Below, in pieces: positions 1-64,000 of a DNA stretch of 64,000 bases (its first letter is position 1; each line of letters opens with the position of its first letter). The DNA is from an uncultured Planctomycetota bacterium (lineage in GTDB: Bacteria > Planctomycetota > Planctomycetia > Gemmatales > Gemmataceae). The position numbers and the translations under genes are program-made. The DNA lies in assembly GCA_963849325.1 (NCBI GenBank), contig CAWKHF010000002.1, positions 32,001 through 96,000 on the forward strand, read 5' to 3'. The notes under the pieces were generated by a model. It was given only the letters and a program-made list of their open reading frames with translations. It did no database searches and was not told the DNA's origin.

Positions 1-1504
1 CCAGGTACAGGTGTTCGACGACCTCCGCCGGCGCCTTGCCGGACTGGAGGACCGGCCCGATCATGCCAGCGTTGTTGAGCTGAGGCGAGTTCATCAGGCG
101 GAGCACCTGCGGGATGCCGGCCTGGTACTCGGTCGGGTCGGCGTTGTCGTCGCCCTTGAAGAAGTTGACGAACACCGTCCGCGGCGTGACATTGCGAAGG
201 CGGATGGCCATGGCTCCCTGGCGACGGCCCACGTTCCCCTGGCGAGGGACGCCGACGACTTGAATCAGGGAATCGTAGATTTGCTCCGGTGTGAAGACCT
301 TGACCGCCATGCGGCTAAACAATTCGGGTCCGGCGTCGCTGTTGCCGGCGATCGGTTTGCTCGTCCGCTGGTAGGACTCGCTGTTACATATGGCGCGGAG
401 GAGGGATTGGACGTCGAAGCCGCCGGCGGCGAACTGGTCGGAGAGGTCGGCCAAAAGCTGTGGATGCGACGGATGATTGCCGTCGTGCATGTCATCGACC
501 GGGTTGACGAGACCGCGGCCGAAGAATTGCGCCCACAGGCGGTTGACCATCGCTCGACTGAAGAAGGGGTTTTTCGGACTGGTCATCCAGTCGGCCAACA
601 CCGGACGGTAGGCGTCGCCGCTGTCGAGCTTGGGCTGCTCGCCTTGCAGGAACTTCGGCGGCAGGCGCTTGGCCGAGATCGGCAGACGCAACGGCCGGCC
701 CCGTCCGCTCTCGCCGACGTTTACCGTGCCGCCCTGCCGCGCAACCTGACGCGGATTGCCGTCGAAGCGCACCTTGGTGAAGAAGGCGGCCATGCCCCAG
801 TAGGCTTCCTGTTTCCACGACGTAAAGGGATGGTTGTGGCACTGGGCGCATTGCAGTTGTACGCCAAGGAATACGCGCGTGGCGTTATCCGTCAGCTTGT
901 CCGGCGTTTGGTTGGCCAGGAAGTAGACGACGGCGCCGTTCTTCTCCATGTCGCCTTCGGCGGTGACGATGTCGCGGACCATCCGGTCCCACGGCTTGTT
1001 TTGATTGAAGTTGTCTTCGAGCCATTTCGTCATCTTGTCGAAGGGGACGAAGCGGTTGTCGGAGGTGCGGGGCAGAAGGAGACTCTGCCAGATGTCGGCC
1101 TGATGCTTGCCGTAATCGCTGGAAGCGAGCAGTTCATCGATGAGCTTGGCGCGCTTGTTCGGCTCGCGGCTGTCGAGGAAGGTCGTGGCCTTGTCCACCG
1201 GCGGGATGCGGCCGGTGAGGTCGAGGTAGACGCGGCGAAGGAACTCGGCGTCCTCGCTGCGCGCTGAGGGGCTGACCTTCTCGGCCCGCAGGCGAGCGTC
1301 GATGGCCTCGTCGATGTGGTGCGCCAGTACATGGGCGTCCAGCTTGGCCCCCGCCGGCAGCGTGGAGGCGGGGGTTGCTTTCCCGCTTGGAGCGGGAGCT
1401 TTCTTGTTGGCGGCGTCGGTCGTGCCAGGGCCGGCGGCCAGGGCCAGCACGGCCAGCGGCAGGGCCAGGGAGGTCAATCGCATCGCTCCGGTGCGCCGTT
1501 CCAT
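1..1504 (-). CDS. DUF1549/DUF1553 domain secreted protein (runs off the left edge of the window)
   Basis: Manual minus-strand translation: signal peptide (MRLTSLALPLAVLALAAG), then [32 protein letters not shown] (DUF1549) and NPFFSRAMVNRLWAQFFGRGLVNPVDD (DUF1553). Confidence 0.85.
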   Translation of the reverse strand, partial: MERRTGAMRLTSLALPLAVLALAAGPGTTDAANKKAPAPSGKATPASTLPAGAKLDAHVLAHHIDEAIDARLRAEKVSPSARSEDAEFLRRVYLDLTGRIPPVDKATTFLDSREPNKRAKLIDELLASSDYGKHQADIWQSLLLPRTSDNRFVPFDKMTKWLEDNFNQNKPWDRMVRDIVTAEGDMEKNGAVVYFLANQTPDKLTDNATRVFLGVQLQCAQCHNHPFTSWKQEAYWGMAAFFTKVRFDGNPRQVARQGGTVNVGESGRGRPLRLPISAKRLPPKFLQGEQPKLDSGDAYRPVLADWMTSPKNPFFSRAMVNRLWAQFFGRGLVNPVDDMHDGNHPSHPQLLADLSDQFAAGGFDVQSLLRAICNSESYQRTSKPIAGNSDAGPELFSRMAVKVFTPEQIYDSLIQVVGVPRQGNVGRRQGAMAIRLRNVTPRTVFVNFFKGDDNADPTEYQAGIPQVLRLMNSPQLNNAGMIGPVLQSGKAPAEVVEHLYL

Positions 1505-1642
1505 AGGTCCATCTCCGATATCGATGTCCGAGAGCTATCCACCGTCAGCGGGTGGAGGGTATGAGTCTCTAACCCCGCCCCTGGGAGAAAGTTTCGCGGC
1601 GGAGGAGAATTTCGTTTGCCTTCCTTCTCAGGGGGCAATTCT

Positions 1643-1695
1643 CCGAGCCTGAAGCGTAAGCGAAGGATATGTCTTCGCTTACGCTTCAGGCTCGG
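1643..1695. repeat. REP-like palindrome (GAGCCTGAAGCGTAAGCGAA family), copy 1
   Basis: CCGAGCCTGAAGCGTAAGCGAAG...CTTCGCTTACGCTTCAGGCTCGG; second copy at 50739-50790. Confidence 0.85.
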
Positions 1696-1714
1696 ATGGG
1701 GCTGGGAAGCCGGC

Positions 1715-3927
1715 TCAATGCTGGAAAAGAAATTCCTTGTGATTGAGCAGTGCCCACAGGATGTCTTCGAGGGCGTGGCGGCGAGGGGATCCCGAGTGAC
1801 GGAGTTTATCGAGCAGGATACGACCTTCCTCCTCGCTGGGAGGACGGCCCAGGCTCGCGAGGAAAAGTTCTTCGATGATCTTCTCGTCGGGTAGACCCGA
1901 GGCAGCGAGACGGGCGGGGCGGCCGGCGGGGTCGCTCAGCAGAGCGTGGACCGTGCGTCCGGCGACGAGGTGAAGCGCTTGGCCGAGATTGGTGTCCGCA
2001 TCGCGCTCGCACTCGCAGACCATGGCGCGAGCGGGCCGGCCGAACGCCTCCAGGAAGGGATGCTTGTACTCGCCATCCGGCAGGGTCGTTGCGAGCGTGC
2101 CGAGAGGAAAGCCGGGGAACTTCACCGCCGTCCTCGTCGCCGAACTGATGGCGTCAAGCAGCTGTTCCGCTTGCAGCAGGCGCACGCGGGCATGGGAGAA
2201 ATACTTGCCATCCTCGGCATTGCCCGGCGTCGGGGTCGAGCTGAGCTGGTAGGTCCGTGAGGTGACGATGGTGCGAATCAGGTATTTGCGGTCGTAGCCG
2301 TGGCGGACGAAGTCGGCGGCCAAGGCGTCGAGCAGTTCTTCGTTGACCGGCAGGTTCGTGCCGCGGAAGTCATCGACCGGCTCGACGATGCCCTGGCCGA
2401 ACAGGTGATACCAGATGCGGTTGACAGCGTTGCGGGCGAAGAAGGGATTGTCGGGACTGGTCAGCCAGCGCGCCAGCACCTCGCGGCGATCCTCGCCCGG
2501 CCCGAGCACGGCCACAGGTCCGCCAAGGAAGCGCGGCGCGACCACCTGCCCGCTGCGCGGATGGACGACCTCGCCTTCGCGGGCCTCGTAGACCGTCTCT
2601 TCCTTGTCGTAGATCTGCACGAAGAAGGGACCATCGCGGTAGCGGACGCGCGCGAAGAACGCGGCCAGGCCGTAGTAATCGTCCTGCGTCCAGCGTTCGC
2701 CGGGGTGGTTGTGGCAACGAGCACAGCCGATCCGCACGCCGAGAAAGAGCTGGGCAACCTCCTCGGCCCGCACTTGCGGATTGCGCAGGCGGCGGTAAAA
2801 GCCGGCCGGTGGATGACTGTAATTGCCGCCGCGTCCCACGACGATACCGCGAGCCAGTTCGTCTTCGGGCACGTTGGCGAGCATCGCCTGCCGAATCCAT
2901 TCGTGATACTTGTGCGCCCCGATCTTGCCGACGAAACGCTGGTTGCAACCCAGTCGATCCGCCCACTTCGAGCGCCCACCAGTCGGCAAACTCCGGACGT
3001 TCCAGTAGCGCATCCGTCAGCTTCTCGCGCTTGCGGGGATCGCGGTCGGCGAGGAAGCGGCGAACCTCGTCGGGCGTCGGCAGTTTGCCGATGATGTCGA
3101 GATACACTCGCCGCAGGAACTCGCTGTCGTCGGACAAGGGCGACGGTCCCAGGCGCAGCAGGCGCAGCTTGGTGAAGACGTGGTGATCGATGTAGTTGTG
3201 CTCCGGCGGCGCCCGCCAAACGAAGCCGGGCGCGGCATCGCGGAAAAGGAGGCGAGCCGTGGCCATGTGGCCGAGGTATTCCGCCGTGACCGCCACCTCG
3301 CCGGCTTGACGTTTTTCCACGAGGCCATCGGAGCTGACTACGGCGATTGCCTCGTCGTTGACGCCGAAGCGCGTCAGGTGCGTGACGTTGCGCTGCGAAC
3401 CATCGCCGTAGTGGGCAATGACGCGGAGGGGTTGGCGGGTCGCCGGCTCGTCGAGGAGGACGCGGGCCGGAGACACTTCCAGGCGTTCGAGCGCCGCGGC
3501 GTGGGCCGAATCATCGCGGGCGCCCTCGGCGATCCAGCGGAGGAGCAGGTTGTACGGACGATCGCCGAGCGTCAGTCGTTGACCGCCCTCGTGCGGCACC
3601 TCGCCGGTGGCCTTGCGGAGAAGGAGGCTGACGGCCGGTTCCAGCAGGTCCAATCGGCGGCGCACGAACTTCGCGCGTCAGGGTGAGGATGTCGAGGGCG
3701 GGATCGTAGCCGCGCAGGCTGAGACGAAAGCCGTTCTTGCCGCTGGGCGTACCGTGACAGGTGCCGGCGTTGCAACCGGCCCGCGTCAAAAGGGGTCCGA
3801 CGTCGTGCCGGAAGCTAACCGGCCGGAGTTCGTTTGCCGCCCGGACGCCCGGCGAAGGGACGACGGACAGCAGTGCGAAACAAGCGGCGGAGGCCAGCAC
3901 ACGAGGACGGAGGGACAATCGAATCAT
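1715..3927 (-). CDS. DUF1549/DUF1553 domain protein with N-terminal cytochrome c-like/Ig-like region (frameshifts near 3665 and 2975)
   Basis: [63 protein letters not shown]-terminal [17 protein letters not shown] spread over three ORF frames. Confidence 0.85.
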
Positions 3928-4104
3928 GTTGCTACTCACCACGACGTCCGCGGATCGGCCCGCCGTACCCGCGAGGGACTCGTTCTCTTCCGTGCATCCT
4001 AGCTTGCCCGTGGCCGATTCACAACGCCCTTGCATTGACCCAGGCCCCGGCCAATAATCGAACGAAGGTGTGAAGCGTTCGTCCTGCCTCCTCGGGAGTA
4101 TCCT

Positions 4105-5478
4105 GTGCCTTCTCGCGATCGCATCGGCTGTGCGGACTTTCAGCGCGCGAAACTGAGCCGCCGCGCCGTGCTGAAAGTGGGCGCTTTGGGGCTGGCCGGG
4201 CTGAGCCTGCCGTCGCTGCTCGCCGCCGAGGAACGGCCGCGGAAAAGGAGAGCGAGCGCACGCAGCGTCATTTTGCTGTTCCAGTTTGGTGGGCCGAGTC
4301 ACCTGGACACTTTTGATCCGAAGCCCTCCGCGCCCAGGGAAATCCGCGGCGAATTCGCCGCGATCCCGACGCGCGTGCCCGGCATCGCGGTCAGCGAGCA
4401 CCTGCCGCGCCTGGCCCGGATCGCCGACACTTTCGCCCTCGTCCGCAGCGTCCACCATACCCGCTCCAGTCACAATCCCGGGGCGAATTACTCGCTGACC
4501 GGGCGCGAGCCACTTAATGCCCTGGTAACGGCCAACGCCTCGGCCACCGACTTTCCCCACCCCGGCTCGGTCGTCGATTACCTCGACCGCAGTGCGCGGA
4601 AGGTGCCGGCGTTCGTGTCGCTGCCGACGATGATCGCCGATGGGCCGTTCCGCACGCCCGGCGAGTTCGCCGGCTTCCTCGGCAAGATGTACGATCCGTT
4701 GTGGGTGCTCGCCGATCCCAACGCCACGGACTTCAACGTCGAGCAGCTGACGCTGCCGTCCGAGCTGGACGTCGAGCGCGTCCACGAACGGCGCTCGATC
4801 TTGCGGGAGCTGGATGCGAAAAGTCGGATGGCCGATCGCGTGGCCGCGGTCCAGGGGATGCAAGCGTATCGCGGCCGGGCGATCGACCTGCTCACCTCGC
4901 CGGCGACGCGCCAGGCGTTCGCCCTGCACGAAGAGAGCGATCGGCTGCGCGACCGCTATGGCCGAACGGCTTACGGTCAGAGCGTGCTCCTGGCGCGGCG
5001 GCTGGTCGAGGCGGGCGTGCGCTTCGTGACCGTGTATTACTCGCGTGGCATCAGCGGCTGGGACACGCACAAGGCCAACTTTGCCACCCTCAAGAACAGC
5101 CGACTGCCGCACACCGATCAGAGCGTATCCGCCTTGCTCGAAGATCTGCAAACGCGCGGTCTGCTCGGCGAGACGCTGGTGTACTGGACCGGCGATTTCG
5201 GCCGGACACCGAAGATCAACAAGGACGCCGGCCGCGATCACTGGCCCAAGTGTCAAACGGTGCTGATGGCCGGCGGCGGCATTCGCGGCGGTCAGGTGTA
5301 TGGCGCTTCCGACGCCATCGGCGCCGTCCCCATCGACCGGCCAGTTCGGCCCGACGATATCACCGCCACGTTGTTCCACGCCCTCGGCATCGATCCCGAG
5401 ACGATCATCCGCGATCAGCTGCACCGGCCCATGCCCATCTCGGCGGGTCAGCCGATCCACGCGCTCTTCGGTTCGTGA
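4105..5478 (+). CDS. DUF1501 domain protein
   Basis: SRRAVLK twin-Arg-like leader, [46 protein letters not shown]. Confidence 0.9.
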
Positions 5479-5556
5479 GGTAAGATGAAATAACTCTGCG
5501 CTGAATCGCGCCGGGGAACGAGCACGACTGGGACGACTGCCGCAAGGACAACGCTC

Positions 5557-7203
5557 ATGGCCCCGCAAGTCCGCGCCCTGTTCGCCGCCGTCTGCTGGAG
5601 CACAGCCGCCGCTGCGCCGGTCCTGGCCGTGGAACCGGCCGGCGACGAGCAACTCCTGCGCTCGGCCGGCCTCGCCACCGATGACGCCGCTCTGCTCGAC
5701 TTCTTCCGCAAGCAGACCACCGGCGAGGAGCTGCATCGGCGGACGCAGACGCTGATCGGACAGCTGGGCGCCGACTCCTTCCTGGTGCGCGAGAAGGGGA
5801 GCGGTGAACTCGTCATCCTGGGGCCGGCGGTGGTTCCCTTGCTGCGTCAGGCGATCCGCGACAATCCGGACCTCGAGGTGCGCCGCCGCGCCCGCGCTTG
5901 CGTCGAACAGATCCGGATGGATCGTCCGTCGTCCATCGCCGCGGCCGCCGCCCGACTTCTGGCCGTGCGCCAACCCGACGGCGCGGCCGAGACGTTGCTG
6001 GCCTTCCTGCCCGGTCCTTACGACGACGACGTAGTCGAGGAGGTCCAGGCGGCGCTGGTCGCCCTTGCTCGCGGCGATGGCCGGCGCAATCCACTCTTCG
6101 TCGCCGCGTTGACGTCCGCGACGCCGGCGCAGCGGACGGCCGCCGCCGTTGCCCTTTGTCGCGCCAGCCCCATCGAAGACAGGTCCTCCGTGCGGCGATT
6201 ACTTCAGGACAAGGAAGCCAGTGTCCGCTTGCCGGTCGCCCGAGAACTGGCAATCGCCGGCGAGAGGGATGCCGTGCCCGTGCTGATTGAGTTGCTGGCG
6301 CAGCTGCCTGCAAGGCAGGCGGCGCAGGCCGAGGAGCTTCTCTATCGGTTGGCCGGACCCGCTGCGCCGCAGGTCTCGCTCGGTGACGAGCCGGCCGCGC
6401 GTCTGCCGTGCCGCGATGCCTGGCGGCGCTGGTGGCGCGACGAGGGCGGTCACGTCGCCCTGTCCGTGCTGAAGGACGCGGAGCGCCTGCTCGGTTATAC
6501 GCTGCTCGTGCTGCTCAACGACAACCGCGTTGTCGAATGGGACCGCGAAGGCAAGCCGCGCTGGCAGATCAAGGGACTCGCTTCGCCGCTAGACGCCGAG
6601 GTGCTGCCCGGCCAGCGCGTGCTCATCGCCGAGCACGACACCAAGCGCGTCACCGAACGCAACTTCCAGGGCGAGATCCTGTGGGAGAAAAAGCTGGGCG
6701 AATCGCCGATCCACGCCCAACGGCTGCCGGGCGGCGTCACCTTCATCGCCACGCGGAGCCGGCTGCTGGAAGTGGATCGCTCCGGCACGAAAGAGGTCGT
6801 CCGCTATCGCTCGGACCACAACATCATCACGGCCCGGCGCTTCTCCGATGGCCGGGTCGGCTGCATTGAGAAGGGCGTGTATTTCGAGCGCGACGCCGAC
6901 GGTAAGGAACGGAGACGCTTCGCGGTCAGCCGAGGCGTCTTCACCACCAACGCGCTGACGCTGTTGCCCAACGGAAACCTCCTCATCGCGGCCTACGGGG
7001 GCGGCATCGTCCAGGAGTACGATCGCGCCGGCAAGGTTGTCTGGGAAGTCCGCCTGGGCCGGCCGCTGTGCGCCGTGCGGTTGCCCGGCGGTCACACGCT
7101 CGTATCCAGTCAAGACATGGTGCTGCTGGAGTACGATCGTGCGGGGAAGGAGGTCGCACGGCACGCGGCCCCGGGGCACCCCTGCCAGGTTCGCCGCCGC
7201 TGA
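5557..7203 (+). CDS. Secreted HEAT-repeat plus beta-propeller (PQQ-like) protein
   Basis: Signal peptide; HEAT-like [28 protein letters not shown]-terminal repeats [22 protein letters not shown]. Confidence 0.7.
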
Positions 7204-7279
7204 GGCTAACCCTCTCGCGCCTACAATAACGAGTGGATCGATGCGGACGGACCGAGAACAAGAACGAACAGGAGTAGCA

Positions 7280-7690
7280 ATGGAAGAGAAAATCCACAAG
7301 AGCGAGGAAGAATGGCGCTCATCACTGACCGAGGCACAGTACCAGGTGACGCGCCGCAAGGGCACCGAACGAGCGTTTCAGAACGAATACTGGAACAACC
7401 ACGCGGACGGCATCTATCGCTGTGTCTGCTGCGGCCAACTGCTGTTCGACGCGGCAACGAAGTACGATTCGGGCACCGGCTGGCCGAGTTTCTGGCGACC
7501 GGAGGACGACCACAACGTCTCGCTGCACGAGGACCGCAGCGGCTTCGCAGTCCGCACCGAGGTCTGTTGCAGCCGCTGCGAAGCGCACCTCGGACACGTC
7601 TTCGAGGACGGACCCGCGCCGACCGGCCGGCGCTACTGCATGAACTCCGCCGCCTTACAGTTCATACCACGGAGAAGTGAAAAAACCTAA
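7280..7690 (+). CDS. msrB: Peptide-methionine (R)-S-oxide reductase
   Basis: GTERAF, CVCCG, KYDSGTGWPSF, HLGHVFEDGP..GRRYCMNS; GGAG RBS before ATG 7280. Confidence 0.95.
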   Translation: MEEKIHKSEEEWRSSLTEAQYQVTRRKGTERAFQNEYWNNHADGIYRCVCCGQLLFDAATKYDSGTGWPSFWRPEDDHNVSLHEDRSGFAVRTEVCCSRCEAHLGHVFEDGPAPTGRRYCMNSAALQFIPRRSEKT

Positions 7691-7692
7691 TC

Positions 7693-7784
7693 ACCACGGA
7701 ATACACGGAAAAGACGGAAAAAAGACAAAAGAACACACTCGATACTCTCTTTTTTTTATCCGTGTTATCCGTGTTATCCGTGGT
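7693..7784. repeat. Imperfect inverted repeat of about 9-bp units (ACACGGAAT / ATCCGTGTT); possible terminator between convergent genes
   Basis: ACCACGGAATACACGGAAAAGACGG ... ATCCGTGTTATCCGTGTTATCCGTGGT. Confidence 0.7.
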
Positions 7785-7797
7785 TAATGATTTTCCC

Positions 7798-8988
7798 TCA
7801 GCCGAGGGAGCGGTAGACGGCATCGACCAGGCTCTGGCCGCGCTCGTTCAGACAAACGCCGCGGCCCTGCTTGTTCATCGTGTAGCCGAACGACATCCGC
7901 GCTGCGGGATCGGCGAAGCCGAGCGAGCCGCCCATCCCCGGATGACCGAACGCTTCTTCCGGCAAGATAATGCTGTCCCGCGCCCCCGGCGGTCCCCGGC
8001 GGTTGTCCGACGACTTCCAGAAACCCAGGGCGATCCGCAGACCAATCAGCAGCGTCGCATCGACGCCAATGGCCGAACTGACGGCGCTCATTTGCTTCAA
8101 TGTGTCCGCATCCACGAGGCGGCCGCCGCCCTGGGCCAGAGGCGCGTACATCCCCGCCAGGCCGCGCGCATTGGTGACGCCGCCCTGGCTAGGAAGGACC
8201 GCCTGATGGGCCTCGCGGGAATCGTGATCGCCAGCCGCCGTGCGCCGGCCGCTGTTCTTCACGGTCAATGCCTGGATGCTCGCCGGATCGTCGGCCATCC
8301 GCGCCAGGAAGCGCGAACGCGGCTCTCGTGGCGGCGGGGGATCGGCGCGAATCGTCGGCGCGATGCGCGGTTCGTGCTCCTCCGGCAAACCGATGTGGAA
8401 ATCGAGTCCGAGCGGTCCCGCCACTTCCTCGCGGAAAAAGGCGTCGAACGGCCGGCCGGACACGCGCCGCACCACCTCGCCAACGAGATGGCCAAACGTC
8501 GTCGCATGATAACCCTGCCGCGTGCCCGACTCCCAGAACGGCGCCTCGGCGGCGAGCACGTCAATCATGTACGGCCAATCGTATAACCCACCCGGCCGCA
8601 GCGGTTGGCGGATAGCCGGCAGCCCCGCCTGGTGATCGAGCAACATGCGGACGGTGATGCCGTCTTTGTCGGCTTGCGCGAACTCCGGCCAGTAGTGGGC
8701 GACGGGCCGGTCCAGGTCGAGCCGTCCGCGCGAGCCGAGCATGTGCGCACACAAGGCCGTTGCGCCCTTGGTGCAGGACCACACCAGGCCAATCGTGTCT
8801 CTCTCCCACGGTCGCCTCGTGTGGCGATCGGCCAGTCCGCCCCAGAGATCAACGACGGTTTGACCGTCGATCATCACGCAGACGGAGGCGCCGACCTCGC
8901 CGCGCTCGGCGAAGTTGCGCTCGAACTCGTCGCGGACGCCTTGAAAGCGAGGATCCCATGTCCCGTGGATGGACGTCGTGGATGCCAT
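7798..8988 (-). CDS. Serine hydrolase, beta-lactamase/EstB family
   Basis: SCTK (SxxK), LLDHQAG, GYH, FGHPGMGG motifs. Confidence 0.9.
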   Translation of the reverse strand: MASTTSIHGTWDPRFQGVRDEFERNFAERGEVGASVCVMIDGQTVVDLWGGLADRHTRRPWERDTIGLVWSCTKGATALCAHMLGSRGRLDLDRPVAHYWPEFAQADKDGITVRMLLDHQAGLPAIRQPLRPGGLYDWPYMIDVLAAEAPFWESGTRQGYHATTFGHLVGEVVRRVSGRPFDAFFREEVAGPLGLDFHIGLPEEHEPRIAPTIRADPPPPREPRSRFLARMADDPASIQALTVKNSGRRTAAGDHDSREAHQAVLPSQGGVTNARGLAGMYAPLAQGGGRLVDADTLKQMSAVSSAIGVDATLLIGLRIALGFWKSSDNRRGPPGARDSIILPEEAFGHPGMGGSLGFADPAARMSFGYTMNKQGRGVCLNERGQSLVDAVYRSLG

Positions 8989-8989
8989 T

Positions 8990-9298
8990 CTAAATGCGGG
9001 GTTGAACGCCCTCGGCTTCGACGCAACAGCGCAGGGCCGCCAGCAGCCGGTCGGCGTCATCCGGCGAACGAATGTCCTGCTGGAACAAGGCGCTGGCCCC
9101 ATGTACGCAGCACACGGAACCGGCGTGTTCGCAACGATCCATGCACTCGGTCTCGACGACGCGGAGCTTGTAGGGAAGGCCGGACTCCTCGACCTGACGC
9201 TTGATCCACTTGCGCGGCGGTTCGTCGCACACGCGGCGCCAGGCCTTGCGGCAGTCCTTGCCGGTGCAGAGGAACACCATCACGGATGTCTTGCTCAT
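8990..9298 (-). CDS. Thioredoxin-like [2Fe-2S] ferredoxin domain protein
   Basis: FLCTGKDC...TECMDRC Cys spacing; GGAGG RBS. Confidence 0.7.
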   Translation of the reverse strand: MSKTSVMVFLCTGKDCRKAWRRVCDEPPRKWIKRQVEESGLPYKLRVVETECMDRCEHAGSVCCVHGASALFQQDIRSPDDADRLLAALRCCVEAEGVQPRI

Positions 9299-9333
9299 CG
9301 GCGGACCTCCTCCGAGATGTCACTGCCTTCATT

Positions 9334-10863
9334 CTATCCCGCCGCTGTCTTCGGAAGGTACTCGTTTCGGAGCAGCCGTGGAGGATGGTGCAGTAACTCG
9401 GGGTGGAACAGACCGAGGCGCGTGCGCCGCAGCAGGAAGTCGGCGGGCGCCAGCGCCATCTCGTGGTCGCGTTGGTAGGCGAACTCGGCGAGCAGGTCCG
9501 GTTCCTCGGCCACGACACGCCGCCCCAGCGCGGCGTCGCGGTCGAGGTAATCCACAACCTCCACGGCACGCCGCCCATAGCGTTCGACAAGATGGCGGGC
9601 GGTTTCATCGCCGAGGTGGTGTCGTGCGGACAGGGAGGAGATCGCCGCCGGCGCGAAGCGCTCCCACGACTGTTCCGGAGCGCCGTCCAGGCGGAAGGAG
9701 CGTGTGCGACAGGGCCGCGACAGGCCGAGGCGACGCACAACCGTATCGGTGATGATCTCGGCCATGTGTCGATAGGTCGTGTACTTGCCGCCAGCGACGG
9801 TCAGCAATCCCGAAGGCGACGTATGAATCTGGAACTCGCGCGACAGGTCTGATGGCTCGCCCGGCCGCGCTCGGATCAGGGGCGCAGGCCGGCGAAGGAG
9901 CCAAGCACGTCCGCGCCGGACAGCGGCGGGGCGAAGTAGTGATTGAAGCCGTCCAGCAGGTACGCCCCGTCGGCCGGCGTGACGCGCAGGTCATCGGGCG
10001 AATCGTCGCAGGCGGTGTCGGTGGTGCCGAGTAGGGTCTTGTGCAGCCAGGGGATGACGAAGAAAACGCGGCCGTCGGCGGGGTGCAGCAGCAGGAACGC
10101 CGCCGACAGGCCGCGATCCGCCGCGATCAAGTGTACGCCCTTCGTCGGCCGCAGCAGCGGCCCGCCCTCGTCGCCGGCCAGGCGGCGCACGGCATCGCCC
10201 CACGGGCCGGTGGCGTTGAGCACCTGGCGAGTGGCTATCACCATCTCGCGGCCGCCGCGATGATCCAGCGCCCGCACCTCGCCCGCGGCGCTCGAAGCCG
10301 ATCGCCTCGACGTAATTGGCCACCATGGCGCCATGCAGCGCCGCCGTGCGCAGCACCTCCAGGCACAGGCGAGCGTCGTCCATCTGGGCGTCGAAATACT
10401 CCGCCCCGCCTTGCAGACTCATCGGTTGCAATCCGGGGAACTCGCGGCGCAAACGGGACAGTGCGAACGCCCGGCTGCGGCGAATGTTGCGGCCACCGGC
10501 GAGGAGGTCATAAAGGACGAGGCCGATCCGGAATTTCCAGGATGGCACGCGGGCCGCATTGTAGAAGGGCAGTACGAAGCGCAACGGCCGGACCAGGTGC
10601 GGCGCATTGCGCAGCAGCCGGCCACGTTCGTGCAGGGCTTCGTAGACCAGGTGGAAGTCGCCGTGTTCCAGGTAGCGCAGGCCGCCGTGGATGAGCTTGG
10701 ACGAGAGACTGCTGGTGCCGGAGGCGAAGTCGCCCTTGTCGATCAGAGCGACGCGCAGGCCGCGCAGCACGGCGTCCAGCGCGACGCCGGCGCCGGTGAT
10801 GCCGCCGCCGAGGATGAGCAGATCGAAAGGTCCGTCCGTGAGCGCCTCCGCCATCCGTCTCAT
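9334..10863 (-). CDS. glpD: FAD-dependent glycerol-3-phosphate dehydrogenase (frameshifted in assembly)
   Basis: DLLILGGGITGAG, GTSSLSSKLIHGGLRYLE, DDARL, NATGPW, KGVHL, GTTD, GGKYTTYR across three frames. Confidence 0.9.
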
Positions 10864-11094
10864 ACACTTTCTCCCGCGCGGCTGGTTTTGTCGTCCAAGG
10901 AGTTGGCCGGCAACATCGTAGTCAAACGCCGCCGATCCGCCAACCGCGACCTTCCGCGAGCGATGCCGAGCAAGACGGCGAACACGACGCTCCACCTGAC
11001 CGGGGCCGCCATCACGGTTTTGCGCGATAGAATACGCTTGCAACGGTAATGGTCTTTTCGGCCCTCTATCATCGAATGGAAGGAGAAAAAATCC

Positions 11095-11574
11095 GTGCCC
11101 ATCCAAAAAATTACGCCCTTCCTGTGGTTCGATCGTCAGGCGGAAGACGCGGCCGGCTATTACGTGTCGATTTTTCCGAATTCAAAGATTATCAAGGTAG
11201 TCCGCTACGGCGACGCCGGTCCTGGCCCGGCCGGCTCGGCGATGACCGTGGAGTTTCAGCTGGAGGGCCAGTCGTTTGTCGCCCTGAATGGTGGGCCCCA
11301 CTTCCACTTCACGGAAGCGATCTCTTTTGTGGTGAATTGCCAAACGCAGGACGAAGTGGATACCTACTGGGACAAGTTGTCGGCGGGAGGAGTCCAGGTC
11401 CAATGTGGCTGGCTCAAGGACAGGTTCGGGTTGTCGTGGCAAATCGTGCCGACCGTGCTGTTCGAATTGTTGAACGATCCCGACCCGGCAAAATCCCAGC
11501 GCGTCATGAAGGCGATGTTGACGATGAAGAAGCTCGACATCCACGCGCTGAAGCAAGCCTACGAAAAAACGTGA
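11095..11574 (+). CDS. VOC/PhnB-like family protein
   Basis: QKITPFLWFD.QAEDAA.YY, ALNGGP.F.F.EAISF, CGWLKDRFGLSWQIVP. Confidence 0.9.
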   Translation: MPIQKITPFLWFDRQAEDAAGYYVSIFPNSKIIKVVRYGDAGPGPAGSAMTVEFQLEGQSFVALNGGPHFHFTEAISFVVNCQTQDEVDTYWDKLSAGGVQVQCGWLKDRFGLSWQIVPTVLFELLNDPDPAKSQRVMKAMLTMKKLDIHALKQAYEKT

Positions 11575-11773
11575 GACGAGGGTCGCGCCGGCCAGCGTCA
11601 CCCATCGCATCCCTTCCCTGGAGGTCGCATGGGCCGCCTGCGCATTATCGTTCCACACCGCGAGGGCGGCACGTGGGGATCGGGCGTTCCTCTTGCCAAG
11701 CGCGAGCCATCCCGTTAACTGACAGAAACGTCCGGCGGCCCTGGGCCGCTTCCTCGCCCGGGGAGGGAGACGA

Positions 11774-12352
11774 ATGCAACGTATCCTCGGCTTCGTGGTG
11801 TTGGCCTTCGTGGCCCTGGCGTGCGGCCCTTCCGCGAGCGAATCGACCGCGGCGGACGGCGACAAGGGCAAGGGCGTGCGTGGTGGACCTCGACGGCTTG
11901 AAGTCGCGGACGCCCGGCGACTGGAAGGAGGAAGCGCCGGCCAACCGCATGCGCTTCATGCAGTTCCGCTGCCCAAGAAAGGCGACGACAAGGACGATGC
12001 CGAGTTGGTCATCTTCAAGGGACTGGGCGGCGAGCAGCAAGGCCAACATCGAGCGCTGGAAGGACCAGTTTGTGCCGCCCGAAGGCAAGAAGATCGACGA
12101 CGTCGCCGAGGTCAAGGAGATCAAGATCGGCGACCGGCCGGCCGACCTATCTCGACGTGCAGGGCACCTACCAGTTCAATCCCCAGCCGTTCAACCCGCG
12201 CTCCAAGGCGGAGAAGAAGCCCAACTATCGCATGTTGGCCGATCTACTTTGAAGGCCCCAAGGACGTCTATCAAATCAAGCTGACCGGACCGGCCAAGAC
12301 TGTCGAAGCCTACAAGAAGGGCTTCGACGAGTGGTTGAAGAACTTCAAGTAG
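11774..12352 (+). CDS. Secreted hypothetical protein (several frameshifts)
   Basis: Signal peptide; TPGDWKEE..NRMRFMQF, ANIERWKDQF, YQIKLTGPAKTV joined across frames; ends FDEWLKNFK*. Confidence 0.7.
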   Translation: MQRILGFVVLAFVALACGPSASESTAADGDKGKGVRGGPRRLEVADARRLEGGSAGQPHALHAVPLPKKGDDKDDAELVIFKGLGGEQQGQHRALEGPVCAARRQEDRRRRRGQGDQDRRPAGRPISTCRAPTSSIPSRSTRAPRRRRSPTIACWPIYFEGPKDVYQIKLTGPAKTVEAYKKGFDEWLKNFK

Positions 12353-12371
12353 ATTCGCAGTCGTCAGTCCG

Positions 12372-12421
12372 CAGCCCGGAGTCGCAAGCGACGGTCTGTC
12401 CGTCGCTTCGCTCCGGTGCTG
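12372..12421. repeat. REP-like imperfect palindrome
   Basis: CAGCCCGGAGTCGCAAGCGACGG...CCGTCGCTTCGCTCCGGTGCTG. Confidence 0.6.
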
Positions 12422-12459
12422 GTCGAGCTTAGGACTTTACTAGGAACGGAGAGTCAGCT

Positions 12460-13520
12460 ATCCGCATCGACGAGTTCGACTACGAGTTGCCGCCGGACCT
12501 GATCGCTCAGGAACCGTGCGCCGAGCGCGACCAGTCTCGTCTGCTGGTGGTTCGCCGCGGCGGGGAGGTGCTGGGGCATCATCCATTCCGCGACCTGCCC
12601 GGATTGCTCGAACCCGGCGATCTGCTGGTGCTCAATGACACGCGCGTGCTGCCGGCGCGGCGTGGTCGGCCGGCGTGCCCGCACCGAGGGCAAGTGGGAG
12701 GGGCTGTTCCTGCGCGCACGGCCGAGGGGACGTGGGAGTTGCTGTGTCAGACGCGCGGCCGGCTCATCGTCGGCGAAACGCTGCTCGTCGATGGGCCGGA
12801 CGGCGAATGCCGCGTGTCCGCCGCTGCGGTTGTGTCTGGTGGGCAAGACGCCGGCCGGCCGCTGGCTGGCCCAGCCGGGCGAGCCGGGATCGAGCCGCCG
12901 AGTTGCTGGCGCGGTATGGCCGCGTGCCGCTGCCGCCGTACATCCGCAAGGGCCGCGCCGCCGAGCGCGACGGCGAACGCTACCAGACCGTGTACGCCCG
13001 GCACACGCGGAGCGGTGGCCGCGCCGACCGCCGGACTGCACTTCACGCCAGCCGTCTTCGAGGCAGCTGCGACAGCGCGGCATCGAACGAGCTTTCGTGA
13101 CGCTGCACATCGGGCCGGGCACGTTCCAGCCGGTGCAGGTCGAAGACGTGGCCGAGCATCAGATGCAGGGCGAATGGTGCGAGCTGCCGGCCGCGACGGC
13201 GGAGGCGATCAACGCCTGCAAGGCGCGCGGCCGCCGCGTCGTGGCCGTCGGCAGCACCTGCGGTGCGCGTGCTGGAGACCGTGGCCCAGCAGGGTATGCC
13301 GCTGACGGCCTGGTCGGGTGACACCGAGTTGACCATTCGTCCGCCGTTCGATTTCCGCGTCGTCGATGCGCTGGTCACGAATTTCCACCTGCCGCGCTCC
13401 AGTTTGCTGCTGCTCGTCGGCGCCTTCACTGGCATGGACTCGATGCGCCAGGCGTACCGAGCCGCCGTCGAGCAGAGGTATCGCTTCTACAGCTACGGCG
13501 ACGCGATGCTGATTCTGTAA
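12460..13520 (+). CDS. queA: S-adenosylmethionine:tRNA ribosyltransferase-isomerase (frameshifted; apparent start codon reads ATC)
   Basis: [62 protein letters not shown]. Confidence 0.95.
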
Positions 13521-13531
13521 CGGCGTGGCTC

Positions 13532-14373
13532 ATGGACAATCGCATTCGTCAAATCGAGGTGCGCGACCGCTCGCTGATCCCGGCCGAGGCGGAGGTGTGG
13601 ATCACCGTGACGCCCGAGCATCACACGCCAACGACGGAAGTGCGCGGCCGGCTCATGGGACCGCGCTGTCCGTATGCCAGCACGGTCGAGGTCGCCTATC
13701 CACCTGCGGCCCCTGCCGCCGGGCCAAACGTCGCCGGGGCCGACTGGCCTGACGATGCGCGTGGTCATTCCCGAGGCGTCCTTGTGGGAGCCGGAAAGTC
13801 CCTTTCTCTACCAGGGACCGATTGAACTGTGGCAGGACGGCCGCCGCTGCGATCAGGTCGTGCTCAGCCACGGTCTTGCGTTCCTTCCTGCTGAGCGAAC
13901 GCGGCCTGCGCGTCAACAGCCGGCCCTTGACGCTTCGCGGCCGATTCGTCACAGCCTGCTCCGACGAGGACGCCCTCGCTCTGCGGCAGGCCGGATACAA
14001 TTTGCTCGTCGCCCCTGTCGAGACCGGCTACGCTGTCCGTGTGGGAGCAGGCGGATCGCCTCGGCTTCTTCGTGCTCGGCCAGCTTATGGATGACAGCGA
14101 GGAGACACTGCGACTTCTGGATTTGCTGGGCGATCGGGCAAGCTGTCTCGGCTGGCTCCTCGACGAGGGGCGACATCCTCCTCTGGATCGCCTACCGGCG
14201 GGAAAGCTGCTGGGATTGATCGCCGATACGCCCTCGCCGAACCGTCCTTGTCGATGGCCCATTTCCTGGTTGGCCCGACGGGGTTGGCGAACCTCGGCAA
14301 ACCTCTGCTCGTAATCGGAGATATGCCGGCCGATCCGCCGCAAACGCCGGCGATCCTGGGCAGCCTGTCGTAG
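13532..14373 (+). CDS. Hypothetical protein resembling a truncated glycoside hydrolase family 2 Ig-like region (frameshifted)
   Basis: LWEPESPFLY motif followed by GLR..L...GLRVNSRPLTLRG, then EQADRLGFFV; too short for a full TIM barrel. Confidence 0.55.
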
Positions 14374-14569
14374 CGGTCGTGCGGGTTGCACAACCAATAC
14401 AGGTTGTACATCCCTCAACCGATCCGGAGTCTTCCTTTCAACCGGCAGAGTTTTCCCTGACGGAGAGGTTTCCCCAATCTGATAGGATGGTACATTAAGA
14501 CGTACTCCCGCTCGCAGCCTGTCTCCGGCGAGCGGCACGATGGCCCGCCATTTCGGGAGGAAGCATCCG

Positions 14570-17500
14570 ATGTGGTCCTCGCCAGGCAGGTATGCGGCCC
14601 TGCTGCTTCTGTGCGCGGGGATGGTGCTGCCGCTGTACTCCGAGGAGGCGCCCTCCGCCCGGCAGTCCGCCCCCGGCAAGACGAACGGCTCGGCGGACAA
14701 GAAGTCCACGTCCGCCGTCATGCCGGCCGCCGACAGCAAGACGACTGACGTCGAGCAAAATCGACTGGCCGTCGCTGCCCGCCGAGGCCATCGTCGTCGT
14801 GTGCGAGCACGCCGCCGAGGCGCTTCCGTCTCGTCCCCGACGCCATCGTCTTGAGTCCGAAAAAGTATCAGGAGCTGCTCGATGAGATCGCCCGCCTCAA
14901 GGGCCAGCTTCACGTCCGACAAGCCGGTCAGCGCCCAGCAAGTGCCATCTCAAGGGCAAGGTCGAGGGCAACGCGGTCCTGCTGACGGCCCAGTTCGAGG
15001 TGGTGACGGATCGACCCAACGCCGTGGTGACACTGGCCTGTCCGCAGGCAGGGGCCGCCTCCGCCCAGATCGACGGGCGAGTGCCGTTCCTGCGTCGATC
15101 CGACGCCACCGGTTTTTCCGTTCAGATCGACAAACCCGGCCGTTATCCGCTTACGCTCGAACTGTTCGTGCCGCTGGCGGCGCGAGAAGGCAACGGTCGC
15201 GGCTTCGAGTTGACCTTGCCGCGCGCGGCCATCACCACGCTCGACCTGGACCTGCCCGCCAACGTCAAGGACGTGCGCGTCGGCGGTCAGCCCCTGAGCG
15301 AGCCACAATTGGCCGGGTTGACCTTGAAGAATCAGTCATCTCAGCGGCAGTCCTAGCCTTCGGCCGGTGGACAAGCTCGATCTGGCCTGGAGGGAGGTCC
15401 GCCCTCCCTCCGGCGTCCCCGTCCTGACGGCCGAGGGGAACATTCAGGTCCGGCTCGACGCCGCCGGGCTGACCACCGAGGCGGAGTTGCTGCTCCAGAT
15501 CGAGGGCGCACCGGCGAGCGTCTGGCGTCTGCTGGTGCCGCTGGGGTCCGAGGTCAAGGTCGTCCCGTCCGACGATGCGCGCGTCCAGGCCAACATCGAG
15601 ACGGCCAACCAGAAATTCGCCTCGCTGCGGACGATCCACTTGAAGAAGCCCCAGCGTCGATCCCCTTCGGGTCCAGGTCAAGGTCCACGCGCCCTTGCCG
15701 CGGAACGGCTCCCTGGTTGCGGTCGGCCCGTTTTTCGTCCTCGGCGCGGCCCGGCAGACCGGCACCATGCTGGTGCGCAACCAGGTGCGGCACCTGCATC
15801 TGGACTACCACGAGCACGGCGACCTGAAGCTGCGCAAACTCCCCGACGAGCCGGGCAGCGATGCCGCCAGCGTGGTAGCGGCCTTCACCTACGGCAACAT
15901 CCCGATGGTCGAGAAGCCGCAGGGCGTCACCGGGCCCGGCTCGTTGTCCTGGCTGGACCTCGAAGCGGAGACGATGCGCAGCCAGGTACGCACCCGCGTG
16001 ACCCATACGCTGACGCTGCGGGCCTCGCCTCCACCCTCCACCGCAACAGTAGGCGAGAAGGGAGCGAACGACGTGCTGCGCTGGGACATCACCACGGTCA
16101 TCGCGCCGGCGACGAAGTGGAGCGACATCGAGCAGCTCAAGGTCATGGTCCCTCCCGAGTGGTCCCCCGCCGAGGAGGGTATCCCCCCAATGGGACAGGA
16201 AAAGGACCATTTTCTGCTGTTTCGGTCGTCCGCGCTGCTGCGCGAGGGGCCGAGTCAGCCTGTGCGGATGGAAGGACGTTACGAAACGCTCTGCAAGACA
16301 GAAGGTCGCGCCGTGCTGAAACTGCCGCGACCGCAGGGCGTCGTCGAGCCGTGTGAGGTGAGGATCGACGTCCCTAAAGGCAGCGAGTTGGTCCTGCACA
16401 ATGCCGAGCCGGCCGACCTGGAACTGGTCAAACAAAACGGGACGAACGAGCAGACCTGGCGTCGCCGGCACGTGTCCGCGGATTGGCCGGGGATCGACGT
16501 GAGCTGGCGGCCCTATCGGCCGGAGCTGGACGTCAAGTCGGTAGTGGACCTGACTCTACTCGGCCGTCACGGCGAGGTGCGGCAGGAGATCCATTGGCAC
16601 TCGCCGCAGGGGCTGCCCGATTCCATGAGCCTGCGTGTGCCGCCGGCCGTTGGCGACAGCCTGCGCATCGTCGAGGGCGGCAGCTTGCAAGTCCCCCGCG
16701 ACTCCGCCGCCGGTTCGCGCGGACAGGTCCGCCTCGTCGTTCCCGCGAAGGCGGGAGAGGCGGATTGTCGCGTGGTGCTGCAATATACGACCGCGCTGGG
16801 GGACAAGGGCCAGCCGCCGCGGACGGGCGAGCCGTTCGCGGTGCCGTTGGTGGTGCCCGAGCAGGCGACGCGCGGGGAAGTCAAGGTGCGTGTCTGGAGC
16901 GAGCCGGGCGTCGCTGCCTTTGCCCTCGGGCGATCCGCCGTGGGACGAGCGGAGCATCGAGGAAGTCAAGGACCGCCACGACTTGCCGGTCCTTGTCGTG
17001 CAGGCGCCGCGCTCGATGCGCCGCTCGTCCTCCGCGTCGGTGAACCGTCGCCGGTGTTCACGGTCCTCGTCGAGCGCGCCCTGGTGTGCGTGCAACTGCT
17101 GGAAGGTGGCGGCCAACAGTACCGCGCCCGTTTCCAGCTGCGTCACCTTGCCGGCCCGTACCTCGATGTCCAGTTGCCCGGCCCGGTGCTGACGCTCAAC
17201 GTGCAGGTGACGCTGAACCGCCGGCAAGTCACGCCGGACATGGTCAACGAGTCCGGCCAGCGAACCGATGGCGGCAGCATCGCCCGCCTCCGTCTCGGGC
17301 CGGACTTGGTGCGTCAGACGGCGCTGCTGGACGTGTCCTACCAGTTGCCGACCGGACGCACCGGCGGAAGCCCGCTCCGTGCCACCCTCCAGCCGCCCTT
17401 GTTGCGCGGTGCCCCGGCCACTGTGCCGACGCGCTGGCAGGTCGCCGTCCCGTCCAACCGCGTGCTGCTCGCCCCCGAAAGCGCGGCGGGTATCGAACAC

Positions 17501-18104
17501 GCCTGGGCGCGGCGCGGCTGGCTGCTGGCGACGTGCCTCAACCGCACCGGCGCCGACCTCGAACGCGAGTTCGAGGAATCGCTGCCGACGGAGTTGCGCC
17601 ACGGCGACGAACAACTTCCGGGCGAAGGCCAGACAACTCCCACGCTGGTGTGCTGGCAGGACAGCGTCGAAACCCTTACCGTCACGCACGCCCCGCGGCA
17701 AGCGTGGTTGTTGGTGTGTTCGCTGGGCCTGTTGATCCTTGGCCTGGGTCTGTACTGGGCGGCGCGGCCGTCGTCGGCGGACAACGGGCGAATGGCCGCC
17801 GTGGTTGTGGCCGATTCTTGCCGTGATGGCCCTGGCGGCGGCGGTCGGCTTCCTGATCTGGCCGACGGCGCTCGGGGACGTCGTCTATGGCTGCGAGCCG
17901 GGCGCCCTGGTGCTGCTGTGCGCGATCGGCTTCCAATGGCTGATGCACCGGCGCTATCGCCGGCAAATCGTCTTCTTGCCCAGTTTCAGTCGCGGTCGAA
18001 CCGGCTCCTCCCTGCTCCGCAAAAGCTCCGCGGCCCAGCGGCCGCAGACCGCCGAGCCTTCGACCGTCGATGCGCCCCCGCCCGGCAGCGAAGTGATAAG
18101 GTGA
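14570..18104 (+). CDS. Large exported/membrane-anchored hypothetical protein (about 1170 aa, several frameshifts)
   Basis: Signal peptide, beta-rich repeats in ORF pieces 15000, 15367, 15695; C-terminal TM helices and RRYRRQIVFLPSF tail. Confidence 0.7.
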
Positions 18105-18111
18105 CGGCGGA

Positions 18112-18318
18112 TGACAAGGTGACAAGGTGACAAGGTGACAAGGTGATGAAGGGCACTCTCCTTTTGCCCACCAGCCCGGAGCGCCAGCGACGGATGATTG
18201 CACAGACTCGTTACTCCTGCGCCTCGCTCCGATTTCTCTCGCTCGCGTGTATCACGTTGGCGTTGTGTGTGCTTGTCACCTTGTCACCTTGTCACCTTGT
18301 CACCTTGTCACCTTGTCA
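18112..18318. repeat. Inverted pair of octamer tandem arrays (TGACAAGG)x4 ... (CTTGTCAC)x~6
   Basis: Arrays at 18112-18143 and 18272-18318 are reverse complements; a degenerate copy occurs near 56061. Confidence 0.9.
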
Positions 18319-21300
18319 AGGCGAAGAGACGAGCCTACCGCCCATCCGCCGTCAGCTGCTCAGCGCGGAGCGGCTGCCGCAGGAGCTGAAGCGCGTCCAG
18401 GACGGCGTTCTCGGTCCGCCTGCCGCTCGCCGAGTTCGATGCGCGGGTCGAGAAGGCGGTGCGGGCCGGCGCGCGCCCAGGACCCCGCCGCGTCTGCTGG
18501 AGTCGCGCTATCACGCCGCCCTCCAGGGCGAAGCGCTGATCGGCGATGGCCAATGGAAGCTTCTCCACACCGGATCGAGTCCGGGGCTGATGAACCTGGA
18601 GCCGTTCAACCTGGCGCTGCGGCAGGCGCGGTTCGAGAACGGCGACGCCCTCGTCGCCGCCTTCGACGACAAGACTCCCGCCCTGCTGGTCGAGACGGCG
18701 GGCGAACAGACGGTGTCGCTGGAATGGTCGGCTCGCGCCGAGGCCGACCCGGAAGGGTTGCGCTTCCGTCTGGAGGTGCCGCCCTGCCCGGTCGCGCTCC
18801 TGGAACTGGACGTGCCGGCCGGGCCGCGCCGTGACCTTGCTCGGGGCGGGCGACGATTCGCTCCTGCTGTCCGGACCGTACGCGGCGGAGGCTGCCGAGC
18901 TGCGCCGCTGGAAGATCGTCTGGCGCGGACGCCGCACAGTCGATTTCCGCATCCGGCCCGGCGGATCGCCCGACGGGCGGCGCCGAGCCGGCGACCGTCG
19001 CGTTCGTGCGTCAGAAGACGACTCAGAAGCTGTACCCGCGAAGGATTGGACGCTACCTTTGAGCTGACGCTGGAATGCGTCGGACGCGCGGGGTCCGCGA
19101 ACTGGTCTGCGAATGCGATCCGGAGCTGCGTCCTCGCGACGTGGTTGGCCCGAGCGTGGACGGTTACTCGTTTCAGGCCGGGGACGGCGGCACACCTTCC
19201 CGCTCTGACGATCCGCCTCCGCGAGCCAATCCGCGAGGGGACGTGGCAAATCTCCTGTCTGTCTCCGCTGAGAACGCGCCGGCACCGGCAGGATCGGCCC
19301 ACGCGGTCTCGTGGAGAAGTCCCGGACTCCGCCTGGTGGGCGGCGTGCCGCGCGGCGAGACGCTGGCACTGTGGTTGCACCCCGAACTGCGCGTCGAGGG
19401 TTGGCACCCCGGCGGTTTCCGGCTGGTCAGCTCACGATACCGAGCGGCAGACGGGCATGCAGCACCTGACGCTGGTGGGCGGCGGTCTGGGGCCGGAAGG
19501 GGCGGCCGCCAACGCGCCGCCGCGACGACCGGAGGCGCGAGTCCAGGCTTATGGGGTCGAGTTCCGCGCCCGCCAGATCGCCTGGTGGCGCTGCGACGCC
19601 GCCGGGATGACGCTGACCTTGCAGATCGGCTACGAGGTCAGCCAGGGCCAGCTCTTCCAGTTGCCCGTCCTGCTGCCGGCCGGATGGACCGTCGAGCGCG
19701 TCGAGATGAGTCCGGCCCGGCTGCTGCTCAACTCGCGCGTCCGCACGACGGCGGGGCGATCGACCTTGTACGTCGATCTCGCCCGTCCCCTGGTTTCCGC
19801 CGAACAGGCCCGGCGCGAAGGGCAAGCCGATGCCCGAAAGTTCTGGTGATGGACGCGCCGCACCCTGTCGCACCGGGGCGTTCGCGCGTGCCGACCCTGA
19901 CGGTCTCATCTGCGACCGGGATGGCCCGGTCCCGTGACCGGCCGACCGCTGCCCTTCCCCGATGCCGTGCCGCTGGGAGCGCGCTTCCGCGAAGGCGTCC
20001 TCGCCCTGGAGTGCGACGAGCAACTGTTCCATCTCGACGTGCGGACGACGGCGGATCGGTCGGATCCGGAGGAGGACGGCCCGTGGGGCAAGCAGCTTCC
20101 CGAGTATTCCTACCGCTATCGCGGCCACGCTCTGTCGGGAACGCTGCTCGTTCAGCCGCGGCCGCCACGCCTGCGGGCCAAGTGTAGTAGTGAAGTCTTC
20201 GTCGCCTCGGGCCGGGCGGCGGTCGAGACGCATCTGCTCGTGGAAGCCGAGGTCGGCAGGCCGGACACGATCGACCTGCTCCTGTCGGAGAGCGACGGCG
20301 AACCGTGGCAGTGGCAGAATGAATCGGCCCGCCGCGACGGTGCATCGAGCGGCAACCTCGTCCGGCGGGCCGAACGGCTGTACGCGGTGGAAGCGGCCGG
20401 CGCCTTGCACGGTCTGGCCGCGCGCACCCCGCTGCAGGCGGCTATCCTGCTCGCCGCCCGCCCCGTGGGCGAACGCTGGCGTCTGACGCTGGCCCGGCCG
20501 CTGCGGACGCGCGAGCCGCTCCGCCTGCGCGCCATGCGTCCGCTGCGGCCGCGCGACGAACGCTGGCACGTACCGCTGCCGGTCGTCCTCGGCGCCGGCC
20601 GGATGGAAGGCGAAGTCACCTTGCACCTGGCCGGGGCTGACCTGGTACAGATTCAGACGGTCGGTCTGCGCGAGACGGCCCCGGCTGCCTCCGACGGCCC
20701 GACACCGTGGCGGACCTTCCGCTACGGACAGGCCGAGGTCGCCCTGACCCTGTGGGGCCAGACCCTGACGGCCGGACACGCCAGCGAGGCCGCGATCGAC
20801 CGTGCCCGCCTCACTACCTACGTCGGCGCCGGCGGCGTTGTGCAGCACCATTTCTCCTTCCAGGTCGCCAACTGGGCGCAGCGCACCTTGCCGTTGCGTT
20901 TGCCGCCGCACTGCCGTCCCGTGGCCGTGCAGGCGGACGGACACTGGCTGCCGCTTCTGGTGTCCTCCGCGCCGGTCCCCGACCGGAGCGACTCTTCCGA
21001 TTCCGGCGATGCGGAGGAACTGAACTTGCCGGTGCCCGGCCGCGACGGCGCGACGGCCGCCGAGACGGTCCACCGTTTCGACATCGTTTATACGCATGCG
21101 CCGCCGTCGTGGCGGCCGTGGCAGTCCGTGGCGGCGCCCGCTCCGGTCCTGCCGGTGACGCCGCTCTCCTTCCGCCGCAGCTGGCGTTTGCCCCCCAACT
21201 GGAGACCGCTGCACGATGGATCGTATCAACCCCTGCCCGGCACGGATAGCGAGGGCGAGCCGTCCGCGTTGCCGCGCCACGTCTCCGACCTGTTCCAGTT

Positions 21301-24300
21301 ACCCGGCGTCGGTCCTCAATTCGATCCGCTGCTGGAGGACAGCCACGCCGGCGCACGCGATGCTCTCGCCAAAGCGACGGAGGCCCTGCGCGGCAGCCGG
21401 GCCGGCCGGACCTTGCCCCTGCGGGAAGTGGTGAGTGAAATCGCCTTCACGTACCTCAAAGACCGCTATCCTCTCATCGTGGACGTGTTGGCCCTACGCG
21501 AAGCCGGCGTCGGGCTGGACACCCGTTTGACCATCCAGGCGCTGTCCGCCAACGATTCGCCGCCACCCTGGGAGGCGTGCGGCCTGGTCGCGGTGCCGGC
21601 GCGCGCGTCGGTCCTGCTCACCACCGCCACCGGGCATGGGGCTGCCCTCCGCGAGCCGCTGTCCGCCTCCGTCGAACGGGCGCTCACTGCGGCCGTCGCC
21701 CGCGGACAGGACTCCTCGGGCCGCTTCCGCTCCGCCCTGAACTGGCTGCGTCCCGAGAACGCCGTCATCGCCGCGCCCGCCCCGCCGCACCTGCTTGCCT
21801 TCGGCGCCGATGCGGCCCACTGGGGAGAGTGGGAGCCGGCGGCCGGTCTGTCGGACGATACGCTAATCGTGGTGCGCCGCGACCTGGTGACGGCGGCAGG
21901 ACTGGGGCTGGTCCTTCTGGAGGGTCTGTTCTTCTGGATCTTTCGCCGGCGTTCCGTCCGCTGGCGCCTGACGTTTCTTTTGCTGGTGCTGGGCCTGACC
22001 GGCGTGGGCGTGTTGTGGCTGCCGGCGGCGCTGCGTGACCTGGCCTGGTGGCCGTTGCTGGCCGGCTGCCTGGGCCTGTTCGTGTGGTACGTGAGGACAA
22101 TCGCCCGCCAGGCGGGAAATCCGAAATCCGAAATCCGAAATCCGAAGAGTGCGGTAGCCGGGGCGGCCACGGCCGTCGTGCTCTTCCTCGCCGGCATCAA
22201 TTGGGGCGGCCGGGCCGCCGCGCCCGCTCCCGTCACCGTCTATCTGGTGCCTGGCCCCGCTGGAGACCGGGATAATCAGAGTGTGCTGGCGCCGGCCGAC
22301 CTCCTCGACCGGCTCAAGGCGCTGGCCCGCCCCGCCCCTCTCGTCGCCGGTGGTCCAGCGGCCGTCCTGCTCGACGCCGTCTACGAGGGCAAGCTCGTGG
22401 ACGGGCAAGCCGAGTTCACCGCCGTCTTCTCCGTCCACTGCCTGAGCGACGAGCCGGCGGCGCTGGCGCTGCCGCTCGATGGCGTCCAGTTCGTCGGCGA
22501 CGTCTGGCTCGACGGTTCTCGCGCCGACCTGCTGGCGCTGTCCGCCCCGCGCGCGGGCTATTCGCTTTCAGGTGCGCGGTCGCGGCAGGCACAAGGTCGA
22601 GCTGCGCTTCCGCGCCCTGTGGTCGGCACGCCCGAGGACCGTAACGTGCTCTTCACCGTGCCACCCTTGCCACGGACCCGTCTGAGCTGGCACGTCCCGC
22701 CCGGCGCCTCGTACACGCAGGCCCTGGTGAAACGCGGCGCTGAGTGGACCGTGCGCGAGGGCGCCGGCGAACGCCTGGAAGTGGACCTGGGCCTCCTGGA
22801 AACGCCCGTGCAGCTGCCCACCCCCTTGCACCTGCACTGGCACCAGGCGGCCCAGCCCGACCGGCCCGCTCGCGTCCAATATCGGGCGGCTTATCTATGG
22901 GACCTGAACCCGGGCGACCTCAGCGGCAAGGCCAGCGTCTTAACGGCCTGGCTGCGCTACCGCGTCCTTCGAGGCGCCGTCCGAACGCTGGAGGTGGACC
23001 TGCCGGCCGACCTCGACGCCCGCTCCGCGGACGTGCAGCGGATCGCGCCGGCTTCCAGTTCGGTCCCGGCCTGGCTGGCCCGCTTGCACCTGCGCGACTG
23101 GCACGTCCGCACGGCCGGCGACAAACGCACTCTCCATCTCGAGCTGCCCTACCCGGTCGCCGGCGACTTCCAGGTGATCCTCGAACTCGTCCCTCGTGCT
23201 CCGCTGCCCGCGCTGGTGACGCTATCGCTGCCGGCGCCGCACGGGGAACGCGGACCCGGTTCGGATTACCTGGCCTATCGCACGCACCCCGGACTGGAGG
23301 CCCAGCGCGACACGTCGCAGAACATCACGCGCATCGGCGAGGGCGAGTTCGCCCCGGACTGGCCGAGCGTCCCGCGTCTTCCCCCCTTCCATCTCCCCCC
23401 GTTCCGGGGGGGACAGGGGGGGGCGCCGCCTACAAGATCAACTCCAAGCGTGCCGCCGGTCCTGCGTCTGCACCTGCGCCGCGGCCCGTCCGTGGTGCAG
23501 GCCGAACTCGACATCACCGTGCAGGCCGGCCCGCATCAGGCCGAGGTCCAGGCTGCCGCCGAGCTGAAGGCGCCGAACAAGGACCTTGGTCTCGTCGAGT
23601 GGGACTTGCCATCGGCGCGGTTGACGGTCGCGTCCGTGAGCGGTGACGACGTGCGGGCCTGGAAGCAAACCGATCGCCGTCTGCTCGTCTGGCTGCACCG
23701 CACGACCGCCGCCACGCGAGTCAGTCTGTCCGGCTGGCTGCCGCTGGAGGGACGCGGAGGCCAGACGCAGTTCGACCTGCCCTGTCTGCGGCTGGTGCAG
23801 GCCCGCGAGCAGCACACCCGGCTCCGCCTCGTCGCCGCCGCCGGCCTGACTCTGGCGTCGGTATCGCCCCACAATCTCCAGCCCGTCACCGCCCCCTCCG
23901 TCGCTTCCGCGGCAGCCGACCACGAGCGGACCTTCGAGACGCGGCAAACGTCCTACGGTGGTTCCTGCGAGATCGCCACCGCCGCCAACGCCGTCGCCCG
24001 TGTGCTGACCTTCGCCGAGGTGGCCGACCGTCGCTTGCAGTTCACCACCACCGTGAATTACGAGGTGAGCCACGGCGAACTGCGCCGCGTCCATCTGCGC
24101 CTGCGCAACTGGGAGGCGGAGAAGGTCGAGCTGCAGGCGGATCGAGTGGCCCTGCGGCGCGGGCCGCGACGTACACCAGGAGATCGTTCGTGGCTGCTCG
24201 ATTTGCAACCGGGCGTCACCGGCCGCTATCGCGTGACGCTGCGCGGCAGCATGCCGGTCGAGGAGGCGGCCGTCGGCGTGCCGCTGCCGGACGTGAGCGT

Positions 24301-25708
24301 CTCGGGAGTCGAGCGTGCCGAGTACGTGCTGGCCGTGGCCGGCGGCGAGCTGACGAGCGAGGCGCGGGGCAGCCTGGTTCGCCTGGCGCGTCCGGCGCAG
24401 GCGCTGGCGCCCTGGCCCGGCGTGGCCCAACGGGTGGAGCGCACCGAGCGGACAGAGTTGGCGGGTACAGGGGCCGGAGTGGCAGCTGCGTCTGCTGCCG
24501 CACGCCCGCGCCGTGGAGTCGGCGCAGGTGCGCGTCTTCCTGCTGGAGCAGTCGGCCGCCGTGGTGGACGGCCGGCGCTGGCTGCACGAGACACGCTGCT
24601 GGCTGCGGCACGAGGCGCACACCGACCTCAACGTGGACTTCGCGGCTTCCGTCCGCGTCGTCGCCGCCGCCGTCGATGGCGTCGAGGTCACGCCCTTGCA
24701 GCCGGCGTCGTCGCGCCTGTGGCTGCCTCTGCCCGGCCGGGCCGGCGTCCGCTGCGTCCGCCTGCGCTGGTTGTATGACCCCTCCGAGCCACTGGATCGT
24801 CCCCTCCTGGCGCCGCCGGTGGTCGTGGACGCTCGACAGGGACCGTCCCTCTGGACAGTGCTGGTGCCGGCCGGCTGGGAGTCGGCCCAGAGTGCGCCCG
24901 CCACGCGCCTGGGGACGGGGGCCGCGCGCGAGGGCGCCCTGGCGCTGTACCGCGCCGACGCCCAGCTGCGCATCAGTCAGGAACTGTGCCGGCAGGGTCG
25001 GGACAATGCCTTCTCCGCCCCGCTGGCCGCCGCCCAGCGGCGATTCGCCCTGTACTGCCGCCACGCCCGGCACGCCCTGGACATGGGGGCCAACCGTGGC
25101 CGCGTCAAGGGTCCGTCCGGTCAGGACTCTGGCGGAGTGGCTGGAAAAACTGCAAGCGGACAACCGAGAGCTGGCCAACCAAAACGGTTTCGAGACCGTA
25201 AGCGCCGACGCCCAGCGCCGGGCCGCCGCCGGCGAGGCGGCCGAGCCGGACCTGGTGCCCGATGACGACGGCGTGGCCCGTTTCTTCGGTCCTGGCCGCG
25301 GCGGCAGCGGCACGTCCCGCCCCTTACCGCAGCACGGTACCCCGCTGTCCTGGCAGGCACCGCCGGCGGCATCGCCGCCCCATCTTGCATTTGACCTCAC
25401 GCGAAAGTCAGCGGACACGGCAAGCCCTGGCGGCTTCTGGTCAGTGGCTCGGCCTGCTCGTGGTCCTTTGGGCCTTGTCGTTCTTGCCTTTTTTGCTGGC
25501 CCGGCTGCGTCGGTTCTGGCCCGAGCAGGTCGCCTTGCTCGGCCTCATCGGCTGGCAACTGGCCGGCTTGACGCTGGTTGTGCTGCTGCTGCTGCTCGTG
25601 GCCGTTTGTGGCCGTCTCTTCCTTCTCGCTCGCGGCCTGCGCTCCCTTTTCCGCAAGCGCCGCCATCAACCCAGTACCATGATGGCCGGTAGCGCCGCCG
25701 GGATGTAA
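18194..25708 (+). CDS. Giant membrane-associated hypothetical protein (about 2500 aa, multiple frameshifts)
   Basis: Continuous coding-like signal through ORF pieces 18143, 18831, 19075, 19934, 24513, 25262; central and C-terminal TM clusters. Confidence 0.65.
22116..22146 (+). repeat. Heptamer tandem repeat (GAAATCC)x4 inside CDS
   Basis: Encodes NPKSEIRNPKS. Confidence 0.9.
23393..23423. repeat. C-run/G-run hairpin repeat inside CDS
   Basis: CTCCCCCCGTTCCGGGGGGGACAGGGGGGG, encodes LPPFRGGQGG. Confidence 0.55.
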
Positions 25709-25717
25709 AAATGGTTT

Positions 25718-25810
25718 CGCGGCGGTTTTTGTTTAGCCGCGACGCGCAGCGGAGCGCGGGAGGCAATCCCGCGCTCCGCTGCGCGTCGCGGCTAAACAAA
25801 AACCGCCGCG
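25718..25810. repeat. Long REP-like palindrome (GCCGCGACGCGCAGCGGAGCGC family), copy 1
   Basis: About 43-bp perfect arms between convergent genes; related copies at 32624 and 46797. Confidence 0.9.
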
Positions 25811-25823
25811 TTCGAGCCACCTC

Positions 25824-26549
25824 TCAGCGCGGTTGGTCCTTCTCGATCTTATCCAGGACGGCCCGCACGGCGGTGAGGGGGTCGGTGGGCAACGGTGTAT
25901 CGGTCTCGTAGGTGCGATTCATGTTCGTGCTGCCGGGGATGGGGAGGGAACAGCGAAACTTCCATTGTCCCTGGTCGCCCCAGGTTTCCAGTCGTTGAAA
26001 CGTCACGCCGCGCTGCTTGAGGATTTGCTGGGCCTGCTCGAACGTCAACGTCCCCGCGGGAGGCGCGGCCGGGGCCGTCGCGGCCGGTGGCGACGCACCT
26101 CCCACGGCGGCGACCGGGGCCAGACGCTGCGACGTGGATTCCGCCACCGGCTGCGGAGCATCGAGCACGGCGCTGCCGGGAGCCACGCCCCGCGCCGCCG
26201 CGCCGCTCGGCAGGCTCGCCGGTACGACCGGAGGCGTGCCAATGCGCAGGTCGCGCGGGTCCACCGGCGTCGGCGTCGTGCCGCCGGCCAAGGCCGCCGG
26301 ACTGGTCAGCGCGTGCGTCGCCGGCAAAGGCGGCACGCTCCCCGCCGCTGTCTGTGCCGGCTGTCCGCCGGCTGCGGCGGACGTGGCCGGTGCAGGCGTC
26401 CCATGAATGCCCAGGTAGGGATCGCCCTGTTTCAACCCGTCGCCTTCGCAGCCGGTCAGCGCCAGCAGCGCGAGGGCCGACAGAAGCGGAATTCGGGGGC
26501 ATCCGGTCGAACAGGGCTTTTTCCATCTTGACTGGTCAACCCGGCTCAT
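25824..26549 (-). CDS. Putative lipoprotein with Pro/Ala-rich linker
   Basis: LALLALTGC lipobox; C-terminal domain TFEQAQQILKQRGVTFQRLE..WKFRCSLP. Confidence 0.7.
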   Translation of the reverse strand: MSRVDQSRWKKPCSTGCPRIPLLSALALLALTGCEGDGLKQGDPYLGIHGTPAPATSAAAGGQPAQTAAGSVPPLPATHALTSPAALAGGTTPTPVDPRDLRIGTPPVVPASLPSGAAARGVAPGSAVLDAPQPVAESTSQRLAPVAAVGGASPPAATAPAAPPAGTLTFEQAQQILKQRGVTFQRLETWGDQGQWKFRCSLPIPGSTNMNRTYETDTPLPTDPLTAVRAVLDKIEKDQPR

Positions 26550-26594
26550 GGTTTCCCCCGCTACTTGACTCGCTTGCCGCCCTGGCTAAATTGT

Positions 26595-26688
26595 CTATCC
26601 GCTACCCGCGATCTGCTCTCCGCTGTCCGCCATCCACGCGCGATGGGAGCGGATGGCGGATAGCGGATAGCAGATAGCGGATAGCGGA
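26595..26688. repeat. Inverted pair of heptamer arrays (CTATCCG)n ... (GCGGATA)n
   Basis: About 6 degenerate units on the left, about 5-6 on the right; right arm runs into the GGAGG RBS. Confidence 0.8.
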
Positions 26689-26698
26689 GGATCAGACA

Positions 26699-27759
26699 AT
26701 GGCAGCTTTCCGCATCGCCGTAATCGGCGGCGACGGCATCGGGCCGGAAGTGATCGACCAGGCCATCCGCGTCGCCGACGCCGCCCGCCGCCACGACCAG
26801 GCCGTGCTCGAATGGAATCGGCTGCCCTGGAGTTCCGCCCACTACCAGAAGACCGGCCAGATGATGCCGCCCGACGGCTGGGACATCCTCTGCCGTCACG
26901 ACGCCGTTCTTCTCGGCGCCATCGGCCATCCCGACGTGCCCGATCACATCACGCTGCACGGCCTGCTGCTGCCCATGCGCCGCAAGTTCGACCAGTACGT
27001 CAACCTCCGCCCCGCTTATCTGTTCGACGGCGTCCAGTCGCCGCTGCGCGACAAGGCGCCCGGCTCCATCGACATGCTGGTTTACCGCGAGAACACCGAG
27101 GGCGAATACGCGCCGATCGGCGGCCGGCTCTACCAGGGCACGCCGCACGAGATCGCCATCCAGACCAACATCTTCACGCGCCGCGGCTGCGAGCGCATCA
27201 TGCGCGCCGCCTTCGAGGGCGCCCGCAAGCGCCGCAAGAAGCTCACGTCCATCACCAAGTCCAACGCCCAGACGTTCGGCATGGTCCTGTGGGACGAGGT
27301 GTTCCAGGCCGTGCAAGCGCGACTACCCCGACGTGCAGGCCGAGCTCGCTGCTGGTCGATGCGGCGGCGATGGACTTCGTGCGCAAGCCGGAGACGTTCG
27401 ACGTGGTGGTGGCCAGCAACCTGTTCGGCGACATCCTGACCGACCTCAGCGCCATCGTCACCGGCAGCATGGGCCTGGCGGCCAGCGCCAACATCAACCC
27501 GGAGCGGGCGTACCCGAGCATGTTCGAGCCGGTCCACGGCTCGGCGCCGGACATCGCCGGCAAGGGCATCGCCAACCCGCTGGCGGCCATCCTGTCGGCG
27601 GGCCTGCTGCTGGATCATCTCGGCCTGGACCAGAGCGCGACGGCGCTGCGGCGAGCGGTGGCGGCGGTGCTCAAGGCCGGCGAGCCGCGCACGCCGGACC
27701 TCGGCGGCAAGGCCGGCACCGCCGACGTGGCCGACGCCGTGCTGGCGGCGCTGCGATGA
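26699..27759 (+). CDS. Tartrate dehydrogenase / isopropylmalate dehydrogenase family (one frameshift near 27320)
   Basis: IAVIGGDGIGPEV, RENTEGEY, NLFGDILTDL, MFEPVHGSAPDIAGKGIANP; TKSN..WD typical of the tartrate/D-malate branch. Confidence 0.9.
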
Positions 27760-27814
27760 GATCCAGACGTTTGATCTCGAACGAACGTGGCCCATTTCAC
27801 GAAGGAGTTCGATC

Positions 27815-28570
27815 ATGCGAAGAATCGTGGGCGTCGTCGCCTTGCTGACTGCCATCGGCCCGGTTCGCGCCGACGACGACGCCAAGCTGCGCGCCGTCAT
27901 CGACAAGGCCATCAAGGAGACCGGCGGCGCCGAGAAGTTGAGCAAGTTCAAGGGCAGTGCCTCCAAGAGCAAGGGCAAGTTCTACGGCCCTCCCGCGGGC
28001 GGAGAGGGCATCGAGTACACCGGCGCGACTTCCCTGCAACTGCCCGACCGCATTCGCACCGAAGTGGACTCCGAGTTCAACGGGCAGAAATTCAAGTTCG
28101 TGCAGGTGGTCAACGGCGACAAGGGCTGGATCCTGTTTGGGGACCAGACCCATGAAATGAGCAAGGAGATGCTTGCCGAGGCGCGGGAGCAAATGAACAC
28201 GGCGAACATCGTTCATCTCGCCGTCCTATCCAGCAAGGACTACTCGCTTTCGGCCCTGGGCGAGATGAAGGTCGGCGACCGACAAGCCATCGGCGTGCGC
28301 GTGGAGCGCAAGGGGTTTCGTCCCGTCAGTCTGTTTTTCGATAAAGAGAATGGCCTGTTGCTCAAGACCGAGACGCGCGGCAAGGATCCGATGCGCGGCG
28401 GCGAGGAGTTCACCGCCGAGACGATCTACGGCGATTACAAGAAAGTCGAGGGAGTGAGGATCGCTCATAAGGTGACCATCAAACGCGATGGCAAACCGTT
28501 CGTGGACGCGGAGGTCACGGAGGTCAAACTGTCCGAGAAGCTCGACGAGAGCGTGTTCGACAAACCGTAA
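27815..28570 (+). CDS. Secreted hypothetical protein (LolA-like/lipoprotein-sorting fold plausible)
   Basis: Signal peptide, VIDKAIKETGG, LFFDKENGLL, YGDYKKVEGV, ends LDESVFDKP; AAGGAG RBS. Confidence 0.75.
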   Translation: MRRIVGVVALLTAIGPVRADDDAKLRAVIDKAIKETGGAEKLSKFKGSASKSKGKFYGPPAGGEGIEYTGATSLQLPDRIRTEVDSEFNGQKFKFVQVVNGDKGWILFGDQTHEMSKEMLAEAREQMNTANIVHLAVLSSKDYSLSALGEMKVGDRQAIGVRVERKGFRPVSLFFDKENGLLLKTETRGKDPMRGGEEFTAETIYGDYKKVEGVRIAHKVTIKRDGKPFVDAEVTEVKLSEKLDESVFDKP

Positions 28571-28583
28571 GGCGCGGCGAACC

Positions 28584-28630
28584 AGCCGCTTGCGGCTTCG
28601 CGTCCGGGCGGCGCGAAGCCGCAAGCGGCT
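28584..28630. repeat. REP-like palindrome (AGCCGCTTGCGGCTT family)
   Basis: AGCCGCTTGCGGCTTCGCG...CGCGAAGCCGCAAGCGGCT; relative at 40977-41185. Confidence 0.85.
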
Positions 28631-28775
28631 AACTCCCGCGCCGTCGTGGAGACATTGCTTCCAAGGCGATGTTAATGGTATCATCCTCCCACGGTTGCCT
28701 ATTATGAAGAGAAGGGCCAGGATCGGCCCAACCCGGCGGAAGGCAGTTCCCCGGCAGGAAGCGGGAAGGGATTGA

Positions 28776-29677
<902 letters not shown>

Positions 29678-29726
29678 AGGATGCCGATCTTTGGCTCGTC
29701 ACACAATGGATTAAGGGACTGATGCC

Positions 29727-31647
29727 ATGACCGCTCTGCTGCCGCAAATCACCTCGCCGGCGGACCTGCACCAGCTGACCGACGCCCAGCTGCACGACCT
29801 GGCCCAGGAGATGCGCGACGAGCTGGTGCGCGTCCTGAGCATCCGCCCGGCCCACTTCGCCAGCAACCTCGGCGTCGTCGAGCTGTGCCTGGCCCTGCAC
29901 CTGACCTTCGACTTCAGCCGCGACCGCCTCATCTGGGACACCGGCCATCAGATCTATCCGCACAAGCTCATCACCGGCCGCTACACGCAGTTCGACACGC
30001 ATCCGCACGCGCGGCGGCCTGATGGGCTATCCCAACCCGCACGAGAGCCCCTACGACCTGTTCATGACCGGCCACGCCGGCTGCAGCGTCTCCAGCGCCC
30101 TGGGCCTGAAGGTCGGCGACGACCTGCTCGGCCAGGACGACCGCCACAGCGTCGCCGTCATCGGCGACGGGGCCCTGCCGTCGGGCATCGTCTTCGAGGC
30201 GCTCAACAACGCCGGCGGCCTGCGCAAGAACCTGCTCGTCATCCTCAACGACAACGAGATGTCCATCTGCCCGCGCGTCGGCGCCCTGGCCCAGTGTCTC
30301 GACCAGGCCCGGCTGACGAACTTCTACCAGGGCTCCAAACGGCACATCCGCGACCTGCTGCGACAGCATTCCGCTCGTCGGCGGCGTGGCCACGCAGGCC
30401 ATCGAGCAGATCAAGGACGGCCTGAAGGCGTTCCTGACCGGCGGCATGCTGTTCGAGGAGCTGGGCTTCCGCTACTTCGGCCCGATCGACGGCCACGACC
30501 TGCCGACGCTGCGCCGCTGGCTGCGCGACGTCAAGGACCAGAAAGGCCCGGTGCTGCTGCACGTCCTGACCAAGAAGGGCCACGGCGTCCCGCAGGCCAG
30601 CGCCGACCCGGTGACGTACCACACGCCGCCGGTCTTCGAGAAGGTCGGCCCCGAGCGGACGATCCTGTCGCTCAAGCGCGGCGGCTCGCGCGCCTACACC
30701 GACGCCGTCAGCGGCGCCATCTACAACGCCATGCAGGACGACCCGCACGTCACGGTCATCACGGCGGCCATGTGCCAGGGCAACAAGCTGGAAAAGGTGC
30801 GCGCCGACTTCCCGACCGCTTCTTCGACATCGGCATCTGCGAGTCGCACGCCGTCGCCTTCGCCGCCGGCACTGGCCAAGGCGGGCATGCGGCCCATCGT
30901 GGACATCTACTCGACCTTCCTGCAGCGCTCGTTCGATCAGATCTTCCAGGAGGTGGCCCTGCAAAACCTGCCGGTCGCCTTCACGCCTCGACCGCGCCGG
31001 CCTGACCGGGCCGGACGGCCCGACGCACCACGGCGCCTTCGACATCCCGTACATGCGGCTGTTCCCGAACATCGTCGTCATGGCCCCCGGCGACGAGCTG
31101 GACGTGGCGCCGATGCTGCGCTTCGCCCTGTCGCACTCCGGCCCGGCGTCGCTGCGCTATCCCAAGGCGAACCTGGAGCGCGTCGATCGGCCGATGGTCG
31201 CCGATGGAGCTGGGCCAGGCCGAGGTCTACGAGTGGGGCGAGGACGGCGTGCTCGTCGCCTTCGGCACGCTGTTCCCCACCTGCGTCAAGGCGGCGGCGG
31301 CGCTGCGCGAGGAAGGGCTGAACGTCGGCGTCATCAACGCCCGCTTCGCCAAGCCGCTCGACCGAGCCACGCTGCTGCGAGCCGTCGAGGAGCTGCCGCT
31401 GGTCGTCACGGTCGAGGAAGGCACGCTGGAAGGCGGCTTCGGCAGCGCCGTGCTGGAGGCGGCCAACGGCGCCGGGCTGGACACGCGCCACGTCCTGCGC
31501 CTGGGCCTGCCGGATCGCTTCATCGAGCACGGCGAGCGCGGCGAACTGCTGGCCGACCTGGGCCTCGACGTTGACGGCATCTGCGCCACCGTGCGGCGCA
31601 CGATCGGCGCGCGAGCCGTGGAGCCATCGTGTAAGATGGCGAATTGA
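29727..31647 (+). CDS. dxs: 1-deoxy-D-xylulose-5-phosphate synthase (several frameshifts)
   Basis: HFASNLGVVEL, WDTGHQIYPHK, IGDG..FEALNN, ILNDNEMSI, YSTFLQR, DGPTHHG, NARFAKPLD. Confidence 0.95.
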
Positions 31648-31734
31648 AAAGTGAAAAGTAAAAATTGAAAAATGAAAATGGAAGAGGGGCCGAGGCGTTT
31701 TTCACTTTTCATTTTTTACTTTTCATTTTTCAAT
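31643..31734. repeat. AT-rich inverted heptamer arrays (TGAAAAG)n ... (TTTTCAT)n
   Basis: About 5 units per arm; contains the dxs stop codon. Confidence 0.85.
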
Positions 31735-31745
31735 GAGTTTTCCCC

Positions 31746-32612
31746 ATGCGCATCGTCGTCCTGGGCAACGCCGGCCGTCCGGGAGTACGCGAAGAGGCGG
31801 AGCGTCTCCTGCCGTTCCTCCGTCAGTACTGCGACATCGTCCTCGTCGATCTGGAGCAGGAGAAAGACCTTTCCACCTGTGGCGCCGACCTGACGCTCGT
31901 CCTCGGCGGCGACGGCGCCATCCTGCGCGCGGCCCGGCAGATGGGCTACCGTCAGACTCCGGTGCTCGGCGTCAACCTCGGCCGCCTCGGCTTCCTCGCC
32001 GACCTCAGCCCCGACGAACTGTGTGACGCCTTCCCGCGCGTCGTGCAGGGCGAGTATCGCATCACCGAACATCTCATGTTCGAGTGCCGCATCGAGTCGC
32101 CAGCCGAGCGGCGAACGGTCCTGGGCCTCAACGAAATCGCCTTGCAGTCCGGGCCACCCTTTCACATGATCGAGCTGGACCTCCTCCTCGACGGCGAGGT
32201 GGTGTCCGGCTACACCGGCGACGGCCTCATCGTCAGCACGCCGGTCGGCTCGACGGCGCACAGCCTGTCGGCGGGCGGCCCGATCCTCGGTCAGGAACTG
32301 TCCGCCTTCGTCATCACTCCCATTTGCCCGCACACACTGACCAATCGTCCAGTGGTCGATAGCGCCGACAAGGTCTACACCATCGCGGTTCGCCGTCTGC
32401 CTCCCAGCGCCAACCCTGTGCTGGTCATCGATGGACAGGAGCAGGGCCGGCTGACGGCCGAGCATCGGGTGACGGTGCGCAAGGCGCCGGTGTCGTTCCG
32501 CCTGGTGAAGGTGCCCGGGCGCAGCTACTACCAGACGCTGCGCGACAAGCTGCACTGGGGAGCGCCGCCGAACTATCGCAGCGAACCATCGGCTACGGAC
32601 GAACGTACCTAG
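31746..32612 (+). CDS. nadK: NAD(+) kinase
   Basis: LGGDG, GVNLGRLGFL, LNE, DGLIVSTPVGSTAHSLSAGG. Confidence 0.95.
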   Translation: MRIVVLGNAGRPGVREEAERLLPFLRQYCDIVLVDLEQEKDLSTCGADLTLVLGGDGAILRAARQMGYRQTPVLGVNLGRLGFLADLSPDELCDAFPRVVQGEYRITEHLMFECRIESPAERRTVLGLNEIALQSGPPFHMIELDLLLDGEVVSGYTGDGLIVSTPVGSTAHSLSAGGPILGQELSAFVITPICPHTLTNRPVVDSADKVYTIAVRRLPPSANPVLVIDGQEQGRLTAEHRVTVRKAPVSFRLVKVPGRSYYQTLRDKLHWGAPPNYRSEPSATDERT

Positions 32613-32623
32613 GGTTGAGGTTT

Positions 32624-32675
32624 GGTTTCGCCGCGACGCGCAGCGGAGCGCTCCGCTGCGCGTCGCGGCGAAACC
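32624..32675. repeat. REP-like palindrome (GCCGCGACGCGCAGCGGAGCGC family), copy 2
   Basis: Perfect loopless palindrome; weaker outer arms extend to about 32610-32698. Confidence 0.9.
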
Positions 32676-32697
32676 TAAACCGCAAACTCGAAACCCT

Positions 32698-32967
32698 ATG
32701 CTGGTGTGCAAGCGCGTGCTTTACTCGGGCCGGGTCCAGGGCGTGGGCTTTCGCTACACCGCCGAGGGGTTGGCCTCGGGCCATGCTGTCGCCGGCTACG
32801 TGCGGAACCTGCCCAGCGGCGAGGTGGAGTTATTGGCCGAGGGCGAGACGGAGGCAGTCGAGGCGTTCCTCGCCGCGGTGGCGCAGCGCATGGCCGGTTA
32901 CATCACGAATATGATGGTCCAGGACGCCGCGCCGACGGGACAGCACGATTTCCGGATTCGTCACTGA
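32698..32967 (+). CDS. acyP: Acylphosphatase
   Basis: GRVQGVGFR, GYVRNL..GEVE. Confidence 0.95.
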   Translation: MLVCKRVLYSGRVQGVGFRYTAEGLASGHAVAGYVRNLPSGEVELLAEGETEAVEAFLAAVAQRMAGYITNMMVQDAAPTGQHDFRIRH

Positions 32968-33003
32968 AGCGGCGACAACAAACGATTCTCTCAAAGGCAT
33001 CCC

Positions 33004-34239
33004 ATGACGTTCTCCTCGTCTACGTACTTCGTCGGCGTCTTGCTGATGCTGCTGCAGGTCCTGGCCGCCTGGCCCTGGGTGGTGCTGAGCTTCCTCAATC
33101 GAAATACACGGGATGCCTGGCGCCGCCAGCCGTTGACGCGAGAGAGAGTGCCGGTCTACGGTATCATCCTGGCGGTTATTCTGGTGGTCCCCGCTGTGTT
33201 TCACTTCCTGGTGCGAGAAGGCGCGACCCTGGAAGTGTGCGGCCAAATCTACGCGGCGGTCTTGCAGATCCAGCTGCTGATCGATGCCTTCCTCGGCGTC
33301 TTCGCACTGCTGCTGTTGATCTGGCCCAAGGGCGGAGCGATCGCCCTGGCCGCCTTCCGCGAGGGCGTGCGCCAGCCGATGTTCTGGCTGCTGTTCGGCG
33401 CCGCCTTCCTGGTTCATGTCCGGTCTCGCCCCTGATCCCCTACTTCACCTTCGGCGAAGACCATCTGATGGTCAAGGACATCGGCTATGACACCATCATG
33501 CTGGCCGCCGTCGTCTTCGGCGCCCTGGCGGCCAGCATGTCCATCAGCGAGGAGATCGAGGGCCGCACCGCCGTCACGCTGATGAGCAAGCCGGTGTCGC
33601 GGCGGCAGTTCCTGCTCGGCAAGTTCCTCGGCATCGTCCTGGCCGCCGCCGTGTTCTTTGCGCTGCTGGGCACGTACTTCGAGGGCGTGACGCTGTTCAA
33701 GCACTGGTGGGACAAGATCGGACCCGGAGCCGACGCCGGTGTGGGTGACGGCCACCCTCGAACGCTGGGCGTTGCCGGGCGTGACGACCGATCTGTTGCG
33801 CGGCCTCGGCCTGTGGATCAACCTGACGCTCGACACGGCCCCGGGCCTCCTCCTGGGCTTCTCGCAGGTGATGGTGCTGGTCGCCATCGCCGTGTCGCTG
33901 GCCACGCGCGTGCCCATGGTGGTCAACCTCGTCGCCGTGGTGGTGGTCTTCTTCCTCGCCCACCTGACGCCGGTGCTGGTGTCGATCGGCTACGCGCCTG
34001 CGCGGCCGACCCCGGCTCGGCGGTGTCGCAGATCCTCTACTTCATGGCCCAGCTCTTCGACACGCTCCTGCCCGACCTCGACCTGTTCCGCCTCGACCCC
34101 GCTCTGCTCAGCGAGACGCCCCTCGCCGCCGGTTGCCTTCGCCAAGTTCCTCGGCTCCGTGTCGCTGTACGGCCTGCTCTACACCTCCATCGTGCTGCTG
34201 TTCGGCCTGATCCTATTCGAGGACCGAGATCTCGCCTAG
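33004..34239 (+). CDS. ABC-2 type transporter permease (frameshifted)
   Basis: Multi-TM; SISEEIEGRTAVTLMSKPVSRRQFLLGKFLG; ends LFEDRDLA. Confidence 0.85.
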
Positions 34240-34246
34240 CCGCCCT

Positions 34247-34315
34247 TTTTCCGAGCCCGCAGCGTCAGCGAGGGAAAGAGCAAGCCCCCCTCGCTGACGC
34301 TGCGGGCTCGGAAAA
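34247..34315. repeat. REP-like palindrome (GAGCCCGCAGCGTCAGCGAGG family)
   Basis: TTTTCCGAGCCCGCAGCGTCAGCGAGGG...CCCTCGCTGACGCTGCGGGCTCGGAAAA. Confidence 0.85.
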
Positions 34316-34519
34316 TCTCGTGGGGACGGTAACGGTTTTGCCGCGGAGGGAGGACGGAGGATGGTGGCTGCCGAATGATTCGCTCGTGCAATGCGGGCGG
34401 ACTTTGCTAGAATCAGTTTCAGCGTCTGGGACCATTCTCCGAGGCGAAGAAGCGCCGGTCAGCACCGTCGGCCATCCGCGCGAGACGCACCTGGGGCTTC
34501 GGACTACGGATCGACACCT

Positions 34520-36675
34520 ATGGACCGCGAAGCCGAACGCGCCGCCTTCGCCAAGGCGTGTGCCTATCTGAATTACAAGCAAGGGGCCAAGTGGACCGCG
34601 CTGGCGGCCGCCGCTGGTACGGGAGTTGTCTACGTCGCCCTCCTCGTCGTGCTGTGGCTGTTCACCGATTTGATGGTCTACCGCGGCCGGCTGCCGACCT
34701 ATCACAGTCTGACGCCGTTGCAGCAGACGCTCTTCTTCCACGAGTGGAACGGACTCGACGAGGACGAGCGCAGGCAGCGTCTCCAAGACGTCGGCGCCTC
34801 GGAGGAGATGAGCCAGAAGCTGTTGTCCCAGAAGGCCGGGGCCGACCTGTCGCGCGAAGAGCTTCGGGTGCTGTGGCGGGCCCAGGTGCGGCGCATTCTC
34901 GATTTGCGACTACCGGGCACTCTGCAGGGCGTGGGGCAGGAGTCGGTCGATTACAACTCCGATCAAGGCATCAGCAGTCTCCTGGTCCGCGAACACACCG
35001 AAGGTCGCTTCCTCACGCCCCTGGTCGCTCGCCTGGCCTACTGGGATCCGTGGATGCGCAACGCCGGCAGCGGCGCCAACGCCCGCATCCCGCCGTATCT
35101 CGTCGGTCTGCTGCTCAGCGCCGTCGTCCTCAGCATCCTGGGGGCGGTCCTGTCGCTGCTGATGCGCGAGATGGCCGCTCGCGCCACCATCGAGGCGGCG
35201 ACGCGGCTGCGTCGCGCCGTCTACCACCACACCTTCCGCCTGGGCACGCTGGCTTTCCGGGCCTTGGGACCGACCGAGGCCGTCAGCATCTTCGCCCGCC
35301 ACATCGAGTCCGTCCACGACGCCCTGTTCCTTCGCCTGACCGTCTACTTCCGCGCTCCGATCCGCTTCGCCCTGCTGGTGGTCTTCGCTCTGTTCCTGTC
35401 GTTCTGGCTGGCCCTGGCCTTCCTGATGTTCGCCGTCCTGGTCTGGCTGATCGGCGGCCAGATCGCCGCCTACTTCCGTCGCACCGGCCGGCTCGCCACC
35501 AACCAGGCGTCCGAGCACCTGACCATCATGCGCGAGAGCCTCATGCTCATGCGCCTGGTCAAGTGCTACCTCATGGAGCCGTTCAACCAGAACCGCGTCG
35601 AGCGGCAGCTGTCGCGCCACGCCAAGGTGCAGCTGGTGCGCCTGCGCGGCGAGGCGATCTATCAACCGCTGCTGGTCCTCCTCGGCCTGCTCTGTGTCCT
35701 GCTGCTGCTGTTCGTGGCGGGACTTCTCGTGCTGTACGGCCATCTGACGGTGGCGGGCCTGGTGGCGCTGGCCACGGCGCTGGTGAGCCTGTATCGACCG
35801 CTGGAAAAGTGGCTGGAGGCGCGGCGGCTCATCCGCCGAGGCCGCGAGGCGGCCGATCACGTCTTCAAGTTCCTGGAGCGGCGAGGCGAGGTCGGCCAGG
35901 TCGTCGGCGCCGAGTTTCTGCCGCCGCTGGCCAAGCAGCTCGAATTCGACAACGTCAGCCTGCGCGAGCCGGGCAGCGGCCGAATGCTCCTGGAGGAGGT
36001 GACGCTGACCGTACCGGCTGGCAAGCGCATCGGCTTGATCGGCGCCGACGACCTGGAGAAGCACGCTCTGGTCTACCTGATTCCGCGACTGCTCGATCCG
36101 ACCAGCGGCGAGATCCGCATCGACCAGCACAACCTGCGCTGGGTGACGCTCGACTCGCTGCGGCGCAGACAGCCACGGTGCTGATGCACAACCTCGTCTT
36201 CCACGACACGGTGGCCAACAACATCGGCTGCGGCGACAACGCTTTTACGCTGGGCCAGATCATCGAGGCCGCCAAGGTGGCGCACGCGCACCACTTCATT
36301 CAGAAGCTGCCCAAGGGCTACGAGACGCCGATCGGCGAGTTGGGCCATCCGCTGACCATCAGCGAGCAGTTCCGCATCGCCCTGGCGCGGGCGATCCTGC
36401 GCGACCCCGCCCTGTTCATCATCGAGGAGCCGGAGACTACCCTCGACGAAGACACCAAGGCGATGCTCGACGACACCTGGTCGCGCGTGCTGCCCGGTCG
36501 CACCGCCATCTTCCTGCCGCACCGCATCTCCACCATCCGTTCCTGCGATGCGCTGTTCCTGCTGCACAGGGGCCGCGTCCACGCTTCCGGCGTTCACAAG
36601 GAATTGCTCGCCCAGGAGCCGCTGTACCGCCATCTGCACTATCTGGAGTTCAACGAAATCGCGGAACAGGTGTAA
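34520..36675 (+). CDS. ABC exporter TMD+NBD fusion with degenerate ATPase motifs (frameshift near 36165; start uncertain)
   Basis: 6-TM ABC membrane domain; LEFDNVS, DPTSGEIRID, AHAHHFIQKLPKGYETPIGE, RIALARAIL, HRISTI. Confidence 0.85.
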
Positions 36676-36705
36676 ATCGTCGTTCGTGGATCGTGAAAGG
36701 ACGTC

Positions 36706-37519
36706 ATGACATACGACCGTGAATTGCAGGCGGCCATCCAGGCGGCCGATCGAGCCAGCCGCGTTATCCTCGATGCCTACACGCAATTCCAAGCCATCCC
36801 GGACGCTCCCATCGACATTAGCACCGAAGCGGATCGGCTGGCCCAGGAAACCATCTTGAGCCATCTCAAAAGGTTGTTCCCCGGTGACGCTCTTTGTGCC
36901 GAGGAGCGGACGCCGGCACTGGTTGGTGTCGTCAGCATCGGGCCGCGCCTGTGGATCGTCGATCCCATCGACGGCACGCGCGGCTTCGCGCAAAAACGGC
37001 GAATTCTCGGTCATGATCGCCTTCGTCGAGAACGGCCAGATCGCCGTCGGCATCGTGGAGGAGCCGGCCAAGAGGCGCTGTACCTATGCGGTTCGGGGTC
37101 AGGGATGCTGGCGCCGTGACGGCGACGCCGCGCCGGCCGCCTGCCGAGTGACGGCCACGGCGGATCTGTCATCCGCCGTCATGGTGCAGAGCCATTCGCG
37201 CAAACCCGGCGAGCCTTCGCGCATGGATCAGGCAGTTCGACCGGGCCGCGTTGTCGAGACGTACTCGGCGGGGATCAAGCTGGCGATGGTGGCACGAGGC
37301 GAGGTCGATCTGTACGTCAACGATTACACCCAGTTCCACGACTGGGACATCGCGGCCGGCCACATTCTCGTGGCGGAAGCCGGCGGCACGGTAACGGGAC
37401 TACATGGTCAGGAACTGCGTTACGGCCTGCCGGAAGCGTGGCAGCGTTTCGGCCTGCTGGGCAGCAACGGGCGCGTTCACGCCGAGGCGCTGAAGCGCCT
37501 CGAAGGATTGCAACTCTGA
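36706..37519 (+). CDS. cysQ: 3'(2'),5'-bisphosphate nucleotidase / inositol monophosphatase family (frameshift near 36990)
   Basis: WIVDPIDGTRGF, SAGIKL, DWDIAAG. Confidence 0.8.
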
Positions 37520-37562
37520 AAGGACCAACAGGGGGCTTACGCCCCCTGCTCGCCCGTCTTGC

Positions 37563-38912
37563 TTAGCAATACACGAATGCCCCAAAGCGCTCGCGCAGCC
37601 CCTGCTGTTCCGTCGATCCGATGTCGTTGCGCAACAAATCAAGGCGAGCCAATTTTGCCAGGTGAGGCGAGTCGATCAAGTCCCGCGCTCCTGCGCTGGT
37701 GATGCGATTGGCAGTGAGGTTGAGCCACGTCAATTCGCCGAGCGTCCGCGATTGGGCGATGGCCCGCACGCCGCGATCGCCGACGCCGTTGGAGCGCAGG
37801 TGGAGTGCGCGCAGCTTCGCGCAGCGCGAGGAGTTGGCCACAGCGGCGGTCCCGGCGTCGCCGCTGATGTTGCCGAACAGGTCGAGGGAAATCAATTCCG
37901 TTAGCGCGGGAGATTCGGCGAGCGCTTGCATGCCGGCGGAGTGAATGTGGTTGTGCCGCAGTGTCAGCCGCGTCAGCCGCGGCAAGGCGGGCCACCTCCG
38001 TAGCGCCAGTGCGCCGGGATCGCCCAGGACGTTGGCGTCGAGTTGGAGTCGCTCCAGCCGTGATAACAAACCGCCTTCCACCAGGATCGGAATGGCCTCG
38101 TGGGTCAAGCGATTGCCGTTCAGGTTCAGCTCGGTCAGGTTGGCCAGGGAGGAGGAGTGGGCCAGCACGCGCAGATTGTCCAGCGTCAGGCCGGTGTGTG
38201 CGAGGTTCAACGTGCGCAGACTGTCGAGGTACGGCGTCTCGGCGAGAGCGCGAACGATCCGCGCGGACAATTGATTATCGCTGAGATCGAGGCGGAGCAG
38301 ACGCGGAGAATGCGGCGATTCGCTCCAGGCGAAAAGGATGTCCTCATCCAGGTAGACACGGGATAATCGCAATTCGGTCAACTGTCGCAAGTAGGGCGAA
38401 GCCGCGAACGCCTGCAGGTCGGGCCGGCTCAGGCTGAGGTGCATCAAGGTCAAGCCGGAGAGACGAGCCAGGTACGGCGATTGCACCACCCGGGCGACCA
38501 GGCCGTCTGGCCCCGACCCTTCCGAGAACAGGGAGAGAGAGGAACGCTCGCGCTGCCGCAGCGTGAGATGGCGAATGGGGGCTTGCGCGAAGAGAGGATC
38601 GGCCCAGAGGAGAAATTCCTCCGGCGTTAGAGTGATTTGCTCGGCGAAGCCGCGACGGAAACACCACGGCCACAGGAGGCTTCCGGGCGGCAGCCATTGC
38701 GATTGGTGCTCTTGCAGTAGTTCCCGCTCGCGCTGTTCCAGCGGCCAGCGGCGTGGGTCGTCGTCGTCGAGGCGAGCGAGGGCGCACTGGACGCGGATGA
38801 ACTCGCCGCGCGGATGGTCGTGCTCTTCCAGCCAATCGGCGTAGATCAGGCGCGGCGCATCGTCGTTGGGATGCGTCCGGATGTCGTGCAGAAAGGCGTC
38901 CGTGATGCCCAT
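37563..38912 (-). CDS. TIGR02996 domain plus leucine-rich repeat protein
   Basis: AFLHDIRTHPNDDAPRLIYADWLEE..RGEFIRVQC, FRRGF, then LxxLxLxxN repeats. Confidence 0.9.
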   Translation of the reverse strand: MGITDAFLHDIRTHPNDDAPRLIYADWLEEHDHPRGEFIRVQCALARLDDDDPRRWPLEQRERELLQEHQSQWLPPGSLLWPWCFRRGFAEQITLTPEEFLLWADPLFAQAPIRHLTLRQRERSSLSLFSEGSGPDGLVARVVQSPYLARLSGLTLMHLSLSRPDLQAFAASPYLRQLTELRLSRVYLDEDILFAWSESPHSPRLLRLDLSDNQLSARIVRALAETPYLDSLRTLNLAHTGLTLDNLRVLAHSSSLANLTELNLNGNRLTHEAIPILVEGGLLSRLERLQLDANVLGDPGALALRRWPALPRLTRLTLRHNHIHSAGMQALAESPALTELISLDLFGNISGDAGTAAVANSSRCAKLRALHLRSNGVGDRGVRAIAQSRTLGELTWLNLTANRITSAGARDLIDSPHLAKLARLDLLRNDIGSTEQQGLRERFGAFVYC

Positions 38913-39059
38913 GCGCGTCTTCTTCGTCGCGGAGAATCCCGGATAGGGCCATCGCTCTATTGTAGGAACCCGCGACGAGAGCGCCTGTGCGTGGAGAGTG
39001 CTTTTCCCTGCCGTTGCTGGCCCTCGTTCCGCCGGGATGATTTCCGACCGAGGGCTCCG

Positions 39060-40126
<1,067 letters not shown>

Positions 40127-40133
40127 GCCTCGT

Positions 40134-40913
40134 TCACCCCGGATGGGCCTGCAAAAGGGCCAGGACTTCGTCGTGCAGTTTGCCGTTGCTGATGAGCACG
40201 TCGGGGCTGTGGATGTTCGGCTGGCCGCTCCAGTCGCTGAAGCGACCGCCAGCCTCCTCGACGAGCGGCTGGATGGCGGCCACGTCCCAGGCATGTACGC
40301 CATGCTCGATCATCACTTCGCCCGAACCCTGGGCCACCAGAACGTGCCCGTAGTAATCGCCGAAGCCGCGCTGCCGCTCCGTGCGCCGGGTCAATTCCAG
40401 AAACGCTTCCTGACGGCCCGCCTTGAGGAACCACGACAGGCTGGAATAAAAGAGCATCGACCGTGACAGATCGGCCACGTCCGAGACGCGGATGCGGCCA
40501 TCGTTGCGATACGCTCCATCGCCGCGGAGTGCCCGGTAGGTATGTCCCAGGGCCGGCACGTCGGCGACGCCGACGATCACCTCCTCGCGGTATTCCAGGC
40601 CGACGAGGGTGGCCCACAGAGGAATGCCGCGGACGAAGTTGCGCGTGCCGTCGATGGGATCGATGATCCAGCGGAAGCCGGATGAGCCGGGCGTGTCGCC
40701 GAACTCTTCACCGAGGAAGCCGTCGCCCGGGAAGGCGCCGAGCAGCGTCTGCCGCAGCAGTTGCTCGGCCTCGCGGTCGGCCACGGTGACGGGACTGCAA
40801 TCGGCCTTCCATTCGACCTGGAACGAGCCGTCGAAATAGCGCAGGGCCAGCTGCCCGGCCTTGTGAGCCGCCTCGACGGCCAACTCGTAGCGGCTTCGCC
40901 ATTCCGGGTTCAC
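40134..40913 (-). CDS. hisN: Histidinol-phosphatase, inositol monophosphatase family
   Basis: KADCSPVTVADREAE, GEEFG, WIIDPIDGTRNFVRGIPLWATL, RGFGDYY, WDVAA. Confidence 0.85.
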   Translation of the reverse strand: MNPEWRSRYELAVEAAHKAGQLALRYFDGSFQVEWKADCSPVTVADREAEQLLRQTLLGAFPGDGFLGEEFGDTPGSSGFRWIIDPIDGTRNFVRGIPLWATLVGLEYREEVIVGVADVPALGHTYRALRGDGAYRNDGRIRVSDVADLSRSMLFYSSLSWFLKAGRQEAFLELTRRTERQRGFGDYYGHVLVAQGSGEVMIEHGVHAWDVAAIQPLVEEAGGRFSDWSGQPNIHSPDVLISNGKLHDEVLALLQAHPG

Positions 40914-40976
40914 GACATCTCCTTACGAATGCCCTAGACCGCAGCGTTTGTTTTACGGCAAGGCGGGGTGTCTGTC

Positions 40977-41185
40977 TTCCGAAAGCCGCTTGCGGCTTAG
41001 CGTAGCGAGAACGCTAAGTGTCTGTCCCGTAAGCCCCTCTCCTCCTGTACTCAGGGGGAGAGGGGTTGGGGTGAGGGGGTGCGGTTTCCCAGGGCTTGCC
41101 GCCCCCTCACCCCCAACCCCTCTCCCCCGAGTACGGGGGAGAGGGGCTTACCGGACAGACGCTAAGCCGCAAGCAGCTTTCGGAA
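40977..41185. repeat. REP-like palindrome (AGCCGCTTGCGGCTTAGC) interrupted by a MITE
   Basis: Arms TTCCGAAAGCCGCTTGCGGCTTAGCGT and GCTAAGCCGCAAGCAGCTTTCGGAA. Confidence 0.8.
41018..41162. mobile_element. 145-bp MITE-like element with 16-bp terminal inverted repeats and TAA target duplication
   Basis: Left GTGTCTGTCCCGTAAG vs right reverse complement GCGTCTGTCCGGTAAG; TAA at 41015-41017 and 41163-41165. Confidence 0.7.
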
Positions 41186-41204
41186 CAGGCTCTGAAGTTG
41201 GAGA

Positions 41205-41220
41205 TGGCCCCGGATTTGCA
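41205..41220 (+). promoter_or_regulatory. sigma54 -24/-12 promoter
   Basis: TGGCCCCGGATTTGCA with correct GG-N10-GC spacing, 30 bp before ATG 41251. Confidence 0.6.
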
Positions 41221-41250
41221 CTATGATCCTCGGATCAAAGGAGGTGCAAC

Positions 41251-41559
41251 ATGGCCGATGACAGGATACGCGAACAGACCATCGGGGAGACGCAGACGGG
41301 CGACCAGCCGGAGAACGTCCCACTGGAAGAACCCCTCCCCAGCACGAACGACCCGGGCGGAGCGCGATCCAAGGGCTACTCCGCCGAGCAGCGGCCGAAG
41401 GCGGATGTCAAGAAGGAAGGGCCGCTGCCCCTGGTGCCCGGTCACGATACCGGGTCCGAGGTCCAGCAGCCCGAACGTGACGGCAAGGTGCAACCCACAG
41501 GGCGAAGTGAACCGGGCGCGTACACCCCCAATGACCGCTTGATGGGTTCCGATCGGTGA
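41251..41559 (+). CDS. Small hydrophilic, probably disordered hypothetical protein (102 aa)
   Basis: Strong AAGGAGG RBS; P/E/G/D/T-rich ORF. Confidence 0.75.
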   Translation: MADDRIREQTIGETQTGDQPENVPLEEPLPSTNDPGGARSKGYSAEQRPKADVKKEGPLPLVPGHDTGSEVQQPERDGKVQPTGRSEPGAYTPNDRLMGSDR

Positions 41560-41614
41560 TAGGACTAAGATAAAAAAGATCTTTTTTGTCTGAATAATTA
41601 TACATGACTGCGGA

Positions 41615-41889
41615 GAAAAGAAAAAAGGCGATCCTCGGGGGAGCGAGGATCGCCTCTGCACGGGGGCCACAGGCCGGAACACGGAGGGGATGGAATGGCG
41701 AGCGGGGGAGGCCGCCATTCGTCGGGCATCTGCCCGGCGTCCGTCCGCGCATCTGGGGGGACAGACACAAGGACGAAGGGCAAACCGGGTTGGCCCTATC
41801 CGGACGCCGCATTCGCAAGCCAACGGACGAACTCTCGCGGGGGAGCGAAAGTCACTCGGCCGCCTCGCGCCGTGCGTCCGGACAACACC
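41615..41889 (-). ncRNA. Candidate sigma54-dependent sRNA with four UCCCC(C)-loop hairpins
   Basis: Promoter at 41900-41915, hairpins at 41830-41853, 41749-41768, 41693-41720, 41626-41655, then U-tract; no credible ORF. Confidence 0.7.
41616..41655 (-). terminator. Rho-independent terminator
   Basis: AGGCGATCCTCG-CTCCCC-CGAGGATCGCCT followed by TTTTTCTTTT on the minus strand. Confidence 0.85.
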
Positions 41890-41899
41890 TTTCCCTGAA

Positions 41900-41915
41900 A
41901 GCAACTCGAATGCCA
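41900..41915 (-). promoter_or_regulatory. sigma54 -24/-12 promoter
   Basis: Minus strand TGGCATTCGAGTTGCT. Confidence 0.75.
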
Positions 41916-42071
41916 ATGCCGCGGGCCGTCGGGCACAAAATAGAGACGAACGACCCAACTTTCAAACATGGTGACAGTTGCGGCAGCACGTTCGGTACGG
42001 CGGTGGGATGGAAGGCGGATGAGCCACCGGGCGGCTTGTAAATGGTGCCGGCGTCCTTGTAAGTCCTGCCC

Positions 42072-43562
42072 TCAATTCGACGTGGCCGAGTTGGGGTCTG
42101 TCCGGTCTTTTTCCTGGTTTTCGCCCGACTTGTTTTTCTTGCCCACAACGCGCTTGAGTATCCAGGCGATGCCGCCCGCCGCGACGAGGGCGGCGGCACC
42201 GACGGATAGCATGATGGCGTCGCGCCGGCTCAGCCGAGCCAGGGGAGTCGTTGTCCTTGGAGCGACGGCCACCATCTCGACGTCGGCTGTCGGGGCGGGG
42301 GCCGATGGGGCGACGGAGGTCGCCATCGGGACCGAACGGGCGGCACTCGGGGCCGCGACGGGTGCGGCCACCGGCACCGAAGGGACATCCGGCCGGAACT
42401 CGACGGTTGGCGTCTCCTCGCCGCTGGTGGAGTCCAGCCAATCGAGGTAGGCGCGCATCTGCGGACTGGCTTCGCGGGGGGCCGGCTCCGACCCGGCGGC
42501 GAGGAAGACCTGCAACGCCTGGGCGGCGCGTTCGGGAGTCGGATAACGCTGGGCGGGATCCTTGGCCATCATCCAGTTGACGATGTGCTGCAAGCCGTCG
42601 GGCACCGCCGGATTGAATTTCTTCAGGGCCGGCACCGGCTCGCTGGCGTGACGCATCATCTTGCGGACCATATTCGACTCGGGGTAAGGAGGTTGGCCGG
42701 CCAGGGCGTGGAAGAGCGTGCAGCCCAGGCTGTAGATGTCGGCGCGAATGTCGGCGGCGTGCGCGTCGCGGGCCTGCTCGGGAGCCATGTAATCCGGCGT
42801 GCCGAGGATGGTGCCGTCGGCGGTGAGGTTGGCGTTCGCGCCGGCGTCGGCCTCGTCGAAGAGGGCGCGGCCCATGCCGATGTCGAGAATTTTCACCGTC
42901 GCGTTCAGGGTGGAACCGGCTAGTCCGTCATCGGCACCGGGCAACAGCATGAGATTGCTGGGATTGAGGTCGCGGTGGACCATGCCGTCCTCGTGCAGGT
43001 ACTCCAGGCCGAGCAGCGCCTGATAGAGGAGACGTACCGCCTCGGCCGGCGGCAGTTTGCCGCGCCGCTTGAGCACGTCTTCCAGCGTTTCCCCATCCAG
43101 ATACTCCATGACAAGGTAATGCAGGCCGTTATCCTCGGCGATCTGGAAGGTACGGACTATATGGGGGTGTTTGAGACGCAGGGAGAGACGCCCCTCGCGC
43201 TGGAAGCGGGCGAAAGCGTTGGCGTCCTTGGCCTTGGACGGCGGCAGTACCTTGATGGCCACGATCGGACCGAGGCGATGGATGGCCTTGTAGACACCGG
43301 CCATGCGACCGACGCCGATACGCTCGAGCAATTTGTACTCGTTGAGGAAAAAGCGATCGGCATGGCCGCGCCGCAACATGCCGGCCTGGTACTCCGTGAC
43401 ATACTGGCCACTAACGAGCCATTGACAGAACTTGGCGGAGTCGGACGCCGCCGCGCCGGCCTCGCCGAGCCAGCGCTGGCGCAGTCTACGGACCTCGTCG
43501 GCGGTGACGAGCTTGCTGCGGGCCAGTAGATTGCAGAGTGTTTCGACGGATGGGATATCCAT
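42072..43562 (-). CDS. Hanks-type Ser/Thr protein kinase with C-terminal TM segment
   Basis: IGVGRMAGVY, VAIK, HRDLNPSN, DIG, GTPDYMAPEQ, DIYSLG. Confidence 0.92.
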   Translation of the reverse strand: MDIPSVETLCNLLARSKLVTADEVRRLRQRWLGEAGAAASDSAKFCQWLVSGQYVTEYQAGMLRRGHADRFFLNEYKLLERIGVGRMAGVYKAIHRLGPIVAIKVLPPSKAKDANAFARFQREGRLSLRLKHPHIVRTFQIAEDNGLHYLVMEYLDGETLEDVLKRRGKLPPAEAVRLLYQALLGLEYLHEDGMVHRDLNPSNLMLLPGADDGLAGSTLNATVKILDIGMGRALFDEADAGANANLTADGTILGTPDYMAPEQARDAHAADIRADIYSLGCTLFHALAGQPPYPESNMVRKMMRHASEPVPALKKFNPAVPDGLQHIVNWMMAKDPAQRYPTPERAAQALQVFLAAGSEPAPREASPQMRAYLDWLDSTSGEETPTVEFRPDVPSVPVAAPVAAPSAARSVPMATSVAPSAPAPTADVEMVAVAPRTTTPLARLSRRDAIMLSVGAAALVAAGGIAWILKRVVGKKNKSGENQEKDRTDPNSATSN

Positions 43563-43794
43563 GGCGATGCTCCGCGCGTTCGGAATACAAGAACGAGTCT
43601 GAAGGGGAGTATCCCGTCTTTCGCTACGAGATGCAAGGGGCTAACCCCCATGAGCCGCGATCTTTCCGAACGTCCACCCCTCGAAGGGTGGCGAGCGCGA
43701 AATGGTTTGGAAGACCCCTTTCGCGGCGGTACAATCCGTAGGTCGATCCAGAGATGGCGGAGGAGAGCGAGAAGGCCTCCTGACAGGATGAGCG

Positions 43795-44145
43795 ATGACT
43801 CCCCAGCCTGTAGCGGATACGCCAGCGCCATCCCCTCCGACCATTCACGAGGCGGAGCGTGCCTCCGGGCCTTCCGGCGCTGTACTCGCTGGGACCGTGA
43901 TCAACGTCGATGCCGCTGTGGCCCGCCGACACGCCGGCTTGGACGTGGTAGTATGCGGAGAAGATGGGGTGGCCAATCGCCGGCTCGCTTCCGCCATCGA
44001 AACTGCTGTCGGCGTTTGCCAGCGCAGTGATCCACACCGTCGCGCGGGTCCGCTGGCTCTACCCCATTTTCAGCAAGACCGACCGCCGCCGGACGGCCAC
44101 ACGTTCTACGAGACGGCAAACCGTAAGGCGAGGAAAGGACCATGA
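43795..44145 (+). CDS. Small hypothetical protein with His-rich C-terminal motif (putative nuclease toxin-like)
   Basis: DPH..LPHFQ..DGHTFYE; stop overlaps next start (ATGA). Confidence 0.55.
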   Translation: MTPQPVADTPAPSPPTIHEAERASGPSGAVLAGTVINVDAAVARRHAGLDVVVCGEDGVANRRLASAIETAVGVCQRSDPHRRAGPLALPHFQQDRPPPDGHTFYETANRKARKGP

Positions 44146-44669
44146 GGTACTTCACCCGCGATCTCTATCGCCGTTGCCGCTCCACCGACGAAGCCGTCCT
44201 CAACGCGGCTTGCGAGGAATGGGAACAGGCAAATGAGGCTTACGAACGACACCTGGCGACTGTCGAACCGGAGTTTCCGCCTCACTTGCGCGAGTTCGCC
44301 GCCGTGCTCCTGCACGATGCGAAAGTGCAGTCGATCGCACGGCGGGGAAATCAGTTGATTCTGGTGCTGCACAAGGACATTCCGCCGCGCGACCTCGTGC
44401 TTCTCTGCTACGAGTTGGTCGGCGAGCCCGTCGTTGAGCCTTTCGCGGATGCCCCGACCGACTGGACTCGCCCGACCACCTTCCAGTTCGATGAGTTGGA
44501 CATCGTGCGCGAGGAGGAGGGCAAGCTCCACAGTCAGTCCATTGTTTTCAGCAACGGTTGGCTGATGCGACTTCGCTTCCGGGACGTGCGGGTGACCGTG
44601 GCCCAGTCGGTGTACCCCATGGCCACGAGCGGCTCGCTGCCAGCATTCGCCCTCCCCCAAACCGGCTGA
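44142..44669 (+). CDS. Hypothetical protein, DUF4085-like (possible immunity/antitoxin)
   Basis: MRYFTRDLY..WEQANEAYERHL..LHDA; resemblance recalled, not searched. Confidence 0.6.
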   Translation: MRYFTRDLYRRCRSTDEAVLNAACEEWEQANEAYERHLATVEPEFPPHLREFAAVLLHDAKVQSIARRGNQLILVLHKDIPPRDLVLLCYELVGEPVVEPFADAPTDWTRPTTFQFDELDIVREEEGKLHSQSIVFSNGWLMRLRFRDVRVTVAQSVYPMATSGSLPAFALPQTG

Positions 44670-44786
44670 AAGTTGTGAGAGAAGCTTGAGGTTTCCGGAT
44701 CTCAATTCCGATGAAGCAGGGCGATAGAATGGCAGCGCCGGCATCGCTGGCCGGTCTTGGTTCCGCGATCCGACGAGGCGCGAGTC

Positions 44787-46800
44787 ATGATTCCCTTCGG
44801 CTTCCTGCGTGTCGCCGCCGCCACGCCGTTGGTGCGCGTCGCCGACTGTGCCTTCAACGTCGAGCACATCCTCGCCCTCTTGCGGCAGGCCGAGAGCGAG
44901 CGCGTCAGCGTCCTCGTCTTCCCCGAGTTGGCGATCACCGGCTACACCTGCGCCGACCTGTTCCACCAGCCCGTCCTGCAACGCGGCGCCGTCGAGGCGA
45001 CTGGCGCAACTCGTCAAGGACAGCGCCGCCGTCTTCTCCGGCCTGGCGATTCTCGGCGTACCTATCGTGGTGGATGACTTGCTCTTCAACTGCGCCGCCG
45101 TGCTGCACCGCGGCCGCCTGCTGGGGATGGTGCCGAAGTCGTTTTTGCCCAATTACAAGGAGTTCTACGAGGCGCGTTGGTTCGCCCCGGCGATCAAGGC
45201 GAGCCGCCGCGAGGTCGTCGTCGCGGGACAAACGGTCTCCTTCGGCACGGATCGCCTGTTCGCGGCCGAAGACGTGGATGGACTGATCGTCGGCGTCGAG
45301 ATTTGCGAGGACTTATGGGTGCCGGCCCCGCCCAGCTCGGCGCAGGCGCTGGCCGGTGCCACCGTGCTCGTCAATCTGTCGGCCAGCAACGAGGTCATCG
45401 GCAAGGCGAATTATCGCCGCCAACTCGTCCTCAACCAATCGGGCCGCTGCATGGCCGCCTACGTCTACGCCTCGTGCGGTGTCGGCGAATCGACGACCGA
45501 CCTCGTGTTCGGCGGCCACTGTCTCATCGCCGAGAACGGCACCCTGCTGGCCGAGTCGCCTCGCTTCCAGCGCGAGGACGCCCTGCTTCTCGCCGACGTC
45601 GATCTCGACCGCCTCCGCGCCGATCGCCAGCGCACCAACAGCTTCCTCGACGCTCATCTGTATCCCGGACACGACCGTCCCTTCGCGCGCTCGACGTTCG
45701 CGTTGTCCCAAGGAAGCGAGCCGGTCCTCCCCGCCGATTTGCGTCGGCCGGTCGAAGCGCATCCGTTTGTGCCGCAGGGGCGAGAGCAACTGCGCGACCG
45801 CTGCGAGGAAATCTTTCACCTTCAGGTCGCTGGCCTGGCCAAGCGGCTGGAGCACATCGGTACGCCGCCAGTGGCCCTCGGCATCTCGGGCGGACTCGAC
45901 TCGACGTTGGCCCTGCTGGTCGCCTGCAAAACCATGGACACGCTGAACGTACCGCGGCCGCGCATCCTCGCCTGGACGATGCCGGGCTTCGGCACCAGCA
46001 ACCGTACCCGCGATAACGCTCGCGCCCTCATGCGCCAGCTCGGCGTTTCGGCCCGCGAGGTCGATATCCGCCCCTTGTGCCTGGACGAGATGCGCGTCCT
46101 CGGTCATCGGCCGTTCGGCATCGACCTGGAAGGATTGACCGTCGAGGAGTTGAGCGAGCGCTTGCGTCGCCTGCCGCCGGAACATCGAATCGATCTGGTC
46201 TTCGAGAACGTGCAGGCGCGTATGCGGACCAGCCTGCTGATGAACAGCGGTTTCGTCGTCGGCACCGGCGACATTTCCGAGGCAGCCCTGGGCTGGTCCA
46301 CCTACAATGGCGATCACATGAGTATGTATAACCCCAACAGCAGCATCCCCAAGACGCTGGTGAAGTTCCTGGTGGAGTGGGCGGCGCGCAACGAGTTCGA
46401 GGGCGACGCTCGGCGGACGCTGCTGGACATCGTCGATACGCTGATCTCGCCGGAACTACTGCCGGCCGGGGCGGACGGCCAACCGGCGCAAGCGACCGAA
46501 GTCACGATCGGTCCCTACGAGGTACTCGATTTCTTCCTGTTTCACTTCCTTCGCTACGGCGCGCCGCCGGAAAAAATCCTCTTCCTCGCTCAGCGTGCCC
46601 GTTTTCAGCGTTCGTATCGTGAAGGTGAACTTCGCGGATGGCTCCAGACGTTCCTTCGCCGCTTCTTCGCCAATCAGTTCAAGCGCTCCTGCGTGCCCGA
46701 TGGGCCGAAGGTCGGCACCATCAGCCTATCGCCACGCGGCGATTGGCGCATGCCCAGCGATGCCCAGGCGTCCCTGTGGCTGCGTTGGGCCGAGGATTAG
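44787..46800 (+). CDS. nadE: Glutamine-dependent NAD(+) synthetase (frameshift near 45000)
   Basis: VFPEL.ITGY, PK.FLPNYKEFYE.RWF, EICEDLW, GISGGLDST, ENVQARMR, FKRSCVPDGPK. Confidence 0.95.
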
Positions 46801-46844
46801 CCGGGACGCGCGGCGGAGCGCGCTCCGCCGCGCGTCCCGGCTAA
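46797..46844. repeat. REP-like palindrome (copy 3 of the GCCGxGACGCGC family) providing the nadE stop
   Basis: TTAGCCGGGACGCGCGGCGGAGCGCGCTCCGCCGCGCGTCCCGGCTAA. Confidence 0.85.
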
Positions 46845-46857
46845 GTGGCACTAACGG

Positions 46858-46920
46858 AATGTGGCGGCACGTTTGTAACGTGCCGTACAATCCAACACGT
46901 TGAAAACGTGTTGCCACATT
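46858..46920. repeat. REP-like doublet (GTGGCGGCACGTTTGTAACGTGCC family)
   Basis: Two internal hairpins inside AATGTGGC...GCCACATT arms. Confidence 0.75.
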
Positions 46921-46964
46921 TTGGTAGAGCCTCTAAACAGAGAAGTTCTTTTGTCGGACGGTCC

Positions 46965-48491
46965 CTAAATCTCGGCCCCCATGTCGTACTGCTGCTCGTC
47001 CTCGCGGACGCCGCCCATGCCGGCGCCGATCGTGCGGTAGTCCTCAACCACGTCGATGGAGCGCAGGAACTTGACCATCTTGAAGCCCAACTTGGTCTCG
47101 AACCGCACCCGTACCGGGGCGCCGCTCTGGATCGGCAACTCCTGACCGTTCAACTCATAAGCCAGGATGGATTGGGCATGCCGCCCGATGTCCAGGCTGA
47201 CGCATTCGTAATAGATCTTGTCGCTCTTTTCGTGCTTGGCGAACGACGTGAACACCAGGTAGCGCGCGCCGGGCAACGGTTTGCAGCGCTCGAGGACGTC
47301 CCGCAGCGGGACGCCGCCCCATCGGCCGACCGAGGTCCAGCCCTGGATGCAGTGGTGCAAGGTCGTCTGCTCCTGCTTGGGCAGGGCGCGCAATTCTTTC
47401 AGCGACAGTTTCAGCGGTCGCTCGACCATTCCCTTTATTTCCAGCTGGTAGTCGGCGAACTGATTGCGCAGCAGACGCTCGTAGGCGTCATCGTCGCCCT
47501 TGGCCTGCGGATAGGCGGAGATCGGTGGATAGCCGTTGGTCCGAAAATAGGGTGAAATGTCCTTCTCGGAATATTCCTGCGCCGAGTTCAGGTTGTGTAG
47601 CAGCATCTCCCGGATCGGACCGACGAGGGAAGAGAGCAGGACGTGGACGCGATGCTTGGCCGTCCGGGAGAAGTGACTGGCGGCCACGTGAATCAGCACG
47701 ATGGTCGTGAGAATACTCAATCCCAGCAACACGCCCAGCCAACTCCCTTCCGAGTGCGGCTCATTCAGCACCTGCTTGTCCATCTCCTTGGCGAATCCAT
47801 GCCAGAATACCATGATAATGTGAATCACGGCATACATGCCGATCATCACCAGGCCAATAAAGTGCAGGCTGCGCGCCGCCTGCCGATTGCCGAACAGTCG
47901 GCCGTACCATGGGAAGCGCCCAGGATCGACGGCGATTGGGCCAGGCCGGTCAGGATCTGGAAGGGAACCAGGAAAAAGATGAACCCGAAATAGGTGAGCT
48001 GTTGCAGGGAGTTGAACGGCAGGTAGCCGGGAGCGTAGCAGAACCTCGGATCCTCGGGTTCGGGTACGCCGAACTGGAGATACTCGATCATCGTCCGCCA
48101 GGCACAGGGAAAGATCTCCCACGAACGTCGGCACCAATCGCCGCCACTGATCGGACGTAAACAGAACAAGGAGATAAGCCAGTCCGACAATCAGCCAGCA
48201 GAAGGCGTCGAAGAAGTGCCAGTAGCGGCCCAGACCCAGCCCCTCGCCTCCCGGCAGCGTCAGCCAGCCGGGCCAGTGTTTCTCCTCGTCGGAGGAACAC
48301 CACATCTGATCGGTCGGGAGCTTGCGGCGCAGAAGATCCAGCCATTCGCTGCCCGGCCGAGCGTCGATGTTCCAGTAGAGTTTGGGGTGCGCCGCCAGGA
48401 TCGCCAGGCCGCTGCGAGCGATGAGGGTGATAAACAGGAGGTTGAACCAGTGCGTCAGCCGCACGCCGAGAGGGAAGCCAAGCTCGTCCAT
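46965..48491 (-). CDS. Molybdopterin-dependent oxidoreductase (MsrP/YedY-like) fused to an N-terminal cytochrome b domain (two compensating frameshifts)
   Basis: VRLTHWFN, RYWHF, ARSLHF..HI; HHCIQGWTSVGRWGG, LAYELNG, GAPVRVR..KLGFKMVK. Confidence 0.88.
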   Translation of the reverse strand: MDELGFPLGVRLTHWFNLLFITLIARSGLAILAAHPKLYWNIDARPGSEWLDLLRRKLPTDQMWCSSDEEKHWPGWLTLPGGEGLGLGRYWHFFDAFCWLIVGLAYLLVLFTSDQWRRLVPTFVGDLSLCLADDDRVSPVRRTRTRGSEVLLRSRLPAVQLPATAHLFRVHLFPGSLPDPDRPGPIAVDPGRFPWYGRLFGNRQAARSLHFIGLVMIGMYAVIHIIMVFWHGFAKEMDKQVLNEPHSEGSWLGVLLGLSILTTIVLIHVAASHFSRTAKHRVHVLLSSLVGPIREMLLHNLNSAQEYSEKDISPYFRTNGYPPISAYPQAKGDDDAYERLLRNQFADYQLEIKGMVERPLKLSLKELRALPKQEQTTLHHCIQGWTSVGRWGGVPLRDVLERCKPLPGARYLVFTSFAKHEKSDKIYYECVSLDIGRHAQSILAYELNGQELPIQSGAPVRVRFETKLGFKMVKFLRSIDVVEDYRTIGAGMGGVREDEQQYDMGAEI

Positions 48492-48585
48492 ATCGTCTCT
48501 ACTCTCTTTGCCCGGCCGGGCGAACGCGCCGGAACCGATTCCGGGCGAACGGCGAAAGGTGTCGTCGAAAGGGCGTCCACGGCGT

Positions 48586-49137
48586 TCAGCGCACAGCTCG
48601 CTTGCCTCGGAGTGGCCATGCTGGAACAAACAGACGACCAGCTTGCCCAGGGCGCACTCCGAGAGATGGCCGAGCAGGTTGATCCAGCGAACCACGCCTT
48701 GAAGACGCCGCTCCCTGTCCACGACCGCGACGCCAGCGTCGGCGAACCTGTCCAACAGAGACGTCGAGCTTATCGTCGGCCGCGACCGTCGGCACATCGG
48801 TCTTCATCAACTCGCCAACCGTCAGACGCTCCATCTGGCCGGCGCGGTCGGCCACGGCCAGCGCCAAGGTGCGATCCGTCAGGAAGCCGAGAAGCCGACC
48901 GTCGGAGACAACGAAGACCGCCGAGAATGCCGAATCGCGGAGGGTCCGCGCACCTTCGGCGGCGGAGGCGTTGGGAGCACACGTAGGTATCTGCCGCGAC
49001 ATCACGTCCGCGATCTTGAGCATGGGATTGAGCAGGTCCGACTCCTTCACGAGCGGGACCGGATGAGGATACGACCAGGGCGATGGCTCCATGTTCCAGT
49101 GATGGGGCTTCTGCCATTGATTGGTGTCCACGGACAC
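48586..49137 (-). CDS. CBS domain protein (frameshifted; 3' end uncertain)
   Basis: GGAGGAG RBS plus GTG; KIADVMSR, VVSDGRLLGFLTDR, TVGELMKTDV, VVDRERRLQGVV. Confidence 0.7.
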   Translation of the reverse strand: MSVDTNQWQKPHHWNMEPSPWSYPHPVPLVKESDLLNPMLKIADVMSRQIPTCAPNASAAEGARTLRDSAFSAVFVVSDGRLLGFLTDRTLALAVADRAGQMERLTVGELMKTDVPTVAADDKLDVSVGQVRRRWRRGRGQGAASSRRGSLDQPARPSLGVRPGQAGRLFVPAWPLRGKRAVR

Positions 49138-49215
49138 GGCTAACTCCTCCCGAGGAAGAATGGACGAGTGGCAAGTCGCGGCGAAGCGAGGACCGAACCG
49201 TAACCGATTTAATCC

Positions 49216-49231
49216 AGCAAGGGTCATGCCA
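49216..49231 (-). promoter_or_regulatory. sigma54 -24/-12 promoter
   Basis: Minus strand TGGCATGACCCTTGCT about 80 bp upstream of the CBS gene. Confidence 0.7.
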
Positions 49232-49424
49232 AGGGCGCGTCCCGGAAGAACTTTGGTTTCGCGGCGACTCGGCGGGTCGCCACGAAACGATTCATTCCTG
49301 GAGGATCGAGCCGAATCTTTCCAGCCGGCCTTCGGGATCGCGTCTGCCCTTCCCCGACGAAAATGCCTATCATAACTCGCACCCGGCCAAGTACTTTGGA
49401 CAATCGCCGGATGAGGGAGCCTTC

Positions 49425-50753
49425 ATGGCGGAAATGCGTCGATTCACTCTGACGGATGGCCTGCTGCTGGTCGCGGTCATCGCGCTGGCCGCGGGGACAC
49501 GCACCGGCTATTTGATGTCCTGTGCCGACAACGCCCGCAGCGCCGGACCCCTGGCTGTTGAGACGGCGCCGCCGGAGTTGGAAACGCTGGTTCGCAACTT
49601 CAAGGACGGCCAGCGCTTCGCCAGCCGTTCTCCCTTCCGCGCCGAGGAGGAGGAGACGGCCCACGTGTCGCCCGGCTATCCCTGGCTGATGACGGGCGTC
49701 GCCCACCTCGTCGAGGCCTCGGTCCTGCCCGGCACGATGCGCTGGCTCCAGTGCGGACTGGGCGCGCTGACGGCCGGACTTTATTTCCTGTTCGCCCGGC
49801 GGGCGTTCCGCAGTCCCCTCGTCGCCGCCGTGGCCGGCTTGCTGGCGGCGCTGCACCCCTTCTGGATCCTCGATACGGCGGCGCTGGCGGACGGTGTCAT
49901 AGCGACATTCCTGTTGGCCCTGGCTGTGTTCCTCGGCTCGCGGGCCGCTCAGACGAGCGGCCCCCTCACCAGCCTGCTTTACGGTCTGTCTCTGGCGGCG
50001 CTGGCCCTGGTGCGGGCGGCGCTGTTGCCGTTCGCCTTCGTGGCCCTGGCCTGGTTCCTGCTGCGCAGCCGGACCTTGACCCGCGGTTGGTTGTGTGCCC
50101 TGCTGGCCTTCCTCGGCTTCATCAATGGCCTGGCTCCCTGGACCTTCCGCAACTGGCAGCTGTACGGCGAACCGCTGCCGATCGTCGATTCGACCTGGTA
50201 TCACCTGTGGATCGGCAACAACCCGCACGCCACGGGAGGCCCGGCGAAGGAAGAGATGATGCGCGACGCGCCGGCCGACGAGTTGGCCCAGATCCCACGA
50301 GCGATGGATCGTTACGCTCGCCTGGGCGGCCTGGTCCGGCAAGAGGTCCACGATCGCCCCGCCGAGACGGTGCGGCGCCGCCTGCGGGCGGGGCTCGATT
50401 TCCTCTTCGGCGAACGCTGGTTCGCGGACGGGGGGCTCGCCGAACACACCAGTTCGGAAGAGTCCATGCCCACCTGGTTGGCGTGGTCGTATCCCCTGGT
50501 GCTCGAAAGTACGCTGCTGGGCCTGATCGTGCTGGGACTGCTCGGCTGGCGCTGGACGTATGGCTGGCGCTGGAGTGCGATGCCGTCCGCGCTGGTCGTG
50601 GTCTGGGTGCCTCTGCCGTACATCCTCGGTCATGCCGGGGCGTTGTCGGGTCCGCGTTTGCCGCTGGATGGCGTGTTGCTGTGTTACGCGGCGTTTGCAC
50701 TGGTGTGCCTGTTTCCCGGGGCCGGGCGCCCTCTTTCGGAGCCTGAAGCGTAA
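49425..50753 (+). CDS. GT-C fold (ArnT/PMT-like) membrane glycosyltransferase
   Basis: TAHVSPGYP, many TM helices, ALVR, PWTFRN, LWIGNNP. Confidence 0.75.
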   Translation: MAEMRRFTLTDGLLLVAVIALAAGTRTGYLMSCADNARSAGPLAVETAPPELETLVRNFKDGQRFASRSPFRAEEEETAHVSPGYPWLMTGVAHLVEASVLPGTMRWLQCGLGALTAGLYFLFARRAFRSPLVAAVAGLLAALHPFWILDTAALADGVIATFLLALAVFLGSRAAQTSGPLTSLLYGLSLAALALVRAALLPFAFVALAWFLLRSRTLTRGWLCALLAFLGFINGLAPWTFRNWQLYGEPLPIVDSTWYHLWIGNNPHATGGPAKEEMMRDAPADELAQIPRAMDRYARLGGLVRQEVHDRPAETVRRRLRAGLDFLFGERWFADGGLAEHTSSEESMPTWLAWSYPLVLESTLLGLIVLGLLGWRWTYGWRWSAMPSALVVVWVPLPYILGHAGALSGPRLPLDGVLLCYAAFALVCLFPGAGRPLSEPEA

Positions 50754-50790
50754 GCGAAGGAATGTCCTTGTTCGCTTACGCTTCAGGCTC
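50739..50790. repeat. REP-like palindrome (GAGCCTGAAGCGTAAGCGAA family), copy 2; supplies last codons and stop of upstream gene
   Basis: Arms match those at 1643-1695. Confidence 0.85.
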
Positions 50791-50825
50791 GGGCAGGAAC
50801 TGGCCCTCCTTTTGTCGAAATCTGT

Positions 50826-50854
50826 TTGCAATCGAGGACTCGACGGCATAGCAT
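50826..50854 (+). promoter_or_regulatory. sigma70-type promoter
   Basis: TTGCAA-N17-TAGCAT. Confidence 0.5.
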
Positions 50855-51089
50855 GTTGGTGGGCAATGCTGGATGCCGCCCCTACCCCCCGCGACATCCG
50901 TAAACCTGCCAACGTTTGCTACCTGCCAACCTCTCGCCCTCGGACCTCGCCAGCGGAGTCGGTGTCAGACCTCCGTCGAAGTCGGGGTCCATCCCGGCCC
51001 TCTCCGGGCGAGAGCCGCCGGGCCCGACGGTGTTTCGATCCCACCTGTACCGACGACCCACCGGCTCCACAGTCGAACGAGAGGAGCCT

Positions 51090-52919
51090 ATGCGATTCGA
51101 CTCTCGCCATCCCGCCGTCCTGAAGGGCCACGCGCTGCGGAACGCCCATCTGCGCAAACGCGCCCTGCGCCGCGCCGAAACGGCCCCGCCGCTGGCTCGC
51201 CTTCTCGTCACCATCCGGGCGCAGGTTCTCGGCCTGACACGCCTGGAACTGGCCCGCCGCTCCGGCATCAGTCGGGGCACCCTGCGCGACCTGGAGCTGG
51301 GCATCCACACGCCGACTCGACGAATCTTGCAGCAGTTCCTCGCCTTCTGCCAGCGTGCCGGCGTGCCGGACGAGCATCTGGAGCAGCTGCGCCGCCTCTA
51401 CGCTGGGGCGGGCGACACGCTGGAACAATTTATCGCGCGTCTGGAGTTGCGCGCCGGCTCGTCGCGCGAGTTGGCCCGGCGCGTCGGCATCAGTGCGGCG
51501 ACGCTGTGGGAGTATCGGCGCGGCAACTTCCCGCTGCCGCTGGCGCTATTGCGGCAGATGTGTGCCGCGGTCGGCCAGGACGCCGGCCCGGCGGAGATCC
51601 TCTGGCACGAGGCCGAACGGCAGCGCCTGCGCCAGCGCGGTTATCCGGAGGCGCTGGCCGAGTTCTGGGTGCTGTGCGGCCGCGCCGGCTGCACCGAGAA
51701 GCACCTGCTGTCGTTGGGCCTGAGCAGCGCGACGGTGCGCCGGCTGCGTTACCTGGAGCTGCCGGCCTGGCACGAAGTGGTCGAGGCGGCCCGGCGACTG
51801 TGCCGGGACGACGAGTTGGCGGCGCTCGAACGGCTGTGGCGCGGCGCCGAAAAAGCCCGGCCGGAGCGCTCTCCAGACGAGTTCGGCCCTCGCTTGCAGC
51901 AGTTCCGCAAACAACACGGCATCGACCGCCGCGAACTGGCCGACCTGTTCGGCATCGGCGGCAAGAAGCCGGCCCGCATCATCAAGTACATCGAGGAGGA
52001 CGGCTTTTATTCGGCCCAGGCATACCCGGCCGGTCTCGTCGCCCTGCTGGCGCCGGGCGCCGCCGACCGCGCCGCTCTCCTCGACGCCTGGCAGGAGCGC
52101 CGCACCCAGTTTCATCGCCGTCATCGTCCCGAGACGCGCATTGACCTGCGGTTGGCGCGCGAGCTGTACGGCTTCGAGCCGCGCGACATGGAGTCGATCC
52201 TGGGTTATTCCTCGCTGGAGTATCAGAAGATCGAGCGCGGCGTGCAAACCCTGGCGGACACCGCCCGCGAGCGCATTCGTCACGCCATCCACCAGGCCGG
52301 CCAGCGTCGCGTCGAGGCCCTGTTGCAACACCGCCGGCAGTGCGAGGCGGAGCGGGCCGCCTGGCAATGTCCGCCCTCGGTGCCGGCGCTGGTCACCCTC
52401 CTGGCCCGCCGCGAAGGCGGCCTGATCCCCCTGTCGCGTTATCTCAAGCGGGCCAATCTCAAAGGCCTGTGGACGGCCCGGCTGCGCGCCATCGCTCGCG
52501 GCGACGAAGTCCCGCCGTGGTGCGTACTGGAACAGATCGCCCGCGCCGGCGACGTTGCGGAGTGGGACGACCTGCGCGAAGACTGGAGGAAGCGCTATCG
52601 CCGGCACCTGGAGGCGCGCTATGCGTCGCCCCTGGCGGTGGAGCTGCGCCTGCTGATCGGCGAGACGGCCGAGTCGTTGCGCGATTTCAGCCCGCGACTG
52701 GGATTCAATTACTCCGTGCTCGTCCGCGATCTGCAGCGGATCGACCGCGATGACTTCGTGAAGTGGTTCCACGTCGAGCGGATCGCGCGGGCGGCCGGTC
52801 TGCCGGCCGAGGACGAGCGCTGGCGGGAAATCCACGCCCTCTGGCGCACGGCCAGTGATCGCAAGAAACCGTCGCCGCCGTCGCATCGCTGGGCCGCCTC
52901 CGCCGCCCGCCAGGATTGA
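51090..52919 (+). CDS. Multi-domain XRE-family helix-turn-helix protein (about 609 aa)
   Basis: GAGGAG RBS; repeated HTH units such as GLTRLELARRSGISRGTLRDLELG and SRELARRVGISAATLWEYRRG. Confidence 0.8.
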   Translation: MRFDSRHPAVLKGHALRNAHLRKRALRRAETAPPLARLLVTIRAQVLGLTRLELARRSGISRGTLRDLELGIHTPTRRILQQFLAFCQRAGVPDEHLEQLRRLYAGAGDTLEQFIARLELRAGSSRELARRVGISAATLWEYRRGNFPLPLALLRQMCAAVGQDAGPAEILWHEAERQRLRQRGYPEALAEFWVLCGRAGCTEKHLLSLGLSSATVRRLRYLELPAWHEVVEAARRLCRDDELAALERLWRGAEKARPERSPDEFGPRLQQFRKQHGIDRRELADLFGIGGKKPARIIKYIEEDGFYSAQAYPAGLVALLAPGAADRAALLDAWQERRTQFHRRHRPETRIDLRLARELYGFEPRDMESILGYSSLEYQKIERGVQTLADTARERIRHAIHQAGQRRVEALLQHRRQCEAERAAWQCPPSVPALVTLLARREGGLIPLSRYLKRANLKGLWTARLRAIARGDEVPPWCVLEQIARAGDVAEWDDLREDWRKRYRRHLEARYASPLAVELRLLIGETAESLRDFSPRLGFNYSVLVRDLQRIDRDDFVKWFHVERIARAAGLPAEDERWREIHALWRTASDRKKPSPPSHRWAASAARQD

Positions 52920-53007
52920 CGCCGCGCGCTGGCAACGCCGAGTGAATCCCTACAATGGCTGCGTTCGTCCGTCCTTCACCGGCTTTCTCGATCTCCGCGG
53001 TGTGCGC

Positions 53008-53241
53008 ATGATTAGTAAAGAGCTTCTCGACATCCTTCGCTGTCCCCTGGACCCCGGTCACACAGCCCGGTTGGACCAGGAAGCGGATGGCCTGGTGTGC
53101 CAGCGCTGCCGGCTCAAGTTCCCCATCAAGGAAGGCATCCCCTGCATGTTGATCGAGGAGGCGGAGCTGCCGCCCGGCGCGGCCGGCCTGCAAGCCTTAC
53201 CCTGCCAGCAGGCGCCCGTCGCCCAGGGGGCGCAAGGATGA
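53008..53241 (+). CDS. Trm112 family protein
   Basis: LLDILRCP..LVCQRCRLKFPIKEGIPCML. Confidence 0.9.
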   Translation: MISKELLDILRCPLDPGHTARLDQEADGLVCQRCRLKFPIKEGIPCMLIEEAELPPGAAGLQALPCQQAPVAQGAQG

Positions 53242-54215
53242 TCGCTCATCGTCTCTACGTCGGCACCATTGGCGAGGGCATGTTCCGCAGTCTCGACGGC
53301 GGCGAGACGTTCCGCCGCGCCTGCGAGAACATGTTCGTCGAGTGTCACGTCCGTGCCCTGGCCGTGCATCCGCGGCGGCCGGACACCCTCTATCTCGGCA
53401 GCGAACAGGGACTGTACGTCAGCACGGACGGCGCCGACAACTGGAGCCGGCTGCCGGCGCCGCTGGACGGTTTGCAAGTGTGGTCATTGTGGATCGTGCC
53501 GCAGCGTCCCGAGGTCCTCCTCGTCGGCACCTGTCCCGCGCGCTTGTTCCGTTCGGAAGACGGTGGGCGGACGTGGAGCGAAGCCGAGGCAAATTTGGAG
53601 CGCGAATGTCCGCGTTTGCTGTGGACGCGCGTCACCGGCATCGTCGGCGATCCGGCAAACCCGGATCGGCTGTGGGCCGGTGTCGAGATCGATGGCGTAC
53701 ACCACAGCCGCGACGGCGGACGCACCTGGCAGCCGATCGGCAGTGGACTCAGCTCGCGCGACATCCACGCCATCGTGATTGTGCCCGGCCACGGGGGCAA
53801 GCCGCGGCGTTTGCTGGCCGCGACAAACAACGATTTGAACGTCAGTGAGGACGACGGCGTCACCTGGCGGCCGTTGCAAATTGGGCAGTCGATGCCGTGG
53901 TCCTACTGTCGCACACTGGCCCAGCCGTGCGGCCGGCCCGACGTGATCTTGCTGGGCAACGGCGACTTCCCGCCTGGCTCGGCCGGCGTCGTCGGGCGTT
54001 CCGTCGATGGCGGCACCACCTGGCAACTCGCCGACATGCCCGGCCGGGCCAACAGCACGATCTGGAACTTCGCCGTCCACCCCGCCGACCCACAGATGAT
54101 TTACGCCAGCAGCGTCAGCGGCCAGGTCTATCGTTCCCTTGACGGCGGCGTGTCCTGGCGCCGACTCGCGCGCGAGTTCGGCGAGGTCCGGGCGCTGGCG
54201 TGGGCGCCGGCGTGA
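53238..54215 (+). CDS. BNR/Asp-box beta-propeller protein
   Basis: Seven S.DGG.TW-type Asp-box repeats; ATGA overlap with upstream gene. Confidence 0.85.
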   Translation: MIAHRLYVGTIGEGMFRSLDGGETFRRACENMFVECHVRALAVHPRRPDTLYLGSEQGLYVSTDGADNWSRLPAPLDGLQVWSLWIVPQRPEVLLVGTCPARLFRSEDGGRTWSEAEANLERECPRLLWTRVTGIVGDPANPDRLWAGVEIDGVHHSRDGGRTWQPIGSGLSSRDIHAIVIVPGHGGKPRRLLAATNNDLNVSEDDGVTWRPLQIGQSMPWSYCRTLAQPCGRPDVILLGNGDFPPGSAGVVGRSVDGGTTWQLADMPGRANSTIWNFAVHPADPQMIYASSVSGQVYRSLDGGVSWRRLAREFGEVRALAWAPA

Positions 54216-54220
54216 GGCGA

Positions 54221-54290
54221 AGGGCGAACGGCCGGCGTAAGCCGGCTGGTGGGGCCAAAAACCAGCCGGCTTACGCCGGCCGTTCGCCCT
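54221..54290. repeat. REP-like palindrome (GGCGAACGGCCGGCGTAAGCCGGCTGGT family), copy 1
   Basis: 30-bp perfect arms; related copy at 62756-62823 and a degenerate half near 37530. Confidence 0.9.
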
Positions 54291-54296
54291 CAAAGT

Positions 54297-56060
54297 TCAA
54301 AATTCCATCTCGCGCAGTGTGCGGATGCCGGCGCAGCGGCAGAACGACGCTCACCACGCCGATCCCCAGACCGATCGCCGTCCCGGCGGCCGCGGCGCCC
54401 CCAATTACGCCCGACAGGCTCGAATCGGCCTCGACCAGCATCGTCCGCGCATGCCACGGAGCGGCCATCAAGCCGAGGATCACCAACAGAAACAACAGAC
54501 TCGCCACCAGGTTCAAGGTGCCGCCAAAGCCGGCGGCGATCTTCGACGGATCGGTCTCGCGGAAGTTCGGCATGCACGCGCCCAGGCCGACGCTCAGGCC
54601 GCTCAGTCCCGCCGCCAGCACCGCCACCGTCAACACGTGCAACAGCACCACCTCGACCGGCATCCGCAACATCATGTCGCTCACCAGCACCAAAAACTCG
54701 GCGATCAGCAGGCCGCCTGTCGTGGCGAAGGCGAATTTGCCCCACAACAGCTGTTCGCGCCGCACCGGCAGCAGACCGAGGATCCAGAACTTGCGCCCCT
54801 CCAGGCTCAGCATCGGATAGACGAACCGTCCCGTGTAGGTACACAACAGCAGGGCGACGGCGCACAGGTTGAGGAAGCTGATACTGTTCTGATAGGGAGC
54901 TTCCAGGTTCTCGACGAAACGGCGGATGTTTGTGAAATACAGCAGCATCAGACCGCAAAAGACCAGGACTTGTCCCCACTGCTGCGGATCGCGGCGGAAG
55001 GTGCGGAAGTCCTTGACGATCAACAGTCGTGTGCTGGGGTGGAGGAAGGGCAGCGCCGCGACGAGCACTCGGTCGATCCAGGCGCCGGCGTAGGCGCCGG
55101 AGCGGCGGCGGTCTTCGGGACGGCGGCGCGGCGCGTGCTCGCCCCGGTTATCATGCGATTGTATCCGCGCCGATACAGCCACGACGACGATTGGGCCGCC
55201 AACAGATACAGTAGTAGTCCGTTGCTCCACACCAGGGCCAGGTAGTACAGCGAGCCGGCCACGTCCTGGCGCACGGATCGCCGCAGTCCGACCGAGACCC
55301 AATGGCTCGGCGCCAGCGGACTGCCGGTGAAGCGAAAGTGACTCAGCAGGCGCGTGACGGCCTCGCGCGTCTCGCGCTGCCACAGCTCCGACGAGGACGA
55401 CTTGCCCATACGGTAGATCCACAAGCCCAGCGCGAGCGCGAGCAAAACGAGACACATCGCCAGCACTTGCTTGCGTCCCCGAGGGACGTAATTGACGAGG
55501 AGCAGGGCGAACAGCCCCCCCAGCGAACCCGGCAACAGCACGAAGCCGAGGAAGAACAGCGGCAACAGCGCGTAGAAGTGCCACGGCGCCTCACAGGCCA
55601 GACCGTAGGCAATGAGGATGGGTCCACCCAGCAGCAGAAAGGCCCAGCTGCTGAACGCCACCGCTCCCTGGAACTTGTAGGCGAACACCTGGTCGGCCGC
55701 GACTGGCCGGGACAGCAGGAAGTTCGTTTCCGCCGAGGTGAACAGGCTGCCATACAAGATCAGCCCGCTGGAAAAGATCAGCAAAAGGGCCAGCGACAAA
55801 AACAGCAGGTCGAGCAGGATGCCGACGATGCCGCCCTCCAGCGGCACGCCAATCTCTTTCTTGAGGAACGTGAAGCCGCCCAGGCTGACGGAGAAAACGA
55901 ACACCCAGACGATGACGCTGCACAGCAGAATGGTCAGCGGCCGCATGGATGACTGCCCGAACAGCTGCCGCCACGAATTGCGCAACAGCCGCCAGCGCAG
56001 TCTCTGAAACAACAAGGCCTGGTTAACCGGCCGGTCGGCGTCCATCCATTCCCCCACCAT
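54297..56060 (-). CDS. Putative ABC exporter permease (frameshifted)
   Basis: SLFTSAETNFLLSRPV, KDFRTFRRDPQQWGQ, SLEGRKFWILGLLP; probable end LREMEF*. Confidence 0.8.
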
Positions 56061-56824
56061 CACCTTGTCACCCGGTCATCCGTCGTCGTCGGAGCCTGGT
56101 CCTCCAACGCTCGGGTCAGGGTCAGAAACACGTCTTCGAGCGAGCCATCCACGGCGGCCTGGTCGCGCAGCGCCTTGAGGCTGCCGCAGGCGACGAGCCG
56201 GCCGTGCTCGATGATGGCGATGCGATCGGCCAGCTCCTCCACCACGTCGAGCGAGTGCGACGACAGGAACACGGTTGTGCCGCGGTCGGCCTGGCGGCGC
56301 AGCAGGTCTTTGAGACGACGGACGCTGTGTGGGTCGAGTCCGACCGTCGGCTCATCGACGATGAGGATGCGCGGTTCGTGGACCAGCGCCGAAGCGAACA
56401 CGGTGCGCTGCCTCATGCCGTGCGAGTAACGCTCGGTCAAGTCATCCACGAATTCGTGCAGCTCAAACAGCTCGATGACCTCGGCAATGCGTTCCGCCGT
56501 CTGTGTCCGCGTCAGGCCATACATGTCGGCGATGAACTGCAGGAACTCGCGGCCGGTCAGCTTCTCATACAGGAAGGGCTGGTCCGGGACATAGCTGAGC
56601 AGCCGGCGCGCACGGTCGCCGTCGTGGCGCAGGTCGTGGCCGCCAAGGAGTACCGACCCGGACGTGGGGAACAGTAGGCCGCACATCATCTTGATGGTAG
56701 TCGTCTTGCCGGCACCGTTGGGACCGAGGAAAGCGAACAGCTCGCCCGCCGGAATGTCCAGGCTCAGTTCGTGGACGGCCGTCTTGTTGCCGTACTGTTT
56801 GGTGACGCGATCCAGTTTGATCAT
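56060..56824 (-). CDS. ABC transporter ATP-binding protein
   Basis: GPNGAGKTT, YSHGMRQR, ILIVDEP, SSH. Confidence 0.95.
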   Translation of the reverse strand: MIKLDRVTKQYGNKTAVHELSLDIPAGELFAFLGPNGAGKTTTIKMMCGLLFPTSGSVLLGGHDLRHDGDRARRLLSYVPDQPFLYEKLTGREFLQFIADMYGLTRTQTAERIAEVIELFELHEFVDDLTERYSHGMRQRTVFASALVHEPRILIVDEPTVGLDPHSVRRLKDLLRRQADRGTTVFLSSHSLDVVEELADRIAIIEHGRLVACGSLKALRDQAAVDGSLEDVFLTLTRALEDQAPTTTDDRVTR

Positions 56825-56849
56825 GGTTCGTTCCGGCGACGGTCGAGAG

Positions 56850-57763
56850 TCAGAAAGGGGATTTGGAGGCCTTGCGTAGATCTTCGCGCTTCATGAGCCA
56901 ACGTTCGCCCTCCTGGATGGCCTCTTGCTGCTGGACTCGTTCGCTGTCCTGCTCGACCCAGGTGCGGCCGACGATCTCGCCTTCCGATTCGTACTCGATG
57001 ACCAGGCAGGTGAGGTCCACATCTTTTCCCATGTTCAACACCTGCGGCTGCGGCAGGACGCGGGCGTTGGCGTAGCGAACGCCGCTGGAGAAGCCGGGCA
57101 GACCGGCGAAGGCATCGTGGAAGGGATCGACCAGGGGTTGGCGCCAGCTCTGTCCGGGGCGTAAGCCGTGGATGCGGCTGACCGGATGCAGCGGCATGAC
57201 CACGGAACCATTGTACGAGAGGGGGGCAGCGGGGAGATCAATCTTCACCGTTCCCTCGCCGGAAACATCCGGGAGGGCAAGGTGAGCGAAGAGTTGTCCG
57301 TCGTGTACTTCTCCCCATAAACGAAGTTCAGGTTTCCATGGCGATGACGATTTGGAGGGAGACTTCGAGCTCAGGTTCACGTCCACTGCTTGCAACTGGC
57401 CGGGCGCGTGACGCGGTATTGACTGGACATGAACTGCACGTGCAACTTGGCCAGGGAGTAGGGATGCTTGGTGTCGATGGCATTGAATTCGGCATTCAGG
57501 GCGAAGATGTCGTTGTCCGCGTCGTAGTCCACCCACGTCGTGGCCCGAAAGATTCTCTGCAACGACGTGTCGCCCTCGCCTTGCCGCAGGACGTCCCAGT
57601 TCGTTTTCAGCCTGGGACCTTTTTGCACTTCCTCCACGAGGTCGATGTGGAAGGGCGGCGGCTCTCCGGGTCGCCATTCCGGCCAAAGGTCGTGATAGAC
57701 CAGCCAGGCCGTCGTTGCCAGCCAGAAGACGAGGATCGCCAAGCTCATCCACCGTGAAGGCAT
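56850..57763 (-). CDS. Membrane-anchored hypothetical protein (frameshift near 57400)
   Basis: MPSRWMSLAILVFWLATTAWLV anchor; C-terminal GQSWRQPLVDP..CLVIEY..RTWV. Confidence 0.7.
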
Positions 57764-57886
57764 GATTGGTCTCGTTCCCGTCTCCCATGAAGATACAGAC
57801 AATACCTCATTCATTGTCGCACAGAGGCGCGGACAGACAAGTAGGGTGGATCGAGTGGCACGAGAACCACCGGCGGCCGCCGCTGT

Positions 57887-60313
57887 TCATGGCGTCTTCC
57901 TCCGCCCATTGCCGGTATCGAGCACGCAGACCCACTTTCGGCCGCCCATGCGTGCGTGACCGAAGCCGATGCGCTCCAGCTCCGGCGCCAGCAGCGGGAT
58001 GCGATGGTACAGCGTGGACATCCAGCCGTCGATGCACGTCCGCGGGTCGAGCACGACGGCGATCACCGATTCCTTCGCCGCCCGCGCTCCCTCCACCGTC
58101 GCGCCGGGCAGGCCCGCATCTTCCCGGTGTACTCCCAGCCCCTGCGCCGCTGAGTGTTTGGCGTTAAGAGCCAGGTAGCGGGTGTGGGACTGACAACCGC
58201 GTGACAGTTCCGTATCGAGACGAACCGCCGGCAGACCGGCAGCCCCGCGCACCGCGTTCACCCGCGCCAGGACCTTCTCATTGAGATCGTCCGCAAAGCG
58301 ATCCGGCTGCCGAATCGTGGTGAAGCTCCAGCTTCGTTTCCACGGCTGGCCATCCACCTCGGCCTGGAACGTCACGGTATAGCGAGTGTCCGGCTTCAGT
58401 GGTGCGCGGGGGACCAGGCAGATCGCTCGCTGGGGGAAGTCGGCGATGGCCGGCTTCTCCGGCGTCGAAAGCCAGCCCTCCACCGCCTCGCCCTTGTCCT
58501 CGACGATCTTCGCCGTCGCCTCCGTCACCGTGGCGCGAGCCAGGAACTCCGCCGTGATGGCGTAGCCGGTCTCGCGGTCCTTCTTCTCGGGCGGAATGGG
58601 GCTCGGCACTTCCTCGGGAGGATAAAGGAGCGGAACTTCTTTCTGGTCCGGCGCGGGGTAGAGGATCTCCTCGGTCGGGGTGAATCGTCCGCGCTCGCGC
58701 CGCAGGTCCATGACCCAGATCCAACCGCCGCGCGCGAACGGCGTATAACCCAACCCCAGCGCCTGCAAACGCGGATCGAGCAACTGCGACCGGCTGATGA
58801 TCGAATCGACGAGTCCGGTCACGGCTTCGACCGGCCCGCCGCCGCCCTGGATCGCCGCTCGCCGAGCGATGGCCGCACCCGCCGCCGTGTAGCTGGGCAG
58901 GTCGCGCTTCTCCTCGTTCCAGTTGAGCATGGGATCGCCGGGCGCATTCGCCCCCAGGTAGAGAGCGTGGGCGGCGCACGCCTTCGACAGCTCGGTGTCG
59001 AGAGGGACCGGCCGTAAGCCGGCGCGGCGGCGCAGCTCATTCAGCGTCCGCAGCAGCGTGCCGGCGGTCTCGTGACGGATCTCGCCGTCGCTGAGCGTCG
59101 TGAAGCTCCATTTCGCCGACCACGGCTCGCCGTCGATTCGCGCCGTTACTTCGATGGTGTAGCGGCGGTTCGGCCGCAGCGGCTGGCGAGCGATCAGGCA
59201 GATCGTGCCGCGCTGGGCGTCGGCGTAGCGCGGATTGGCCGGCTTCTCCGGCGACGACAACCACACCGCGATGTCCGACTCGTCCTTGTCGCTCAGGCGG
59301 GCGGTCACGGACTCGACGCGCGTCCGCGGCGCAAAGGTGAGCGTAATGGGATAACCGGCCAGCTTGTTCGCCGCCGTTGCCTCGGGGAGCGGGTCGGGCG
59401 TCTCGTTGCCGGGGAACCACAGCGGTACGCGCATCTGTCCCGGCGCCGGATAGACCCTCGCGCCGGTCACGGCCGAGGTCGGCGATAGTCCGCGGTCGAT
59501 GCCACTGGCCCAGTCGAACACGGAAAACCACTGCCCCGCCGTGTTGCGAGCGAAGCCGGCGCCGAAGGTTCGCAAGCGCGGTTCGAGGATCACCGCTCGC
59601 CGGGCCGGTTCCTTCAGCCACTTTTCGATAGCGGCCAACGGCTCCTCCGCCGCCTGAAAATCCGGCCCTTCGTCGGCCAACCGGGAGGGGTTACGGGCGA
59701 GATTGTCGGCCTGTGACTGACACTTGCTTGACACGACCGCGTTGAGAAAGACCGGCTCTAGCCCTGCTTTCGCACGATGGACATTGACGGCATCCACAAT
59801 CTGAAATTCCAGCTCCGGAGGCCAATCGTCCGCCAGCGCGATCTCTTTCTTCTCCTCGACGGGCGGCGAGGCGGGTGGAGGCGGCGGCTTCTCGATGACG
59901 GAAGGTTTGTAGTCGGGTGACTTCTTCTCGGGTGGCTTCGTTTCCACCGCCGCGCTCGGCGCGTCCGCGGCGACGGGTTTCTCTTCCGCGGGCGTACTCG
60001 GCGGGACGGGAACCTTGGCGAGGGCAACCGGCTCGGGTTTGTGGTCAATCGAACGCACCAGCAGCCAGATTCCGCCTCCGGCGCTCGCCAACAACAGCAC
60101 GACGGCAAGGGCAACGAGGAGGACTTTGGGCGAATGGAGTCGTGTCCGGGCTCCCAGAGGTTGTTTCTCGGAGCGCGGAAGCAAACCCGCTCGCTCCGTC
60201 AAACGCGGCACGCGCATCCGCTGCCGGCACTTTGGGCACGTCACCGCCGTTCCCGCCTGCTCGGGACGGGCCGACAGAGAGACCTTGCACCTCGGACATG
60301 CGAAACGAATCAC
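57887..60313 (-). CDS. Zn-ribbon plus TM plus three CAP (SCP) domains with interleaved Ig-like domains
   Basis: CPRC..CPKC; three (V/L)N..R..AGL..V.L repeats; HRIPLL in the last; PL.P..RYT..W.FTT Ig-like repeats. Confidence 0.8.
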   Translation of the reverse strand: MIRFACPRCKVSLSARPEQAGTAVTCPKCRQRMRVPRLTERAGLLPRSEKQPLGARTRLHSPKVLLVALAVVLLLASAGGGIWLLVRSIDHKPEPVALAKVPVPPSTPAEEKPVAADAPSAAVETKPPEKKSPDYKPSVIEKPPPPPASPPVEEKKEIALADDWPPELEFQIVDAVNVHRAKAGLEPVFLNAVVSSKCQSQADNLARNPSRLADEGPDFQAAEEPLAAIEKWLKEPARRAVILEPRLRTFGAGFARNTAGQWFSVFDWASGIDRGLSPTSAVTGARVYPAPGQMRVPLWFPGNETPDPLPEATAANKLAGYPITLTFAPRTRVESVTARLSDKDESDIAVWLSSPEKPANPRYADAQRGTICLIARQPLRPNRRYTIEVTARIDGEPWSAKWSFTTLSDGEIRHETAGTLLRTLNELRRRAGLRPVPLDTELSKACAAHALYLGANAPGDPMLNWNEEKRDLPSYTAAGAAIARRAAIQGGGGPVEAVTGLVDSIISRSQLLDPRLQALGLGYTPFARGGWIWVMDLRRERGRFTPTEEILYPAPDQKEVPLLYPPEEVPSPIPPEKKDRETGYAITAEFLARATVTEATAKIVEDKGEAVEGWLSTPEKPAIADFPQRAICLVPRAPLKPDTRYTVTFQAEVDGQPWKRSWSFTTIRQPDRFADDLNEKVLARVNAVRGAAGLPAVRLDTELSRGCQSHTRYLALNAKHSAAQGLGVHREDAGLPGATVEGARAAKESVIAVVLDPRTCIDGWMSTLYHRIPLLAPELERIGFGHARMGGRKWVCVLDTGNGRRKTP

Positions 60314-60412
60314 CCGGCCCTCCTCCCTTCGCACCCGTCGTCCCTCTCCTCCCTCGCTCAGTATGACGGAGTTTCGCTCTCCTCGCAACGGTGGCGAATG
60401 CGCCGGAAACGA

Positions 60413-60480
60413 ACCGAGCCGCGACCGTCAGGGAGCGGGGAGTTGGTACTTCCCCCACTCCCTGACGGTCGCGGCTCGGT
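60413..60480. repeat. REP-like palindrome (GAGCCGCGACCGTCAGGGAG family)
   Basis: ACCGAGCCGCGACCGTCAGGGAG...CTCCCTGACGGTCGCGGCTCGGT downstream of dnaK. Confidence 0.85.
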
Positions 60481-60496
60481 CCTGTCCGCTCGGTCC

Positions 60497-62443
<1,947 letters not shown>

Positions 62444-62619
62444 CGCGTTGTTCTCCTTTCTGAACGGCCGTCCACGTCAAATGTCCCGCCATCCGGGTCT
62501 GATAGCGGCCGTCGGGTGTTCCGGGAAGTTAGGGAGGAACTCCCGGTCTTCTCTTGGAATTGCCGCACGATCCGGGAGATGTCTCCTCGTTGGAGTTAGT
62601 GCAAATCTGATCTTGTTAT

Positions 62620-62635
62620 AGCAACGATCATGCCA
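62620..62635 (-). promoter_or_regulatory. sigma54 -24/-12 promoter upstream of dnaK
   Basis: Minus strand TGGCATGATCGTTGCT. Confidence 0.7.
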
Positions 62636-62755
62636 GGAGGACCGGATTCGCCCCCTCTGCCCTAATTCTCTGTTGCTATCGGACTTAAAGAGACAGCCTT
62701 CTCGCTTCTTTGCTCGGGCTGAAGCCGCACTATCACGCTTTCCTGTCAAATTGAC

Positions 62756-62823
62756 AGGCGAACGGCCGGCGTGAGCTGGCTGGTGTCGTCTCCAACCAGC
62801 CGGCTCACGCCGGCCGTTCGCCT
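62756..62823. repeat. REP-like palindrome (GGCGAACGGCCGGCGT family), copy 2
   Basis: Arms match those at 54221-54290. Confidence 0.85.
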
Positions 62824-62883
62824 TTCTGCTCGGACGACAACAAGGCCAAAGTGGCAAATCCTCTTGAGTTTGCGTCCAATCCG

Positions 62884-62912
62884 TTGACACCCTGTTTACT
62901 CCCGAATAGACT
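62884..62912 (+). promoter_or_regulatory. sigma70-type promoter for pheA
   Basis: TTGACA-N17-TAGACT. Confidence 0.7.
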
Positions 62913-62953
62913 ACGGTGATATTTGTGACGCTACCTCTTGATGAGACTTCTCC

Positions 62954-64000
62954 ATGCCGCGCAAAGTCGAGGGCAACAGCACGACGGGCACCACCACGAC
63001 TCCCGCGCGCTCGCAAACGGCCCTGCGTAACCTTCGTTCTCAGATCGACAAACTGGACTTGCAGATCCTCAAGCTCGTCAACGAGCGCGCCGGGGTGGCG
63101 GCGGAGATCGGCAAGCTCAAAAATGACCACGGCGACGAGATCTTTTCCCCGGCCCGCGAGGAAGAGGTCCTGCAAAACATCCTCCAGCTCAACGAGAAGC
63201 ACAAAGGTCCGCTCGACGCCGGCACCGTCCGCGCCATTTTCCGCGAGATCATGAGCGGCTCGCGCGCCTTGCAGAAGGTGGTCAAGGTCGCTTACCTCGG
63301 GCCGGAGTACAGTTACAGTCACTTGGCCGCCGTCGATCGCTTCGGTCAGGCCGTCGAGTTCGTTGGCGTCGGCAGCATCGCCGCCGTCTTCGAGGAGGTC
63401 GAGCGCGGCCACGTCGATTTCGGGGTCGTGCCGGTCGAGAACTCGACCGATGGCCGCATCGCCGACACGCTGGACATGTTCATGCGGATGCCGCACCTGG
63501 CGATTTGCGCCGAGGTGCGTTTGCAGATTCACCATAATCTGCTGGCCAAGTGCGAGCAGCAGGAGGTCCGCCGCGTCTACAGCAAGCCGCAGGCGCTGTC
63601 GCAGTGCCGCAACTGGTTGGCCAAGAACGTGCCGCAAGCGTTGCTCAAGGAAGTGTCCAGCACGGCGACGGCAGCCGAGTTGGCCCAGCACGAACCCGGC
63701 GCCGCCGCCGTGGCCAGCCGACAGGCGGCCGTCAAGTACGGCCTGCGCATTCTCTTCACCGACATCGAGGATTCGCCCGGCAACGAGACGCGCTTCGCCG
63801 TCATCGGCCAGCAAAAGACCGGCAAGACCGGCCATGACAAGACGACGTTGATGTTCCGCATCCCGCACAATCCCGGCTCGCTGGTCGAAGCGCTGGACGT
63901 GTTCAAGCAGAACAAGATCAACCTGACGTGGATCGAATCGTTCCCTGGACCCCGGCGCCACACCGGCGATGCGGGCGAGGACCGCGCCGCCCTCAAGGCG
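62954..64000 (+). CDS. pheA: Chorismate mutase/prephenate dehydratase (runs off the right edge)
   Basis: Manual translation: LRSQIDKLDLQILKLVNERA, VAYLGPEYSYSH, VPVENSTDG, YSKPQALSQCRNWL, NETRF, INLTWIESFP. Confidence 0.95.
   Translation, partial: MPRKVEGNSTTGTTTTPARSQTALRNLRSQIDKLDLQILKLVNERAGVAAEIGKLKNDHGDEIFSPAREEEVLQNILQLNEKHKGPLDAGTVRAIFREIMSGSRALQKVVKVAYLGPEYSYSHLAAVDRFGQAVEFVGVGSIAAVFEEVERGHVDFGVVPVENSTDGRIADTLDMFMRMPHLAICAEVRLQIHHNLLAKCEQQEVRRVYSKPQALSQCRNWLAKNVPQALLKEVSSTATAAELAQHEPGAAAVASRQAAVKYGLRILFTDIEDSPGNETRFAVIGQQKTGKTGHDKTTLMFRIPHNPGSLVEALDVFKQNKINLTWIESFPGPRRHTGDAGEDRAALKA

Follow-up and report, generated by a model that had tools for sequence, protein, structure and literature searches.

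The Qrr RNAs of Vibrio are sibling small RNAs (sRNAs) that are transcribed from σ54 promoters under one enhancer-binding protein and through which a signalling pathway acts post-transcriptionally. They are about 100 nt long, require Hfq, and use a conserved single-stranded region for pairing in place of C-rich loops. In the Firmicutes, RsaE/RoxS, LhrC, and RNAIII carry C-rich (UCCC) loop motifs, several per RNA, which pair with Shine-Dalgarno (SD) regions. The 6C RNA of the Actinobacteria (RF01066) has hairpins with loops of about six C residues. The alphaproteobacterial cuckoo RNAs (CcsR) are described as having between 2 and 4 hairpins side by side, in which the stems vary and a C-rich loop motif, CCUCCUCCC, is shared (PMC4615179). 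Finally, sX13 of Xanthomonas, a 115-nt RNA with three C-rich loops, is described as repressing mRNAs that have G-rich motifs near the start codon, and as doing so independently of Hfq (PMC3771888).

Sequence comparison indicates that positions 41615 to 41889 on the minus strand of the window (the whole 64-kb stretch of Gemmataceae DNA that was analyzed) contain a real and hitherto undescribed gene for a small regulatory RNA in planctomycetes of the Gemmataceae. The gene stands alone, and its predicted product is about 275 nt long. In regulation, its closest analogue is the σ54/LuxO-Qrr circuit, and no Rfam Qrr match is obtained here. RsaE/RoxS, LhrC, and RNAIII have no known homology to the RNA, are not known to be σ54-dependent, and are shorter. 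The 6C RNA is similar in its C loops, but unlike the RNA here it consists of two hairpins over about 75 model positions, and the scores of 21.2 and 19.0 bits (E = 3 and 7.6), compared with a gathering score of 47, indicate that the RNA is not a 6C member. Membership in the cuckoo family is rejected because the loops here are UCCCCC, CUCCCCC, or UCCCCCC and not CCUCCUCCC, by which that family is defined (PMC4615179); the phylum and the promoter differ as well. The best functional analogue is sX13, whose stable hairpins with CCCC or CCCCC apical loops likewise belong to a G+C-rich genome (PMC3771888). However, sX13 comes from a different phylum, there is no demonstrated sequence homology and no Rfam match, and the part of the sX13 text consulted mentions neither σ54 nor an enhancer.

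Novelty was also checked against Rfam, as the first-pass annotation of the window had suggested. No Rfam 15 family is matched at gathering score in the 64-kb window or in seven loci containing siblings and distant members, and a permissive scan returned only sub-threshold 6C and mir-3150 matches. The same annotation knew of no planctomycete equivalent; full-text literature searches likewise found neither a small-RNA regulator described for Planctomycetota nor an account of an RNA of this kind. In addition, the main text of a survey of σ54 regulons that covers the Planctomycetia does not contain the terms "sRNA", "small RNA", or "non-coding" (PMC12316311).

Conservation and fold of the RNA

The homologue collection proposed in the first-pass annotation yielded relatives both within the genus and in metagenomes. 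By BLAST, full-length homologues with 70-75% identity are present in eight of ten same-genus genomes; the two genomes that lack one are 74% and 64% complete, and the latter gave just a 24-nt match. The sRNA is also present in nine of 16 metagenome loci picked by motif pattern, the other seven being chance matches that are not recognized by covariance model R1 (best score, 10.3 bits). This model, for which nine sequences were combined with a structure drawn by hand, matches the window locus over its full length with 244 bits. Homologue lengths are 266, 273-278, 295, and 316 nt.

In a MAFFT alignment, the conserved block extends from the -24/-12 box to the U-tract, flanked by unrelated sequence, in all 12 orthologues for which upstream sequence is available. 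The genes that neighbor the RNA in the window (Table 1) are absent beside its orthologues (tblastn, 17 loci), where Pfam instead identifies ABC-2 transporter, glucose-6-phosphate dehydrogenase, CTP synthase, and PLP-enzyme or deacetylase genes. Conservation that is confined to the interval from promoter to terminator, together with differing neighbors, argues for a free-standing sRNA gene. Within its own genome, which is 84.7% complete, the sequence is single-copy by both BLAST and the covariance model.

Table 1. Features of the sRNA locus, with the two sibling RNAs of the same genome (sibling positions lie outside the window)
Feature	Position	Strand	Description
Ser/Thr kinase gene	42072-43562		Neighbor, upstream of sRNA (Pfam)
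Enhancer (UAS)	42035..42070	-	Two direct GGCA-N4-5-TTACAA boxes; cores 42062-42057 and 42041-42036, 21 nt apart
Predicted σ54-type -24/-12 promoter	41900..41915	-	TGGCATTCGAGTTGCT; GG and GC at canonical spacing
sRNA, ~275 nt	41615..41889	-	Predicted +1 through end of U-tract
P1, long-range stem closing the 5' domain	41798..41883	-	GUCCGGACGC (41883-41874) with GCGUCCGGAU (41807-41798); MFE and centroid folds
Hairpin 1	41830..41853	-	GACUUUCGC-UCCCCC-GCGAGAGUU; loop 41844-41839
Hairpin 2	41768-41749; outer stem 41741..41776	-	GUGUCUG-UCCCCC-CAGAUGC; loop 41761-41756
Hairpin 3	41693..41720	-	GAAUGGCGGC-CUCCCCC-GCUCGCCAUUC; loop 41710-41704
Single-stranded, nearly invariant stretch	41674..41692	-	CAUCCCCUCCGUGUUCCGG; predicted unpaired
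Small GGCC-N3-GGCC hairpin	41665..41675	-	RNAalifold prediction
Intrinsic terminator	41615..41657	-	AGGCGAUCCUCG-CUCCCC-CGAGGAUCGCCU, then UUUUUUCUUUUC U-tract
Inositol monophosphatase gene	40134-40913		Neighbor (Pfam)
Sibling C2	~344093-344513	+	Tandem boxes, CGGCACGGGCCTTGCT, C-loop hairpins, terminator with UCCCCC loop
Sibling C6	~545290-545648	+	Three degenerate boxes, CGGCACGCCGGTTGCT, C-rich stretches, terminator with UUCCCCC loop

The 3' end of the RNA is defined by an intrinsic terminator, which the first-pass annotation had placed about 275 nt after the start. A terminator scan indeed matches 41657-41624 with 14 pairs, the sole terminator-like site within 40500-43000, and conservation stops at the U-tract. 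The G+C-rich stem of 12-14 bp and the long U-tract are kept in 14 of 14 sequences, which speaks against a cis-acting leader or attenuator, that is, a structured 5' part of an mRNA in which a signal lets polymerase pass the terminator and express the downstream gene. Such an arrangement is suggested by the glucose-6-phosphate dehydrogenase gene that comes next on the same strand in loci L004 and L007, by the alpha-amylase-family gene that comes next in L026, and by a kinase/activator operon that follows a related RNA, C7, at a distance of 115 nt. However, the downstream gene varies among nine orthologues, the next same-strand gene with Pfam support in the window is about 700 nt further on, and there is no conserved alternative anti-terminator pairing. 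Thus, a leader is a very improbable reading of the locus.

All of the sequence elements listed in the first-pass annotation are present on the minus strand at the positions in Table 1. Its impression that the region folds almost completely is borne out by the folding energy: the minimum free energy (MFE) of the RNA is -140.1 kcal/mol, compared with -109.8 ± 5.3 kcal/mol for 200 dinucleotide shuffles (z = -5.74), and no shuffle is as stable. In the 8.16-Mb source genome, there are three clusters of at least three hairpins with CCCC loops, and the sRNA locus alone has four such hairpins. An additional C-rich stretch that had been noticed between the third and fourth hairpins is also present, and its CUCCGUGUUCC is invariant in 14 of 14 distinct sequences. 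Directly 3' of hairpin 3, the fold leaves CCAUCCCCUCC unpaired. The single-stranded stretch at 41674..41692 is a candidate seed and contains CCUCC, identical to the core of the 16S anti-SD.

Compensatory changes back a large part of this fold. The R1 alignment comprises 25 matches, 14 of them distinct, and 92.6% of its cells are paired. Changes on both sides of a pair are found at 18 pairs in this alignment, which was itself fitted to R1, versus 8.6 ± 2.0 in 500 shuffles, none of which reaches 18, and 6-10 in slid controls; an independent MAFFT/RNAalifold run gives 13 compensated pairs. These both-sided changes fall in hairpin 1 (three of eight pairs), hairpin 2 (eight of 14), hairpin 3 (five of 12), and the terminator (two pairs). 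In P1, 99% of the cells are paired and seven of nine pairs never vary, and three of the four pairs of the GGCC-N3-GGCC hairpin never vary either. Consequently, the covariation check proposed earlier supports hairpins 1-3 and the terminator, whereas three helices, P1, the long-range helix, and the GGCC hairpin, being invariant, are uninformative in this respect and are neither backed nor contradicted.

The loops behave differently from the stems that carry them. Among the distinct sequences, the loop of hairpin 1 is UCCCCC or UCCCCCC in 10 of 13, that of hairpin 3 is UCCCCC in 11 of 14, and that of the terminator is UCCCCC in 13 of 14. Hairpin 2 has a UCCCCC loop in nine of 13, with a 38-nt insertion in its place in two metagenome variants. 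The earlier claim that one loop is kept on differing stems is therefore supported, since the stems change in a compensatory manner and the loops stay UCCCCC(C). Each RNA contains 4-8 C-runs of at least four residues, and 13 of 14 sequences have no G-run of that length. On average, the unpaired probability is 0.79 within the C-runs, compared with 0.27 elsewhere.

The strand is important for interpreting these loops, since the opposite strand would show GGGGGA loops. Within the paired cells, 97 are G-U or U-G and 12 are A-C or C-A, which identifies the minus strand as the RNA strand, and the opposite strand is ruled out by the promoter, the U-tract, and this ratio. CsrA recognizes GGA, and the source genome encodes nine CsrA paralogues. 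A CsrA sponge is rejected because there is no GGA in the loops on the transcribed strand. Together, the comparisons provide good support for the gene with its two ends and its strand, for the hairpins and exposed C-runs, and for both the promoter and the enhancer.

A sponge for some other protein is conceivable. As CsrB and RsmZ do to CsrA with GGA loops, the repeated UCCCCC loops might titrate a protein with affinity for C-rich single-stranded RNA, such as a KH-type or other poly(C)-binding protein. One short motif maintained on at least four hairpins whose stems vary, the same design in sibling RNAs (discussed later), and target predictions that yield no clear mRNA partners would all fit such a role. 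Nevertheless, no candidate C-binding protein has been identified, the loops lack the GGA that the CsrA paralogues would recognize, and the characterized multi-C-loop sRNAs that are known, such as RsaE/RoxS and LhrC, all base-pair. The same holds for sX13 as it is described (PMC3771888), and a protein sponge is thus considered unlikely.

Hardly any weight attaches to the idea that the region is not an RNA gene at all and instead is a mobile element, a repeat in the DNA, or an ORF for a conserved protein. Both strands do contain stop-free frames of about 90 codons across the region, and the window ORF at 41221-41958 on the minus strand has tblastn matches in relatives. These matches, however, are short pieces split over different frames, and the overlapping ORFs have no Pfam match, so no conserved protein ORF, one of several features that the first-pass annotation had said would count against its reading, was found across the region. 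Furthermore, the length differences among homologues are not multiples of three, the stem substitutions are compensatory, and the sequence occurs only once in the genome.

The predicted σ54 promoter and upstream enhancer

The σ54 site that had been noted at 41915-41900 is sustained by conservation and by the presence of the required machinery. In 12 of 12 orthologues, GG-N10-GC is kept and the bases between and around these positions vary; the canonical spacing of GG and GC sets the predicted +1 near 41889. The strict box TGGCAYN5TTGCW occurs four times in the 64-kb window, where 0.07 occurrences are expected. The source genome encodes rpoN (Sigma54_DBD, 196.6 bits, C5:304980-305450), and it has 23 Sigma54_activat matches, 14 of which span approximately the whole 168-position domain. 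These findings support the assignment of a predicted σ54-dependent promoter to the RNA. A σ70-like match at 41965-41937 sits in unconserved sequence and was rejected as a promoter for that reason.

Further upstream, beginning two bases past the stop codon of the kinase gene, is a predicted enhancer composed of two tandem TTACAA boxes. All 12 orthologues contain such boxes at the same distance from the promoter, about 125-150 nt upstream of the -24/-12 box. The enhancer pattern has one match in the window versus 0.00 expected. When the tandem box is relaxed, it still has only four occurrences in the 8.16-Mb genome, two of which precede the σ54 boxes of C-rich sRNAs. The first-pass annotation did not describe this element.

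No activator gene is located within about 1.5 kb of the 92 sRNA loci examined, apart from one false-positive locus. The kinase/activator operon that lies behind the C7 RNA has an upstream motif that is related to the enhancer, yet different from it.

Sibling RNAs and a Gemmataceae-wide class

Motif comparisons indicate that the sRNA is a member of a Gemmataceae-wide class with at least two siblings in its own genome, C2 and C6 (Table 1), both of which are detected only by motif scans of that genome and not by BLAST or the covariance model. An unannotated gene of 195 aa is found divergently upstream of C6 and of the orthologues of the window sRNA in loci L004, L006, and L007.

Across the family, R1 has matches in 23 of 151 genomes at E ≤ 0.01; those in other genera are weaker full-model matches, the best of which score from 71 to 32 bits. 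In 14 of 15 R1 loci inspected, a σ54-type box precedes strings of C-loop hairpins together with single-stranded CCCCCG motifs and a C-loop terminator. The remaining locus, L040, has no C-loops and is a false positive. A strict regular expression detects tandem boxes in six of the 14 loci; the degenerate boxes in the other eight were judged by eye.

A strict composite pattern consists of two perfect TTACAA boxes, a gap of 80-170 nt, and GGCAY-N5-TTGC. Of 252 Gemmataceae genomes, 23 contain it, at 26 places in all and in 13 of 90 genera, and its reversed control occurs nowhere. At least one C-loop hairpin follows at 22 of the places, two or more at 20, and a C-loop terminator at 20. The four exceptions comprise two places before an ORF of 21-28 codons (..WPW..W.D.GGEG), one before a protein gene, and one before nothing recognizable. 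A sample of 400 further genomes from across the phylum yields two matches to the pattern, both of them low in G+C, before protein genes, and without a C-rich RNA. Thus, among the genomes searched and with the strict pattern, the module that includes the RNA is found only in the Gemmataceae.

Possible mode of action

In the mechanism that we favor, RNA polymerase containing σ54 would transcribe the sRNA from the box at 41915-41900 upon activation by an enhancer-binding protein on the TTACAA boxes at 42035-42070, and transcription would end at the intrinsic terminator. The product would expose 4-8 C-runs, located in the four UCCCCC hairpin loops and in the invariant single-stranded CCCCUCCGUGUUCC. 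These runs would pair with G-rich sequences (GGGGGAG, GGAGGGG) at or near the SD sites of several mRNAs, and pairing would either block ribosome binding or alter mRNA stability. The multiple loops could serve a single target or several, apparently without Hfq. Since the siblings share the enhancer and the promoter, the sRNA would constitute the post-transcriptional output of one signalling pathway. Trans-acting pairing of exposed C-runs with SD or other G-rich sequences is the most likely mode, with a probability of roughly 0.6 on the present analysis. Within this reading, the expression of the RNA and its pairing with mRNAs are inferred, as is the part played by any particular mRNA or activator.

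The genome does use SD sequences: around 4651 crudely called starts, GGAG is most frequent at -13 to -10, where it reaches about 4.5% per position over a background of about 0.5%. At -20 to -4, GGGGGAG, a match to the loops, is found in 36 genes, and GGAGGGG, a match to the invariant stretch, in 44. Such G-rich 7-mers are, at ribosome-binding sites, no commoner than their reversed forms. When five exposed segments were compared with 4625 start regions, the real C-rich segments gave 875 duplexes of -18 kcal/mol or below and the reversed ones gave 728. Apart from the sRNA gene itself, the genome contains no perfect complement of the invariant seed, and allowing two mismatches gives eight sites compared with six for the control. 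Because these three prediction approaches show no excess over controls in a G+C-rich genome, no target is named. Hfq was not found in the source genome, which is weak evidence for its absence given that this genome is only 84.7% complete.

Alternatively, the C-runs could act as an RNA decoy, pairing with a G-rich sRNA or with CsrA sites rich in GGA and thereby competing with CsrA, not directly blocking ribosomes. The nine CsrA paralogues would give such a decoy a context, and GGGGGAG, the complement of the loop, does contain GGA. Nonetheless, the proposal is speculative; no G-rich sRNA has been identified, and a hairpin scan of the source genome found no GGGG-loop clusters outside repeats and coding DNA. 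It is accordingly rated as quite unlikely, and direct pairing of the C-runs with mRNAs is retained as the preferred mode.

If direct pairing is correct, the locus would represent, judging from its sequence features, an independent case of a recurring design in which C-rich loops are directed against G-rich ribosome-binding sites, joined here to σ54 control and apparently operating without Hfq. More tentatively, it may belong to an undescribed Gemmataceae regulon, a possibility that is open to considerable doubt. One enhancer-binding protein on tandem TTACAA boxes would act almost exclusively through sibling multi-C-loop sRNAs (and, in some species, a gene for a short WPW...GGEG peptide) to reprogram the translation of mRNAs with G-rich SD sequences, seemingly without Hfq. 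Such a regulon, if real, would be the planctomycete counterpart of the LuxO-Qrr circuit. In any case, the locus offers a complete, testable module, with an enhancer, a σ54 promoter, a structured RNA with a candidate seed, siblings in the same genome, and conservation across the family. The enhancer could serve as bait and thus as a handle on the activator and its signal. Through this module, riboregulation could be studied for the first time in the Planctomycetota, whose cell biology is known to be unusual and whose signalling repertoires are very large.

At nine loci in other genera, the RNA is divergent from a uxaC-like gene of the glucuronate isomerase family; the uxaC-like copy in the source genome has no sRNA upstream. 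The frequent divergent uxaC-like neighbor and the sugar-metabolism genes nearby hint at a connection to the control of carbohydrate use.

Sibling sRNAs in the same genome

The genome that holds the window also encodes at least two siblings of the main sRNA, which share its enhancer, promoter, and C-loop design (see the table). The sibling on contig C2, L071, is preceded by the tandem enhancer boxes TTACAT/TTACAA and the σ54 box CGGCACGGGCCTTGCT. Its RNA consists of C-loop hairpins together with single-stranded CAUCCCCCUCCCUCC, and it finishes in the terminator GAAGCCCUCCGC-UCCCCC-GCGGAGGGCUUC. Orthologues of this sibling are found in three relatives, G004, G005, and G008 (loci L081, L083, and L084). 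The sibling on C6, L072, is shorter, with an RNA of ~190 nt that contains several C-runs and ends in GGGCCAUCCG-UUCCCCC-CGGAUGGCCC. Its σ54 box is CGGCACGCCGGTTGCT, and the upstream boxes number three and are degenerate (GTACAT/TTACAT/CTACAA). Divergent from L072 is a gene for a protein of 195 residues with no Pfam family; this same gene also adjoins the main-sRNA orthologues at loci L004, L006, and L007.

Coordinates of the sibling sRNAs, the C7 RNA, and promoter-like sites
Feature	Location	Strand	Remarks
Sibling sRNA L071	C2:344093-344513, outside window	+	enhancer boxes, σ54 box, C-loops, terminator
Sibling sRNA L072	C6:545290-545648, outside window	+	boxes, σ54 box, C-runs, terminator
Structured RNA (L070/L099)	C7:72092-72382	-	σ54-driven, conserved, ~290 nt
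Further strict σ54 box	window 19364-19379	+	
Further strict σ54 box	window 49216-49231	-	
Further strict σ54 box	window 62620-62635	-	
σ70-like hexamer pair	window 41937-41965	-	TTGAAA-17-TATTTT, 9/12 matches; just upstream of main-sRNA σ54 box

The C7 RNA and a candidate regulator operon

The structured RNA on contig C7 of the same genome has the upstream motif TTTACCA...TTGTAACAATTGC, and its 3' end is composed of CCUCCCCUCCCCC and a C-loop terminator. Relatives in which it is conserved are G002, G006, and G009, with partial conservation in G012. An operon with genes for a HisKA/HATPase kinase and for a REC-AAA+-HTH_8 activator lies 115 nt downstream; it is an unproven candidate regulator of the entire sRNA set.

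Gene neighbours and RNA-binding proteins

In other genera, a uxaC-like (PF02614) gene is divergent from the C-rich sRNA at L026, L027, L029, L030, L032, L034, L035, L038, and L043. Downstream of the sRNA is an alpha-amylase-family gene at L026 and a glucose-6-phosphate dehydrogenase gene at L004 and L007. Together, these neighbours hint that the C-rich sRNAs are connected with carbohydrate metabolism. At L080 and L098, in other Gemmataceae genomes, the TTACAA enhancer and σ54 promoter are followed by an ORF of 21-28 codons with the shared motif ..WPW..(E/D)(T/S)W.D.GGEG. This ORF may add a peptide or small protein to the sRNAs' regulon.

The whole genome holding the window (84.7% complete) yields nine matches to CsrA (PF02599), an unusually large family for one genome, and no match to Hfq.

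Promoter-like sites and repeats

Four strict σ54 boxes occur in the window, versus 0.07 expected. Downstream of the box at 49216 is a molybdopterin-oxidoreductase/cytochrome b561 ORF (46965-48797). The sequence at the σ70-like pair is not conserved in the main-sRNA orthologues.

Elsewhere in this genome, REP-like palindromic elements of GCCCCUCUCCCCCG...CGGGGGAGAGGGGUUGGGGGUGAGGGGG (C9 ~96600-96720, C12:313590-313794, and C12 ~266130) form C/G-run hairpins of another type, distinct from the sRNAs. A 116-codon ORF present in five copies with an identical 5' region (C12:234242, C12:1443659, C13:80726, C7:188809, and C9:250) is probably an insertion sequence. On C5 (147564-157952 and 857411-857499), GGCGTC-type hexamers are repeated in long, G-rich tandem arrays that probably encode a repetitive protein.
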